Notes under the pieces: model-generated | What the model was told of the DNA's origin: nothing | The model's input: only the letters and a program-made list of their open reading frames with translations | The model's database searches: none | Part shown: piece by piece, positions 1 to 64,000 of the stretch | Position numbering within the stretch: position 1 is the first letter of the stretch | Layout: each line of letters starts with the position of its first letter | Translations under genes and position numbers: made by a program | DNA from: an uncultured delta proteobacterium | GTDB taxonomy: Bacteria > Desulfobacterota > Binatia > UBA9968 | Direction: 5' to 3' | Length of the DNA: 64,000 nucleotides | Assembly (NCBI GenBank): GCA_963840855.1 | Contig: CAWJBB010000067.1 | Span: 1-64,000 of the forward strand

Positions 1-366
1 GACGGCGCTTCCTGGGTTTGCAAGCTGGCCCCGGAGTTTCGCGAAGTGAGCATGGGGTACATGGCGACCAATCCCGAGGGTTTGAAACGTTGGCTAGAAA
101 TTCACCACAACTCGAAACAGAAGGGCGCGCCGGCGCAGCCCCAGCGCACTACGATCACGTCCGAGAAGCTCGCGACGATTCGGGTGCCGACGTTGTTGAT
201 GCCCGGAGATCAGGACCTGCAGACGCCTCCCTGGGTCATGCGGCGACAGCACGCCCATATCCCCGGCGCCCAGTTCATCGTGCTGCCCGAGGCCGCTCAC
301 TCGATCAACTGGGAGGAGCCCGAGGCCTTCAACCGCAACGTCCTGGAGTTCATACGCGCGCATTAG
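1..366 (+). CDS. alpha/beta hydrolase, C-terminal part (5' partial)
   Basis: Frame open from base 1; IRVPTLLMPGDQD...IPGAQFIVLPEAAHSINWEEPEAFNRNVLEF is a typical hydrolase C-terminus with catalytic Asp and His. Confidence 0.85.
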   Translation, partial: DGASWVCKLAPEFREVSMGYMATNPEGLKRWLEIHHNSKQKGAPAQPQRTTITSEKLATIRVPTLLMPGDQDLQTPPWVMRRQHAHIPGAQFIVLPEAAHSINWEEPEAFNRNVLEFIRAH

Positions 367-503
367 TCAACAGCGGCATAACAAGCCGTTTCACCTGCCG
401 GAGTGCAACGTCATCACTTATGAATGCTTCGGTTTGACAGGTAGAAACAAAAGTGTAATGAGTTCCGCCAAGATCGAAGTTATCACCACAGGAGGGCCGA
501 TTG

Positions 504-914
504 ATGGAAAAGGAAACATCGTCAACGACGAAGAGCGATCCGATTATCATCGAGCAGGCGGGAATGCGCATGACCGTCGCTCACCGACAAGGCCTCGGCG
601 GCAGCGATGAAGGGCTGACGTTCGACATCACGACCGCCGGCCCGGAGGAGGAGGGGAAAAGAATTCTGCGCTTCGATTGCTTTTACAAAAACCCTCATTA
701 TCACGTGGGCGCCTCCGGCGGCGAACATGCAGCTCACAAAATGAAAGAGGAGGGCGTGGAAGACCCCGTCCGCTGGACTTTGGAACAGCTCAAGACTCGG
801 TTTTCGTCAATGGTCAAACAAGCCGGATACGAGGAAATCGCCGAGAGGATCGACCAGCAAACGATTGCCGATCATCTCACCCGATTAGAGCCGGAAATAC
901 TAGCCAAATACTAA
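504..914 (+). CDS. hypothetical protein (LRFDCF...PHYH motif)
   Basis: GGAGG RBS upstream of ATG; protein-like composition; family not named with confidence. Confidence 0.7.
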   Translation: MEKETSSTTKSDPIIIEQAGMRMTVAHRQGLGGSDEGLTFDITTAGPEEEGKRILRFDCFYKNPHYHVGASGGEHAAHKMKEEGVEDPVRWTLEQLKTRFSSMVKQAGYEEIAERIDQQTIADHLTRLEPEILAKY

Positions 915-1261
915 TCGGCGTTGGGCTCTAGCGGCGCAAGCGGCAAACGATCGATCATTGTTTCAAAGGCTTATCGGCTAAGCCCAACGGAGTGCTGTGA
1001 AAAAAATTGTAAGGCGGGGTCAGCACGGAGCCGGCAACCTGTACCCACCCTGAGATGTTGTCAATCGGATTGCACTCCCCTGCGTCGGGGTGTCCATGGC
1101 GAGCGATGGCCGTGGCTCGATTCATCGAATAGCGAAAGGCTTTCCCAAGGTTTGGTTCGCGGCCGGGATGAGATTGCCCGCTGGTGGCTCGAGCGATGCC
1201 CGCCGAGGTGAAAAAAAACTCACAAAGCTCACGAGGCGAATCAAAGAAAGGGGAATGAAGG

Positions 1262-2035
1262 ATGCGAATCATGTTCCTCAGCCATCTGCCGGAGAACCCC
1301 AAGGCCAAAGAAAGATATACCAAGATCCAAGCCCAACTCGACGGTTACGCCTCCGCAGGTACTCAAGTCGAGTTATGCTTTCCGGACGATTACCCCGGAG
1401 CCAAGCTTTCTTCAAATCTCGGCGCGCGAAACGAAGTCCCCGGAATCTATCATGTGCTGCAAACGCCGGCGATTATTCGAAAGATCGTTTGGGCCGAGAA
1501 CAACGGTTACGATGCCGTGGTTCAGAGCAATACATTTGACCCCGGCGTGGAAGCGGCTCGTCAGACGGTGCGCATCCCCGTCATTGGCGTATTGCGCACG
1601 GCACTTCACACGGCCTCGGTTCTCTCCAACTCTATCGCGATCATTGTGCCTCTCGAAGAGCACATCGCATACGCATGGCAGATTGTTTACTCCTACAGCA
1701 TGCAGGGGTTTGTTAAAGATATTGCTGCAATCGGCCTGTATGATGAAACCGCAGAGAAGCGAATAGACGCCATATTTGCCCGTGCCACCGAGGTCATGCG
1801 CGCCACCATCAAAACGAGCGGCGCGGGGTGCATCATTCCGCTCGGCGGCGCGGTTATTCCAACCCTTGTTTCTCCCATGGACCTAGAACGAGAAGTGGGC
1901 GTGCCAGTCCTGAACACGAAAGCCATCGGTATTCAATTTGCCGAGATGTGCGTCCGGCTGGGAATGACCCAAAGCGCTTTGAATTATCCCCTCGCGAAAC
2001 TTCGTTACGAAGATTTCACCGCCTTCGCCAAATGA
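1262..2035 (+). CDS. Asp/Glu/hydantoin racemase family protein
   Basis: GYDAVVQSNTFDPGVEAARQTVRIPVIG and ...GVPVLN motifs. Confidence 0.8.
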   Translation: MRIMFLSHLPENPKAKERYTKIQAQLDGYASAGTQVELCFPDDYPGAKLSSNLGARNEVPGIYHVLQTPAIIRKIVWAENNGYDAVVQSNTFDPGVEAARQTVRIPVIGVLRTALHTASVLSNSIAIIVPLEEHIAYAWQIVYSYSMQGFVKDIAAIGLYDETAEKRIDAIFARATEVMRATIKTSGAGCIIPLGGAVIPTLVSPMDLEREVGVPVLNTKAIGIQFAEMCVRLGMTQSALNYPLAKLRYEDFTAFAK

Positions 2036-2594
2036 GAGAAAATCTCATCGTGCGGAACCGTTCCCAGTAAAGCCCGCCTCTAGCTTAGCTAGTCCAGTCT
2101 CCGGCGATTTGTCAAACCGTATCATAGGGATGGAGTCAAATTTTTCTTCGTGACATTTGGGTTTTTGCTAATAAGAAAATTGTTCGCGACCATTCTCCTG
2201 CATAAAAGACCATTTACATACTCAACAACGTACCCAAGGCTATCTCCAACTTACCAAAATTCCTATCCACTCGGCCGACTGACTGCGAAAAGGCTTGGCA
2301 GAGGGGGTACTCTCCGGTCGACCGAGGCGGAGATCGTCGGTTGTAGGGCTTATATGGAAACCGTTATTTAGAGGACCGGACGGATAATTGGCTCACACTA
2401 ACCCTTAAGTACAAAAGTCAAGATTTGACGCTAATGACAGCCTCGCCCTCGCAGCAGGACCCGCAAAAATCTTTACAAACTCCCGCTGTTAAATCCTATA
2501 GCAGTCAAACAATCCATTATACACGTGACGTGAAGGACAAGGACAATGCAGAAGTCGACACAAAGATCGTTACCGACAAGCCTGAAAAAGTGTC

Positions 2595-2607
2595 TATCAA
2601 TCAATTA
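2595..2607 (+). promoter_or_regulatory. putative IHF site
   Basis: TATCAATCAATTA matches WATCAANNNNTTR, about 200 bp upstream of a -24/-12 element. Confidence 0.4.
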
Positions 2608-2803
2608 CAAACTGCACCTCGTCAACGAAGAATGGAAATCTACGGACATCGCATTATGAAAGAAAAAACAGTCGCAGGAACTAAATAGTCTCGTCCGACG
2701 TTTTGGTCGACGCTCTCGACGCTTTTGACGAGCCTCATTTCTTCGCCATCCTTGAAAGCCTAAAAAAATCTAATGGAAATCCAGTGTTTTTCGTATCAAA
2801 GGC

Positions 2804-2818
2804 TGGCACACAACCTGC
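2804..2818 (+). promoter_or_regulatory. putative sigma54 (-24/-12) promoter
   Basis: TGGCACACAACCTGC has GG-N10-GC spacing and a TGGCAC core, upstream of the stress cluster. Confidence 0.55.
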
Positions 2819-2996
2819 TCTTAGACACTACAACAATGAAAAGAGGGGATTCACTTAAGACTACTAAAACTTACCCGGTCGCAGAAAACAGGATAAGACA
2901 ACAAGCGAGGCCTCTCGCCTGCCCTTTCTCTGAGTAATGTTATGGGCATCTGGCTCAACGGTAAATCCGATCACGCGAAAGAAAGGAGAAACTGAC

Positions 2997-3071
2997 ATGA
3001 ACAATATTTTCTACATAGTTGGTGTTATTGTGGTAGTGGTTTTCGTTGCCGGCTATTTCGGACTGAGGTAG
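2997..3071 (+). CDS. 24-aa single-TM small protein (MNNIFYIVGVIVVVVFVAGYFGLR)
   Basis: Strong AAAGGAG RBS, ATG..TAG, one hydrophobic helix; below the ORF-track cutoff. Confidence 0.7.
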   Translation: MNNIFYIVGVIVVVVFVAGYFGLR

Positions 3072-3158
3072 CCCCGGAGCCTCGCGAGGGACTTCGCCGA
3101 TATTTTTTTAAACCGTCTACTGGCGCAATATTCAGGAGGTTTTCGTTGACGAGCCGCG

Positions 3159-3296
3159 TTGGTCGTAGTGGCCGTGCGGCTAACCGGTATCGGCAAAGTC
3201 GAGACCTCCGAGCAGAAGTCGCGTATTGAATCTATTGCGTCGCAGGTGAGCGGCGTCAAACAGGTCGTCAACAACCTGCAAGTTATCAAGCGTTAG
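3159..3296 (+). pseudogene. BON domain C-terminal remnant
   Basis: VRLTGIGKVETSEQKSRIESIASQVSGVKQVVNNLQVIKR*; in-frame stop just upstream at 3147. Confidence 0.65.
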
Positions 3297-3352
3297 AGGG
3301 TGACGGTCTAAACGTGAGAGTATGCAAAAAGAGGAGAAACTTGTGACGACGA

Positions 3353-3643
3353 ATGGCGAATCCAAATTCTCATATTTACTTATCGGTCTACGGGCTGGGA
3401 GTCATCGGTGGGCTGATCGCCGCGGTGCTCGTCCGCAAGGAGACCCGTGAATTGCTCCGTGAGCGTGGCAGAAACAGCTTTGATTATCTGAATGAACAGG
3501 TGGGAAAGTCGCTCGAGAGCGCTGACGAGATCGTGAAAAAAGGTAAGGAATTCATTGGCTCTCATGGCAATTCCGTCCAGACCGATACGGAAGCCGAAAA
3601 GCAAGCCTACCAGGAAGGCAAACGAGAGCACTTGGGGGGATAA
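3353..3643 (+). CDS. YtxH-like general stress protein (N-terminal TM plus helical tail)
   Basis: GLGVIGGLIAAVLV..KETRELL pattern; stress-cluster context. Confidence 0.55.
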   Translation: MANPNSHIYLSVYGLGVIGGLIAAVLVRKETRELLRERGRNSFDYLNEQVGKSLESADEIVKKGKEFIGSHGNSVQTDTEAEKQAYQEGKREHLGG

Positions 3644-3668
3644 GATCCTTATGTGTGCCAATCCGACA

Positions 3669-3760
3669 ATGAGTATCGGGTCGCTCTAATCGTCCTCGGA
3701 GTAAGTGGCTCTTGCCTACTAGGCATCACCTGTACAACCGAGAGAAGGTTATCGACATCC
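3669..3760 (+). pseudogene. degraded DUF3185-like small membrane protein
   Basis: Across frameshifts reads IG.VALIVLGV.VALAY*.GITCTT.EKVIDI. Confidence 0.45.
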
Positions 3761-3765
3761 GTTGA

Positions 3766-3817
3766 GGTTGTGTGCGCGGTCAAGGACGAACTCTCGGCTG
3801 CGACAGCTAAGGGCTAA
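3766..3817 (+). repeat. diverged copy of the 3' end of the BON gene (6305-6356)
   Basis: gtgtgcgcggtcaaggacga...gcgacagctaagggctaa versus gtgcgcgcggtcaaggacga...gcgacagccaagggctaa. Confidence 0.75.
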
Positions 3818-4016
3818 CTGTGCGCTGCTGGGTACGTCCACATGATGCGCTGGACAATGCAGGAGGGCTCCACAGGACATAGACCAACAGTCGATCGGAG
3901 GAAACCATGAGGGTGAGGTGTCGCGCGCAGAGTCCGGTGAGGAGAAGGCTAAAGGAAATTAATCATATTGGCTGCATTTAACGACGAAAGCGATTGAAGA
4001 AAAAGGAGGGAAGAAA

Positions 4017-4769
4017 ATGCAAAAAAGTGTAAAAGATCTAAAAGGCTATGCCATCGGCGCAACGGACGGTGACATTGGAAAGCTGGATGATTTCTATTTT
4101 GACGACGAAGCCTGGACCATCCGGTATCTGGTGGCCGACACTGGTAATTGGCTTCTAGGCCGAAAGGTACTTATCTCGCCTATCGCTCTCGGCAAGGCGG
4201 ATTTATCAGGGGAGCGGCTCACTGTCACCCTGACAAAGAAGCAAGTCGAGGAGAGCCCCAGCATTGATACCGACAAGCCGGTTTCTCGCCAGCACGAGGC
4301 GCATTACCACGACTACTACGGTTACCCATATTATTGGAGTGGTCCTTACTTGTGGGGCCCCGTGTACTTTCCTCAGCTCCCAGACGCCGATCAAAAAATA
4401 GTTGAAGAACGGCGCGCGGAGCGAGAAGAAGCGGGCGATTTGCATCTGCGCAGCGCTACTGAAGTGACGGGCTATCACATTGAGGCTACGGATGACGGCA
4501 TCGGTCATGTCGAAGACTTTATCATTGACGATGAAACCTGGGAGATTCGGTATATGGTTGTGGATACGCGTAATTGGTTGCCGGGAAAAAAGGTGCTGGT
4601 TGCGCCGCGGTGGATCGATCGGGTGAGCTGGGACGCTTCCAAGGTATACGTAAACTTATCCCGGGAGGCGATCAAGAATGCACCCGAGTATCATCCGGAC
4701 GCTCTCAACCGGGAATATGAGGGGAAGCTTTACGATCACTACGATCGGCCGAAGTATTGGGATCTTTGA
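4017..4769 (+). CDS. PRC-barrel domain protein (two barrels)
   Basis: Two repeats of G(Y).I.ATD..IG...DF..DDE.W.IRY.V.DT.NWL.G.KVL. Confidence 0.9.
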   Translation: MQKSVKDLKGYAIGATDGDIGKLDDFYFDDEAWTIRYLVADTGNWLLGRKVLISPIALGKADLSGERLTVTLTKKQVEESPSIDTDKPVSRQHEAHYHDYYGYPYYWSGPYLWGPVYFPQLPDADQKIVEERRAEREEAGDLHLRSATEVTGYHIEATDDGIGHVEDFIIDDETWEIRYMVVDTRNWLPGKKVLVAPRWIDRVSWDASKVYVNLSREAIKNAPEYHPDALNREYEGKLYDHYDRPKYWDL

Positions 4770-4957
4770 TCGGGGTTGCTGGTACGACAAGCGCACTCTC
4801 TCGTCGTCAAAGAAAAGAAGCTCACTGATTACCTGGCTCTGAGAGCGGCAGGACATGTCTGCGCACTGCGCGATGATTCTTTTCAAAATCGTCCAATATT
4901 GAACCGTAATCGATCTCAAGCCGGCATACCGTCTAGGCCAAACGGAGGTGACTTACT

Positions 4958-5107
4958 ATGGGACTGATATTGTTAATCGTCTTAATTCTGCTCCTGTTTG
5001 GGGGTCTGCCCCGCTGGGGTTATCACTCGTATGGTTACGGTCCCTCGGGCATCGTCGGGACGATACTAATTATCGTCCTGATTCTGTTCCTGTTGGGCCG
5101 AATCTAA
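4958..5107 (+). CDS. DUF3309 family small membrane protein (49 aa)
   Basis: MGLILLIVLILLLFGGLPRWGYHSYGYGPSGIVGTILIIVLILFLLGRI; GGAGG RBS; absent from the ORF track. Confidence 0.85.
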   Translation: MGLILLIVLILLLFGGLPRWGYHSYGYGPSGIVGTILIIVLILFLLGRI

Positions 5108-5305
5108 GGGTGCTCAGCGTCGTATGGCCATCCGGTTGCGACACCTACAATCATGTCGCAAAAATCCTTACCAAAGGTCAGGCATGCCTGATCCAACGGA
5201 CGGAGTCTCGATCCGAATCAATTCCGCGGCAAATCATTTGCATGGCGAGACTGCCAAAGAGGTACTGACCGAGATGGAGGACTCCAAAGCGATAGGAAAG
5301 AGATC

Positions 5306-6356
5306 ATGAACGGAACATATTGGGTAAAGAACAGCGTGCTCGCTGTGGTCGTGAGTGTTGCATTGGCCGCGCCGGCTCGGGCGGCCACGCCGGACGCTTG
5401 GATCACCACCAAGACCAAGCTGAGCCTTCTGACCACGGAGGGTGTCAGCGGGACGGCCATCCATGTGGACACCATCCTCGGCAAGGTTACCTTGCACGGC
5501 AAGGTGCGTACCGCTGAGGAGAAGGCGAAAGCGGAGAGCATCGCTAAAAAGATCGACGGCGTGCTGGAGGTGCGCAACCTTTTGCAGGTCGTTACTCCAC
5601 AGCGCGAGAAGGCAGTGCAGCTGTCCGATGATGCCCTAAAGCTAGCGGGTTGAGAAGGCATTGCAGGGCGATTCTTCACTTAAGGAGAGCAGCATTTCGG
5701 TAAAGTCCGTCAACAAGGGTGTGGTGCTGCTGGCCGGCACGGCGAAGACCTTGAGCGCTCACCTGCGCGCCGTCGAGACTGTGGCCTGGGTGCCGGGCGT
5801 CGGGCGCGTTGCCAGTGAGATCAAGAGCCCCGACGCGCTGGCCGATGCGGAGATCTGGCGTGAGCCCACAGCGAAACGGTCCAGCAAGGAGTCCGGAATT
5901 TGGGAAGCTGCCAGCGATACATGGATCACCTCGGCAACCAAGATGCGCTTGCTGACCGACAGCCGGACGCCGGCGCTCGACATCAATGTGGAGACGCGGG
6001 CGGGGGTCGTGACGCTCTTCGGTACCGTGCACTCTCAGGAGGCGAAGGCTGCGGCCGCCGAGGATGCCCGCAAGGTGAGCGGCGTAAAACGCGTCGTGAA
6101 CGACTTGCAGGTGATGACAAGAGCGAAAGAGGCGGCGGTGAAGGTGCGCGACGAGGATATCGAGAGCGATGTGAAGAAGGCCTTTGATAAGGCTGACTTC
6201 AAGGACGTCAGTGTAGAGGTGAAGAACGGCGTTGTGCGGCTAACGGGGACGGTCCCCAGCGGGACGCGGCGCCTCGACGCAGCAGTACTTGCGCGCTCGA
6301 TCCAGGGTGTGCGCGCGGTCAAGGACGATCTGCGACTCGCGACAGCCAAGGGCTAA
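5306..6356 (+). CDS. periplasmic multi-BON (OsmY-like) protein, split by an apparent +1 base near 5643
   Basis: ORFs 5306-5653 and 5661-6356; signal peptide; DAWITTKTK and DTWITSATK BON motifs; removing one T restores DALKQRVEKALQGD. Confidence 0.85.
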
Positions 6357-6433
6357 TCGTGGTGCCGCAACACCCTTTCCAACCAAACTAAGTGAGAAAC
6401 GTGGGCTACTTATCACAGAAGGAGAAACAACAA

Positions 6434-6670
6434 ATGACCACATACAGTCGATTTCAACAAGGAATGATCAGAGTTCTGGGCAGCGCGTTGCTGGTGATGG
6501 GGGGCGCGTTAGTAGGCGTAGGGTGTGAGCGCCAAGGACCCGTCGAGAAGGCTGGCAAGAAGGTCGACCAGGCGGTCGAGGGGGTGAAGGACAAGCTCAA
6601 TCCCGAGGGACCCGTCGAAAAAGCTGGCAAGAAGGTCGACCAGGCGGTCGAGGAGGCGAAGGGCAAGTAA
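6434..6670 (+). CDS. small lipoprotein with tandem GPVEKAGKKVDQAVE repeats
   Basis: Lipobox-like VGVGC; near-identical 45-bp repeat at about 6536 and 6608; AAGGAG RBS. Confidence 0.8.
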   Translation: MTTYSRFQQGMIRVLGSALLVMGGALVGVGCERQGPVEKAGKKVDQAVEGVKDKLNPEGPVEKAGKKVDQAVEEAKGK

Positions 6671-6715
6671 ACTCGCTTCGCTCGTCTTCGAGGGCGGGGC
6701 ATTTACCCCCGCTCC

Positions 6716-7049
6716 TTGACCATTGTGGATGCACTAAGACAGCGGCCACAAGCCTGGGTTAACTTTATGATGCGATTTGAGCTGGGTCTTGAGAAGCCCG
6801 ATCCCAAGCGGGCGGTCGTCAGTGCAGGAACGATTGCAGGAGCTTACATTGCACGAGGCTTCATCCCGCTCGGTCCGTACCTTCTTCTCCCTGCGGCCAG
6901 CACGGCGCTTACCCTATCGGTGGTCACGACCCTCATCGCGCTGGCTATTTTTGGTTATATCAAAGTTTACCGGCGCGCCACCGCTTCGTAGTGCGAGCCA
7001 AACGGTGTTCATTTGCGGGCTAGCGGCAGCCGAAGCTCGTTGCCGCTAA
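6716..7049 (+). pseudogene. VIT1/CCC1 family transporter, C-terminal remnant, frameshifted
   Basis: WVNFMMRFELGLEKPDPKRA...GFIPLGPY...FGYIK then FTGAPPLRSASQTV in another frame; N-terminus absent. Confidence 0.75.
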
Positions 7050-7137
7050 GACCGATTCGACTAACAACTCGCCGACCGCGATGCAAGGGGTTGGGGCGTC
7101 GTGGAGCTCGATGTCCAACTTCGACTCCGTCAAGAAG

Positions 7138-7209
7138 GCGATGGACTGACTGGAGTTCGTCGAGACGATCAGCGTTATTGAGCAGACCCTGCGTAAGGAT
7201 CCCGCATGA
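7138..7209 (+). pseudogene. short remnant of a second cyclic glucan synthase homolog
   Basis: AMD*LEFVETISVIEQTLRKDPA resembles the DW.EF.E..S.V...L..DP motif of Cgs/NdvB with Trp replaced by TGA. Confidence 0.5.
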
Positions 7210-7267
7210 TTTTTCCGCTCACGGGCGTGTTGGGCGAGACTGAGACGTAGGTGTGCTTTTCATGTTC

Positions 7268-7282
7268 CGGAACCGCGCTTGC
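7268..7282 (+). promoter_or_regulatory. putative sigma54 promoter of the cyclic glucan synthase gene
   Basis: CGGAACCGCGCTTGC, GG-N10-GC with TTGC. Confidence 0.4.
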
Positions 7283-7341
7283 CTTTCAGTATTGCTCGTG
7301 CAGCATTACCTGGTTCTGAGTGTTCCCCCTGACTGGGGAAC

Positions 7342-10300
7342 TTGATAATCTGGGTATGCGCCCCGGATGGCCGTGAGGTATGTGGATTGGAATCGTTACT
7401 TTCTCGTAACCTGCTAGGCAAAAACTATTCAGAGGCCAGTGCTTTTTCGGCGCTCGAAGAACCGATTCGGGCTGAACTGTTCAGCGCGGAGCGTCTTGAG
7501 CAGCACGGTGAAACCCTTGCCGCCGCCCAACGCGTCACGACCACGCCGCGGAAAGCTCGTCCGCTGTTGCCGCGCGTGCTGGACAACGGGCGGGTGCTGC
7601 TCGAATCGTATCGTGCAATCGCCCAGGCAATCCGCGAGGAACGCGCGATCGAACCTGCGGCAGAATGGCTGGTCGACAATTACCACATTGTGGACGAACA
7701 GGTGCGCGAGATCCGTGATGACCTACCCCCCGGCTTTTACCGAGAGCTGCCGAAGCTGGCTGAGGGTCACCTGGGGGGCTATCCGCGCGTCTATGGGCTG
7801 GCCTGGGCGTTCGTCGCCCATACCGACAGCCGGTTTGACCCGGAGATGCTCCGTCGGTTCGTGCGCGCCTACCAGCGTGTGCAGCCGTTGACCATCGGCG
7901 AGCTCTGGGCGGTCGCGATCACCTTGCGGGTGGTACTCGTGGAGAATCTCCGGCGCCTCGCAGAGCGCATCGTGCATGGACGGGCGGCGCGTCAACAGGC
8001 CGACGCGGTGGCCGACCGCCTGCTCGGACTTGGCGGCCGTTCAACTGAGCCTGCGGCGACGATCCTCGGGCAGTTCGAGGGCGCCCCGTTAGCGACGGCC
8101 TTCGCGGTGCAGCTCGTCCAGCGGCTGCGCGATCAGGACCCGGTGATCACGCCGGCTCTTCACTGGCTCGAGGAACACCTAGCGGCTCAGGGCACAACGG
8201 TCGATGAGATGGTCCGGCTCGAGCACCAGCAACTGGCAGCGATGAACGTGACCGTGCGCAATGTGATCACCAGTATGCGCCTGATCTCCGCCTTCGACTG
8301 GGCGGAATTCTTCGAGAGCGTCAGTCTTGTCGACGCAATACTCTGGACCGACAATGGCTTTGCCGCTCCGGACTTCGAGACACGCGATCGTTACCGGCGC
8401 GCGATCGAAGAACTGTCGCGGGGTTCACAGCAAGATGAGCTTGAAGTTGCGCGACGGGCGGTATTTCAAGCGAAAGGTGTCCGCAGCAAAGCGCAAGAAG
8501 CCAGTGACCCCGCTGGGGACCGGCGCGGTGATCCCGGCTATTACCTCATCGCGAACGGACGCGTAGCCTTCGAGCGGGAACTTGGCTTTCGCATGCCGAT
8601 CAAGACTTGGCTTCTCCGCGCCTATGTTACGCAAGCGACGTCTCGGTACCTTAGTACCATCGCGATCGTCAGCGGCCTCATCCTCGCTTTGTTCCTCGTC
8701 AATTCCGGGGCAGCGGAAGTGGGTTTCGTGGGACTGCTCCTCCTCGGGCTTCTCGCTCTCGTCCCGGCCTCGGATCTGGCGATCGCACTAGTCAATCGTG
8801 AGGTCACGGAGCTGCTCGGGCCGCGGGCCCTGCCCAGGTTGGAGCTCCGTGACGGAGTGCCAGCGGATCTTCGGACATTGGTCGTCGTACCGACTCTCCT
8901 GACAAGTCACGCCCAGATTGCGGAGCAGATCGATCGGCTGGAAGTGCACTATCTGGCAAATCCAGCTGGCGATCTTCGTTTCGCGCTTCTTTCCGACTGG
9001 ACAGACGCGCCTCAAGAAACCATGCCGGGAGACGACGAGCTGCTGGCTGCGACGATTGAGGGCATCGCGCGGCTGAACCAACGCAATGGGGCCGCCCCGG
9101 ATGGGGGCGAGCGATTTCTCCTTTTCCACCGCCGGCGGGGCTGGAACGAGAGCGAGCGGAAGTGGATCGGGTGGGAGCGCAAACGTGGGAAGCTCCATGA
9201 ACTGAATCGCTTGCTGCGCGGTGCCACGGATACCAGCTTCGTGCCAACAGGTGGTCGGGCGCCTCTTGCAGCTTCCGGCGTCCGCTATGTCATCACACTG
9301 GATGCCGACACGCGCCTGCCGCGGGGGTCCGCCGCTCGATTGGTCGGCACACTGGCCCATCCTCTCAATCGGCCGAGGTTTGACGCTCGTGTCGGTCGAG
9401 TCGTTGAGGGCTACGCCCTGCTTCAGCCGCGCGTCACGCCGACCTTACCGACCGATCGCGAGGGCTCTCTTTTTCAGCGCATCTTCTCGGGCCCGGGCGG
9501 CACTGACCCGTACGCATCTGCCGTCTCCGACGTTTACCAGGACCTTTTCGGTGAGGGGTCTTACATCGGCAAAGGGATCTACGACGTAGATGCATTCGAG
9601 GCGGCCCTCGCCGGGCGGGTGCCGGAGAATGCCCTCTTGAGTCACGACCTCTTTGAAGGGATCTTCGCGCGGGCAGGACTCGTCACCGATATCGAGTTCT
9701 TCGATGAGTTTCCGCCGTACTATGCGACCGCCACGGCTCGCCAACACCGCTGGGCTCGCGGCGACTGGCAGTTGCTGCCGTGGATCCTCGGCCACGCACG
9801 AGACGCGAACGGCGATCGGATTCGCGCCCCGATTCCCCCGATCAGCCGTTGGAAGATGCTCGATAACCTCCGGCGCACGCTGTCAGCCCCGGCCGCATTT
9901 ATGACCTTGATCGCCGGGTGGACGCTACCGTTCGCTTCGCCAGTGATCTGGACGACGTTCGTGCTCGCAACCATCGCCATCCCTCCGCTTTTGCCTGTCC
10001 TGACCGGGCTGATCCCACATCGCCGCGGGATTTCAAAACGCAGCCATGCACGGGCGGTGGGCACGGATCTGGTGCTTGCCGCGTCGCACGTCGGACTTAC
10101 GGTCACATTACTTGCCGACCAGGCATGGTTGATGACCGACGCGATCGTCCGGACGCTCTTTCGCGTCTATGTGACGCGCCGAAAGCTACTCGAGTGGGTG
10201 ACCGCCGCGCAGGCGGAATCCGCTTTCGAAATCACCCTCGGCAGCGTCTATCACCGGATGGGCGGGGCAGTAGTGCTCGCCGCGGTAGCAGCCATCCTCG

Positions 10301-13300
10301 TTCCGTTTGGGCCGCCGGGAGCATGGCTGGTGGCGACGCCATTTTCTCTTTTGTGGGCGCTGTCACCCGTGGTGGCACACTGGATCAGCCTGCCACCCCG
10401 CGCAACCGGGGCTCGGCCTCTTTCGGAAGATGACGCTCGCAGCTTGCGATTAACCGCACGCCGGACCTGGCGATTCTTCGAGACCTTCGTTGGCCCGGAA
10501 GACCACGCCCTTCCTCCCGACAATTTCCAGGAAGAGCCAACACCGGTCGTGGCCCACCGCACGTCGCCGACCAACCTCGGGCTGTATCTCCTTTCCACCA
10601 TCGCGGCGCATGATTTCGGCTGGCTCGGCACCGTGGCTGCAATCGAACGGCTCGAAGCCACACTCGGAACGATGAACGGCCTCGAGCGTTTCCGTGGTCA
10701 CTTTTATAACTGGTATGCCACGCGCGACCTTCGCCCGCTCGATCCTAAATACGTATCCTCGGTCGACAGTGGAAACCTCGCCGGTCACCTCGTCGCGCTC
10801 GGACAGGCGTGCCAGGACCTCATCGACCGCCCACTGCTTGGCCCGCAGGTGCTCGCCGGGATTGCGGACACCATTCTCCTCCTCCGCCAATCGGCACGCG
10901 CGATGGCCGATGACCGGCGCACGCAAACGGTCAGCCGCAAACAACTCGATGAGGCACTCGACGCCCTGACCACGGCACTCAGCCCGGTCCCCGTAACTCC
11001 CGGTGATTGGGTCGTGCGCCTCGCAGAACTCGAGACCCGCGCTTATACCATGGCGGACATTGCGCGCACGCTGACTGCGGAACGGGGCGACCGCGCCGAT
11101 GCAGAGGTGCTCGCCTGGGCGGAGGCCGTGCGCGCGAGCATCGAGAGTCACCTGCGCGATCTCGACATGGTGCTTCCCTGGGCGCGGCTTGTCTTTGGGA
11201 AGACCCTCTCTCATGGCGCCCCGACCCCGGAGCAAGCGTTGGGTTCAACGGCGATCGCGCGTTTTTTTCTCTCGTTCCCGACCCTGGCCGACACGCCGGA
11301 CCGCTACGAGAGCGCCATACACGAACTCACCACTCTCCGCGCGCGCTCGGCTACCGACAGCGCCGCACCGCAGAATGCCCTTACACGAATCGACGCGATC
11401 ATTGATAGTCTCGCGCGTTCTGCCGTAGCCTCCCGAGCGCTGGTCCGCCGCCTTTCGACCCTCGTCCAGCTCACGAAGACAATGTTCGACGCGATGGAGT
11501 TTGGCTTTCTCTTCGATCCGACGCGGAAGCTCTTCTCGATCGGGTACCGCGTTTCCGATAGCAGCCTCGATCCGAGTTGTTACGATCTACTGGCTTCCGA
11601 GGCGCGGCTCACAAGCTTCATCGCCATTGCGAAAGGTGACGTCCCGTCGACCCATTGGTTCCACCTCGGTCGCGCTTTGACTCCCGTAGACCGGGGATCT
11701 GCGCTGGTCTCCTGGTCCGGGTCGATGTTCGAGTACCTCATGCCTGCGCTCGTCATGCGCTCTCCGGCGGGGAGTCTGTTAGCTCAGACATGCGATCTCA
11801 TCGTGCGCCGTCAGAAGAAATATGGAACCGAGCGTGGCGTGCCGTGGGGGGTCTCAGAATCGGCCTATAACGCGCGCGATCTCGAGCTGACCTACCAGTA
11901 CTCGAATTTTGGCGTGCCCGGCCTGGGGCTCAAACGGGGGCTGAGCGAAGATGTGGTCGTAGCCCCTTACGCGACGGCGCTGGCCGCGATGATTGATCCA
12001 GAGGCGGCCGCGGAGAACTTCGTACGTCTCACCGAGGCCGGCGCGAGTGGCCCGTATGGCTTTTACGAGGCGCTCGATTACACGGCCACGCGGGTTCCCG
12101 AAGACCAACGCGTGGCCGTCGTGCGCGCCTACATGGCGCATCATCAGGGGATGTCGCTCGTGGCTCTCACGAACGTCCTCCGCGAGGGCGTCATGCGCGA
12201 GCGCTTTCATGCCGAGCCGCGCATGCAAGCCACCGAGTTGCTGTTGCAGGAACGCACTCCGCGAGACGTCCTGGTCGCCCGGCCCAGGGTCGAGGAGGTC
12301 CGAGCGGTGGCCAACGTCCGCGATCTTGTTCCACCAGTCGTTCGTCGCTTCACTTCCGCGCACGACCCGACGCCCGGCATTCACCTTCTCTCTAACGGGC
12401 GATACGCGGTGATGGTCACGACGGCGGGCTCCGGATACAGCCGTTGGCGCGACCTTACGGTTACACGATGGCGCGAGGACCGCACGCGCGATGCCTGGGG
12501 GACGTACCTTTTCCTTCGCGACGTACACAGCGGCGCGGTCTGGTCGGCCGCATACCAACCGAGCGGGGTCGAACCGGATAGCTATGAAGCGGTCTTTTCC
12601 GAGGATCACGTAGAGATCCGGCGGCGCGATGGCGCGATTGTGACGACGCTTGAAGTCGTCGTTTCGCCGGAGCACGATGCCGAGGTGCGCCGGGTGTCGA
12701 TCACGAACCTGGGAACTCGAACCCGAGAGATCGAGCTGACCTCGTACGCCGAAATCGTGCTGGCGCCGCCCGCAGCGGACGCAGCCCACCCGGCGTTTTC
12801 CAATCTGTTCGTGCAGACGGAATTTGCTCCCGAACTCGGCGCCCTGCTCGCTACGCGCCGGCCACGGTCACACGATGAGCCGCAGGTCTGGGCGGCGCAC
12901 GTAATCGTCGCCGAAGGAGAAACCGTCGGCGAGCTGCAATACGAGACCGACCGCGCGCGGTTTCTCGGCCGCGGACGCGGCATCCGAACGCCGATGTCGG
13001 TCATCGACGGCAACCCACTCTCCAACACGGTCGGCGCAGTACTCGATCCAATCGTCAGCCTCCGGCGCCGCGTTCGGCTTGCGCCGGGAGCCAGCGCGCG
13101 AGTGACGTTCTCGACGCTCATCGCGCCATCGCGCGACGAGGCGCTCGCCCTGGCCGACGAGTACAACAATCCAACGACGTTTGAGCGCGCCGCCACTCTG
13201 GCGTGGACGCGGGCCCAAGTCCAGTTACACCATCTCAGCATCGATCTTGACGAGGCCTACCTCTTTCAAGAACTCGCCGGCCGGATCCTATACTCGGACC

Positions 13301-14445
13301 CCACGCTGCGGCCGTCATCCGCGGTGCTCACAGGCAATACCCGGGGACCTTCGGAACTCTGGCGGCATGGAATTTCCGGCGACATACCGATTGTTCTGGT
13401 CCGAATCGACGAAGCCGAGGATCAGGGAATCGTCCGGCAACTCCTCCGCGCCCACGAATACTGGCGGATGAAACAGTTGGCGGTCGACCTCGTGATCCTG
13501 AACGAACACGCCCCGTCCTACGCTCAAGATCTCCAGGCAGCTCTGGAGGCGCAGGTCCGGACCAGCCAGTCGCGCTTGCGGCGCGAGGGGGATGAACCGT
13601 CCGGAAGCGTGTTTATTCTGCGGGGAGATCTCATTTCAGCCGAGGATCGCATCCTGCTCCAGACCGCCGCGCGGGCTGTGCTCTTGAGCCGCCGCGGCAC
13701 CCTGTCCGAGCAGGTTGTACGTCCGCGATCCGAGGCCGCCTTGGTTCCACTCGCGCAGCGTCTGCCCGAGACAAAATCATCGGATATTTTGCCGCCGCGG
13801 CCCGACCTCGAGTTCTTCAACGGCCTCGGTGGCTTCGCTGCGGATGGCCGTGAGTATGTGACCATTCTAGGCGAGGGCCAGTGGACGCCGGCGCCTTGGA
13901 TCAACGTGATTGCGAACCCTTCCTTTGGCTTCCAGGTTTCTGAGTCGGGCTCGGGTTATACGTGGTCGCTCAACAGCCGTGAGAACCAGCTCACGCCGTG
14001 GTCGAATGACCCGGTCAGCGACTCGCCGGGCGAGACGATATACGTGCGGGATGAAGACAGCGGCGAACTGTGGGGCCCAACGGTGCTGCCGATCCGGGAG
14101 GAGGCCTGGCCCTATACCGCCCGCCACGGCCAGGGTTACAGCCGTTTCGAGCACACATCGCATGGAATCTCGCTCGACCTCCTGCAGTTCGTACCGCTCG
14201 CGGACCCAATTAAGATCTCCCGCCTCACTATCGAGAACCACTCAGGCCGATCCAGACGCCTCTCCGTGACCGCATATGTCGAGTGGGTGCTCGGCGCTTC
14301 GCGGAACGTCTCCGCGCCCTTCATCGTCACTGAGATCGACCCGCCAACAGGAATGATGCTCGCGCGTAATAGCCTGGAACAGCGAGTTCGGTGGCCGCGT
14401 AGCTTTTGCCGACCTGGGCGGGCGCCAGACCGCATGGACGGGTGA
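7342..14445 (+). CDS. ndvB: cyclic beta-1,2-glucan synthase (Cgs/ChvB/NdvB), main part
   Basis: AEWLVDNY, GWERKRGKL, YVITLDADT, LLSHDLFEG, RQHRWARGDWQL, YDLLASEARL motifs; frame lost near 14371. Confidence 0.93.
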   Translation: MIIWVCAPDGREVCGLESLLSRNLLGKNYSEASAFSALEEPIRAELFSAERLEQHGETLAAAQRVTTTPRKARPLLPRVLDNGRVLLESYRAIAQAIREERAIEPAAEWLVDNYHIVDEQVREIRDDLPPGFYRELPKLAEGHLGGYPRVYGLAWAFVAHTDSRFDPEMLRRFVRAYQRVQPLTIGELWAVAITLRVVLVENLRRLAERIVHGRAARQQADAVADRLLGLGGRSTEPAATILGQFEGAPLATAFAVQLVQRLRDQDPVITPALHWLEEHLAAQGTTVDEMVRLEHQQLAAMNVTVRNVITSMRLISAFDWAEFFESVSLVDAILWTDNGFAAPDFETRDRYRRAIEELSRGSQQDELEVARRAVFQAKGVRSKAQEASDPAGDRRGDPGYYLIANGRVAFERELGFRMPIKTWLLRAYVTQATSRYLSTIAIVSGLILALFLVNSGAAEVGFVGLLLLGLLALVPASDLAIALVNREVTELLGPRALPRLELRDGVPADLRTLVVVPTLLTSHAQIAEQIDRLEVHYLANPAGDLRFALLSDWTDAPQETMPGDDELLAATIEGIARLNQRNGAAPDGGERFLLFHRRRGWNESERKWIGWERKRGKLHELNRLLRGATDTSFVPTGGRAPLAASGVRYVITLDADTRLPRGSAARLVGTLAHPLNRPRFDARVGRVVEGYALLQPRVTPTLPTDREGSLFQRIFSGPGGTDPYASAVSDVYQDLFGEGSYIGKGIYDVDAFEAALAGRVPENALLSHDLFEGIFARAGLVTDIEFFDEFPPYYATATARQHRWARGDWQLLPWILGHARDANGDRIRAPIPPISRWKMLDNLRRTLSAPAAFMTLIAGWTLPFASPVIWTTFVLATIAIPPLLPVLTGLIPHRRGISKRSHARAVGTDLVLAASHVGLTVTLLADQAWLMTDAIVRTLFRVYVTRRKLLEWVTAAQAESAFEITLGSVYHRMGGAVVLAAVAAILVPFGPPGAWLVATPFSLLWALSPVVAHWISLPPRATGARPLSEDDARSLRLTARRTWRFFETFVGPEDHALPPDNFQEEPTPVVAHRTSPTNLGLYLLSTIAAHDFGWLGTVAAIERLEATLGTMNGLERFRGHFYNWYATRDLRPLDPKYVSSVDSGNLAGHLVALGQACQDLIDRPLLGPQVLAGIADTILLLRQSARAMADDRRTQTVSRKQLDEALDALTTALSPVPVTPGDWVVRLAELETRAYTMADIARTLTAERGDRADAEVLAWAEAVRASIESHLRDLDMVLPWARLVFGKTLSHGAPTPEQALGSTAIARFFLSFPTLADTPDRYESAIHELTTLRARSATDSAAPQNALTRIDAIIDSLARSAVASRALVRRLSTLVQLTKTMFDAMEFGFLFDPTRKLFSIGYRVSDSSLDPSCYDLLASEARLTSFIAIAKGDVPSTHWFHLGRALTPVDRGSALVSWSGSMFEYLMPALVMRSPAGSLLAQTCDLIVRRQKKYGTERGVPWGVSESAYNARDLELTYQYSNFGVPGLGLKRGLSEDVVVAPYATALAAMIDPEAAAENFVRLTEAGASGPYGFYEALDYTATRVPEDQRVAVVRAYMAHHQGMSLVALTNVLREGVMRERFHAEPRMQATELLLQERTPRDVLVARPRVEEVRAVANVRDLVPPVVRRFTSAHDPTPGIHLLSNGRYAVMVTTAGSGYSRWRDLTVTRWREDRTRDAWGTYLFLRDVHSGAVWSAAYQPSGVEPDSYEAVFSEDHVEIRRRDGAIVTTLEVVVSPEHDAEVRRVSITNLGTRTREIELTSYAEIVLAPPAADAAHPAFSNLFVQTEFAPELGALLATRRPRSHDEPQVWAAHVIVAEGETVGELQYETDRARFLGRGRGIRTPMSVIDGNPLSNTVGAVLDPIVSLRRRVRLAPGASARVTFSTLIAPSRDEALALADEYNNPTTFERAATLAWTRAQVQLHHLSIDLDEAYLFQELAGRILYSDPTLRPSSAVLTGNTRGPSELWRHGISGDIPIVLVRIDEAEDQGIVRQLLRAHEYWRMKQLAVDLVILNEHAPSYAQDLQAALEAQVRTSQSRLRREGDEPSGSVFILRGDLISAEDRILLQTAARAVLLSRRGTLSEQVVRPRSEAALVPLAQRLPETKSSDILPPRPDLEFFNGLGGFAADGREYVTILGEGQWTPAPWINVIANPSFGFQVSESGSGYTWSLNSRENQLTPWSNDPVSDSPGETIYVRDEDSGELWGPTVLPIREEAWPYTARHGQGYSRFEHTSHGISLDLLQFVPLADPIKISRLTIENHSGRSRRLSVTAYVEWVLGASRNVSAPFIVTEIDPPTGMMLARNSLEQRVRWPRSFCRPGRAPDRMDG

Positions 14446-14563
14446 TCGGACGGAGTTTCTTGGCCGCAACGGCACCCTCGACCATCCCGCGGCGCTCGAA
14501 CGGAGAGACCGACTCTCTGGGAAGGTCGGCGCCGGCCTCGACCCATGCGGCGCCCTGCAGGCG

Positions 14564-16207
14564 ATGATGGAGCTACAGGCGGGCGGCCGTGCTGAGATCG
14601 TCTTTTTCCTCGGCGAGGCCGCGACCACGGAAGAGGCGCGGGCGTTGATCACGCGCTACCGCGCGGCTGACCTCGATGAAATCTTGCGCAAGGTCAGGGA
14701 GCATTGGGATGACGTTGTTGGCGCGATTCAGGTGACAACACCTGATCGGGCTATGAACGTGTTGCTCAACCGCTGGCTGCTTTACCAGACGCTGGCATGT
14801 CGGGTCTGGGCGCGAGCGGCCTTTTATCAAGCGGGCGGCGCCTATGGTTTTCGCGATCAGCTTCAAGACGTGATGGCACTCATGGTTGCCAAACGAGACG
14901 TCGCGCGTGCGCAGTTACTGCGAGCCGCCGCGCGGCAGTTCGTGGAGGGTGATGTCCAGCACTGGTGGCATCCGCCGTCCGGCCGGGGCGTTCGGACCCG
15001 TATTTCCGATGATCTTCTATGGCTGCCGTACGCGGTCATCCACTACCTCGCAGTCACGGGCGACGACGCTCTTCTCGACGAGGTCGTTCCCTTCCTCGAC
15101 GGGCCGCCTCTCGCGGCCGGGCAAGACGAGTCGTACTTCGAGCCACAGGTGTCCGCGCAAAGCGGTACCCTGTTCGAGCATTGCGCGCGCGCGCTCGACC
15201 GCAGTCTGGCGGTTGGCAACCACGGCCTTCCGTTCATCGGCACGGGAGACTGGAACGATGGGCTGAACCGGGTCGGATCTGCGGGAAAAGGCGAGAGCGT
15301 GTGGCTCGGCTGGTTTCTTCACACCATACTATGGGAGTTTGCCCGGGTCGCCGACTTGCGCGGCGAGTACCACCGCGCCGAAACGTGGCGACTGCATGTC
15401 AGCGCGCTCAAGGCATCGCTCGAACTAAAGGCGTGGGACGGCGAGTGGTATCGGCGCGGCTACTTTGACGATGGTACCCCGCTCGGCTCCGCCATGAACA
15501 CGGAATGCCGCATCGATTCCATCGCCCAATCTTGGGGGGTCATATCCGGTGCGGCCGAGCGAGCTCGTGGAGCGCGCGCAATGGCGGCGGTCGAGAAACA
15601 CCTCGTTCGTCGCAACGACGGGCTCGTCCTACTCTTCACGCCTCCTTTCGACCGCGCGAGTCCGGACCCTGGATACATCAAAGGATACCTGCCCGGCGTC
15701 CGCGAAAACGGCGGCCAATATACCCATGCAGCGATCTGGTCCGTCCTCGCTTTCGCCGCACTCGGCGACGGCGACAAAGCCGGCGAACTTTTCTCGCTCT
15801 TGAACCCCATCAATCACGCGAGTAGCCGCGCTGGCGTTTACCGGTACAAGGTCGAACCCTATGTCATCGCCGCTGATATTTATGCCGAACCGCCCCACGT
15901 CGGCCGCGGCGGTTGGACGTGGTACACCGGGTCGGCAGGATGGATGTATCGGGCTGGCATCGAGTGGATACTGGGTCTCCGTCTACGGGGCACGATGATG
16001 TATCTCGATCCCTGCATCCCGCGCGCGTGGCCGGGCTTTAAGATCACATTCCGCTATCACTCGTCGCGCTACGAAATCGTCGTCGAGAACCCGCACGGGG
16101 TTGCACGAGGGGTGTCGTCTGTTGAACTCGATGGCGCACCACTCGCAGACGGCATCCCGCTGGCCGATGACGGCGTAACGCACCATGTGCGCGTTGTCCT
16201 TAGGTGA
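14564..16207 (+). CDS. ndvB: cyclic beta-1,2-glucan synthase, C-terminal GH94 phosphorylase part (same gene after a +1 base)
   Basis: FYQAGGAYGFRDQLQD, GTGDWNDG, GVRENGGQYTHAA, WTWYTGSAGW; frame open upstream to about 14372 (AWNSEFGGRVAFADL). Confidence 0.92.
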   Translation: MMELQAGGRAEIVFFLGEAATTEEARALITRYRAADLDEILRKVREHWDDVVGAIQVTTPDRAMNVLLNRWLLYQTLACRVWARAAFYQAGGAYGFRDQLQDVMALMVAKRDVARAQLLRAAARQFVEGDVQHWWHPPSGRGVRTRISDDLLWLPYAVIHYLAVTGDDALLDEVVPFLDGPPLAAGQDESYFEPQVSAQSGTLFEHCARALDRSLAVGNHGLPFIGTGDWNDGLNRVGSAGKGESVWLGWFLHTILWEFARVADLRGEYHRAETWRLHVSALKASLELKAWDGEWYRRGYFDDGTPLGSAMNTECRIDSIAQSWGVISGAAERARGARAMAAVEKHLVRRNDGLVLLFTPPFDRASPDPGYIKGYLPGVRENGGQYTHAAIWSVLAFAALGDGDKAGELFSLLNPINHASSRAGVYRYKVEPYVIAADIYAEPPHVGRGGWTWYTGSAGWMYRAGIEWILGLRLRGTMMYLDPCIPRAWPGFKITFRYHSSRYEIVVENPHGVARGVSSVELDGAPLADGIPLADDGVTHHVRVVLR

Positions 16208-16313
16208 GAGACCCCCGGCAAATTACGGAGACCCTTGGCTTTCCTCTCGCGGAAATGTAGTAGTAGAATGTGCTCGGGCGCAAAATCAACGTCGATAGAT
16301 AAGGGAGGGGAAT

Positions 16314-16754
16314 ATGGAGAATACGGAACAATTGAAAGGCTTCGAGGTCTTCGAAATCAAGCCGCAACTCGTGGCAAAAGGCAAGAAGACCACAGAACTC
16401 GTGCGCTCTGATCTGATACGTGCCAATGTTCAAGTGGTCACCGACGGCGGAGAAACCAATCTCCACGCTCATACGGGAATGGACGCAATCTGGGTTGTCT
16501 TGCAGGGAGAGGCAACCTTTTATGGTAAAGGCAATGAGGTCGTCGGTAAACTCGAAAAACATCAGGGCATCTTGATACCTCGGCCCAATCCCTACTGGTT
16601 TGAAAGCTCGAGCGATGAGCCCTTGGTGATACTCCACGTCATGGCGTATCAACCGGGCGCGGTGGCCAAGCGGATCGATTACACGGCGCGGAAAGAGCTC
16701 CCTAGAGATATGGTGGACGGCAAATTCTTCGGCCAGCAGGAAAGCGAAGCTTAG
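16314..16754 (+). CDS. cupin domain protein
   Basis: GGETNLHAHTGMDAIWVVLQGEATFYG cupin motif. Confidence 0.85.
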   Translation: MENTEQLKGFEVFEIKPQLVAKGKKTTELVRSDLIRANVQVVTDGGETNLHAHTGMDAIWVVLQGEATFYGKGNEVVGKLEKHQGILIPRPNPYWFESSSDEPLVILHVMAYQPGAVAKRIDYTARKELPRDMVDGKFFGQQESEA

Positions 16755-16800
16755 AAGTTTGTTGCTACAGGCGGCTATCCGAAGCACCTAGAGTGTTTAA

Positions 16801-16844
16801 ATGCTCACGCGCGGCTTGAGAAGAGGCCGGCCGCGCGTGAGCAT
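16801..16844. terminator. perfect 15-bp inverted repeat between convergent genes
   Basis: atgctcacgcgcggc / gccgcgcgtgagcat; no clear U-tract. Confidence 0.5.
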
Positions 16845-16934
16845 CGTAAGGGTCTTTAGTTTTGTCGCCTAATGACACGTATAAAACGGCGCGGGCGACG
16901 CGCTTGCCTAGCGAAGCCGAGCATCCTTCTCTGA

Positions 16935-18065
16935 TCACCGCTGAGCATCCGCCTTGGGAAAACCATAAGCCTCAAATATCTTCGCCGCCCACGGCTGGAG
17001 ATTCTGATAGCTTTCCCACGGCACCGCCGATAATTTCTTCCCCTTGAGCTCCTGTTCCACCGCGCTACCGCGCACGTAAACTGCCGACGCCATCGGCTCG
17101 TGCTCATCGGCTATCTTCTGCGCTTCAACAGTCGCAAGCCAGTCAAACCACAGGAGCGCCGCATGGGGATGCTGAGCTGTAGCCAGGATTGATTGTGCCA
17201 GCGCTAATCTGAAGGGAACGGGCTCAAGAATAATATATTGGAGAACGCCGAGCGGATCCTTTTTCTGTGCGCGCTTCAGGTCATGAAAATTGGCCGCAAC
17301 CATCATGGGAATTTCTCCGGCTAACATTCCTGTGATCGCTCTGGGATCACCCCGGACCCAGATGGGATCCTGACTCGCCAACCTTCGAGCAAAGTCTACA
17401 GTCTTATCCAGACCCCAGGCAGGGATAAGAGTCGTTATGCCTCCCGGACGAATGTCCAGGGAAATTTTTCTTCCCTTAAACTCGGGCTTCAAAAGATCCT
17501 CCCAAACCTTCGGAACCCGGGCGGCAGGAACGAGATTCTTATTATAAGCGACGACTTGGAAACGACTGTGAAAAGCCACGATATTCCGCTGCGTGGAATC
17601 TACCATTTGATGAGGAATTTGCAGGACACCTTGCTCGGCCATTCCCTGCAGGTCCACCTTCCAGAGATGAGGCACATAGTCATTGACATGGTCGGAGCTA
17701 GTTGAGACGACGTCCCATTCCTTAGCCGCCACGCCGCTCTTGATTTGCAGCACAAGCTGCTGCGCCGACTCGGAGCCGGTTCTTACCTGGATATTCAGAT
17801 CGACAAACGGGTATCTCTTTTTGAAAGCCGCCACGGAAGCCTTGGCGGTTTCGGACTCCATGCTTGATATGACACGTAGTCTTCCCTCCTTTTGGGCTTT
17901 TGCCACAATCTCAGCGCGATCAGCGACAAATAAGAACCCTTTCGCCTCCGCGTCCTGCTTGGCTTTGAGGAGCGTCGCGCTCGGTGTGGCGGCGTGAACC
18001 GCTGGAGCAAACGCAAGAATGCCAAAAAAAACCAGCAGAGGCTCTCTGCTAAAATGTAGCTTCAC
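16935..18065 (-). CDS. ABC transporter substrate-binding protein (Fe3+/thiamine/polyamine-like)
   Basis: Signal peptide; AQKEGRL, AYNKNLVPAARVPKVWEDLLKPEFKG, AQHPHAALLWFDWL. Confidence 0.85.
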   Translation of the reverse strand: MKLHFSREPLLVFFGILAFAPAVHAATPSATLLKAKQDAEAKGFLFVADRAEIVAKAQKEGRLRVISSMESETAKASVAAFKKRYPFVDLNIQVRTGSESAQQLVLQIKSGVAAKEWDVVSTSSDHVNDYVPHLWKVDLQGMAEQGVLQIPHQMVDSTQRNIVAFHSRFQVVAYNKNLVPAARVPKVWEDLLKPEFKGRKISLDIRPGGITTLIPAWGLDKTVDFARRLASQDPIWVRGDPRAITGMLAGEIPMMVAANFHDLKRAQKKDPLGVLQYIILEPVPFRLALAQSILATAQHPHAALLWFDWLATVEAQKIADEHEPMASAVYVRGSAVEQELKGKKLSAVPWESYQNLQPWAAKIFEAYGFPKADAQR

Positions 18066-18198
18066 AGCAAACCTCCGTTCGAAACCGTCACCTTCAGCTC
18101 AACTATGGAACGCCCATTGGTTGCAATCATCGTCTCGCTCTAAAACCGCACGCCGCCGAGTCGAGCGCACAAAAATTTCTTTCCTGAGCGTCCTCGGT

Positions 18199-20655
18199 CT
18201 AACCCGTGGCTCTCATAAGCGCGTGGATGGAACGGCCTTTGGACGGCCTAAACTCGTTGGTTATGAAGCGTTTCAGTGACTCATCGTTGGCGAATATCTT
18301 TTGTGCCCGCGTGGTGTCTACGCCAATGGCGATAATGTTCGGGTCGTCGGTCCGTGCTTCGCGGAAAACGCCGTTCTGGATCATGCGACTAACCGACAAC
18401 CGGTTATCGTCGGTTGGTGTCACGTAATGCACCAGATCGGTTTTATAACGATGAAGCAGAAAGAAATGCATTAACGTCATGAGACGGCGGGCGCGATATT
18501 TCTTCACGGTATTCTGATCCTTGACCGCGAGAAACTTTCGACCGGCTCTATCCTTATCCACGCGATAAATAATCTCGGCGATCTTGTCGCGGGCCTCATC
18601 GAAAACGTTGAGCATCATTTCCTCGGAACCAGCCCAACGCTCTTTAACTTCGACGCTGAGTTCGCCGCCTTTATACAGTCCCTGCTTGCTCCAATGTTCG
18701 GTCCACATGCGGAGCCATCTCTCCAGGACGCTCGTGGGCACCTCGACGGATTTTCTGTGCTGAGCCTCGGTAGACTTGCCCCCCATGGATGAAGTAGTCA
18801 GCGCCGGCCCGCGTGCCGCACGCCGGAATCGATCCGCCCACGGCCCGCCGACGAAGGTCTGCGGGAATTGCGCTGGATCATTGGCGAGGCGAAGCGAGCG
18901 CTGGATTAGCCGGACGAAACCGAGCACTCCCTCTTCTTTCAGCGCCCGCGCCAGGCGCCCATTCATCAAGGCTTCGGTTTGATGACCCGCATAGGTTATG
19001 AAGTTAAAAACGTAACCCATTTTGCCCAGCTCGGCGGCAAAAATCCGGATCTGGTCGTCCGTAAATCCCCACGCATCCCAGTTCCATGACGGCGACAAAT
19101 TGTAGGCCAACAGCTTGTTAGGGAAGACCTCATGCATGGCCGCGGCCCAAATCTTGTCATCTTCCAAATCCGGCTTGGCCGTTTCACGCCAAACCAGATC
19201 GCAGAATGGCGCCATGGCCAATCCTCTGGCGGTTGCCATGTCACGCCCGCCCGTAACCTGATAAAAACCTTCCGGGGTCCTGGGCAAGTCCCAATCCCAG
19301 AAGACTTCGATACCCATGGACTTGGCCCGCTCACGGGCTTCGCCATAGGACACCTTGGCGGCAAATTTCCTCCAGCGTTCGACGGACATGGGAAGCTTGC
19401 CCTGACCGCGAAGCCGCGCTTCCATGGCCTCAGCGACGGCTCCACAGTAGGTCTTCAAAACTGCCTTCTCCGCCCACGCCTCGCGGATCACGGCCAATAC
19501 ATGGTCGAGGGTTTCTTCAACGACCTTCTTGGCTGTTACTTCGAGCGCCGCGAGCTGCTCACGCGCATCTCTCCGGCCCTTCCCCGCGCGACGGGCTTGT
19601 TGCCGAAGTTTATTTAGCGACGAGATCTCTTTATCCATGCGCGCCGTCGCTTCATCGACTCGAGAAGCGAGATGTTCTTTTCTCAGCCATTCCTGCGCGT
19701 CCCGGTAGGCTTTGTCGGAGATCCTGTACATTAAATGGCCGTTGATTTCTTTAAAACCCCGATCGTAGAACTTCTTGATGACCGCCAGATTGACGTTCTT
19801 AAACGGAACGATATCTGCGTTTGTCGCGCCAAATACAAAAGGATGATCACGCTCGTCTTCCAAGCTGTCTATCGCCGTCGCGTCATTAGAGTCTGTCCGC
19901 GCAACGATCACGCCGGGGACGCCCAAGACGTCGAACTGCAGCCTTGCTGTATTAAGCCGCGCAATCATTTCAGTCGTGGAGACGAGGACCTTCTGCCCCT
20001 GATGGCCACAAACCTTGCAACCCGGTCGTTGGTCTTCAATGTGAATGGCACCAATCTTGTTTTCGACAAACTTTTTAACCAAGTTGCGAATATGATGCTC
20101 GCCTCCATGCCCGGTGTCGCCGTCGGGAATGATCATCGGCGGACTGAACTCGATAGCCGTGGTTTTTTTTCGCTGCGCCGAGGTCATTCTCATCCGATTG
20201 GACCTTTGCACTTCGTCCTGGTGCATCAAGGCGCGCACCCACGACGCTCCTTCCTTGGGAACGCGATCCAGCGCGTAGTTCGCCAAGTCGGCTCCAGGAT
20301 CTTCCGAGTCGGAACCGCGGGCCGAAGTGGACCACCCGCCGAGATAGAGAATCTTGATGCCTTCCATCACCGCGCGCACCGCTCCGGTGGATGAGAAAGG
20401 TCCATAGGTAATTTCCTGCTTTTTCGTTTTGAACAGCCGTTGCAGATAATCGTACATCTTATCGGCCGCCTGCCTGGCGATCGTGTAGTCTTCGCGGGCG
20501 CTTCCGCGCAGCGCGACTACCTCGTAGGCCGTGTGAAGCCGGGTGATTTGTCGGAATCGTGGGCTTTGAAACCAAACCTCGGTGTCGCGCAATTCCCTAA
20601 CCCATTCGATCGCTTCGGTATCTCGCCGAGTATCCAGCCGGGTAATCTTGTTCAT
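18199..20655 (-). CDS. aceA: isocitrate lyase, long ICL2 type with C-terminal regulatory domain
   Basis: DGDTGHGG, HIEDQRPGCKVCGH, IVARTD, LAYNLSPSWNW; C-terminal DQNT...RLMTL.H..L.HR.K...VHYVTPTDDN as in mycobacterial ICL2. Confidence 0.9.
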   Translation of the reverse strand: MNKITRLDTRRDTEAIEWVRELRDTEVWFQSPRFRQITRLHTAYEVVALRGSAREDYTIARQAADKMYDYLQRLFKTKKQEITYGPFSSTGAVRAVMEGIKILYLGGWSTSARGSDSEDPGADLANYALDRVPKEGASWVRALMHQDEVQRSNRMRMTSAQRKKTTAIEFSPPMIIPDGDTGHGGEHHIRNLVKKFVENKIGAIHIEDQRPGCKVCGHQGQKVLVSTTEMIARLNTARLQFDVLGVPGVIVARTDSNDATAIDSLEDERDHPFVFGATNADIVPFKNVNLAVIKKFYDRGFKEINGHLMYRISDKAYRDAQEWLRKEHLASRVDEATARMDKEISSLNKLRQQARRAGKGRRDAREQLAALEVTAKKVVEETLDHVLAVIREAWAEKAVLKTYCGAVAEAMEARLRGQGKLPMSVERWRKFAAKVSYGEARERAKSMGIEVFWDWDLPRTPEGFYQVTGGRDMATARGLAMAPFCDLVWRETAKPDLEDDKIWAAAMHEVFPNKLLAYNLSPSWNWDAWGFTDDQIRIFAAELGKMGYVFNFITYAGHQTEALMNGRLARALKEEGVLGFVRLIQRSLRLANDPAQFPQTFVGGPWADRFRRAARGPALTTSSMGGKSTEAQHRKSVEVPTSVLERWLRMWTEHWSKQGLYKGGELSVEVKERWAGSEEMMLNVFDEARDKIAEIIYRVDKDRAGRKFLAVKDQNTVKKYRARRLMTLMHFFLLHRYKTDLVHYVTPTDDNRLSVSRMIQNGVFREARTDDPNIIAIGVDTTRAQKIFANDESLKRFITNEFRPSKGRSIHALMRATG

Positions 20656-20786
20656 TGTGCCAACCTCCCGAATATTCTATTGACTAACGGCGAACCGGTT
20701 TTAATGCCGTCTGCAGGCTCTGCTTCCCTCACCATCCTGCGCTCGAAGATGACGCTGCGAAGAAACGGCGCAGCACGAAGTGGGTT

Positions 20787-20907
20787 GGCAGGTAAAGCAC
20801 AATAACATTAACAGCCATCAAGCACAGCAACCAAAGCCAAGGCGCCCGGCAGGTAAAGCACAATAACATTAACAACCATCAAGCACAGCAACCAAAGCGA
20901 AGACGCC
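20787..20907. repeat. 61-bp-period tandem duplication
   Basis: ggcaggtaaagcacaataacattaaca.ccatcaagcacagcaaccaaagc starts at 20787 and at 20848. Confidence 0.9.
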
Positions 20908-21449
20908 ATCAGGGTCTGGGGATGTTTGTCATCGAGTCCGTACACGTAATTGATGTTGACCGCCCAGTTAGGGTGACTGGTAGACGGTGGCGGGGCCGGA
21001 GCGAAAAGGTAGGAAATGAGCAAGACGACGATCGCGGCCACGGACTGTAAACCAAACGCTCGCCGGTCGTAGCCCAATCGCGAGAGCAACCATAACAGAA
21101 CGAAGGGTAGCCAGCCATGAAATAACGAGAGCGCCCTTAGAAACAGAGGGATGCTTGAATCGAGCATGTAGGCGGTCACGCCGGTTATATGAACGCCGGC
21201 AATCAGCCGGCATAGAAAATCGACCACCCACAGCGTCTGCGGCAGTGTGATAGCAATTGCTTGCGTGCTGACAAGAAGCGGGCTTTCGATCCAGATCGCC
21301 ACGGCGGTGACGAGCAACGCGATGTCGCAGAAGTAGAGAAAGTTCCACGGGCTGTAAGTCACCCAGTAGCATGGCACAAGGACAGCTACAAAGGCCGAGT
21401 ATGCCACTTTCACCCAGATCGGAATGAGTCCGCTCGTTTCCGTTGTCAT
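20808..21449 (-). CDS. integral membrane protein; C-terminus altered by the tandem duplication
   Basis: NFLYFCDIAL, LSLFHGWLP, NINYVYG conserved-looking motifs, several TM helices; likely start MTTETSG. Confidence 0.75.
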   Translation of the reverse strand: MTTETSGLIPIWVKVAYSAFVAVLVPCYWVTYSPWNFLYFCDIALLVTAVAIWIESPLLVSTQAIAITLPQTLWVVDFLCRLIAGVHITGVTAYMLDSSIPLFLRALSLFHGWLPFVLLWLLSRLGYDRRAFGLQSVAAIVVLLISYLFAPAPPPSTSHPNWAVNINYVYGLDDKHPQTLMASSLWLLCLMVVNVIVLYLPGALALVAVLDGC

Positions 21450-21826
21450 GATGTCTGTTACTACCGGCCGTGAAAGCCAGACGCTGCAGGACGCGCTTGC
21501 CTGAAAGGCGACGATGTAGTCAGCGTAGCGCTGACGCTCGCGCGGCGCCGGGGCAAAGTCTATTGTGGAGCCTTTCCCTGCGCAGTAGTATAAATAATTC
21601 AATGTCGATGCGCGATACGCAAGAGCGACCGTCGGCCGCCGGTGGAAAACCGCGGCCTGACATCTAAGCTGAGCATGGATTCCCGGGTGTGGGCAACTGG
21701 CGTACGCGTTCTAACAAGCGACAAAGGCGCGGCGATCGCCGCACTATTCCGTTACGACCTCGTAGCAACGCTTTTCGAGGAAGACTGGCGGAAAGAGATG
21801 CAAGAAACCCGCAGGAGTTCTTCACG

Positions 21827-23086
21827 ATGCGCTTTTTTTTCAGTGTATTTATCACATTATGCCTTTCATGGAGTTCTGTCGAAGCCGCGGAATACAAATA
21901 TCCGTATCACGACCCATATTTAGCGACGGCCACCACCGCCATTTTTAGTGACGATGGCCCCACTCCCCGGCTCGAATCGCAAATCGTCCGTGTGCCGGGG
22001 CTACCCGGCAGAAATCAGCTGCCTACTCTCGAAGGTCGCGGCGATGTGGGTATCGCCCTCTATCGCCAAAGCCATCCAGCGCCATTGATTTTCATTCTCG
22101 CTGGCATTGGATCCACCCCGTACTTCGGGGTTGGCCCGTATTTAGCCAGTCTCTTCTATCGAGAGGGCTCTCATGTCGTCATTTTGCCCTCACCGATGAG
22201 CTGGAATTTCGCGTTGGCGGCCAGCCGAAGCGGCGCGCCAGGTTACGTTCCGGCAGACGCCCGTGATCTGTATGAAGTCATGCAAAAATGCCTTTCGACC
22301 TTAAGAGATCGGCATGAGGTCAAGATAACGGCAATCAACTTCGTGGGGGTAAGCCTCGGCGCCCTTGAAGGCGCTTATTTAAGCGTTATCGATGCTGAGC
22401 AGCGGAAGATCGACATAGGAAAGTATCTTCTGGTGAACCCGCCCATCGATCTCTCTTATGCCCACAAAAAACTCGATGAATGGAGTGCATTACAGGAAAC
22501 ATTTGGCAGGAACAAATCCGAGGACATCGTGGCGAAAGCCATTGCCATCGTCGAGTCCTTTTCCAAAGAAACGCGAGACGACCCAGCGGTTTTTGACAGA
22601 TTGGCAAAGAAGTTTGCTAGTTTCACGACAGAAGAGCTCCAATTTCTCATCGCCGGATATTTGCAAACTCAACTCCCCGAACTCGTCTATGTCACGCAAG
22701 TCATTCACGATCAAGGTGTTCTTACCGCGCCGAAAAACGAAGTCAGAAAACGCCTTGAGGAAGCTAAGAAATTCACTTTTTCAGATTACAACGAAAAGAT
22801 CGCTGTGCCATTGTGGAAACGTCAGGCGACAGAAACCCCAGTCGATTTAGAAAGCCTCCTCAAACGAGGATCCCTGGCGCGAATTCTTGATCGGCTGCGT
22901 AGCAATTCAAAAGTTCATATTATGCATAACGCCGATGATTTCCTGGCCGAAAGGAAATCCATCGAAGAACTCAAAGAGGCATTGGGCGATCAGGTGAAGC
23001 TCTATCCCTATGGTGGACACATTGGCAATATCTGGTTCCCGGAAAACAAAGAATACGCTCTGGGGCTATTCAGAAAGGTCCGCTGA
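21827..23086 (+). CDS. exported alpha/beta-hydrolase-fold protein
   Basis: CAGGAG RBS; signal peptide MRFFFSVFITLCLSWSSVEA; GVSLG nucleophile elbow, HNADD, GGH. Confidence 0.75.
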   Translation: MRFFFSVFITLCLSWSSVEAAEYKYPYHDPYLATATTAIFSDDGPTPRLESQIVRVPGLPGRNQLPTLEGRGDVGIALYRQSHPAPLIFILAGIGSTPYFGVGPYLASLFYREGSHVVILPSPMSWNFALAASRSGAPGYVPADARDLYEVMQKCLSTLRDRHEVKITAINFVGVSLGALEGAYLSVIDAEQRKIDIGKYLLVNPPIDLSYAHKKLDEWSALQETFGRNKSEDIVAKAIAIVESFSKETRDDPAVFDRLAKKFASFTTEELQFLIAGYLQTQLPELVYVTQVIHDQGVLTAPKNEVRKRLEEAKKFTFSDYNEKIAVPLWKRQATETPVDLESLLKRGSLARILDRLRSNSKVHIMHNADDFLAERKSIEELKEALGDQVKLYPYGGHIGNIWFPENKEYALGLFRKVR

Positions 23087-23161
23087 ATGGGACAAAGGTT
23101 TTAAAACTCGCTGGGTCTGCTAGACCTTGCAGAGCGACGCTTTCGGCTGTAGATTGCCGCC

Positions 23162-23998
23162 ATGATCACCAACGACGAATTTGAAGTAGACGTCCGGGAT
23201 ATCGAGTATCAGCAACAGGCAGGCAAAGCCTGGCTGGCTCGCATCTATCAACCCAAAGGAACAGGGCCATTTCCGGCCATCGTTGACGTGCACGGCGGTG
23301 CTTGGCACAACGGCGATCGGACTAACAATGCCGGTATCGACCAAGCGCTGGCGGCCAAGGGCATCTTGGTGGCCGCGCTCGATTTCCGGCAGCCGCCGGA
23401 GGCGGGCTATCCTGCTTCTATCTGTGACGTGAACCTGGCTGTTCGCTGGCTCAAAGCGCATGCGGCTGAGTTCAACGGAACAGCCGTTGTAGGAGCCTTT
23501 GGGAATTCCAGCGGCGGCCACCAGGTCGTGCTCAACGCGCTTCGGCCGCGGCACGCAAGTTATACGGCGCTGCCGCTGCCGAACCATCCTGAGATCAATG
23601 CCAGCCTCGCCTATGTGATTGCGGGCTGGCCGGTGATAGACCCGCTGTATCGCTTCCACTTCGCCAAAGAGTTCAACCATCAAGAACACATCAAGGCCCA
23701 TATTGACTACTGGCGCACAGAAGAAGCCATGGCCGAAGGCAGTCCGCAGAAGATTGTCGAGCGCGACGAGCAGGTCGATTTACCGCCGATATTGATGTTG
23801 CTGAAGGCCAACGACCGCAACCACCCGCTGGAAATGCAGGAGCGCTTCATTGCGTCCTATCGCAAACGCGGCGCGGCGATCGAGGTGCATACCTTCGATG
23901 GCCTGCCGGAGCACCGAATGGTGCCGTCGCCGGCCCAGCCGGAAACAATGCGTGTGATTGACACCATCACCGCATTCATTCGGCGCCAAACTGCTTAG
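23162..23998 (+). CDS. alpha/beta hydrolase (HSL-like esterase)
   Basis: DVHGGAW oxyanion motif, GNSSGG. Confidence 0.88.
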   Translation: MITNDEFEVDVRDIEYQQQAGKAWLARIYQPKGTGPFPAIVDVHGGAWHNGDRTNNAGIDQALAAKGILVAALDFRQPPEAGYPASICDVNLAVRWLKAHAAEFNGTAVVGAFGNSSGGHQVVLNALRPRHASYTALPLPNHPEINASLAYVIAGWPVIDPLYRFHFAKEFNHQEHIKAHIDYWRTEEAMAEGSPQKIVERDEQVDLPPILMLLKANDRNHPLEMQERFIASYRKRGAAIEVHTFDGLPEHRMVPSPAQPETMRVIDTITAFIRRQTA

Positions 23999-24104
23999 CG
24001 CTTTTGCCGTTTGCGGTACATTTTGTCCCGGGCCGTTTAATATCATTTAAAGAACTCCTCGTCGTCTATAAAGAAAATTATTTAAAACAATATCGGAGGT
24101 GTTT

Positions 24105-24497
24105 ATGCCCGCCAAGCGTATTGATGTTAACGAGCATCCGGCGTTAAAAGGAGCAGGAGCCGGCAAGCATGAAAGACTGCTTTTCAATTCCGACAACTAT
24201 CATGTCTGGATTCACCATAGTGTACCAGGCGACAAGGGCCCGATGCACAGGCATACGGCAGATCAGGCCTTCTATGGTCTCCAAGGGGAATGCTTGATAA
24301 ATTTCCCGGATGGGACGCGGCAATCGATTACTCCAGGCGTGTTGGTGGTAATCCCCAAGGGTCAATATTACCAACAAGAAGCGCCAAGCCACACTGGCTA
24401 TGTTTTCTTAGGCAGCAGGGCGGAAACCTATGAGAATTCTCGCTTCGGCCCCCAAGGCCAAGAAATCAAGTCAGGCGGTATAGCACCAAAGGATTAG
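24105..24497 (+). CDS. cupin domain protein
   Basis: GPMHRHTADQAFYGLQGE...LVVIPKGQYY. Confidence 0.8.
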   Translation: MPAKRIDVNEHPALKGAGAGKHERLLFNSDNYHVWIHHSVPGDKGPMHRHTADQAFYGLQGECLINFPDGTRQSITPGVLVVIPKGQYYQQEAPSHTGYVFLGSRAETYENSRFGPQGQEIKSGGIAPKD

Positions 24498-24518
24498 TTG
24501 CAGATATCGGCAATCGGG

Positions 24519-24660
24519 TCATTGAAACGGTTGTCCGAACCGCTCGAGATGGGCTACCTCAGAGAGTGTCTTGCGATTTTTCTTTCCTTTGCCGGTGGGC
24601 CGAGCCGGATAGCCAAACGGGATGATCGCCAGCACATCCGATTCATCCGGAATACCAGGA
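24519..24660 (-). pseudogene. nitroreductase C-terminal remnant
   Basis: GIPDESDVLAIIPFGYPARPTGKGKKNRKTLSEVAHLERFGQPFQ*. Confidence 0.65.
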
Positions 24661-24666
24661 GGGTTT

Positions 24667-25099
24667 ATGAAATCATTGATTGCGGGTCTGGCCGTTGCCA
24701 CCCTTTCAGTCTGGATTACGTCGTCGTTTGCCCAGCAAAGGCCAAGATATCCGGTGGATCCTGAGACGAGATGGGCTGTCGGCGCTAAGCCGACACCAGC
24801 CGACGAACTCAAGAAGCAACTCGACAGTGGTACGGTGATGATCATCGATGTTCGGCCGCCGGCCAGTTTTGAAAAAGAAACCATTCCCGGCGCAATCAAT
24901 GTTCCCCTTGAGCAGCTTGAAGGTTATCTGAAAAAGATATCCAAGGACACTTACATCGTCTTCACGTGAGGGAGCGGAGCAATCAAGCTCGCAGGCTGCG
25001 AAGCTAGCTGAAGACCTCGGATTCACCAGCACAACTTTTTGCCCCGTCAGCAAGTGGAAGGAACAGGGTTATCAAGCGGAACCCGGTAAGAAAAAATAA
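24667..25099 (+). CDS. exported rhodanese-like protein, putative selenoprotein (TGA 24967-24969), with an apparent +1 base after the TGA
   Basis: AGGAGG RBS; signal peptide; IIDVRP..FEKETIPGAINVP; IVFT-TGA; the +1 frame continues SSQAAKLAEDLGF...W...GY to TAA at 25099. Confidence 0.7.
24986..25005 (+). promoter_or_regulatory. putative bacterial SECIS hairpin
   Basis: agc-tcgca-[ggc]-tgcga-a-gct; the loop starts with G, 24 nt after the TGA. Confidence 0.5.
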
Positions 25100-25151
25100 T
25101 CTGTAAAACTCGTCAACCGGGTCGATTTTTCGCCATCTGCATCCGAGTATT

Positions 25152-26414
25152 CTAGTGTGATCCCAAATGCACTATCTCCGGGCGAACATGTTCCGGGCGG
25201 ATGCCGAGGCCAACGATGCGGGCGGGGATTCGGCGGAGAAACGGAACTGTGGCAAGCAGCCGGACCGCAAGTGGCGGCTTGACAGGTTTCGTATCACCCA
25301 ATACGCGCGCAATGATCCTGCGCTGCACCGTCACCTGCAGCCACTGGGTTACTCTGGTGGGTAACTCGCGTCGCCGCTGGATCCGGCGCAGATGATCGAC
25401 GGTTACTTGCCCTTCCCGCAGCGGTTTGAACAGAACATTTGCCGCGGCCACTGCATCCTGAATCGCGAGATTTATGCCGACGCCGCCCACCGGGGACATT
25501 GCGTGCGCCGCGTCGCCAATACACAGCAGGCCCGGGCGAAACCACTCTAACAACCGGTCCACGCGAACCGTCAAGAGCTTCACGTCATCCCAGCTGCTGA
25601 GCTCCCCTACCCTGTCTTTCGCGTACGGCGCCAGCCGCACTATCTCCCCTCGAAAAGCTTCGAATCCTTGCCGGCGCATCTCTTCGAATCGGCCTTTGGG
25701 AATGACGTAACCGCATTGCCAATACTCGCCTCGATTGATCGTGACGAAGATCCTGCCGCTATCGAATCTCCCCATAGTCCCGACCGGATCGTCCGGCCTT
25801 CGGCTCAGGCGGAACCACAGCACATCCATCGGCGCTCCGAATTCTTTCACCTTCAAACCGGCCTTATCGCGCACCATCGAATTGCGGCCGTCCGCGCCCA
25901 CGACGACGTCAGCGCGTACTTCGACCGTCCCCTCGAGAGTATTTGCGCGAACACCAATCACGCGCCCCGACTCTTCCACGAGGCTGATTACCTCAGCCTC
26001 CATCATAAGATTGAATTTGGTGTAGCGAGCCGCTTGCTCGGCGAGGAAGTTCAGAAAATCCCACTGTGGCATCAAGGCGATAAAGCGGCAGCGGGTCGGC
26101 AGGTGTCTGAAGTCTGCAATGGTCACCTGCATTTGACCGACTTGCGCCCCCAGCTCGTAGACTTCCTGATGCGGCAGTCTCAGAAACTCCTCGAGCAACC
26201 CAAGCTCGCACATCACCTCGAGCGTCGATGGGTGAATCGTATCGCCGCGAAAATCGCGCAGGAAATCCGCGTGCTTTTCAAGAACCAAAACTTCGACGCC
26301 GGCGCGCGCAAGCAGGTAACCCAGCATCATCCCGGCTGGCCCGCCCCCGGCGATGCAGCAGTCCACGGATACCGTCTTAGACTCGCCCGCCCGAATTCGT
26401 GTATCGGTGGTCAT
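25152..26414 (-). CDS. FAD-dependent oxidoreductase (UbiH/aromatic monooxygenase-like)
   Basis: GGGPAG, DFRGDTIHPST, VVGADG, IGDAAHAMSPVGGVGINLAIQDA. Confidence 0.9.
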   Translation of the reverse strand: MTTDTRIRAGESKTVSVDCCIAGGGPAGMMLGYLLARAGVEVLVLEKHADFLRDFRGDTIHPSTLEVMCELGLLEEFLRLPHQEVYELGAQVGQMQVTIADFRHLPTRCRFIALMPQWDFLNFLAEQAARYTKFNLMMEAEVISLVEESGRVIGVRANTLEGTVEVRADVVVGADGRNSMVRDKAGLKVKEFGAPMDVLWFRLSRRPDDPVGTMGRFDSGRIFVTINRGEYWQCGYVIPKGRFEEMRRQGFEAFRGEIVRLAPYAKDRVGELSSWDDVKLLTVRVDRLLEWFRPGLLCIGDAAHAMSPVGGVGINLAIQDAVAAANVLFKPLREGQVTVDHLRRIQRRRELPTRVTQWLQVTVQRRIIARVLGDTKPVKPPLAVRLLATVPFLRRIPARIVGLGIRPEHVRPEIVHLGSH

Positions 26415-26821
26415 TCTCCGCTGCTCGGCGACGCGACCCGCGCCGTGGGTTGATAGTCGAGAACGCGAAAGGTCACTGGAACGGCTTGATGGTCAGGCCT
26501 GATTCTGGATTCTACAAGCATAGATGTCGGAATTTCGGGTCTTGAGTCTTGCAAATCGGACAGTCACCGGGCAGGGCATTACTTCGAAAATCTTTCAGCT
26601 GTGCGGGCGAGTTCCGCGACGCCCAAACCTATGATAAAGTAGGATCGGTTTCATTCAGAGTAGCTAGCAGTGACCGGAAACTTCACCATCCTTCGCTTCA
26701 GCCACGAATCATTGCCGGTAAGGGTTTTCCTAGACCGGATTGAACAACCCTCCCAACCTTTCGCCAATATGGGAGCGGATCGAACCGCCCGAGTGGGCAA
26801 GTCGTAAATTGGAGACCTGTT

Positions 26822-27650
26822 TTGGATTCTTTGCCTATACCGGTAATTAAACGCGAATTGCAAGTCGGACGCTTCGTCATACCCTATCGGATATGCGGCG
26901 GCGGGACTCATGGTCTCGTTTTTGTGAACGGACTTCAACAGTCGATGGCGATGTGGCATAGCGTTTGTGCGCCGTTTCAGCCCAGGCTATCGCATTGTCA
27001 TCTTTGATTTTCCTAACCATGGCAGGGGGCGAATCGTCAGCGGATCTGCCGACGTATCGGTTGAAGAACAGGTCGATATTCTAGATGCAGTCGCCGATGC
27101 CGCAAATATCAGAGATCAACTGACCGTCTGTTCAGCCTCCTGGGGAGGTGTGGTGGCCGCCAGTTATGCCGTGCGCCATCCGTGCAAAGTGCAACGCCTG
27201 ATATTGGCCAGCATGGGGACCAGGGCGAACGAAAAGATGATAGAAATAATTTCTAAAGGGTTTGAGATGGAGCCGGCGGACCGCACTGAGATAGCCGAGA
27301 CAATAATCAAGACCTTCGGCGCGGACCTCCCACGCTCCATGAAGCGCAAGATACTTCGCCAATTTCAGCAGATGAGCCAGGCGGCGCTTGAGGCCTTCTA
27401 CCGGCATGGCCAATTCGTTCTTGCCATACGGGAGTTAGGCAACGCCGTTGACGTAAGTCAAATCCAGTGCAAGACGATAATCTTGCATGGCGAAAAGGAC
27501 ACGATCGTAGATGCCGAAGACGCCCGTTTCCTCGCCAGTCAAATCCAGAATTCTGAGTTTAAGAACATCGCCGGTGTGGGCCATTTTCTTCACTTGGAAA
27601 ACGAGAAGATTCTCGATGTCTATGAAGACATCCTGGCGTCACCCGCCTGA
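26822..27650 (+). CDS. RhlA/PhaG-like alpha/beta hydrolase, split by an apparent +1 base near 26963
   Basis: ORFs 26822-27007 and 26967-27650; VNG, FDFP..G, SWGG, GEKD, GHFLHLEN. Confidence 0.7.
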
Positions 27651-27960
27651 AATCATTTGAAGTCGCCCGCCTGCTCGTTTGCAATATCTCGAGGGCCCTT
27701 AGAGCCTCGGCATGTGCGATGCCAGGCGTCCTTTGATTTCGTCGCTCGCTTCCGGAGCGATATTCGATGATAGAAAAAATCTTCCGTCAGTCCTGCGAAT
27801 TTAGCATTGCAATAGTTCAAGCAGAACTCTCAGCTCATATGGATGAGGCAGCGACCTTGAAGTTGCTAGTCTGGATTATTATGGATACCGTAAAGGCGTA
27901 GCATACTCTAAGATCAACGATAGCAGTAAAACTACACGCGCGCCTGAAAGACTAGACTAG

Positions 27961-29685
27961 ATGTCTGATCCCGATCTCATTCGCCTGCGCTCGATGCTCG
28001 CCGCTTTGGCGCCGCAGGGCCGCGCTGCGCTGCTGCCGGCCTTGCAGGCTGCGCAGCAATTCCACGGCTGGCTTCCCGAAGCCGTTGCGGCAGAAGTGGG
28101 CCGGGCCTTGGGGGTAGCGCTCGCCGACGTACACGGCGTCATCGATTTCTATGCCATGCTCTCTCGCCAGCCCATGGGCCGAACCGTCGCGCGTGTCTGT
28201 AGCGCGCCCGTATGCGCCCTCGCCGGGGCCGAAAGACTGGTGGACGCCCTGTGCCGCCACTTGCAGATGGAGCCGGGTGAAGTCAGCTCGGATGGTGAGT
28301 TCACCGTCGAGCATGCTCCCTGCCTGGGCTTGTGCGATCACGCGCCAGCGCTCCTTGTGGGCGAAACCGCTCTCGGGCCTGCGCGTCCCGAGCAAGCAAC
28401 CGAGATCTGCGCGCGCGCCGGTGCAAGACCGATGAGCTTTGTCGGGGGCGATATCCGGATTCTCACGAGCAATTGCGGTCAAGGTCATTCCACGTCTCTT
28501 GCCGACTACAGGAGTGGCGGCGGTTATGCCGGACTGACGAAGGCTTTGACGATGACGCCGCAGGATGTGCTCGCCGAGGTGAAGGCTGCGGGCTTGGTCG
28601 GCCGCGGCGGCGCGGCATTTCCAACCGGAATCAAGTGGGAGGGAGCGGCGAAAGCACTGGGCCATCCCAAGTACATCGTGTGCAACGCCGACGAATCCGA
28701 ACCCGGCACGTTTAAAGACCGCATTCTCATGGAGGAAGACCCGCACCGCACCATTGAAGGGATGATCATCGCGGCCCACGCCGTGGGCGCGCACCGCGGT
28801 TACTTCTACGTTCGCGGCGAGTATCCTTATGCTTTCAAGGTTATGGGCGATGCGCTGGAGGAGGCGCGGCAGGCCGGCGTCATTGGCGGAAATATCCTCG
28901 GCTCCGGATTGGACTTCGATATTGAGATGCGCCTAGGCGCCGGCGCCTACATTTGCGGCGAAGAAACCGCGCTGTTGGAATCCATCGAGGGCAAGCGTGG
29001 CTTCCCGCGCATCAAGCCGCCCTTTCCCACCACCCACGGGTTATTCGGCAAGCCCACCGTGATCAATAACGTGGAGACATTCTGCAACGTGCCGCTGATC
29101 CTCGAACGGGGCGCCGCAGAGTATCGGAAAATGGGGACAGACCGCTCGCCCGGTCCAAAGCTGTTTTGCGTGTCGGGCCAGATACAGAAACCCGGACTTT
29201 ACGAGGTGACGTTCGGCGCCACCTTGCGCCATGTTCTGTTTGATCTCGCGGGCGGACTGAAGCAGGGGCGCAAGCTTCAAGCGGTGCTCTTGGGCGGCGC
29301 GGCGGGCGCGTTTGCCACTGAGAAAGACTTGGACGTGATCTTGTCGTTTGAGCACCTGGGCGCCGCGGGCTTACCGCTCGGCTCCGGCGCAGTCATGGTC
29401 TTCGACGATAGCGCGGACCTGCGCGACGTGCTCAAGCGCATAGGGCAATTCTTTGCTGACGAAAGCTGCGGCAAATGCTATCCCTGCCAGCTCGGCGCGC
29501 GTCGCCAGTATGAAATTCTCGACCGGGCCGGAGCCGGATTTCCCGTTGCCGGCGACCGGGAACGCTTAGCGGATGTGGGTGGCACGATGATCGACGCCTC
29601 CCTGTGCGGCTTGGGCCAGACGGCCGCCACGGCGGTCTTGAGCGCGCTGAAGTTGTGGCCGGAGATGTTTGAGAGCAGAAAATAG
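27961..29685 (+). CDS. NuoE-NuoF-like fused NADH-binding subunit of NAD-dependent formate dehydrogenase
   Basis: N-terminal VCSAPVC...CLGLC 2Fe-2S; [48 protein letters not shown]. Confidence 0.92.
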
Positions 29686-29689
29686 CGGT

Positions 29690-29750
29690 CTCGTGTCCGT
29701 GGCTCGTGCTCTTGCATCCGAACGATCACGCAGCACGATCACGAGCACGA
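29690..29750. repeat. hairpin of tandem hexamer repeats (CTCGTG / CACGAG-like)
   Basis: ctcgtgtccgtggctcgtgctc ... cacgcagcacgatcacgagcacga inside the fdh operon spacer. Confidence 0.65.
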
Positions 29751-29768
29751 TTTGCAGCAAGGAAGTAT

Positions 29769-30470
29769 ATGGCTGATGTCACACTCACCATCGATGGCGC
29801 TGCTGTCGCCGTGTCTTCGGACACGACGATACTCAAAGCCGCACAACAGCTCGGCCGGCATATTCCTACCATTTGCTATCACGAGCACTGTACGGCTAAT
29901 GGTCTCTGCCGCATCTGCGTCGTCGAAGTCGACGGCGTGAAGCCGCTTGTGCCGGCGTGTTTGAGCCGGGTGAGCCAAGGAATGAAAGTCTCTACCTCGA
30001 GCGCGCGTGCCGAGCGCAGCCGCCGCACCATCCTGGAGATGCTCGCCTCCGCTGTGGATCTTACTCAGGCGCCGGAGATTCAAATGTTCATGGAGGAAAA
30101 TCGCGCCGACCCCGCGCGCTTTCCCGGCGCCGAGCGGCGCGAGTATCCGGTGCTCGATGACAACCCGATGTATATCCGGGACTATTCCAAGTGCATCCTG
30201 TGCTGGCGCTGCGTTCAGGTGTGCGCCGACGACGCGCAGTTTACCTACGCGATCAACTTCAAAGGGCGCGGTTTTAAAACCGGCATCGGCACCTTCTTTG
30301 ACAAGCCCATGCCTGAAACAAGCTGCGTATTTTGCGGCCAGTGCGTGGGGGTCTGCCCCACCGGCGCGCTCAAGTCCAAGCGCGAGTGGCTGCTCGAGCA
30401 GGGATCAACGTTGGATGAAATTATGCAGGCAACCAGGGGCGGAAAAAAGCGTCGGAGGAAGTCCCCATGA
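29769..30470 (+). CDS. Fe-S subunit (2Fe-2S plus two 4Fe-4S), NuoG/FdsA N-terminal-like
   Basis: IPTICY...GLCRICVVE...PAC; [11 protein letters not shown]; [12 protein letters not shown]. Confidence 0.9.
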
Positions 30471-32629
30471 TCGCGCCCGATCGCATCGTCGCGACCACAT
30501 GCCCCTACTGCGGCGTGGGATGCAACCTGGAGCTGCACATCAAGGACGACTACGTCTACAAAGTGACGTCGCCGTTTGACGCGGTGGTCAACCACGGCAA
30601 CCTGTGCGTCAAAGGACGTTTCGGTTACGATTTCATTTACAACAAGGACCGGGTGACGACGCCGCTTATTCGCAAGACAGCGCAGGCGCCTGGCGCGCGC
30701 ACCCAGGCCTTCGACCGCGACCAGTGGCGCGAGGTCTCCTGGGACGAGGCCCTCGATTACACCGCCGGCCGGTTGATCGAGATTTTCAAGCGCGATGGCG
30801 CAGACGCCATGGCGGTCTACTGCTGCGCCAAAGCAACCAACGAGGACAACTATCTCCTGCAGAAGCTGTTCCGCGCCCTGTTCCGTACCAATAACGTGGA
30901 TCACTGCACCCGCTTGTGCCATGCCGGCTCGGTGGTCGCGCTGCAAATGGCGATCGGCTCCTCGGCCATGAGCAACACCGCCGCCGAGGTCATTCACAGC
31001 GACGTTTTTCTCGTGACCGGCTCCAACACGGCCGAGACTCATCCGATCATTGCGCTGCAAATGAAGGCGGCCGTGGCCAACCACGGCGCCAAGCTCATCG
31101 TCGTGGATCCCCGGCGGGTGGAGATGGTCGACTGGGCTGCGCTCTGGTTGCCCGAGAAGCCGGGCACCGACGTGCCGCTCTTTTCCGCCATGGCGCATGT
31201 CATCATCAAGGAGCGGCTTTATAACCAGGATTTCATCGAGCGGCGCACCGAAGGTTTCAGAGACTTCTCCAAATCAATGGAGAAATTCACCCCCGCATAC
31301 GCCGAGGCGATTTCCGGCGTGGACCGCAATCTGATCGTCGAGGCGGCCCGGATGTACGCCACGGCAAAGAACGCGGGGATTTATTGGGCGCTGGGTATTC
31401 CAGAGCATTCGCACGGCACCGACAACGCGATGTCCCTCATCCACCTGGCGCTGCTCACCGGCCACATCGGCCGCAAAGGCACCGGTCTCAATCCGCTGCG
31501 CGGACAAAACAACGTGCAGGGCGCGTCGGATTCCGGCGCCATGCCATGGCACTATCCGGGTTATCAGCGGGTCGACGACGAAGCGGCGGCGCGCAAATTC
31601 GAGCAGGCTTGGCAGAGCGAGCCCGGCGCGCTGAACCGCAAGCTGGGGCTGACGACAACCGAGATCATGAGCGCGGTCAGGCCGGGCGGGGTGCGCGCTC
31701 TTCACATCATGGGCGAGAATCCGATGATGTCCGAGCCCAACCTCAACCACACGCGCCATATGATCGAGCAGTTGGAGTTCCTGGTGGCGCAGGATTTGTT
31801 CATCAACGAGTCCGGCGCCTATGCCGACGTCTTCCTGCCGGCGGCTTCCTGGGCGGAGAAGGAGGGCACGTTTACCAATACCGACCGCCGCGTCCAACGC
31901 GTGCGCAAGGCGCTGGAGCCGCGCGGCCAGTCGCGGCCCGATTGGGAAATTATCTGTGGTCTTGCCGAGCGCATCGAGAAGCGGCTTGGCCGTCCGCAGA
32001 CAGCCTTCTGGGCATACCAGAGCCCAGCCGAAGTGCTCGAAGAGATGGGCCGTGTGGTTCCTGAATATGCCGGAGTGAAATATCGGCGCATCGAAAACCA
32101 GGGCTTGCAGACGCCGGTGTGGGATGACAACCATCCCGGCACGCCCTATCTCTTCGCTGAAACTTTTCCCAGCGGCAAGGGCAAGTTCCACCCCCTCGAG
32201 TACGTGCCGTCGGTGGAGATGCCGGACGATGAATACCCTTTCATCCTCACAACCGGACGCCTGCTCGAACACTGGCACGGCGGCACCCTCACGCGCCATT
32301 CGAAGCTCGACGAGCTCTATCCCGAGGCGCGCATCGAAATAAATCCAGCGGATGCCGCCCGCCTCAAGATCGAAGACGGAGAATCGGTGCGCGTCTCGTC
32401 GCGGCGCGGCTCCATCGTCCTGCGCGCCTGGGTGACACAGCGAACAACCGTGGGCGTGGTCTTCATCCCCATGCATTTTGCCGAAGCCGCCGCGAACCTG
32501 CTCACCATCGACGCCCTGGATCCGCTGGCCAAGATTCCTGAGTACAAGGCCTGCGCAGTGCGGGTCGTACCCGCGGACAAGGAACAACTAGCGCGGCCAG
32601 AGGGAAAAGTGGAAAGGGGGAGATACTAG
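30467..32629 (+). CDS. fdhF: formate dehydrogenase alpha subunit (Mo/W-bisPGD, Cys ligand)
   Basis: [61 protein letters not shown]. Confidence 0.93.
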
Positions 32630-32737
32630 CGCGAAGGAACCCGTTCAAGCCGTCCAAAACGTGTTCTGAACGGTCCAGTCGTGATGTCATCCTGAATAGC
32701 TTCGCTTTGTAACTATCAACGTCGAATTCCTCTAGAC

Positions 32738-33652
32738 TTGCGATCCTTGCGGCCGGTAATCTTGCGAATGATCCGCACTCAGCATCGACGATTGACCGCC
32801 GCAATAAGGATTGGAACCAACCGATTGTACACGAACGTAGTTCCAAAGCTACGACTTGGGTGGCTACTGCTAGCCTGGGTCGCCGGCATGTGCGCCTCCG
32901 CCGCGCATGGAGCCGAGATTAAAATCGCCGGCCAAGCCGCGGTACTCATGGAAACGCGTGGGGGCAAGATACTCTGGCAGCGCAATCAAGACCTCTCTCT
33001 AGCACCGGCAAGTACGACAAAAATTCTTACCGCCCTGGTTGTGCTCGAACGAAGCCAAGCTAGCGACATCGTCACGATTCCCGGTGAAGCGACGCTCGCC
33101 ACCGGAGGGACCGTCCATCTTCAAACGGGCGAGCGGCTGTCCGTTGAACAATTGCTGTACGGCATGATGCTTGGGTCCGCCAACGACGCGGCCATCGCGC
33201 TGGCAACACACGCCGGTGGCTCCGTGGAGAAATTCGTCGGTCTGATGAATGACAAAGCGCGGAGTCTCGGCGCCCTCCGGTCTAGCTTTCGCAATCCCAC
33301 CGGACTGCCGCAAAAAGGCCATGTGACGACGGCGCGTGATCTGGCGATGATTACCCGAGCGGCGCTGGCAAATGTTGAGTTTCGCAAGATCGTCGCCGCG
33401 AAAAACCTGCCATGGAAAAGTGCCAAGTGGCAAGGTGAGCTCAAAAACTCTAACGTGCTATTGAAAACCTACCACGGCGCTATCGGTGTTAAAACGGGAC
33501 AAACCAGCGAAGCCGGTTTTTGTTTCGTGGCCGCGGCCGCGCGCGGCGAAGAAAATTTCATCGCGGTGATTCTCAAAAGCACCGAGAAGTCCGGCTGGCA
33601 AGATGCGCAAAAGCTTCTCGACCATGGCTTCAAAAATTTCGCCGCCAAGTAG
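32738..33652 (+). CDS. D-alanyl-D-alanine carboxypeptidase (peptidase S11); start uncertain
   Basis: ASTTK, SAN and KTG penicillin-binding motifs. Confidence 0.9.
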   Translation: MRSLRPVILRMIRTQHRRLTAAIRIGTNRLYTNVVPKLRLGWLLLAWVAGMCASAAHGAEIKIAGQAAVLMETRGGKILWQRNQDLSLAPASTTKILTALVVLERSQASDIVTIPGEATLATGGTVHLQTGERLSVEQLLYGMMLGSANDAAIALATHAGGSVEKFVGLMNDKARSLGALRSSFRNPTGLPQKGHVTTARDLAMITRAALANVEFRKIVAAKNLPWKSAKWQGELKNSNVLLKTYHGAIGVKTGQTSEAGFCFVAAAARGEENFIAVILKSTEKSGWQDAQKLLDHGFKNFAAK

Positions 33653-33791
33653 CCAGAACTATTTACCGAAGCGACCTGGGAGCTGCCAAGCATCGACGCT
33701 ATCGCGCGCCTCCGGACCGCAGTCCGAACCGGCTTGTAGGTAACTGCCGAAACATGCTAACGAAGGGAAAAATCGCAGGAGGTGCGCGCCG

Positions 33792-34502
33792 ATGAAAATT
33801 GTCAATCGCGATTTAACGACGGAAAAGGACGGCGTCCCGGGCTACCTCGCCCATCCTGACCGCAAAGAACCCGGTCCCGGCGTGCTGATCGTACATCACC
33901 ACTACGGCGTAACCGGAAACATGAAGGTAAACGTCTGCAACTACGCTAAACTGGGCTACACGACGATCGTCCCCGACCTCTACAAGATGCTCGGCGCCGC
34001 CGACGGCGTCCATGAAGCGCAGAAACACACCACTGACGGTCAGTTCGTGGAGATCATCAACAAAGCCTGGCGCTATCTCACGTCGCGGCCCGAAGTGGAC
34101 AGCAAGCGCTGCGCCGTCGTCGGCTACTGCATGGGTGGCCGCATCGGTATCCACTTCGTCGCCGTGACGCCGAGCGCGAAAGGTTTCGTCGGCTATTACC
34201 CCTCGGTGCGCGATGAAGGACCGAGCGCGCTTCGCCCGCGCCATCCCAACGAAGCGGCGCGCGACTTCAAATGCCCGTCCCTGATTTTCTTCGGCAACAA
34301 GGACCACGTCGCAAGCGTTCCCGTGCAACAGCGCTTGATGGAAAGCTTTCAAGCCAACGGCCAGCCGCTGGATTGGCACTTCTTGCACAACGCCGGCCAC
34401 GGCTTCGCCATGGCCGATGGCGAGTGCTACGATCCGCGTTTGGCGGACCTTGCCTGGACGCTCACTGCGGATTTTTTGACGCGGGAGCTGGGGAACGAAT
34501 AA
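33792..34502 (+). CDS. dienelactone hydrolase family protein
   Basis: VVGYCMGG, G.KD, AGHGF. Confidence 0.9.
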   Translation: MKIVNRDLTTEKDGVPGYLAHPDRKEPGPGVLIVHHHYGVTGNMKVNVCNYAKLGYTTIVPDLYKMLGAADGVHEAQKHTTDGQFVEIINKAWRYLTSRPEVDSKRCAVVGYCMGGRIGIHFVAVTPSAKGFVGYYPSVRDEGPSALRPRHPNEAARDFKCPSLIFFGNKDHVASVPVQQRLMESFQANGQPLDWHFLHNAGHGFAMADGECYDPRLADLAWTLTADFLTRELGNE

Positions 34503-34628
34503 GCCGACCGGTTCAACGTATTCCGGTCCTTTATGAACCGCGTAGGGATGATTCCTAACTTTGAACCTTTCTCAGCGCGCTCCGCGTCTCCGTGGTGAAA
34601 TCTCCTAATCTGCACCTAGCTCTCTGGC

Positions 34629-35804
34629 CTATATGATGCCCTTTTCCTTGAACGTGGCGATCTTGTTCTCGTCATAGCCCAGCGCCGTCAAAAACTCTTG
34701 GTTATTTCCCCCTAGCTCCGGCGGCGGAATCGGATGGGGCGCCTTGGTGTCGCTGTATTCGAGAGGAAATTTTACCGTGCGGATAGTCGGCTTGCCTTTC
34801 CGCTCGATCTGAATCTGCAAGCCCATGTGTTGGACCTGGGGGTCTTCGAATACTTCTTTCAAATTGTAAACCGGCGTATGCGGCACATCATGGGCTTCAA
34901 GCCGTTCCAGCCAGTGTGCGCGAGGTTTTGCCTTGAAAAACTCCGCGAAAACTCTGCTCAGCTCATCGTAATTCTTGCGCCGCTCCGCCCGCGTTTTGAA
35001 TCGCTCATCATCGATCAACTCGGGATGCTCCACCGCATTGCACAATCCTTCCCAAAATTTCTGTGGCGAGGAAAGGTGAATCGCCAGCATGGCACCCTCC
35101 AAGCAGGAAAAGGCATAGGTCTGCGACTGGCGCGGCCGCGTGTACGGGCCGGGCACTCGACCATGGGAGAGTGTCTCCGTCGCCGGCGCGTTCAAGAACG
35201 CCAGGATAGAGCCGACCATCGTCGCATCGATCTGTTGTCCTTTCCCCGTGCGGGTCCGTGCCATCAATGCGCTCAACACACCGAGCGCCGAAAACATGCC
35301 GCTCAGGCAGTCCGAGTAGGCCGGACCGATGGGCTTCGGATTTTTCGGATCCATGAGCACGCTCATCATGCCGCCCATGCCTTGCCCGACGGTGTCATAA
35401 GCGGGCCGGTTGACGTAAGGCCCCGTGGGACCGGTGCCCGTGATCGAGCAGCAAACGATTCGTTCGTTGATCTTGCGCAAAGTCTCGAAATCAATTCCAA
35501 GTTTTTTCGTCACGCCGGGGCGATAGTTGTCCATCACCACGTCCGCATTTTTAACCAGCCCGTAGAAAATTTCTTTGCCCTCGGCTGTCTGCAAGTTCAA
35601 CGTGATGCTTTTCTTACCGCGGTTGTAGGCCCAGAAATTCGGCTGATCGCCGCCCAGGTCCCAGCCGCGGAACGGATCGCCGCCCTTGGGATTTTCAACT
35701 TTGATCACTTCCGCGCCCATGTCCGCGAGCAGCATCGCGCCGTAGGGCCCGGAAATAAAATTGCCTAACTCCAAAACCCGAATGCCATCCAATGAACCGC
35801 TCAT
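34629..35804 (-). CDS. CoA transferase, CaiB/BaiF family III
   Basis: LADMGAEVIKVE, NRGKKSITLNL, GPYVNRPAYD. Confidence 0.92.
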   Translation of the reverse strand: MSGSLDGIRVLELGNFISGPYGAMLLADMGAEVIKVENPKGGDPFRGWDLGGDQPNFWAYNRGKKSITLNLQTAEGKEIFYGLVKNADVVMDNYRPGVTKKLGIDFETLRKINERIVCCSITGTGPTGPYVNRPAYDTVGQGMGGMMSVLMDPKNPKPIGPAYSDCLSGMFSALGVLSALMARTRTGKGQQIDATMVGSILAFLNAPATETLSHGRVPGPYTRPRQSQTYAFSCLEGAMLAIHLSSPQKFWEGLCNAVEHPELIDDERFKTRAERRKNYDELSRVFAEFFKAKPRAHWLERLEAHDVPHTPVYNLKEVFEDPQVQHMGLQIQIERKGKPTIRTVKFPLEYSDTKAPHPIPPPELGGNNQEFLTALGYDENKIATFKEKGII

Positions 35805-35948
35805 TCTTGATCTCCTTACTCCAGGGTAGTCTCTCTATCCCGGCTCGTGTTACCTCACGCCTCGCGCCTATTTTTCTATTGCCTATTGCCTAATGCTTTC
35901 CTATTCGGATATTGAAACTTCATATCTTTCATTGCAAAGGAGAACAAG

Positions 35949-37316
35949 ATGGCCACACCCCCACCCGTAACTGATACCCTCGCGCGCTTCGTCGCCGAAA
36001 CTAACTATTCCACCATATCGGAAAAGGCTTTAGCCAATGCCAAGATGCATATTCTAGACACGCTTGGGGTCGCGCTAGTTGGCGTTTCAACGGACGCGCC
36101 CCGCATAGCATTGGAATATTGCAAGCGCTTCGGCGATAGCCAGGAGTCGGCGATCTGGGGGACCCGTCAGAGGAGTTCCACTCCTATGGCCGCCTTCGCC
36201 AACGGCCTGATGGCCCACGCCATCGATTACGACGACTGGGAACCTTTCGTCCATGCCGGACATCCCAGCAGCATGGTCGTCGGCGCGGCGCTCAGCCTGG
36301 GGGAAAACATCGGCGCATCGGGCAACGAGCTGCTTAAAGCCTACGCGTTAGGTATCGAAGTTCTTACGAAGATCGCCGCGGGAAGCCCTAACCTGCAAGC
36401 TCGTGGTTTTCACAGCACACCGGTTTTGGGAAGCATCGGGGCAGCGGTCGCGTGCGCCAGCTTGCTTAAGCTCGACCCGGGGAAAATCAAAGCGGCTTTG
36501 GGCGTCGCCGCGTCCGGCTGCGGCGGCATCCACCGCCAGCAGGGCTCGATGGTCAAACCCTTCCACGCCGGCAACTCGGCGCGCAACGGCGTCGAAGCCG
36601 CTCTACTCGCCGAGAAAGGCTTCACTGCGGACCCCGCCATCTTCGAGGCGCCGCGCGGCTTCTGCGATACATTTTTCGGCAAGGACACGTGCGACTACGA
36701 CCAGATGATCACCAACATCGGCAAGCCCTATTTTCTCGAAGCTCCCGGTCTCGGCCTGAAGATGCACCCTTGCAGCGCACCGCAGTTTCTCGCGGCCGAC
36801 GCGGCGTTGCACCTCAATCGCGAGCATAAAATTAACTTCGCCGACGTGGCCAAGATCGAAGTCAGAATCCCACCGGAACGCTACAAGCGCCACTACCATG
36901 CCGAGGTAAGGACCGGCCTGCGCGGCAAATTCGCGATCAACTACGTCGTCGCGCTGGGTGTCATGGACGGCAAGCTGGAGATTGCCACGTTCACCGATGA
37001 GAAAGTAAACCAGCCGCAAACGCAAGAAGCGCTAGGTAAAGTGAACGTTATCGTCGATGAATCGATTCCCGAACCGGGACCCTATTGTCCGGTCTCCGTG
37101 GAGATGAAAAACGGCGCGCGTTTCTCCCACACGGCAAGAATCGCCAAGGGCGATCCGCGCAATCCGATGACCGACGAAGAAGTGCTGCAGAAGTTTCGTA
37201 GCAACGCGAAGTCGGTGCTCTCCCAAGAGCAAGCCGGGAAATTAGCCGCCGTCGTCCACGATCTCGAAGCCGTGAGTGACATCCGGCAAGTAACGGCTCT
37301 CCTGACCCCGCTGTGA
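35949..37316 (+). CDS. MmgE/PrpD family protein
   Basis: ANGLMAHAIDYDD, HPS, GFHST, KPFHAG, KGDPRNPM. Confidence 0.92.
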   Translation: MATPPPVTDTLARFVAETNYSTISEKALANAKMHILDTLGVALVGVSTDAPRIALEYCKRFGDSQESAIWGTRQRSSTPMAAFANGLMAHAIDYDDWEPFVHAGHPSSMVVGAALSLGENIGASGNELLKAYALGIEVLTKIAAGSPNLQARGFHSTPVLGSIGAAVACASLLKLDPGKIKAALGVAASGCGGIHRQQGSMVKPFHAGNSARNGVEAALLAEKGFTADPAIFEAPRGFCDTFFGKDTCDYDQMITNIGKPYFLEAPGLGLKMHPCSAPQFLAADAALHLNREHKINFADVAKIEVRIPPERYKRHYHAEVRTGLRGKFAINYVVALGVMDGKLEIATFTDEKVNQPQTQEALGKVNVIVDESIPEPGPYCPVSVEMKNGARFSHTARIAKGDPRNPMTDEEVLQKFRSNAKSVLSQEQAGKLAAVVHDLEAVSDIRQVTALLTPL

Positions 37317-37335
37317 CGGTCGCCGCTCAGCGGCG

Positions 37336-37407
37336 GTTCGAAGTTCAACGTTCAACGTTCAACGTCCCCCCTCCCCACCTTGAACCTTAAACGTTGAACT
37401 CTGAACT
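37336..37407. repeat. hairpin of tandem heptamers (GTTCAAC)n / (NNTTGAA)n
   Basis: gttcgaa gttcaac gttcaac gttcaac ... ccttgaa ccttaaa cgttgaa ctctgaa between convergent genes. Confidence 0.8.
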
Positions 37408-38305
37408 ATATCTTTTGCGGCAGAGCTTTTTTCAACGCTGCGCGCGGGATCTTGTAACGGTTATAACTCCAATTGTATTGACTTGGACAGCGTCGCACCA
37501 GGTCTTCGATGACGCGATTGAGCGCAGCCTCGTCAAAATCTTCCTCTGGCACCGGCTGATACTCGATGCGGTAGCCCTTGCCGCGCGGCAGGCGCTCGGC
37601 AAAGCAAGCGATCAATGCCGCCCCCGTAGCGCGCTGGAGTTTCTTGACCAGCGTCATGGTATAAGCAGGCCTGCCGAAGAAATCAGCCCACACTCCCCCT
37701 TCCGAATTCGGCGCCTGGTCCGGCGGCAGCGCGACTCCTTCGCCCCGTTTCAAAGCCCGCAAGAGCTTCTCGACACCTTTGAAGTCAGTGGCGGCCATTG
37801 AAATTTGCGCGCTTTGACCTCCTGACAACATGATAGGATGGCGCCACGGCTCCCGCGGCGGGCGATACAAAAGCGTGAGGGGCACATGTTGTCCGGTATA
37901 GCGCACGGCAATGGGAAATGAACCGAGATGAGGCAAGAGAAAAATGATACCTTTGCCGCGCCGATGCGCTTTCTCCACGAGATCCAAACCATGGCACTCG
38001 GCACAGAGACGATCGAACTCCGCTTGCGGCGCGTACCATCCTTTGAACCATTCGATGACGCTCTTACCCGCCTGGCTGATGGATTCCTTCAGTAGCGCCC
38101 GGTATTCTATTTCGCTCGAGCATATTCCGCTGCCCTGGAGACTATCCCGCAGCCGTTTGGCTTCTCTGCGCGAGCACCAATATGTGCACCAGCCGACAGT
38201 AACGCCAACGCGGTGGTACCAGCGCATCGGCACTCGACTTATGAATTTCAGAAAAGCAATTAGCATGGAGAGTACTGCGGAGTTCAAAGCGTTCAAGCCG
38301 TTCAA
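37406..38305 (-). CDS. lipid A late acyltransferase (LpxL/HtrB-like); start uncertain
   Basis: GKGIIFLLPHLG, LYRPP, LPPDQAP, WADFFGRPAYTMTL, PSQYNWSYNRYK. Confidence 0.85.
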   Translation of the reverse strand: MNGLNALNSAVLSMLIAFLKFISRVPMRWYHRVGVTVGWCTYWCSRREAKRLRDSLQGSGICSSEIEYRALLKESISQAGKSVIEWFKGWYAPQAEFDRLCAECHGLDLVEKAHRRGKGIIFLLPHLGSFPIAVRYTGQHVPLTLLYRPPREPWRHPIMLSGGQSAQISMAATDFKGVEKLLRALKRGEGVALPPDQAPNSEGGVWADFFGRPAYTMTLVKKLQRATGAALIACFAERLPRGKGYRIEYQPVPEEDFDEAALNRVIEDLVRRCPSQYNWSYNRYKIPRAALKKALPQKI

Positions 38306-38377
38306 TACGATTTCAACGAATACGGCCTGGGCGGTTCAATCGCATGGACATCCTAATTCAACTGCGGTAAGGAACCA

Positions 38378-38560
38378 ACTAGTGTGGTGTCCCAGAAATT
38401 CATCGGCACAGTCGGTACTCGTTCTTTATCATTTCCGCGCAAGCGGGAATCCAGGGGTTTTTTTTCTGCTTTCCTGGATTCCGGCTCTCGCGTGCTCCCG
38501 CCCGCTCGGCCAAAATGACGCCGGAATTGTGTCAACGAACTTACGGGACACCATGCTAGT
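38378..38560. mobile_element. MITE-like element with terminal inverted repeats enclosing a REP-like palindrome
   Basis: actagtgtggtgtccc...gggacaccatgctagt ends; internal tcatttccgcgcaagcgggaatccagg...cctggattcc...aatgac. Confidence 0.6.
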
Positions 38561-38599
38561 TCGCGCTTTCTCCACGAAAAGAACTTACGGAGGTTTCCC

Positions 38600-40720
38600 G
38601 TGCCTAGCAATCAACCTTTAGCGCCGCTTTTTGAGGCCGATCGCATCGCGATTATCGGCGCCAGCGAGCGCAATCACTACGCCGTCAACGTTTTTAAGAA
38701 TCTCCAGAACTTCGGCTTCGATATCACCAAAGTCGTGCCGATCAATCCCGGCCGCCCGGAGGTTTTCGGCCTCAAAGCTTATCCAAGCATCGTCGACGTC
38801 CCGGGAGACATTCCTTTGGCGGTCATCGCTGTCAATACCAAGAGCGTCGTTTCCATCGTCGAAGAAGCCGGCAAGAAAGGAGTCAAGGCCGGCGTGATCT
38901 TTGCCGACGGTTTTGCCGAAGGCGGAGACGCAGGAAGGCAATTGCAAAACGATCTCACCGCCGCCGCCAGAGGCGCGAATCTGAAATTACTCGGACCCAA
39001 TTGCATGGGCTTTGTTTCGATGCGCGCGAAGCTCGGCATCTGGGGCGGCGAGCTGCCGAAAAATATCCGCCCCGGCAACATCGGCTGCATCTTTCAAAGC
39101 AGCGGCATGATGAACCTGCTGATGAATTTCGGCGTCAGACGTGGCCTCGGCTTCCATGTCTGTGCCAGCGGCGGCAACGAGATTATTTTGAACTCGGCGG
39201 ATTATCTCGCCTATCAGGCGGACTGTCCAGAGATCGACGTCATCGCGAGCTATTTTGAAGCCGCCCCCAAGGAGCCGCAGCGGTTTGCCGCGGCGTTGGA
39301 CCGCGCCATCGCCAACGGCAAGAGCGTGTTGATTCTTCGCGCCGGTAGAAGCGATCGCGCCAAACGCAACGTCATCGCCCACACCGGCCAGCTCGCCGGC
39401 TCCGCCGCCACGTGGGACGCTTTTTTCGAGCAACACGGCGCGATCATCGTCAACGACCTCGACGACCTGATCGATACCACCGCGCTTTTCGCCGGCGCCA
39501 AGCTACGGCCCGACAGGCATGAACGCGGCGTCGGGCTGATTACAATTTCCGGCGGCGATTGCACCTTGCTCTCCGACATCGCGGATCAAGAGGGCGTCAC
39601 TGTGACGGACTTGAGCCCTGAAACACAAAAAGTCATGGTCGATAGCCTGGAAAAGCCGACATTGCTCGGAAACCCTCTCGATATCGAAGACCTCCAGCGC
39701 ATGAAGCCGGAAGCGTTCGATCTGTGCCTGGAAAAATTCTTTCGAGAACCAAAGATCGACATGCTCGGCATCCGGCTGAATCTACCGGAAACCATCACGC
39801 CTTCGGCGGACAAGCTTTACACCCAGGTGTCCGATTTGAGCCGGCAAACTGATAAGCGTGTCTTCATTCTCACCCGCGCCACGGAGCCGCCCGCCGAAAT
39901 TTGGTATGACAAACTCAATAGCCTCGATCTCACGTTTACCGGCGATTACCGCAAATCGCTCCGCGCCATGAACCGCTTGCGCACGAACGAGCGCGACCGC
40001 GCCATCGGCCGCTTCTTGCCGGCGACTCGCCCGGGAGCCGCGCCTATTCGGCGGCAGTTGGGAAGTGGTGTCTTGACCTACCGCGAGACGGACAAATTGT
40101 TGCAAGACTACGGCGTCCCGTTGGCGCCATCGGTGCTGGCGCGGTCCGCCGGCGAAGCCGCGCAAGCGGCGGAAAAACTCGGCTACCCATGCGTGTTGAA
40201 AGTCGCTTCCGTGGACATTCCGCACAAGACGGAATTCGGCGCGCTGCGCCTGGGACTGGACAGTCGCATAGCGGTTGAAAGAGCATACGAAGAAATGCTC
40301 ACCAACGTTCGCAGGCAAAAACCGGACGCCAAAATCGAAGGCGTCTTGGTACAAAAACAGATCAAAGGCGTCGAATGTCTGCTCGGCACTTCGCGCGACG
40401 ACCAGCTTGGCCCCACGTTGGTCATGGGTTTAGGCGGCGTGTTTGTCGAAATCCTCGCCGACGTGCAAATTCGCATTCCACCCATCAGCAGCGCCGAAGC
40501 CAGGCGCGCGCTGGAAAGTCTGAAGGGCGCTAAAATTTTCTCCGGTGTGCGCGGCGCGCCTCCGGTCGATATCGATGCGCTGGCCGATATGGCCGCGCGA
40601 CTCTCGTGGCTTGCGTTCGATTACGGCGACGAGATTGCGGAGTTTGATCTCAATCCCGTGGTCGTCTTGCCCAAAGGGCAGGGCGCGTTCGCCGTCGACG
40701 CGTTGCTTGTCGCGCGCTAA
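38600..40720 (+). CDS. acetate--CoA ligase (ADP-forming acyl-CoA synthetase) family, fused alpha/beta
   Basis: IAIIGAS, LLGPNCMG, AHTGQLAG, GNPLD, C-terminal ATP-grasp with HKTE.G and EFDLNP. Confidence 0.9.
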   Translation: MPSNQPLAPLFEADRIAIIGASERNHYAVNVFKNLQNFGFDITKVVPINPGRPEVFGLKAYPSIVDVPGDIPLAVIAVNTKSVVSIVEEAGKKGVKAGVIFADGFAEGGDAGRQLQNDLTAAARGANLKLLGPNCMGFVSMRAKLGIWGGELPKNIRPGNIGCIFQSSGMMNLLMNFGVRRGLGFHVCASGGNEIILNSADYLAYQADCPEIDVIASYFEAAPKEPQRFAAALDRAIANGKSVLILRAGRSDRAKRNVIAHTGQLAGSAATWDAFFEQHGAIIVNDLDDLIDTTALFAGAKLRPDRHERGVGLITISGGDCTLLSDIADQEGVTVTDLSPETQKVMVDSLEKPTLLGNPLDIEDLQRMKPEAFDLCLEKFFREPKIDMLGIRLNLPETITPSADKLYTQVSDLSRQTDKRVFILTRATEPPAEIWYDKLNSLDLTFTGDYRKSLRAMNRLRTNERDRAIGRFLPATRPGAAPIRRQLGSGVLTYRETDKLLQDYGVPLAPSVLARSAGEAAQAAEKLGYPCVLKVASVDIPHKTEFGALRLGLDSRIAVERAYEEMLTNVRRQKPDAKIEGVLVQKQIKGVECLLGTSRDDQLGPTLVMGLGGVFVEILADVQIRIPPISSAEARRALESLKGAKIFSGVRGAPPVDIDALADMAARLSWLAFDYGDEIAEFDLNPVVVLPKGQGAFAVDALLVAR

Positions 40721-41091
40721 CCCTGTTTAATAGCTCAAACAGAGCGTTTGACCGAACGACGCTGGATTTGTCATTTCACCGCGGCGGCACGGAGTTACGG
40801 CTTGCCAAGTCCTGCCTTTTGCGAAGTCTGCGGAAGATGCCGCCGTTTGCGGAGTCGTCCTAGTTTTGCCGTCACCGAACAGTTCATCGAGGGACCGATA
40901 ACGGTTCCACAAACTTGAAAGGAGCACTTCGATGAATCAAAAGTATTTCGATCCATTTTCATAGCATCGACAAGAATTTCAAGGATTCATGCCCGACGCG
41001 TTTACCAGCGAAGAGACGCACGGATTTTTAGCTCACAGATTTTTATTCCCGGTAATCTAGATTCACAGGGGGAAATTGGCCAGAATCAATT

Positions 41092-42097
41092 ATGGCTAGT
41101 CCTCTGATCTCTTTCTTTACGGGCCTCGGCTCGCGCCGGGTCGTGGAAACCGTCACACCGGCGCGCACGTTGGCGGATGTTGTATTGGCGCCACAAACCC
41201 GCAGCGCCTTAGAGCTGGCGCTGGCGCAGGTACGCAATCACCACTTGATTTTTAACCGCTGGGGCCTCGGCGAACGGCATACTTCGGGACAGGGGTTGGC
41301 GTTTAACTTCGCCGGACCGCCCGGCACGGGAAAGACGATCTGCGCCGAAGCGATCGCGCATGAGCTCGGTCTGAAGCTTCTCGTGGTCAACTATGCCGAA
41401 GCCGAGTCGATGTGGTTCGGCGAGACTCCTAAAAATATCGTCGCCGCGTTCCGCGCGGCGGCTGAGCAAAACGCGGTCCTATTGTTTGACGAGGCAGATG
41501 CGATCGCGATGCGCCGCTCCTCGGGTGCCGGCCTGCCGCACGAACGCGAAAGCAATTTGACGGTTAACGTTCTTCTGCGCGAGTTGGAAGCGTTCAACGG
41601 CATTGTGATTTTTGCGACGAATCTGGCGGCGAACTTTGATCCCGCATTCGAACGCCGCATCCGCGCCCATGTGCTGTTTGAGATCCCGGGACCGGAAGAA
41701 CGCGCGCGCATCTGGGAGCTGCAAATTCACCCGAAGAAGACTCCGTTAGCGCCCGACGTGGATTTCCGGCGGCTCGCCGAGCGCTATACACTGAGCGGTG
41801 GCGATATCAAGAATGCGGTTCTGAAGGCCGCGGCCTTAGCCGCCGCCGAACCGGGCCCGGATTTGGGCAAGCGCATAAAGCAGCAGGACTTCGAATGCGC
41901 CATCGAAGACGGTGCTCGCGGCAAAAACGGTAATGCAGCAGTCACTCTTCGCCGATATCCGGATTGTAGCAGCCGATTCCGTTAGTGCGCGTGCGATAGA
42001 GTCGCAGTCGCGAACCGCAATTTTCATCGCGCTGGCGCTAGGCGGCACCGCGTTGATCGCCGCGTTCGTGGCAGTTGCGTTGGCGCTCATGCATTGA
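41092..42097 (+). CDS. AAA+ ATPase with C-terminal TM helix, split by an apparent +1 base near 41911
   Basis: GPPGTGKT, LLFDEADA, FATN...DPAFERR, LSGGDIKN; tail VLAAKTVMQQSLF...IFIALALGGTALIAAFVAVALALMH in the +1 frame. Confidence 0.8.
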
Positions 42098-42102
42098 ATC
42101 AT

Positions 42103-42171
42103 GAGTTCGTGAGTAATGCGCAGGCAAGCTGGGGACCGCAGCGTTGTAAAAGACGCGACGCCAAAACCTCG
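42103..42171 (+). repeat. dispersed repeat, copy 1 (copy 2 at about 49029-49096)
   Basis: gagttcgtgagtaatgcgcaggcaagctgg versus gagttcgtgagtaacgcgcaggcaatctgg (28/30 identical), weaker similarity beyond. Confidence 0.7.
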
Positions 42172-42316
42172 ACCCGATCCCAAGCGGTTCAAGATCCTGC
42201 GCTTCACCTTGACCCCTGACAGGGTTATTTCCATCTAGTATCGCTGTGAGCGTTCTTTCAGAAATCCGCGCCACAGCTAGCTCGCGGAATTTTCACAATA
42301 CAAAGGAGCCGAAACG

Positions 42317-43320
42317 ATGGCCATTATTGAACGAACCTATGGGAAAGAGACCAATGCCGTCATCGATGAGTTGTTGATCTCCTCGTACTCTCATGGTGAT
42401 CGGCCCGCGGGTCTTTGGCAACAATGACTCTGAAGGATTTTCTGCACCGCGAGCCATTTTGGCTGGCAAAGACCCAACGACAGGCCCGGCGGCGCCCGGA
42501 CAAGAAAAAGCGGGTATTCGAGATGGCCGCCGCGGCGTCAGCGCCGAAGTCCTGTATCCGACCCATGGCTTGAAGTGCTTCAGCCACGACGGTCAGGAAC
42601 TGGAGGCGGTCTGCTCCCAGGATTTACAACGCTGGCTGATCGACTATTGCAGCGCCGCGCCCGGAACGGCTTATCGGTATCGCCTGCTGTCGATGTATAC
42701 ATCGACGGCGCCGTGAAGGAACTGGAGCGCTGCCGCAAACCCGGCATCGCGGCTCGGTGATCTGGCAGGTATCGCCGCCTGAGCTGCCGTTTTCCTCACC
42801 GCATTATGACAAGTCCTGGGCCACATCCAGGATCTCGGCATGTCCGTCAACTTGCACATCTTGTGCGGGCACGGATACAGCCGAAGCCGTTCCTCGGCCT
42901 CGAGATCGGCAACCGGCCTCGCCTCGGAGGCCAACCGCGTCTCCATGAAACTGTTCCAGTCGGTCAACAGCCTCTACGAACTGATCTATTCCGGTGTGCT
43001 CGAGCGTTTCCCCGAGCTGAAGATTGTCCTGTGAGAACCAGCTTGGCTGATTCCGTCCGTCTTGGCGCAGTCGGACTATACTTCAAACGCCATGGCGCTG
43101 AGCGCGAGGGCCTGGCCATTTCAAAATCAACTCCCCAGCGAATACTTCCCCAACCGATCTACACGACTTTCTTCAACGACGCCGTCCGCGCCCACATGTT
43201 ATCCTGGTGGGGCACCGACAACTGCATGTGGTCCAATGACTTCCCGCACGGCAACTCGTCATGGCCCAATTCTCTTCGGGTTGTCGCCCGCGACCTAGGC
43301 GATCTCCCGCCCAGGTGGCG
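42317..43320 (+). pseudogene. amidohydrolase_2 family gene with many frameshifts, 3'-truncated
   Basis: Fragments in different frames: GVSAEVLYPT, WLIDYC, AVKELERCRK, MSVNLHILCG, LIYSGVLERFPELKIV, NCMWSNDFPHGNSSWPNS. Confidence 0.8.
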
Positions 43321-43362
43321 CGCGCAATGTGCGTGGCATCGCCTCGACACGCACGAAGCTTT

Positions 43363-43680
43363 TCAGGATTCGTCTTCATCCCCAGGTTTATTGGTGGCGA
43401 GAGCGAGACCGCAATTGCCTGTGATGACGGACGTGATGCCGTGTTGAGGTTCGGAAGTGGCATAGGGATCCCAGAAAACTTGGGCATCCATGTGGGTATG
43501 ATGATCGATAAACCCGGGGGCGACGACAAGTCCCTGGACATCGATTGTTTTGGCAGCGCCCCCAGTTACGCGGCCTAACTCGACAATTTTCCCGTCTTTA
43601 ATGGCTACATCCGCCAGATAGGAAGGTTGCCCGGACCCGTCAACCACGCGGCCTCCACGTAGGACCAAGTCGTACGTCAT
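43363..43680 (-). pseudogene. N-acyl-D-amino-acid deacylase-like amidohydrolase, N-terminal fragment only
   Basis: MTYDLVLRGGRVVDGSG...VAPGFIDHHTHMD...HGITSVITGNCG, stops after 105 aa. Confidence 0.8.
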
Positions 43681-43904
43681 GTCCCTATTCCTCCTTGCTC
43701 AGCATTTCTGCCCTCATCCCACGAGCGCCAACCGTTGTCAACACGGCTCAGCGCCCCAAATTCACCTTTTAGTATTGAAACGCATTAATTACGAAACATA
43801 ATGCCCACGCAATTTCCGATCATCATCTCTACATATAGTTTCCCCTCATGGCGCGACCCATGCGCACCCAATAACCTCGGAGCGGTTTATCATGTCAGCG
43901 CTCG

Positions 43905-45042
43905 CTAGCGCGGCGGCAGCGGCCCAGCGCCGGAAAGCTTCTTGAGCGTGTCAATCACCTCGGCGTCGCGCGGCGTCTCCTTTATGATTTTCGCCATTGC
44001 GTCCGGCATGATCAGGTCCGCGTTATCACCGGCAAGCTTCTCGTGTTCGGTATGAAACTCCCGATCCTGAAAGGCTTTCGTAATCGCCTCCTTAAGAATC
44101 TTCACGCGCTCCTGGAGCGTGCCCGGCGGCAAAACGTATGGTGAGCCGATCACTCTGAAAGAGCGCCACAACGACAGCAGCCTGATCTCTTTTTCGAGCT
44201 TGGCGAAGCTCTCAATCTCAGGCAAATGCCCAAAGCGTGGGTGCTTGGCGCCCTTCGGAGCTTCGAGGATCGAGTGGAAATTCATCACGCCTTTTTCCAA
44301 CCATTCGGGGTTGCGCCGTAGCACCGAGGTCGGGTTGTTCGATCGCGCATCCAACTCGCCGCGCAACAGAGCCGCATCCACTTCGGGGGCCGTATAGCCG
44401 GCGATGAATTTCGGATCCTTCATACCGATGAAATAGGCGAACAACCGTCCCGATACGTAGGCAGACGTGCCCTACGGACTGGGCGCCGATCCTGATTCCC
44501 GATGTCGCTCTCAGCTTTTCTATACTGTCCAGCCCGAGTTCCTTTCTCGTATAGATGATCTGGTGGCTGGCGCCTTCCGACGATCCAAGATAGATAAACT
44601 TATCGACATCGTACATGACGCCGGTTTCACCCATGATGTTCAGTGCTACGATGCCGCCGCTTAGCGCTCCCAGGGTGAGACCGTCAGGGCGAGCATTGCC
44701 GTACATGTAATTCGCCGCTTTCCGCCCGCCGCTGCCGTCCATGAACTCGAGGACGACCGTGGGATTGCCGGGGATGTACTTGCGCAAAAACGGAACCAGC
44801 GCCCTGACGCGAAAATCAGCTGTTCCGCCAGGGGTCGCGGCGACGACTATTCTCACTGTCTTCCCCTGATAGAATGGAGTCTGCGAGAAGGCCGACGGGG
44901 GCGACATGGCCAGCATTCCAAGAGCCGTCATCACACACGCCAACAAGAAAAGATGGGCCCGCGGCGCAACGCTCGTCGACATGGCAGATGGCTTAGGCGA
45001 CATTGCTAATTGAAAACTTCTGAAAGGTCTGGCTTGCATCAT
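43905..45042 (-). CDS. TctC/Bug family substrate-binding protein, split by an apparent +1 base near 44462
   Basis: FYQGKTVRIVV..TPGG, YIPGNP, AANYMY..ARPDGLT; removing one base restores GHVSYVSGRLFAYF. Confidence 0.85.
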
Positions 45043-45099
45043 CTTCTCTCCTTCGCTGTGGTAGCCATACCTCTGAAAAACCAAAGGATGCAACCTCGG

Positions 45100-45183
45100 C
45101 GGATTGTCGCCGAGGTCGTGCGCCAAGTGGGAATCTCGACCTCCGGGGTTTCGAAGATCCTAAGCAGAACTTTGTCTAGCTAG
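45100..45183 (+). mobile_element. transposase (RAYT/Y1-type) C-terminal HTH remnant
   Basis: AEVVRQVGISTSGVSKILSRTLSS*. Confidence 0.4.
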
Positions 45184-45321
45184 TCACCAGCGTTGTCCGA
45201 AAGATGATTGACAACTTTCCAGGTCCTGCGATATTGCTCGGGCCGGAAAAAAGTGGCTTGCATCTTATTCAGGAATCCTGATGGTTGATGGAAAGCAATT
45301 GGCGATTCCTGTGGAGGCTTT

Positions 45322-46605
45322 ATGTCTCGCAACCATTCTTTGCCGCGGCTGATCGTTGCCTGGACGCTGCTATCGACCGGCGTAGTGGCGTGTGGCACTG
45401 GCTCTATGCAGTCACCGGCGACTCAGGCTCAGGCCAAACCCGCAGGTCGATGGAGCCACCAGGACTGGCCCACGGGTCACTACAAGGTGGTCGAAGGGTG
45501 GCCCAAGCCGTTGCCGGACACTCGTCATTCACACGAAGGATGGACCTGGGGATCCGTTGGCGGCGTCTATGCAGAAAACCCCGACCGAATCTGGGTCGCC
45601 ATGCGCGGCGAGCTGCCGCTGCCGTCGGGCGCCGCTCCGTGGACACCCTATGCGGCGCTCAATCCGTCGCGCGGGAACGCCACGGGCAACTCGGACGGGT
45701 TATCGGCAACGTGCGAGCCTGTGAAAAAGCGGGGATGGGAGCGCCGCTTTCAGCACTCGATCGTCGTGTTCGATCGCCAGGGCAACCTCGTGGACGAGTG
45801 GCCGCACCTCGACGAGCTGTTTTCCAAGCTTCCCTGCGGTCGTGGGCCGCACCAGATCAAGATTAGCCCCTACGACAAGGCGAAGCACGTCTGGATCATC
45901 GACGACCAGCTCCACATGATTTACCGCTTTACGTACGACGGTAAGCTGGTTCACAGCAAAGGGCAGCTCGGCATGCGCGGTCGTGGGCCCAACACCTTCG
46001 ACCGGCCGACGGATATCGCCTGGCTGCCCGACGGGACCTACTTCATCACCGACGGCTACGGCGGCACACGCGTCGCCAAGTACGACGCCAACGACAACTT
46101 CATCATGGACTGGGGCGGGCCGCCCAAGGATCCGAAGAACCCGGGACCGAACGAGTGGAATACGGTCCACAGCATCGCGATCAGCGCCGACCGCCGGCTC
46201 TTCATCATCGATCGCGGACATGCGCGGATGCAGGTCTTCGACGAGAACGGGAAGTTCCTCGATATGTGGCCGCTGAAGTCGCCGCACTGGCCTGCCAGTC
46301 AGAACACGCTCATGGTGAATCACTTCATCGATGACAAAGGGTTCATCTGGGTCGGCGATGCACCTACGAGTCGCATCCTCAAGTTCGATCTGAACGGGAA
46401 TTTCCTGTATGGCTGGGGCGCTCCCGGTGGCCAGCCCGGTCGGCTGAACTGTTCACACGGGATCACAACGGATCAACTCGGCAATCTGTATCTGGCAGAT
46501 TGCTTCGCAGGTCGGGTGCAGAAGTTCGAACCGATCGCCGGGGCGGATCCAGACAAGATCGCAGGACAGATCCTCCGGACGTGGGATACCTGGAAGCGTC
46601 CCTGA
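45322..46605 (+). CDS. NHL-repeat beta-propeller lipoprotein (peptidyl-alpha-hydroxyglycine lyase-like)
   Basis: Lipobox VVAC; FDRPTDIAW..DG.YFITDGYG, HSIAI, DRGHARMQVFD, HGITTDQLGNLYLAD. Confidence 0.85.
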   Translation: MSRNHSLPRLIVAWTLLSTGVVACGTGSMQSPATQAQAKPAGRWSHQDWPTGHYKVVEGWPKPLPDTRHSHEGWTWGSVGGVYAENPDRIWVAMRGELPLPSGAAPWTPYAALNPSRGNATGNSDGLSATCEPVKKRGWERRFQHSIVVFDRQGNLVDEWPHLDELFSKLPCGRGPHQIKISPYDKAKHVWIIDDQLHMIYRFTYDGKLVHSKGQLGMRGRGPNTFDRPTDIAWLPDGTYFITDGYGGTRVAKYDANDNFIMDWGGPPKDPKNPGPNEWNTVHSIAISADRRLFIIDRGHARMQVFDENGKFLDMWPLKSPHWPASQNTLMVNHFIDDKGFIWVGDAPTSRILKFDLNGNFLYGWGAPGGQPGRLNCSHGITTDQLGNLYLADCFAGRVQKFEPIAGADPDKIAGQILRTWDTWKRP

Positions 46606-46696
46606 ACCTGAATCCTTTGACGGCGGTGCTAAATTCGTGGAGAACAACGATCGCGTCGCCGGTATCGAGGGCTCGTCATTCCCCCGCGCGGCGTTC

Positions 46697-47725
46697 TCAT
46701 TTTCCTAACACCACGTTCATTCGGGCGATGACTTCGGGCGGTAACGTGACCACCTCGCGCGCCAACGCTTCTAGCTTGTCGCCGCTTACGGGGTCCGGTT
46801 CCCAGCCGCGCTTGGCCGCTTCGGCCAAAAGATCAGGATCGCTCATCGCCTTCATGAAGCCGTCGCGGAGCATTTTGATCCGATCAGCAGGAATGCCGGG
46901 GCCCCCCACGATGGGTCGGCCAAATGGACCCGGCGAAAGCAAAACCGTGGCGAGGCGTTTGCCGGCCTCGGGTGTTTTGTGTCTTTCCATCAGCTCCCCG
47001 ATCGTCGGCACATCCGGCGCCCTCGTTTCTCGCTTTGATCCGCCGATCACAAGGATGCGGACAAAGCCGGTCTTTGCCCAGGTGCGTCCCGGTTCCCGGC
47101 CGAAAAAGGCGCTCGTGGTGCCGCCGCGGCATTGGACTTCTCCTTTCTCCATGGCAAGGTCGATCTCGGAAGCCCCGGGATAACCCGTAACCAAGTCAAA
47201 CTTGAGCCCCAGGACCTCTTCCAGGAGTTTCGGAAAGTAATGGCCCGGCGTGCCGGCTCCCGTGGTGCCGCATTTCGGCGGCACGGCCGCTTTGCGAATA
47301 TCGTCCAACGTTTTGAATGGAGTGTCCGAGCGCATGGACAACATTTCACTGGTTTCCTCGGGCGATCCGATCCAGGCGAACTTTGCCCAGTCGAATTTGA
47401 CTTCCTGTTGGCCCTGGATCTGATTGAAAAACAGCCCGTTGGCGATCAAGCCGAGCGTAAGCCCATCCGCTTTAGCCACGCTATAAACATAATTGGCCGC
47501 GATCATCGTCGAGGCGCCGGGCATGTTTTGCACGATCATGGTGGGGTTTCCCGGAATATATTTGCCCCAAAACCGGGCGATGGCGCGAGCCCACAAATCG
47601 TTGGTGCCTCCCGCGGTGTATCCGATCACCACCCGGATGGTTTTGCCTTGATAAAAAGGAGTCTGCGCGAACGTAGTGGACGCGAACAAAAATGCAAAGG
47701 TAATCGCAAAAAAGGAAGTTTTCAT
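46697..47725 (-). CDS. TctC/Bug family substrate-binding protein
   Basis: GGAGG RBS; FYQGKTI, GGTND, IPGNP..IVQNMPGA, GYPG..EIDLAMEKGEV. Confidence 0.9.
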   Translation of the reverse strand: MKTSFFAITFAFLFASTTFAQTPFYQGKTIRVVIGYTAGGTNDLWARAIARFWGKYIPGNPTMIVQNMPGASTMIAANYVYSVAKADGLTLGLIANGLFFNQIQGQQEVKFDWAKFAWIGSPEETSEMLSMRSDTPFKTLDDIRKAAVPPKCGTTGAGTPGHYFPKLLEEVLGLKFDLVTGYPGASEIDLAMEKGEVQCRGGTTSAFFGREPGRTWAKTGFVRILVIGGSKRETRAPDVPTIGELMERHKTPEAGKRLATVLLSPGPFGRPIVGGPGIPADRIKMLRDGFMKAMSDPDLLAEAAKRGWEPDPVSGDKLEALAREVVTLPPEVIARMNVVLGK

Positions 47726-47971
47726 TGCACCTCCATTCATTTTTGCGGCGCAAATTAAGAAGCCGATCCGGGCGAACCCCTCGGACCGGCTCATGTACTG
47801 ACGGTCGATGAATGACGGATCATCCTCTCGGACCTGCCATTTCGGTGCGGGAACTATAGTGAATAAAAAAGTTAAGTCAAGCACGCGTACCATGCAGATG
47901 CCCACCACACCGTCCCTAGGCGTCCTACCTTTTCTAGGTGTCCGTCAAACCCGGGCTACCTCAGATTTTCT

Positions 47972-48640
47972 TTATTTGGTCGCGAAGCAATAAAGCAAGC
48001 CGTCGCCGCCGGATTCTTTCAAGTCCTCTTGGCCGCAACCGCGTGATGCGTGCGCCGAGTTCCAAGGTGATACCCCGGGTGTTTTGCTCTCGCGGTCGTG
48101 GTGGCCGACCTGGGCCTTCCCCGGGAGTTTGCCGGAATTGCCGATAGTCCAGTTCCCGCAAGTCAGCTCGTCGCCCGCGGGATAGGCCGTACCGTCGAGC
48201 TGCGAGCCGGTCAAAATATCGTGCTTGTTCGGCTTATCGCCGCGAGCGTTGACCCGGCTACCTTTTTCGTCCAACGCAGTTTCCTTGTTGAGATTGTTTT
48301 TGTCCGAGTGCAGGTTGGCGACGTCAGCCGCGACCTTCACTCCCTTAGCGTTGTACCAGGGCCCCTTGCCAATACGATCGCGCGCATTCACGGCAGGCTT
48401 TCCATCTTCCGCGCTCGTACTCAGGTAGGCACTCCAGGTGCGGTTGCCCGCGCCAGCAGTTGCAGCCAGCTTTTGGCAGTGCGCGTCGGCTCCCTTCAAT
48501 CCACCTAGATTCGCCCCGTTGCCAGGTCCTTCACTGGTAACGAAAAAACTCATCGGCGCCTTCGGGTCCTGGGCTGTGCCGAGTCTCATACCGAATAAAG
48601 CCAGCAACGCCAACACACAGGCAAGTAAAATCGTTTTCAT
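47972..48640 (-). CDS. secreted lectin/endostatin-like (DUF1554-like) protein
   Basis: Signal peptide; MSFFVTS.G.G.GANLGGL.GADAHCQ.LA, NARDRIG.GPW, HDILTGS, GLLYCFA. Confidence 0.75.
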   Translation of the reverse strand: MKTILLACVLALLALFGMRLGTAQDPKAPMSFFVTSEGPGNGANLGGLKGADAHCQKLAATAGAGNRTWSAYLSTSAEDGKPAVNARDRIGKGPWYNAKGVKVAADVANLHSDKNNLNKETALDEKGSRVNARGDKPNKHDILTGSQLDGTAYPAGDELTCGNWTIGNSGKLPGKAQVGHHDRESKTPGVSPWNSAHASRGCGQEDLKESGGDGLLYCFATK

Positions 48641-48886
48641 TTTGACCTCCTTCTTGCTTGCGTTTCCTTGATAGCCGCCCCAGGGGGCAGCCGTAAATGG
48701 ACTTAAATTGATCGCCCCTAAAGCAGAGACGGCATCCCATCTAGCCGAGGAGGCTCTCATAGGTAGACATATTTTAAGAATCAGACGTTGGCAAGACGTT
48801 TGGCGGCGTTGATTTGGTCTCCTCCTCGCTGCGTTAGTACAAATACTAACTGCCCCGCTCGATATCGTGAACACGACTAGGACGCG

Positions 48887-49017
48887 GGGTCAAATCTTTT
48901 ATTGATAGCCAAGCGTCAGACGTCCTTGAAAGTCCGGCAACGTGAATTTCGTCGCGGGTAAACGTGTGAGGGAACGTCCGATCAAAAGCTAACAACTTAC
49001 AACAAAAGATTTGACCC
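48887..49017. mobile_element. 131-bp non-coding element with perfect 14-bp terminal inverted repeats
   Basis: gggtcaaatctttt ... aaaagatttgaccc. Confidence 0.65.
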
Positions 49018-49101
49018 GTTGCCTCGTAGAGTTCGTGAGTAACGCGCAGGCAATCTGGAAACTCCGCGTTGCAAGTTGCAACGCCGAACCTTGAACAAAC
49101 C

Positions 49102-49233
49102 CACGTCGGCAGCGAAGGCAACGAACTCGCCGAGCGGATGGCCATGCTCGGCGTGCAGCATAAAGAAAAAAAACTGCGACCGTATCAGGAAGAAATAGAT
49201 ATTCCGACGCTGCTGAAGATGCGGGCCGGGTGA
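49102..49233 (+). pseudogene. ribonuclease HI C-terminal remnant
   Basis: HVGSEGNELAERMA...IPTLLKMRAG* resembles the H.G..GNE.AD..A motif. Confidence 0.6.
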
Positions 49234-49401
49234 ATAAGAGTGTTGTTCCCAGAACGATTCGTATCTTGTGCTAATCGGATGCAATAAAAAGCTAAAAGCG
49301 GATTTGCCGCCTTTTTTTCACTCTGACAAAGATCACCTCTCTACCGTCTTGTCCTTGGTCCGCTCCTAGGCGGACGTGACGCGGATGTTAACATACCGAG
49401 G

Positions 49402-49642
49402 GTGCAACAACGGGGGCCGGCACCAAAGCTCAGCGCCATACGTCGGCAACACAAGAATCGAGACGGCGCGATTCGGGCAGGGTACGAGACCGGGGCCTAC
49501 AGCTATCAACAAATCGCGAAGGAATTTGGCGTTCATTTCACCACAGTTGGGCGAATTGTGCGCCAGCCAATGAAGCGAGTGAGCGCAACCCGCGGGAGAA
49601 GGTAGCGGATGGTCGCTTGTGCTATGATAATAGACCTGACCC
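49402..49642 (+). mobile_element. RAYT/Y1 transposase C-terminal HTH remnant with downstream AGACCTGACCC end motif
   Basis: RDGAIRAGYETGAYSYQQIAKEFGVHFTTVGRIVR; no catalytic domain present. Confidence 0.6.
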
Positions 49643-50122
49643 GGGTTCGTCGATCGACCGGCTGGAAGTTTTCCTTCTGTGTCTTGTCCGAAACGGCAGT
49701 AAAAGGCACCTGCCCTTCGATCACGGTGACCAAATTGTTTCCCACGATCACGCTCGTCGCTTGAGACGTGCCGAATTATCAACGCACTATAGAAAACTAG
49801 ACGACCGAAGCAGACCATACAAAGCTGCGCCTCGGATGCTTGTCAGCCAATGCTCGTTGCGGCCACTACCAATAGTTGCGGCCGTCCCTTGACTCGAAAG
49901 TAGCCGTTGATTTAAACACTAGCTGAACAAGACCCTAGAGGTTCAGTGGGATGGCGAGGTCGTCCAAATTGCGCGTAATGATTTCAAGGCGGTGTAATGA
50001 CCTATTTCCGGAATCCGCTGGCAAACCGCTCTCAGCGTGCAGCGCCGATTGCGTTCGTTGTGTTCGCGCTTCCTCAGGTCGGCGGTGACCTTGGCCCGGA
50101 ATCAAATCGATTAAGGTGGGTT

Positions 50123-50578
50123 ATGGAAAAGAATATCGTCAATTGGCAGCTATTAATTCCACTACTGGTTACTACCGTTGTTGCTGTGTCTGGTTGGGTT
50201 GTGGGTCACAGACTCAACGCTCAACGCGATCTCCAAAACAAGCGAATAGAACTGCGCATCAAATACCTTCTGGAAGCTTATAGGAACCTTGAGTCCTCGG
50301 TAGAAACGGAAGTATCCCGAAAAAATCTGGATATCCTTGAGTCCGCAATTTCTGACATACAATTACTGGGCACTCCGGAGCAAGTGGATAAGGTTCTGTC
50401 TTGGTCAAGCCAGTTTTCAAAGGTTGGAATTCAAAAAGACGTTAATCTCCAGGACCTTTTAGAAGATTTGCGGACGAGCCTTCGCAGAGAACTGGGATTG
50501 CCCAAAATAGATCAAAAAATACGTCATGTGAAATTTACACTTGCGTCAGACGCAAAGAAAACATTGCGTGCAGAATGA
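50123..50578 (+). CDS. AT-rich hypothetical protein with N-terminal TM helix
   Basis: MEKNIVNWQLLIPLLVTTVVAVSGWVVG then helical region; visibly lower GC than its neighbours. Confidence 0.7.
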   Translation: MEKNIVNWQLLIPLLVTTVVAVSGWVVGHRLNAQRDLQNKRIELRIKYLLEAYRNLESSVETEVSRKNLDILESAISDIQLLGTPEQVDKVLSWSSQFSKVGIQKDVNLQDLLEDLRTSLRRELGLPKIDQKIRHVKFTLASDAKKTLRAE

Positions 50579-50844
50579 AGCAGCCGCAGCCTCACAAATG
50601 CTGTCGACAGTGTGATCGGCCGCCCGCCGCTTGCGTCGATGGCCTGCCTAGCGATATATCAGCCGCATTATGGCCCGATATATCCCGCGAACCTGCCCCA
50701 AATGCGTGACTATTTCGGTGCCGTCGTGATCTAACCCTTATACCTTGGCTATCGGCGCCTTAGGTTCAGTTGAAAACTGGCTGAGCAACGACGACGCTCT
50801 AAAATTGCTTGCGGTTGACGACGAAATACCCATGCTCTCACTTT

Positions 50845-50963
50845 GTGGTCCACTCAGTATACTATCGCGCAGCAAGTCCATGATCTGAGGAACCGTATGC
50901 ATCAAAAATGCACGTACGGGTCTGTGGGAGCCTCGGGAGGATGACCGCCCGGGGCCACCCGGC
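50845..50963 (+). mobile_element. group II intron 3' remnant (RT/maturase tail plus domains V-VI)
   Basis: [12 protein letters not shown] then gaggaaccgtatgcatcaaaaatgcacgtacgggtctgt (DV-like) and gggagcctcgggagg...cccggggccacccggc (DVI-like). Confidence 0.75.
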
Positions 50964-51091
50964 CGCGAACCTTCTCTGATGCTCAACGCATTTCTTTTCT
51001 AGGTCTTCCGCGTGGCCCAAAACACCCACTGCCCGGATTCGGCGAGTTTGTATCTGCTTGACCAGCGCTGCCGTCCTGATAACAGTTGCAA

Positions 51092-52141
51092 ATGGCAATG
51101 AAAAAACTAGTCGTACTCATGCTATCTGCGTCAATTATAATTATCGCGCATCGCGGCGCGTTGGCTCAAACGAATTTTTATCAGGGCAAGACGATGACGT
51201 TTATCGTCAACATGGCTGCCGGCGATGCCAACGATCTTTGGGCGCGCGCGCTGGCGCGCAATCTGGTGAAATATATTCCCGGGCATCCCAATATTGTCGC
51301 CCAGAATATGGCCGGCGGCGGTTCGATGATTTCAGCGAATTATCTCTACAGCGTCGCTAAACCCGACGGCCTCACCATCGGTCAAACCTCCGCCAGTCTC
51401 TATTTCCAGCAACTCACCGGCCGGCCCGAGGTGCAATTCGATTGGCGCAAGTTCAGTTGGATCGGCTCGGCGGGCCTGGTTGAGGCGCTGCTGATGATGC
51501 GCGCCGATGCGCCGTACAAATCGATAGAGGATATCCGCACTGCTGGCGAGCCACCCAAATGTTCAGCCACGGCCCCGGGGTCGAGTGGACATATCAGCCT
51601 CAAAGTTTTGGAAGATGCGCTGGGCGCGAAGTTTCGCTTGGTCACCGGTTACAAGAGCGGCAGCGATCAAGATCTCGCCATCGAAAGAGGCGAAGTGCAA
51701 TGCCGTTCGGTGTCCTCTGCGTCCTTCCTCGCCCGCGAGCCGTTCATCAGTTGGCAGAAAAAAGCCTTCATCCGCATCCTGGTGCAGAGCGGACGCAAGC
51801 GTAATCAAAAACTTGCCGAAGTACCGACGATCTACGAGTTGATGAAGCGCTACCAAACGACGGACGCGAAGCAGCGAGTGGCTGCGGTGCTGCTCGGCGC
51901 CGATCACTTCGGCCAATACCTCGCCGTGGCGCCGCCGGGCACGCCGTCCGATCGCGTGAAGATTTTGCGCGAAGCTTACAGTCGCGCTCTCAAGGACGCC
52001 GATTTGATCGAAGAGGCCAAGCGCCGCAATTGGAGCACCGACTCTATAAGCGGGGAAGAGCTGCAAACTTTGGCCAAGGAAGTGATCGATCAGCCGCCAC
52101 AGCTAATTGGACGCATCAAAGAGCTGCTGAGTGGTAACTAA
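51092..52141 (+). CDS. TctC/Bug family substrate-binding protein
   Basis: [41 protein letters not shown]. Confidence 0.9.
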
Positions 52142-52241
52142 TCGTGTTTCACGCCGATTGAGCCTTTATTCGTAGCGTAGGGGCTACGAAGAGAAGGGAA
52201 ACTAAATAGGAACTAAATAGGGTCAGCTCAGGGACGATTTT

Positions 52242-52916
52242 ATGTGCGGCCGCTACACGTATTTTCCCGCTGAATTTTCCGATCTTCGCCTTACCTGGAA
52301 TGTTGACGAAGTCTTCGGTTTAGATTTAAAGCCCCGCTATAACATCGCTCCGACTCAAGAAGCGCCAGTAATCGTTCAAGCGGACGCAAAGAGAAAAATC
52401 GAGCTGTTCCGCTGGGGATTGATCCCATGGTGGGCAAAAGATCCGGCCATCGGTAACAAGATGATCAATACCCGCGCTGAAACGCTTGCCGAGAAACCGG
52501 CATTCAGGGACCTGTTAGGAAAGCGCCGCTGTCTCGTTCTTGCCGATGGCTTTTATGAATGGCGGAAGGAAGGAAAGGGCAAGGTTCCTATGCGCTTCAA
52601 ACTCAAGTCTGGAGAGCCGTTCGCGTTCGCCGGCCTGTGGGATACCTGGAAACAACCAGATGGAAATCTCTTGCGCACCTATACGATTGTCACGACGGAA
52701 CCCAACGACGTGTTAAGGCCGATCCATGATCGAATGCCCGCTATGCTGAGCAACGACGAAGCGCAAAAATGGCTTGCCGTTGATGACGAAATCGCCCATG
52801 CGCTCGCCCTCCTGAAACCATATCCGCCGGAAAAGATGGAAGGCTACGAAGTGTCACCACTCGTGAGCAATCCCCGAAACGATTCGCCGGAATGCATCCG
52901 GCCGATTAAAGGTTAA
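52242..52916 (+). CDS. SOS response-associated peptidase (SRAP, YedK/HMCES family)
   Basis: N-terminal MCGRY, PRYNIAPTQ, WGLIP.W, RCLVLADGFYEW, IHDRMP. Confidence 0.95.
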   Translation: MCGRYTYFPAEFSDLRLTWNVDEVFGLDLKPRYNIAPTQEAPVIVQADAKRKIELFRWGLIPWWAKDPAIGNKMINTRAETLAEKPAFRDLLGKRRCLVLADGFYEWRKEGKGKVPMRFKLKSGEPFAFAGLWDTWKQPDGNLLRTYTIVTTEPNDVLRPIHDRMPAMLSNDEAQKWLAVDDEIAHALALLKPYPPEKMEGYEVSPLVSNPRNDSPECIRPIKG

Positions 52917-53136
52917 ATCGCCATGATGGAACGGCTAAAAATCGAACTTGAAGATATCCAGACAATCCAGATATAACCTGGCGCGGAGTGATGGCTGAGA
53001 AACTGAACAAGGAACCGGTGTCCCGTTCGCACATGAAGACGCTCAAGTGTTTCAGGAGCCTTTTCACTGAAACCATTCAACTACTATGAAACCATACTCT
53101 CGATCCATCTTTGACCTCTTCGATGGCAAGCGCCGC

Positions 53137-53208
53137 TAAAATCTTGCCCGCCGCGGCGGTTGCGCGCATCGCTCCCGTGATCCCCACCGAATGCCAGCCC
53201 CGTCCCTG
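53137..53208 (-). pseudogene. MmgE/PrpD internal remnant
   Basis: QGRGWHSVGITGAMRATAAAGKIL. Confidence 0.5.
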
Positions 53209-53305
53209 CGGGCCGGCGCCTTCCCAACCTTCGGAGTCGAACCGAGTCCGACCTTGAAGCCTTCGACGAACTCAGGGCAGTTTGAACCCGGAATGTTGAG
53301 CTCAA

Positions 53306-54377
53306 TTACTTGCTCGCCAATCCCCAAATTGCCGTGATTTTCTTCGTCAACCCCGGTGAGTACTCCCCCTCATCCCAGCCGGTGAAGATCGCCTTCGCTT
53401 TCGCCTCTTTGAAATCCTTCCACGTGTCGGTGCCCTCGAGAAAAGGCGAGCCCCGGCCGACCTTGTCATAACCCTTTTGTGCTTCGGTGGAGGCAAGCCA
53501 GCCCGTCAGTAGCAAAGCTGCGTTGGGAGATTTAGCGCCTTTCATGATGCCAAGCGATTCGTTTAGGCTCACCGGAACTTCGTCGGGCCAAGCGATTTTC
53601 AATTTGGCCGCGGGATCGTTGCGCAATACGCTATCGACCGAAGCGTAGGAGGTGCCGCAGACCATCGCGAACTCGCCCGCCGCAATCATGGTTAAAGGCC
53701 TTGGTGATGCCGCGCTGCCAGCTGGGATTTTGTTCCTTGATGCGCTTGGCAAACTGCAGAATGCGCTGCTCACCCCACGCCGGATAGAGGCTCACCAGAG
53801 CCGTGGGACGGACGTCCATCGCAAACTTGCCTTTCCAGTACGGGTGGAGGCAATCGTCCCATTTGTGCGGCACTCGCTCCGGCGGCACCAGGCTCGGATT
53901 GTAGGCGATCACTCTTGGGTAGAAGGAACCACCCGCCATGTAGCCGTTCGGGCTCACGTGTTCTTTCGGGGTCTTTGGAAAATACTTCTCCCAATTAAAC
54001 GGCCCGGCCAATACGCCGCCCTTTACGAACCTGCTCCGCAGCTCCGTGACGATTTTGACCGCATCGTATTCGGTGCGTCCCACTAGCGCTTCGGTAAAAG
54101 TCTTTTCGCCGGATTCGATGCCGGTCGTGCTCTCGTATTCGACTTTTATTTCCGGGTATTTTTTGTAGAAGCCGTCGAGTACGGTGGCCACTTCTTTGAG
54201 GTCGAGCGCAGCGAGAACCCGGACTCTCCCCTCTTTCTGCGCGAGCTTGACGAGTTCTTCGACGCTGCTGCCGAAACCCTGAGGTACGGAAGCTGCATAC
54301 ACCGGCGCAATGCCGACTATCCAGAGCACTCCGACCGCGCCCGCCCATGCCAGGTTCTTCGACTTCCGATGCTTCAT
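53306..54377 (-). CDS. ABC transporter substrate-binding protein, split by an apparent +1 base near 53695
   Basis: AQKEGRV, IAYNPSLVPPERVPHKWDDCLHPYWKG; removing one T restores ITKALTMIAAGEF...AKSPNAALLL. Confidence 0.85.
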
Positions 54378-54695
54378 CGTGCTATCTCCTACGAAGCAAA
54401 AGTAGTGTCAGGCTTTGCTTCTTTGATATTGCGGCGCGCTCCCTACGCGTTGCGACAGGATCGAGGTATGGGACGCGGAAAAACAACAGACTTTTGTCTT
54501 TCTCACCAATCAGCTCTTTTGCCATCGATTTCGATTCCAATCGTTTCTGTTTTTCCTTAGGCATCTTCCTTCACCTTCAATATTCGGTAAGAGAGAATGC
54601 AACGACGATCGTTTTCGAACCTGCCGCAAATAAGCTAAACGCGTTACAGCAGAACGCAGTCATTCTAACCCAGCCGGAATCCATTGGCCCTATTA

Positions 54696-54986
54696 TTAGA
54701 AAAGTTCCACTCGGATATGGCGGCCGAGCACCTGCGCCGCACGTGCGAGAGTCTCAAGAGTTACGCCACTATGAGAGGGATCCAACAGGCGGTCCAGCTG
54801 GCTCCGGCTTGTTTTCATCCGGCGCGCCATTTGTAATTTGCTCATGCGTCGGGCCTTCATCGCCTCTTCGAGTTGCCAGGCTATGACCCGCTTCACCGCG
54901 ACGGTTTCCACCTCATTGTAAACACCTTCGTCCTTCAAAAAATCATCAAACGAAGAGCCAATTCGGCCTTTCTTGCGACTCGTCAT
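54696..54986 (-). CDS. XRE/HigA-like antitoxin
   Basis: IGSSFDDFL..EG, MSKLQMARRMKTSRSQLDRLLDP...VTLETL. Confidence 0.88.
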   Translation of the reverse strand: MTSRKKGRIGSSFDDFLKDEGVYNEVETVAVKRVIAWQLEEAMKARRMSKLQMARRMKTSRSQLDRLLDPSHSGVTLETLARAAQVLGRHIRVELF

Positions 54987-55393
54987 TTTTCAGTCTCCTT
55001 GAGTCTCTTGCGCGCGAGCGACAAATCTTCATCCGGCGTTTGCTGTGTTTTCTTTATGAACCCGTGCAATAGTACCATCTGGTTCCGTACGATCCCGAAG
55101 ATCACGCGCGCGATCCGGTTATTTCGGAGCATCCTACGCACCTCCCAGAGACCTTGCCCTAAGGGGCGACATGTCGGCATGCCGATGGGCCAACCGTATT
55201 CAACAGTGGCGATATCTTCTCCAATCACCTTACGGTCTTCGGCGTCGAGAGCCTTAAGCCACTCCCTCACCGGCTCCCGGCCAGCGCCGCTCTGATAAAA
55301 AGCGGCTGGGATCTTCTTTAATCGCGTCGCACGTTCGATTCCGCGGGTGAACAGTGGCTTCTGGTGAGTTACTGTACCATAATAGGTGCACAC
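54983..55393 (-). CDS. RelE/ParE (Gp49/HigB-like) toxin; true start probably near 55321
   Basis: FYQSGAGREPVREWL, GWPIGMP.CRPLG.GLWEVR, LLHGFIKKTQ.TP; 4-bp overlap with the antitoxin. Confidence 0.88.
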   Translation of the reverse strand: MCTYYGTVTHQKPLFTRGIERATRLKKIPAAFYQSGAGREPVREWLKALDAEDRKVIGEDIATVEYGWPIGMPTCRPLGQGLWEVRRMLRNNRIARVIFGIVRNQMVLLHGFIKKTQQTPDEDLSLARKRLKETEK

Positions 55394-55490
55394 GTCAAAT
55401 CTCTGTCCGCTTGTCCAGATTATAGCCGTGTCCGTGAAATCCGAGAGACCGGCGGAAAGCCTGGGGCAAATCGTGAGGGATGATCAGGCC

Positions 55491-55784
55491 TGAGTATTGA
55501 CTAACTTGCCTTCCGCATCTCGCCCGCAAAATTCATTGACCATCGACTGAGCGACATTGATTAAAAAGAGGTTACAGTAAGTCCGCTTTTAGCTTTTATT
55601 AGACATCGGGTGCGGATCATGTCGCAGTCAGCCCAGCACCTTCAGATCTAAACGAATCGTGATGAGCTTTCTCGGCTCGTCGCCCGCTTCACTTGCGATC
55701 TTCGCTGGAAACTCGACGACCTCGGTGATGGCGTTTTTTTGATGAGCAGCCTGCCGGCGCGTTGGTTAACCCGCAGATAAAAAG
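55491..55784. repeat. diverged direct repeat, copy A
   Basis: Two blocks (tgagtattgac..cgacatt and tctaaacgaa..gataaaaag) recur at 56926-57208. Confidence 0.8.
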
Positions 55785-55915
55785 CAGGAGAAAAAGGCTT
55801 GCATGTGTGAATAGACTCTGGCCTCATCAATGACGACTGCGGACAAATCGCCTCGGGAACGTGCCTTCATTTCTAAACGATCTTGCAGCCGCTCGCTTAC
55901 TTCGGGTTGAGTCCT

Positions 55916-56401
55916 TCAGAAGTAGCCGATTAGGCGTCCCAACGTTAGGGCTGTGAGCCAGGTGGCGAGCGATGTGCCGGCGGCGAGCCGCAACGGTAGT
56001 GGCGGCTTGGCGTGCAACGATGCGATTTCCGAAGCTTGGGCAGACGGTAGCATGCGTAACGTCAAAACGTTTGCCGTCCCGATGGCCACGACGAGCATTT
56101 TAGCGATGAAAAGGTTGGGAGCTATATACTCAGTGGCCCGGGTGATGAACAGAAGCGTCCCAAAAACTATTGCCAGAACAAGACCGATGCCGGCGCTGCG
56201 AGTCAGGACGCCCCACAGCGGCGCGAGCGGTACGGAACGCCACGCTCCGAGAAGACGGAGATCCAAGGGCAGGATCGATCCGACCAGAAGCGCCACGCCG
56301 AGGATGTGAGCGGCGTTGACCAGCGGATAGCTCCAAACCGAATTGCGGAGCGCCGCCGCGACCTCCGTCGCTTCCAGGGCCGCGGCCCATTCTTCGAGCA
56401 T
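55916..56401 (-). CDS. membrane protein (DUF6644/DUF2214-like)
   Basis: WSYPLVNAAHILGVALLVGSILPLDLRLLG, four TM helices, ends GRLIGYF. Confidence 0.75.
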   Translation of the reverse strand: MLEEWAAALEATEVAAALRNSVWSYPLVNAAHILGVALLVGSILPLDLRLLGAWRSVPLAPLWGVLTRSAGIGLVLAIVFGTLLFITRATEYIAPNLFIAKMLVVAIGTANVLTLRMLPSAQASEIASLHAKPPLPLRLAAGTSLATWLTALTLGRLIGYF

Positions 56402-56422
56402 CTGCGCGCCGCGGGCCGCTAC

Positions 56423-56806
56423 TCAGGACTGGCGGTCCGGGTAAAGATTGTAGCTCTTGCCGTTGATGACCACGCGCTCGGCCTTCATCAACCGCTCGCC
56501 TTTCTTGGCGGAGCGATGGCCGTGCGCGGTGATGACTTGTCCCTTGCTCAGCATCTTCGGCGTGAGTCCCGCATTATCGTTGCGCCAAGGCTGGCCCACT
56601 TCGACGATCCACTTCTCGCCCTTGACGTTCAGTGTCAGCTCGCCGTGAGGATTGCCCAGCCGCACGGCCGCAATCTCGCCGGTGAGTTGGAATTCCTCGG
56701 CGGTCGCCCAACCCCAGCCATGATGAGCCGAAGCCGCTTGCGCCAGGAAGACTCCCGCGAACAACGCGAGGAGCGCCAGCCGAACTTTTCTTGATACTGA
56801 GTTCAT
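56423..56806 (-). CDS. exported DUF6152-like protein
   Basis: Signal peptide then AHHGW, L.G.I......NPH. Confidence 0.75.
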   Translation of the reverse strand: MNSVSRKVRLALLALFAGVFLAQAASAHHGWGWATAEEFQLTGEIAAVRLGNPHGELTLNVKGEKWIVEVGQPWRNDNAGLTPKMLSKGQVITAHGHRSAKKGERLMKAERVVINGKSYNLYPDRQS

Positions 56807-56925
56807 CACAAACCCCCAAATCATAATCTGGATTTCATATTAACGGTTCGGATCGCCAAGCGCTACGCCGGCCCAATCCAAAACGCATATCGGGGGATTT
56901 GTGTGAGCAGCGTGAAGGGCAGGCG

Positions 56926-57208
56926 TGAGTATTGACCAACTCGCTTTTCGCATCTCGCCGGCCAGGATTTCGTTGACTAGCGACTGAACGACATTTAGGG
57001 TTCAAATCGTCCAACGGCCGTGTTCGTGTTCCGTGACCGTGTCTTCAGAATCAACCCGAGACTTTGCGTCTAAACGAAACTCGATGAGCTTTCTCGGCTC
57101 GTCGCCCCCTCCTCTGCGATCTTCACTGGAAACCAAACTCGACCTCGATGATGACGTCTTTTTTGATGAGCAGATTGCCGGCGCGTTGGCTAACCCGCGG
57201 ATAAAAAG
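56926..57208. repeat. diverged direct repeat, copy B
   Basis: Matches the two blocks at 55491-55784. Confidence 0.8.
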
Positions 57209-57285
57209 GGACCTAGATCCATTGAGCGGAATTGTTATGCTGGAAAGTGCTTGGGCCCAACACTGAGTATTAACCTGATGCCGTT

Positions 57286-58587
57286 ATGAAGAGTGACACA
57301 GCTGAGGTTCTGTCGATCGGTGGGCGCGAGGTCCATGTAACCCACCCCGACAAGCCGTATTTTTCTAAGCAGACGAAGCTCTCGAAACTCGATCTCGTGC
57401 GCTACTATATATCGGTCGCGCCGGGCGCTCTCGCTGGCATCCGGGACCGTCCGCTGGTTCTCAAGCGCTTCGTCGATGGTGCCGAAGGCGAGGCGTTCTA
57501 TCAGAAACGGGCCCCCGCCAAGCGGCCCTCGTGGTTGCGCACCGTTACGCTGTCATTTCCATCGGGCCGCAAAGCGGAAGAGGTCGTCGTCGACGACGCG
57601 GCGGGGCTCGCGTGGATCGTGAACCTGGGCTGCATCGAGCTCCATCCACACCCCGTGCGCTCCGGCGATCTCGAGCACCCGGACGAGTTGCGCGTCGACC
57701 TCGATCCAGGTCCCGGCGTCGCATGGGATGACGTGCGCCGTGTGGCTCTCGAGGTAAAATCGTTTATCGACGAGATGGGGCTTCGTGGCTGGCCGAAGAC
57801 GAGCGGTTCGCGGGGAATGCATGTGAATGTGCGGATCGAACAGTGCTGGACGTTCGTCGACGTGCGCCGTGCCGCGCTCGCGCTATCGCGCGCAGTCGAG
57901 CGCCGTTTACCGGCACTGGCCAGCTCGAAATGGTGGAAGGAGGAGCGTCACGGCGTGTTCCTCGACTACAACCAGAACGCGAAGGACCGCACGACCTGCT
58001 CCGCCTATTCCGTGCGTCCCGTTCCAGACGCCCGCGTGTCCACGCCGCTTCACTGGCACGAGGTCCCCGACTGCGACCCAGCCGACTTCACCGTGCTCAC
58101 GGTTCCCAAGCGCTTATCGGAGCTCGGCGACCCGCACGCAGACATCGACGCCGCGCCGGGTTCGCTCGAAAAGCTGCTGGAACTCGCGGCCGAAGACGAA
58201 GCGGCGGGTCTCGGCGACGCACCCTGGCCTCCACACTTTCGTAAGATGGAAGGCGAAGCACCGCGCGTCCAGCCTTCGCGCGCCCGCGCCGCGGTGAAGA
58301 AACCCGCCACGAAGAAGCCACGAACGAGGATGCCGCTTCTGGTGGTCGCGAACTCTCCGGACAAAGAAGCGGCCCTCGCCGGTCTGGAAAGATGGAAGAG
58401 TAGACATCCCGAAGTGGCCAGCCTTCTCGCCGTGGACGACGTGCTGATCGACTCCATGCGCGGCAGGTCATCCACCTGGACTCGCATCCGAGTGAACCTG
58501 CGTAATGTGCCCGAAGGGTTGCGCCCGCCGCAAGAAACCCCCGACCCTGATAACGATCCAACGCGTGAATGGCGTAGCCGAAGGTAA
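57286..58587 (+). CDS. stand-alone LigD polymerase-domain primase-polymerase with C-terminal extension
   Basis: THPDKPYF, FYQKRAP, PDELRVDLDP, KTSGSRGMH, FLDYNQN...T.CSAYSVR. Confidence 0.9.
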   Translation: MKSDTAEVLSIGGREVHVTHPDKPYFSKQTKLSKLDLVRYYISVAPGALAGIRDRPLVLKRFVDGAEGEAFYQKRAPAKRPSWLRTVTLSFPSGRKAEEVVVDDAAGLAWIVNLGCIELHPHPVRSGDLEHPDELRVDLDPGPGVAWDDVRRVALEVKSFIDEMGLRGWPKTSGSRGMHVNVRIEQCWTFVDVRRAALALSRAVERRLPALASSKWWKEERHGVFLDYNQNAKDRTTCSAYSVRPVPDARVSTPLHWHEVPDCDPADFTVLTVPKRLSELGDPHADIDAAPGSLEKLLELAAEDEAAGLGDAPWPPHFRKMEGEAPRVQPSRARAAVKKPATKKPRTRMPLLVVANSPDKEAALAGLERWKSRHPEVASLLAVDDVLIDSMRGRSSTWTRIRVNLRNVPEGLRPPQETPDPDNDPTREWRSRR

Positions 58588-58589
58588 GA

Positions 58590-58657
58590 GTTCAAGGTTC
58601 AAAGTTCAAGGTTGAGGGAATCGGGGGACGTTGAACACGGAACATTGAACGTTGAAC
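58590..58657. repeat. hairpin of tandem heptamers (GTTCAAG)n / (NNTTGAA)n
   Basis: gttcaag gttcaaa gttcaag ... cgttgaa cacggaa cattgaa cgttgaa. Confidence 0.8.
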
Positions 58658-58673
58658 CGCCCGCGGAAGCGGG

Positions 58674-59762
58674 CTAGCGACCGGCGGCGAAAATCACCGC
58701 CAGCTCTTGTGGTGGCACGACTTCGAGCTGCGCATACGTGCAGTCGCTCGGCTTCTTGTCCGTGCGCCACCTGCGAAACTGCGCCGTGTGACGGAAGCGG
58801 CTGCCCTGCATGTGGTCGTAAGCGACTTCGACGACCAGTTCGGGACGGAGCGGCTCCCAGGACAAGTCCTTGCCGCCGCTCCAGCGGCTCTGGGCGCCAG
58901 GCATGCGATGTTCGGTTTCAGCGCTCGATGGTGCATGCTCGGCCCAATCTTTCCAAGGGTGAGCGGCCAAGGCGTTTTCGCGGTACGGCGCGAGGAATTC
59001 TACCAGCTCGCATCGCTTCTTGTCCGTGAAGCTCGCGCAGACGCCGACATGCTGCAACGCGCCGGAGTCGTCGAAAAGGCCGAGCAGGAGTGAGCCAACA
59101 GCCGCGCGTTCACCTTTTTTGTGCCAGCGAAAACCGGCAACGACACAATCGCAGTCGCGCTCGTGCTTGACCTTGAGCATCACGCGCTTATTGGATTCGT
59201 AGCTTCCGGAAACCGGCTTGGCGACGACGCCGTCGAGACCGGCGCCCTCGAAGCGACGAAACCAGTCCGCCGCTATGCTTAATTCGCTGGTTGCAGGCGT
59301 CAGATGCAGTGGCGGCGCTGCAGATGAAAGCAGCGATTCCAGCACTCGCCGGCGATCTTGGAACGCCATGCTGCGCAGATCTCGCTCGCCCTCGCTCAGG
59401 AGATCGAAGAACACGATGGACGCTGGAATTTCCTGTGAGAGAAGCTTTACCCGCGAGCTAGCGGGATGAATGCGGAGCTGCAGGGCATCGAAGTCGAGGG
59501 CGCCATGCTTTGCCACGACGATTTCGCCGTCGAGCGCACAGCGCGCGGGCAGCTGTGAGCGGAGCGGCTCGAGCAATTCCGGAAAGTAGCGATTGAGCGA
59601 TTTTCCGTCGCGACTCTGGATCAAAATCTCGTCCTCGTCGCGAAACACCAGGGCGCGGAACCCATCCCATTTCGGTTCATAGATCCATGTTCCGCCTATC
59701 GGTAATTCGCCGACCCGCTTGGCGAGCATCGGCATAACTGGCGGGTTCACAGGAAGATGCAT
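58674..59762 (-). CDS. ligC: ATP-dependent DNA ligase, LigC type
   Basis: MHLPVNPPVMPMLAK, YEPKWDGFR, LDGEIV, FEGAGLDGVVAK, SRWSGGKDLSW.PLRPELVVEV.YDHM. Confidence 0.9.
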   Translation of the reverse strand: MHLPVNPPVMPMLAKRVGELPIGGTWIYEPKWDGFRALVFRDEDEILIQSRDGKSLNRYFPELLEPLRSQLPARCALDGEIVVAKHGALDFDALQLRIHPASSRVKLLSQEIPASIVFFDLLSEGERDLRSMAFQDRRRVLESLLSSAAPPLHLTPATSELSIAADWFRRFEGAGLDGVVAKPVSGSYESNKRVMLKVKHERDCDCVVAGFRWHKKGERAAVGSLLLGLFDDSGALQHVGVCASFTDKKRCELVEFLAPYRENALAAHPWKDWAEHAPSSAETEHRMPGAQSRWSGGKDLSWEPLRPELVVEVAYDHMQGSRFRHTAQFRRWRTDKKPSDCTYAQLEVVPPQELAVIFAAGR

Positions 59763-59964
59763 ATCTAAGGCAGCCAGTCTCTAGGTCAGGTTGTGCATGA
59801 CACATTCCGCTGGTTTCACGTAGTTAAATATCGCCTGGCCATTATTTATTAATGTACCGGAAAAGCGTCAACGCACCAACGACATGCCTGTCTTAGAAAC
59901 CAAAGCGGAGGCGAAAATCCCTCCCTCCTTTTTTTGATTTATACCGATTTATTCTCCTTCGCCG

Positions 59965-60088
59965 AATACCTCGCAGCTTGCTGCGAGGATGAAGGTGAGG
60001 AGAACCCTCCGTAGCCTTGGCGAAGGAGGGTGGAAGGGCTTCGGAGAATTTCGCAAGATACCTCGGAGCTTTGCTCCGAGGAGCTTCA
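59965..60088. mobile_element. non-coding element with twin terminal hairpins (IS200/IS605-end or REP-like)
   Basis: ata-cctcgcagc-tt-gctgcgagg and ata-cctcggagc-ttt-gctccgagg flank ccctccgtagccttggcgaaggaggg. Confidence 0.55.
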
Positions 60089-60234
60089 TTTACCCCGTTT
60101 ACCGTACCGGCCGGCTCCGAAACGATTTGAACATTTTGAACGGCTCGAACGATTTGAATAGCGGCGCTTCGCGCCGTACCCTTGGCTGGTGGAAAACTTT
60201 TCTTGATTGCGATAAGTGAATTTCTATCTTTTAT

Positions 60235-60311
60235 GTCATTCCGGCCACGCTGGCGAGCGCGAGCCGGAAGCCAGTCGAGAGAACCTGGATTCCCGCCTCC
60301 GCGGGAATGAC
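60235..60311. repeat. REP-like palindrome (GTCATTCC...GGAATGAC type)
   Basis: gtcattccggcc...ctggattcccgcctccgcgggaatgac; related to 38429-38519. Confidence 0.7.
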
Positions 60312-60354
60312 AACTACTGACCATGAAACCGAAAGGCTAGTAGCAGACCATTCA

Positions 60355-61536
60355 ATGATTTCTGGAGCTCTTGAAGGAACCACTTGCATCGATGTCAGCG
60401 GCCATGTGGCCGGCCCCTATGCCAGCAGCCTGCTCGGCGACCTGGGCTGCGACGTGATCAAAGTCGAATTGCCCAAGGGCGGCGATAGTCACCGTGGCCG
60501 CAACCCGAAGTACGAAGGTTACGGTCCCAGCTTTCGCGCGCTGAACCGAAATAAGAAAAGCCTCACCCTAGATTTGCGACAGAAAAAAGGCTGCGAGATT
60601 CTGCTCGAGCTCTTGGCAACCGCGGATATTTTTCTGGAAAATTTCCGCCCGCCGACGCGAGCGCGGTTGGGGTTGGACTATGAGGAACTTGCGAATCTCA
60701 ACGCGAAATTGATCCACTGCTCGATCTCCGGCTATGGCCAGAGCGGCCCGTACCGTGACAAACCCGGCTTCGACACGATTGGCCAGGCGCTGAGCGGCAT
60801 GATGAGCCTCGTCACGGATTTGGACGACCCCAAAGTCGCCGGCATATCTTTCGTCGATCACGCCGCCGGTATCTTCGCCGCCCACGGCATCATGGCGGCT
60901 TTGCTGGCGCGGGCGAAAACCGGCCAAGGGCAATTCATCGACGTCTCGCTTTTGCAAGTAGCCATCGCTTTTATCGAATCCCATGTCGCCGACTATTTGA
61001 ACGGTGGCGAAGCGGTGTCGCGGGAGAATTTTCCCAAGGGGCGCATCTATAGTCTTCTGGATTGCGACGGAAAACCGTTCATGGTCCATCTCTCCGGCCA
61101 CAACGAAGCTTGGGAGGGACTGCTGAAAGCCGGCGAGTTGGATCAGTTCATCGGCGATCCGCGTTTCAAGACGCGCAAAGACCGCAGCGACCGCCACCAG
61201 GAAATTGTCGCAATCCTGCGTGAGCAGTACGGCAAAAAGCCGCGTGAATACTGGCTGGCCCGGCTTGACGCCAATAGCATTCCCAATGCGCCCATCAACG
61301 TGATTCACGAAGTTTTCGCCAACCCGCAAATAAAACGCATGGGCCTCCCCAAACAGATTACCCATCCGAAAATGGGCACGACTAATCTCATTGGAAGCCC
61401 CATCAATATGTCGGGCACGCCGCCGAATTTTTTTCGACCCGCGCCGCTGCTGGGCGAACAGACGGATGAAATATTACAACGGCTGGGTTATAGCAAGGAC
61501 GAGATTGAAGAGTTACGGCACAGTAACGTGATATGA
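60355..61536 (+). CDS. CoA transferase, CaiB/BaiF family III
   Basis: LGDLGCDVIKVE, LNRNKKSLTLDL, ENFRP, GPYRDKPGFD. Confidence 0.92.
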   Translation: MISGALEGTTCIDVSGHVAGPYASSLLGDLGCDVIKVELPKGGDSHRGRNPKYEGYGPSFRALNRNKKSLTLDLRQKKGCEILLELLATADIFLENFRPPTRARLGLDYEELANLNAKLIHCSISGYGQSGPYRDKPGFDTIGQALSGMMSLVTDLDDPKVAGISFVDHAAGIFAAHGIMAALLARAKTGQGQFIDVSLLQVAIAFIESHVADYLNGGEAVSRENFPKGRIYSLLDCDGKPFMVHLSGHNEAWEGLLKAGELDQFIGDPRFKTRKDRSDRHQEIVAILREQYGKKPREYWLARLDANSIPNAPINVIHEVFANPQIKRMGLPKQITHPKMGTTNLIGSPINMSGTPPNFFRPAPLLGEQTDEILQRLGYSKDEIEELRHSNVI

Positions 61537-61538
61537 AT

Positions 61539-61602
61539 AGTCTAGAGTCTAGCGTCCAGAGTCTTGCGTTAACTCGAGACTCCGGACCCTAGACGCCAGA
61601 CT
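61539..61602. repeat. hairpin of tandem heptamers (AGTCTAG)n / (ACNCNAG)n
   Basis: agtctag agtctag cgtccag agtcttg ... actcgag actccgg accctag acgccag act. Confidence 0.75.
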
Positions 61603-61610
61603 TCGAAGAA

Positions 61611-62837
61611 ATGGAGTTATGTATGGATTTCACCGTATCCGCCGACCCACCCCATGTAGTGGAGTTCCGCAAAGAAGTCGCCGACTGGCTGGCTAGCCAG
61701 TTCAAAGGCCACGAGCACCTGCGCTGGTCGGCGTCCTGGTCGACACGCGAAGACCAAGATGAATACAAGTTTCGCCGCGGGCTGGCCGAAAAGCTCGGCG
61801 CCAAGGGCTGGCTTTTCCCCATCTATCCCAAAAAATTCGGCGGCGCCGATCTCACCGTCGATCACCAGGTCGTCCTGGAAACCGAACTATTCAAATACGG
61901 CCTCAACCTGTCCCATGTGTTTTACACCCTGGCGCGCATCGTCTCGCCGGTGCTGATTCGCTGGGGCACTGACGAGCAAAAAGCGGAATTTTTGCCGCCG
62001 ATCACGCGCGCGCAAACCTGCGTCTGGCAAGTGCTCACCGAACCGCACGGCGGCAGCGATATAGCGAATTGCCAGACCAAAGCGATCCGCGAAGGCGATC
62101 ACTACGTCGTCAATGGCCAGAAGGTCATGGTCGGCCATCATTTGCCGCCGGATTATCTCTGGACCCTGGTCTGCACCAATCCGCAGGGCAAGCGCCACGA
62201 GAACCTGGCGTGGCTGCACATCCCGGCGACCCTTCCCGGCGTCACCATCCAGCATATGAATATGATGATGGGCATCAAGAACGCCGTCTTTTTCGACAAC
62301 GTCCGCGTGCCGGCGAAGTACTTGATCGGCGGCGAGAATAACGGCTGGAAAGTCGCCAGCACCCACATGGAGCTGGAACATGGCGGCGACGGCCGCATCG
62401 CGGCGGACCCGCTGATAGAGCGAGTAGTTGAGTACTGCCGCAACACATACATCGGCTGCAAACCGATCATGGAAGACCCGCGGGTGCGCGACCTGGTCGC
62501 CGACATGACGATCGAGTTGAATACCCTCAGGCGCTTTAATCAGCTCATTTACTGGCGCCGGTTCGCCAAAAAACCTCATCCCTACGGCGGTCCGCAGCAG
62601 CGCTACTACCAGCGCATGTTGCGCCTGCGCAACGGCGAGCGGTTGCAGGCCATCATGGGCGCCGATGCTTTGGAACAAAACTTATCGGTCAACGAAGTGG
62701 TCGATTTCGAATACGCGGTGCGCACGGGTCCGGGGCAGTTGCACGGCGGCGGCACGTTGGACACCGACCGCTTGATCTTCGCCCGCCGGCTCGGCTTGGG
62801 CCGTCCGACGACCGAGAAAGCGCCGGAAACCGATTAG
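61611..62837 (+). CDS. acyl-CoA dehydrogenase family protein
   Basis: GWLFPIYPKKFGG, WGTDEQK, LTEPHGGSD, YVVNGQK, FFDNVRVP...LIGGENNGW. Confidence 0.92.
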   Translation: MELCMDFTVSADPPHVVEFRKEVADWLASQFKGHEHLRWSASWSTREDQDEYKFRRGLAEKLGAKGWLFPIYPKKFGGADLTVDHQVVLETELFKYGLNLSHVFYTLARIVSPVLIRWGTDEQKAEFLPPITRAQTCVWQVLTEPHGGSDIANCQTKAIREGDHYVVNGQKVMVGHHLPPDYLWTLVCTNPQGKRHENLAWLHIPATLPGVTIQHMNMMMGIKNAVFFDNVRVPAKYLIGGENNGWKVASTHMELEHGGDGRIAADPLIERVVEYCRNTYIGCKPIMEDPRVRDLVADMTIELNTLRRFNQLIYWRRFAKKPHPYGGPQQRYYQRMLRLRNGERLQAIMGADALEQNLSVNEVVDFEYAVRTGPGQLHGGGTLDTDRLIFARRLGLGRPTTEKAPETD

Positions 62838-62838
62838 T

Positions 62839-62921
62839 AGGCATGAGGCGAAAGGCATGAGGCTTGAGGGAAGATGGCAGGCAAGTTCTGACTCACGCCT
62901 TCCGCCTCGCTCCTCACGCCT
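62839..62921. repeat. hairpin of tandem heptamers (AGGCNTG)n / (CTCACGC)n
   Basis: aggcatg aggcgaa aggcatg aggcttg ... ctcacgc cttccgc ctcgctc ctcacgc ct. Confidence 0.75.
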
Positions 62922-62938
62922 ATATAAGGAGAAGTGAA

Positions 62939-64000
62939 ATGGATTTGTCGTTAACTGAAACCCAAGAAGACTTTAAGAAGCTCGCGGCGGATTTCGTCAA
63001 AGCGGAAGTCCCGGCCCATCAAATGACTCAATGGTACAAAAACAAACAGACCTTTCAGCCTCAGCTGGTGAAAAAAGCCGCTGAAATCGGCTGGCTCGGC
63101 ATGATGTTGCCGGAAGAGTATGGCGGCTCGGGCGTCTCAACAATGGACTGCGCCGTCGTTTTCGAAGAACTCGGACATGGCCCCGTGCCGGGGCCGCTTT
63201 TCACCTCGGGCATTCTCAGCGCACAGCTGATTTTTGAAGCCTGCACGGACGCGCAAAAAAAAGCTTGGTTGCCGCCCCTTTGCAATGGCGCATCGATCGT
63301 CGTTCCGGCGATCACGGACAAAGCCGCGTACTGGGGACCGGAAGCGGTGGAGACGCGCCTGAGCAAGACGCCCAATGGCTACATCATGAGCGGCAGCAAG
63401 CGCTTTGTCTTCGACGCCGAAGCGGCCACCAGTTTCCTATGCGCCGCAAGGACGGAAGAAGGCAAAGTCGTCTTCTTGATCGTCGACGCCAACAGCCCCG
63501 GAATCACGATCACGCCGCACATCGGGTTCTTTGTTTCTGTAGCCGAAGTGCGCTTTGACAGAGTGGCCGTTTCGTCGAACAATCTGCTGGGCTCGAGCGG
63601 AGCGAGCTGGGCTACCCTCGAAGCCGCGTTAGAAAAAGCGCTGCCGATCCTTTCCGCCTACCAAGTGGGCGCGACCCAGGAAGTTTTCGACATCACCTGC
63701 GAATACACGCGCACCCGCATCGTCTTCGGCCAGCCCATCGGCCGCTTCCAACGCGTGCAGGACCACTGCGTCGAAATTTCGATTCATCTTGATCAGGCGC
63801 GCTGGGCGACTTACGAAGCCATCTGGCGTATCGACAGCGGCATGGACGCGCGGGCCGGGGTGCACGAGGCCAAAGCAACCGCCAGCGACGGCTACTATCA
63901 CGGGACGAATTACGCGCATATGGTCTGGGCGGGGCCTGGAACGGATTATAGTCATCCGATGATGGCGCACAGCGTTTTAGCCCATACACTCTATCAGTAC
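62939..64000 (+). CDS. acyl-CoA dehydrogenase family protein (3' partial), probable partner of the upstream ACAD
   Basis: AAGGAG RBS; MDLSLTETQE...GWLGMMLPEEYGGSG...RIVFGQPIGRFQRVQD; open to the window end. Confidence 0.88.
   Translation, partial: MDLSLTETQEDFKKLAADFVKAEVPAHQMTQWYKNKQTFQPQLVKKAAEIGWLGMMLPEEYGGSGVSTMDCAVVFEELGHGPVPGPLFTSGILSAQLIFEACTDAQKKAWLPPLCNGASIVVPAITDKAAYWGPEAVETRLSKTPNGYIMSGSKRFVFDAEAATSFLCAARTEEGKVVFLIVDANSPGITITPHIGFFVSVAEVRFDRVAVSSNNLLGSSGASWATLEAALEKALPILSAYQVGATQEVFDITCEYTRTRIVFGQPIGRFQRVQDHCVEISIHLDQARWATYEAIWRIDSGMDARAGVHEAKATASDGYYHGTNYAHMVWAGPGTDYSHPMMAHSVLAHTLYQY

Follow-up and report, generated by a model that had tools for sequence, protein, structure and literature searches.

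The window, by which we mean the whole stretch of 64,000 nucleotides analysed here (contig CAWJBB010000067.1 of assembly GCA_963840855.1, from an uncultured delta proteobacterium of the Binatia), carries a 100-codon ORF that opens with ATG at position 24667, ends with ...Y-I-V-F-T and is closed by a TGA at 24967–24969. Does this triplet terminate a short rhodanese-like protein, or does it code for selenocysteine (Sec) in the active site of a longer one? The original prediction had placed the TGA at the active-site position of a rhodanese, and both the translation and the break in the match to the rhodanese profile PF00581 confirm it. The 100 residues encoded upstream score 43.7 bits (cut-off 22.2; E 4.1e-11) but cover just profile positions 2–66 of 102, so that the domain is cut at its active-site loop. 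The same prediction held that removal of one base would restore the remainder of the domain up to a TAA at 25099. This is what the frame starting at 24965 encodes: it reads ...S-S-S-Q-A-A-K-L-A-E-D-L-G-F-T-S-T-T-F-C-P-V-S-K-W-K-E-Q-G-Y... and stops with TAA at 25097–25099.

The reading that we favour, with a probability of roughly two thirds (0.68) judged from sequence comparison, is that the gene codes for an exported single-domain rhodanese of ~143 residues with a catalytic Sec at UGA 24967–24969, that a hairpin downstream of this codon acts as a SECIS element, and that the extra base is an assembly or consensus error. The features of the locus, with the basis for each assignment, are the following:

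24657..24662, + strand: Shine-Dalgarno-like AGGAGG, 4 nt upstream of the ATG (sequence read directly)
24667..24732, + strand: start codon and predicted Sec-type signal peptide of 22 residues (hydropathy, alignment A2, model of relative L041)
24733..24966, + strand: mature N-terminal part, with the lead-in R-Y-P-V-D-P..W-A-V-G-A and the rhodanese domain up to strand I-V-F-T (PF00581, alignment A2)
24967..24969, + strand: UGA as putative selenocysteine, where the active-site loop of a rhodanese has its catalytic residue (codon comparison in homologues)
24970..24985, + strand: 16-nt spacer with one extra base, within 24979–24982 (15 nt in intact relatives)
24986..25005, + strand: candidate SECIS hairpin of 3 bp and 5 bp with a GGC loop and a bulged A at 25002 (conservation among Sec forms)
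24983..25099, + strand: C-terminal rhodanese part in the +1 frame, S-S-S-Q-A-A-K...K-W-K-E-Q-G-Y... (translation; peptide kept in relatives)
25040..25042, + strand: codon of a second conserved Cys, in F-C-P (invariant in alignment A2)
25108..25132, + strand: weak terminator-like stem and T-run after the TAA (1 site versus 0.8 expected, not above chance)

The encoded protein and its catalytic codon across the family

The N-terminus has the appearance of an export signal by both hydropathy and motif, in agreement with the signal peptide proposed originally. A Lys at position 2 is followed by a hydrophobic core (residues 3–17) and by ...S-F-A and then Q-Q; Kyte-Doolittle means over 11 residues are 1.5–2.2 across residues 1–12 and below 0 from residue 15. 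Alignment A2 has the ...F-A-Q-Q junction in 11 rows out of 15. Judged by this N-terminus, the protein is probably periplasmic. The rhodanese assignment of the full-length protein was assessed with L041, a relative with 93% identity, which reaches 63.3 bits against PF00581 (cut-off 22.2). Its AlphaFold model (pLDDT 84.5, pTM 0.75) has a central strand at residues 97–100, then U101, and a helix at 105–116; residues 1–20 are modelled with a pLDDT of about 50, disordered as for a signal peptide. Foldseek and profile searches returned rhodanese domains only (PspE, TSTD1, GlpE and persulfide-dioxygenase fusions; best Foldseek E 6e-7), and no NCBIfam model matched the full-length protein above its own cut-off.

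Three traits in alignment A2 are specific to the family, the lead-in R-Y-P-V-D-P..W-A-V-G-A, the active-site loop and an invariant F-C-P. The last of these contains the second cysteine announced in the original prediction, and its residues F124, C125 and P126 do not vary among Sec and Cys forms alike; it presumably occupies the loop that follows the strand neighbouring the active-site strand of the rhodanese fold. The active-site loop itself reads U-G-(T/S)-G-x-x-S, with U-(T/N)-(T/S)-G-R-x-S in the Acidobacteriota clade. U-x-x-G is present in 69 of 69 distinct Sec forms, codon +3 being always Gly.

A protein search with the 100-residue part gave 339 candidates, 328 of which are relatives (cluster representatives) with E ≤0.001. 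Among the 120 matches listed, 115 are 99–101 residues long and 118 end in ...F-T; gene callers therefore halt at one common place, the Sec codon, which bears out the suspicion that annotation pipelines truncate such genes. When the C-terminal 44 residues were used as query, just 16 full-length proteins were found, with P0122 and P0124 carrying W at the position of the TGA. The others include 149-aa Cys forms (P0125–P0136) that have their Cys at the UGA column.

DNA loci were gathered from the window genome and its relatives (6), from metagenomes (80) and from species-representative genomes (62, of which 37 family members, L121–L157, were taken further), so that 123 loci were examined altogether. 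The catalytic codon is reached in 120 of the 123 and is TGA in 111, TGC in 6 and CGA in 3. Once duplicates are removed there remain 107 distinct genes (99 TGA, 6 TGC, 2 CGA). The coding sequence continues in the same frame past the TGA in 86 of the 99 distinct TGA genes, 7 leave their contig too early, and 6 are broken, including the window copy, which needs one base removed. The 86 in-frame genes all go on with S-S-Q-A-A-K..., F-C-P and W-K and stop ~43 codons after the TGA. The codon of the Cys homologues (TGC, 6 distinct genes) aligns at the UGA column. A conserved UGA, Cys at the same column and conservation beyond the UGA are the three features classically sought by comparative analysis, and the family displays them all; the comparison of homologues proposed along with the original prediction thus came out in favour of the Sec reading. 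It is clear from the comparative data that the family's UGA undergoes read-through and that the hairpin is selected along with it, and these data support the view that the members are genuine selenocysteine rhodaneses. On a quick tree of 84 rows (rows with stops or incomplete ends excluded) the Cys label needs 3 changes, and the starred branches force 1.

The named relatives are metagenome-assembled genomes (MAGs). Those with 60–90% identity are titled Candidatus Binatia, "delta proteobacterium" or Thermodesulfobacteriota, and those with 45–55% identity Acidobacteriota, Vicinamibacterales or Terriglobia. Many of the metagenome runs that contain parts of the window sequence are labelled soil. 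None of the ORFs that neighbour the gene in the window recurs beside it in 37 named relatives, and clustering of the flanks brought out just one binding-protein-like ORF, in variable position, at 11 loci. Because its neighbours are not conserved, the gene appears to stand alone, with no operon partner.

The downstream hairpin and the selenocysteine machinery

A SECIS-like hairpin with G as first base of its loop had been proposed 24 nt after the UGA, and the distance from UGA to loop is indeed 24 nt. It is formed by AGC (24986–24988) and TCGCA (24989–24993), the loop GGC (24994–24996), TGCGA (24997–25001), a bulged A (25002) and GCT (25003–25005). The 15-mer of the hairpin core occurs once in the window, where 0.01 occurrences are expected (1 of 100 shuffles matched), and once in the 7.1-Mb genome. 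Among the 68 distinct Sec forms in the alignment, 67–68 keep the 5 bp of the core, and these pairs show no variation. The outer 3 bp accompany the bulged A in 59 Sec forms and have a different sequence without bulge in 9. These 9 belong to a distant clade in which the use of the other Ser codon family and of Ile for Leu makes the helix continuous. The one compensatory case is L056, where a double synonymous change replaces C-G by U-A and pairing is kept.

The third bases of codons +7 to +10 (Ser, Gln, Ala, Ala) do not change in any of the 69 distinct Sec forms, and the four-fold sites at +3, +13 and +17, outside the hairpin core, use three or four bases among Sec forms. In the 6 Cys forms the third bases of these four codons are distributed as follows:

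Codon +7 (Ser): A3, T1, G1, C1
Codon +8 (Gln): A4, G2
Codon +9 (Ala): A2, G2, C2
Codon +10 (Ala): G4, A2

Synonymous sites frozen solely alongside TGA are the classic signature of a bacterial SECIS and provide the strongest evidence for the hairpin. It is taken here as the probable SECIS because the constraint at the nucleotide level occurs only together with TGA; by the same pattern of substitution, selection on the hairpin is confined to genes with the TGA. Other results speak against it. The window-type hairpin is small, its folding energy relative to shuffles is unremarkable for the window (z +0.54) and for L041 (z +0.72), and the fold of minimum energy is a different one. The distant-type hairpin is the sole type to stand out (z -2.33). 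RNAalifold on the aligned Sec forms retained the invariant 5-bp core alone, with zero covarying pairs, and an Rfam scan of 24600–25200 gave no match at E up to 10.

A Sec codon requires a host able to decode it, and the original prediction named the sel genes as a check. The window assembly (93 contigs, 94% complete, 8.3% contaminated) has selA, selB and selD, identified by profile scores, all on one contig. The selA gene is intact (616 bits), and selD (383 bits) is an open frame with one in-frame TGA, in G-U-A-A-K at the known Sec/Cys site of SelD; both exceed their profile cut-offs. The organism therefore encodes at least one other selenoprotein. The selB gene is split over two frames (207.6 and 193 bits): relative to two relatives of the same genus it has exactly one extra base, at ~39984 of contig C1 (G000:C1), and in G002, G004 and G021 it is one open frame of 646–664 residues. 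No tRNA-Sec (selC) was found in the 94%-complete assembly, where the best Rfam score was 43 bits against a cut-off of 47 and the matches are tRNA-Ser; Aragorn identified 39 tRNAs in the assembly, none of them for Sec. The check is therefore answered in part, with selA, selD and selB present, selB frame-broken and selC not found. A tRNA-Sec of at least 64 bits is present in 27 of 36 relatives including the unpublished G009 and G015 (25 of 34 without these two), and the tally over the cut-off is 29 of 37 genomes. Judged by gene content, Sec decoding is a trait of the entire lineage.

The extra base and the rival explanations

The spacer between TGA and hairpin is 16 nt long in the window, whereas each of the 68 distinct Sec-form relatives that were aligned has 15 nt. 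The sole indel relative to L041, the closest intact gene (96% nucleotide identity), is one inserted base at +14 (24981–24982). The site is spanned by contigs of two DNA runs made on other samples, and each lacks one base at 24979; one of them has just one other letter different from the window over 127 nt. This near-identical contig, as derived, encodes U-G-S-G-Q-S-S-S-Q, and dropping one A from the window instead leads to U-G-S-G-A-S-S-S-Q, as in L041. The A and Q alleles of the loop are both found in relatives (the Q form in L133), and the window spacer looks as if the two had been merged.

Other metagenome contigs, at least 95% identical to an intact copy, likewise have single-base indels both upstream and downstream of the TGA, one contig having five. 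Elsewhere in the window, the GH94 gene is split inside one Pfam domain (profile positions 1–179 versus 173–251) and the fdsA-like gene is split over two frames. Indel errors are not everywhere in the assembly, since its rpoB and rpoC are intact. The reads of the source sample were sought among public runs, none of which contained more than 18% of the sampled words. Metatranscriptome contigs from two runs flank the TGA on both sides and none bridges it; DNA may occur in such libraries. We would sooner explain the base by an error in assembly or consensus than by a true pseudogene, and we do so with fair assurance, because the base is absent from intact relatives and from both bridging contigs and because selB, the GH94 gene and the fdsA-like gene are broken as well. 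The stipulation of the original prediction that the +1 base has to be an error is favoured accordingly.

The favoured reading has to be weighed against three others. If the TGA were an ordinary stop, the product would be a truncated rhodanese-like protein of 100 residues and the downstream frame would stay untranslated. Gene callers have annotated no fewer than 118 of the 120 database proteins listed in this way, and single-sequence folding energy gives the window-type hairpin no special status. The comparative data already contradict it, however, and we regard it as very improbable: in 86 of the 99 distinct TGA forms, the 43 codons that follow are conserved at the protein level in the same frame, and they complete the rhodanese fold, the Cys forms are contiguous proteins, the synonymous sites of the hairpin are frozen only with TGA present, and a halt at the TGA would lose the catalytic loop and two secondary-structure elements of the domain. 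The UGA might otherwise be decoded by a means that does not involve Sec, whether a reassigned code (TGA = Trp/Gly), near-cognate read-through or, in the window, a programmed +1 frameshift. The W found at this codon in P0122 and P0124 and the frame change required in the window would fit such a scheme, which is nevertheless hardly credible, as rpoB, rpoC and selA are without in-frame stops (TGA is thus no general sense codon), the exchange of Sec and Cys at the catalytic position together with a TGA-linked hairpin is specific to Sec decoding, and none of the 68 aligned relatives has the frame change, which is therefore no conserved programmed shift.

A third possibility accepts the selenoprotein family and holds that the window copy is a real pseudogene created by a one-base insertion, possibly in a genome where the Sec trait is decaying. 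The frameshift is present in the assembly, selB has its own extra base when compared with relatives of the genus, and no tRNA-Sec was found; a broken selB and a missing tRNA-Sec are also what one would see in a lineage on its way to losing Sec decoding. The intact rpoB and rpoC indicate that errors are not ubiquitous, and the gene is patchy in the genus (this query brought up no orthologue in G001 or G002). We consider it unlikely, though by no means negligible. The selD gene keeps its open frame with the in-frame TGA and selA is intact; genes unrelated to Sec are split too; the base is lacking in a bridging contig of a different sample, identical to the window over 127 nt but for one further letter; and the gene is 96% identical to an intact relative with no further lesion. 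The missing selC is also in line with general incompleteness of the assembly, in which just 39 tRNAs were assembled. An intact selenocysteine rhodanese gene with a spurious base in its assembled sequence remains the reading that we prefer.

Known rhodaneses, proposed mechanism and significance

Sec-rhodaneses were first reported by computational screens that included the Sargasso Sea set (PMC1088965), with predictions going back to the earliest selenoproteome screens of prokaryotes, and they appear in a 2022 review (PMC9312934) and, as five forms, in a table of a 2026 review (PMC13188914). Related entries are found in tables of PMC1088965, PMC1976440, PMC2398784 and PMC9312934. The original prediction was thus right in stating that Sec-rhodaneses had been predicted before (PMC13188914), but it overrated the novelty of this one, since UxxG forms are catalogued. 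Forms 2 and 4 of that table have a UxxG motif in a PF00581 protein and, like the window family, a single rhodanese domain with catalytic Sec in UxxG (here U-G-(T/S)-G) and a small-loop SECIS containing G right after the UGA; all were predicted computationally. Their descriptions in that table include neither a signal peptide nor the F-C-P cysteine nor soil Binatia/Acidobacteriota hosts; the window family may nevertheless coincide with form 2 or form 4. In the literature on selenoproteins of Binatota/Binatia and on Sec-rhodaneses with a signal peptide or periplasmic location (including PMC5877670) a description of the clade was not found in the texts, and supplementary tables may list it. The window clade is probably a new, systematically truncated soil clade of already catalogued UxxG Sec-rhodaneses, and as such no surprise to a selenoprotein specialist.

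The marine-metagenome Sec-rhodaneses of the COG2897 SseA type (PMC1088965, PMC1976440, PMC2398784), according to their entries there, also have Sec for the catalytic Cys; they differ in having two domains and in belonging to another subfamily and habitat. The automatic JGI name "SseA" on the truncated proteins of the present family is a label only. The best NCBIfam match is NF041203 (rhodanese_LYCAU, "form 3", CxU motif; E 1.9e-9), likewise a Sec rhodanese. Membership was rejected at 37.3 bits against a cut-off of 115, and the motif is U-G-(T/S)-G instead of CxU: Sec comes two residues after a Cys in NF041203 and is the first loop residue here.

Among well-known proteins, PspE of Escherichia coli (PDB 2jtq; NF007627, TIGR02981), a periplasmic single-domain thiosulfate sulfurtransferase, resembles the window family in being small and, as predicted for the latter, exported. 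Its chain is matched by the family profile at E 1.7e-11, and it is the likely working model, with a persulfide-type intermediate on the loop residue. Membership in the PspE models was rejected (37.6 bits versus 102 for NF007627; 34.1 versus 126.3 for TIGR02981). The catalytic residue of PspE is Cys, and the window family has in addition the N-terminal lead-in and the F-C-P Cys. In the model-based comparison, human TSTD1 (PDB 6bev; Foldseek E 2.5e-6, target-normalised TM-score 0.77, 31% identity) and GlpE (PDB 1gmx; Foldseek E 7.9e-5) have the same predicted fold; unlike the window family, both use Cys, are cytosolic and lack the signal peptide and the F-C-P cysteine.

In the mechanism that we propose, SelB carrying Sec-tRNA would be recruited by the hairpin within the coding sequence, 15 nt after the UGA (here 16 nt), and translation would then proceed to TAA 25099. 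The protein would be exported through the Sec translocon, with cleavage of the signal peptide after ...S-F-A. By analogy with PspE/GlpE-type enzymes, the Sec of U-G-(T/S)-G-x-x-S may take up sulfane sulfur as an Se-S intermediate and hand it on, which makes sulfurtransferase activity of the family a plausible assignment. The F-C-P Cys might, more speculatively, be a resolving partner that forms an Se-S bond with Sec, giving a redox-active pair. Extended to its end, this idea depicts Sec101 and the F-C-P Cys as the centre of a selenenylsulfide redox enzyme of the cell envelope, exported by the Sec translocon and widespread in soil Binatia/Acidobacteriota; we offer it as a doubtful suggestion. 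It might, for instance, reduce or carry sulfane sulfur, thiosulfate or selenium species. If true, such an enzyme would add a functional class without prior description both to the rhodaneses and to the exported selenoproteins.

The single-base insertions seen in several genes of the assembly matter for other frame-based readings of the window. Beyond it, the analysis corrects a systematic annotation error, by which proteins are truncated without their catalytic loop and often labelled "SseA". It adds to the Sec-rhodaneses an abundant, probably exported clade from uncultured soil lineages (Binatia-type and Acidobacteriota MAGs), whose natural Sec, Cys and Arg variants are ready material for finding out what selenium gives a rhodanese.

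Frame breaks in the window and in selB

The extra base in the spacer of the Sec-rhodanese gene is accompanied by other breaks of reading frame, one and possibly a second in the window and one in selB, on another contig of the same assembly (G000:C1):

7333-16207, + strand: very large GH94-type gene (supersandwich and catalytic domains), junction at 14357-14445
27961-32629, + strand: NAD-linked formate-dehydrogenase-like cluster, junction at 30419-30470
G000:C1 38583-40521, − strand, beyond the window: selB, in two frames

The GH94-type gene is broken across two frames within a single Pfam domain: the parts flanking the junction match profile positions 1-179 and 173-251. This is another frameshift in the window. 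The formate-dehydrogenase-like cluster is composed, in this order, of a NuoE/NuoF-like fusion, a Fer2/Fer4 piece and a molybdopterin piece. The latter two are found in different frames and overlap by 52 nt. This is possibly a third frameshift, within an fdsA-like gene, or else the two pieces are truly separate genes. The selB gene is split by exactly one extra base (at ~39984) relative to the same-genus relatives compared, in which it is a single open frame.

Single-base indels were also found in many metagenome contigs carrying the Sec-rhodanese gene when compared to copies at least 95% identical (loci L078, L080, L096, L097, L099, L100, L102 and L116; five in L096). They are located 5′ and 3′ of the TGA alike, and look like assembly noise in soil populations rich in strains.

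The selD gene and Arg variants of the Sec-rhodanese

The selA, selB and selD genes are grouped together on G000:C1, where the latter also carries a TGA:

G000:C1 37592-38518, − strand, beyond the window: selD, with one in-frame TGA

Reading across this codon gives G-U-A-A-K-L-G-P. As the in-frame TGA lies at the known Sec/Cys site, SelD of this genome is itself a selenoprotein.

Two distinct Sec-rhodanese genes, L022 (identical to L122) and L068, have CGA (Arg) at the Sec codon and retain the SECIS hairpin letter for letter. The genome of L022 (G005) still has selA. The TGA-to-CGA change is of recent date, and it should abolish catalysis.

Taxonomic labels and public gene calls

Genes identical or near-identical to Binatia-type ones occur at locus L141, which three metagenome loci match exactly and whose record bears the title Verrucomicrobiia, and at locus L133, from a record under the title Syntrophobacter sp. 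The MAGs of both loci have taxonomic labels distant from Binatia. This possibly reflects mis-binning rather than gene transfer. In two public gene calls of the family (P0122 and P0124) the TGA was translated as Trp, presumably by a code-4/25 gene caller; these proteins are full-length but wrong, owing to the Trp at the TGA position.
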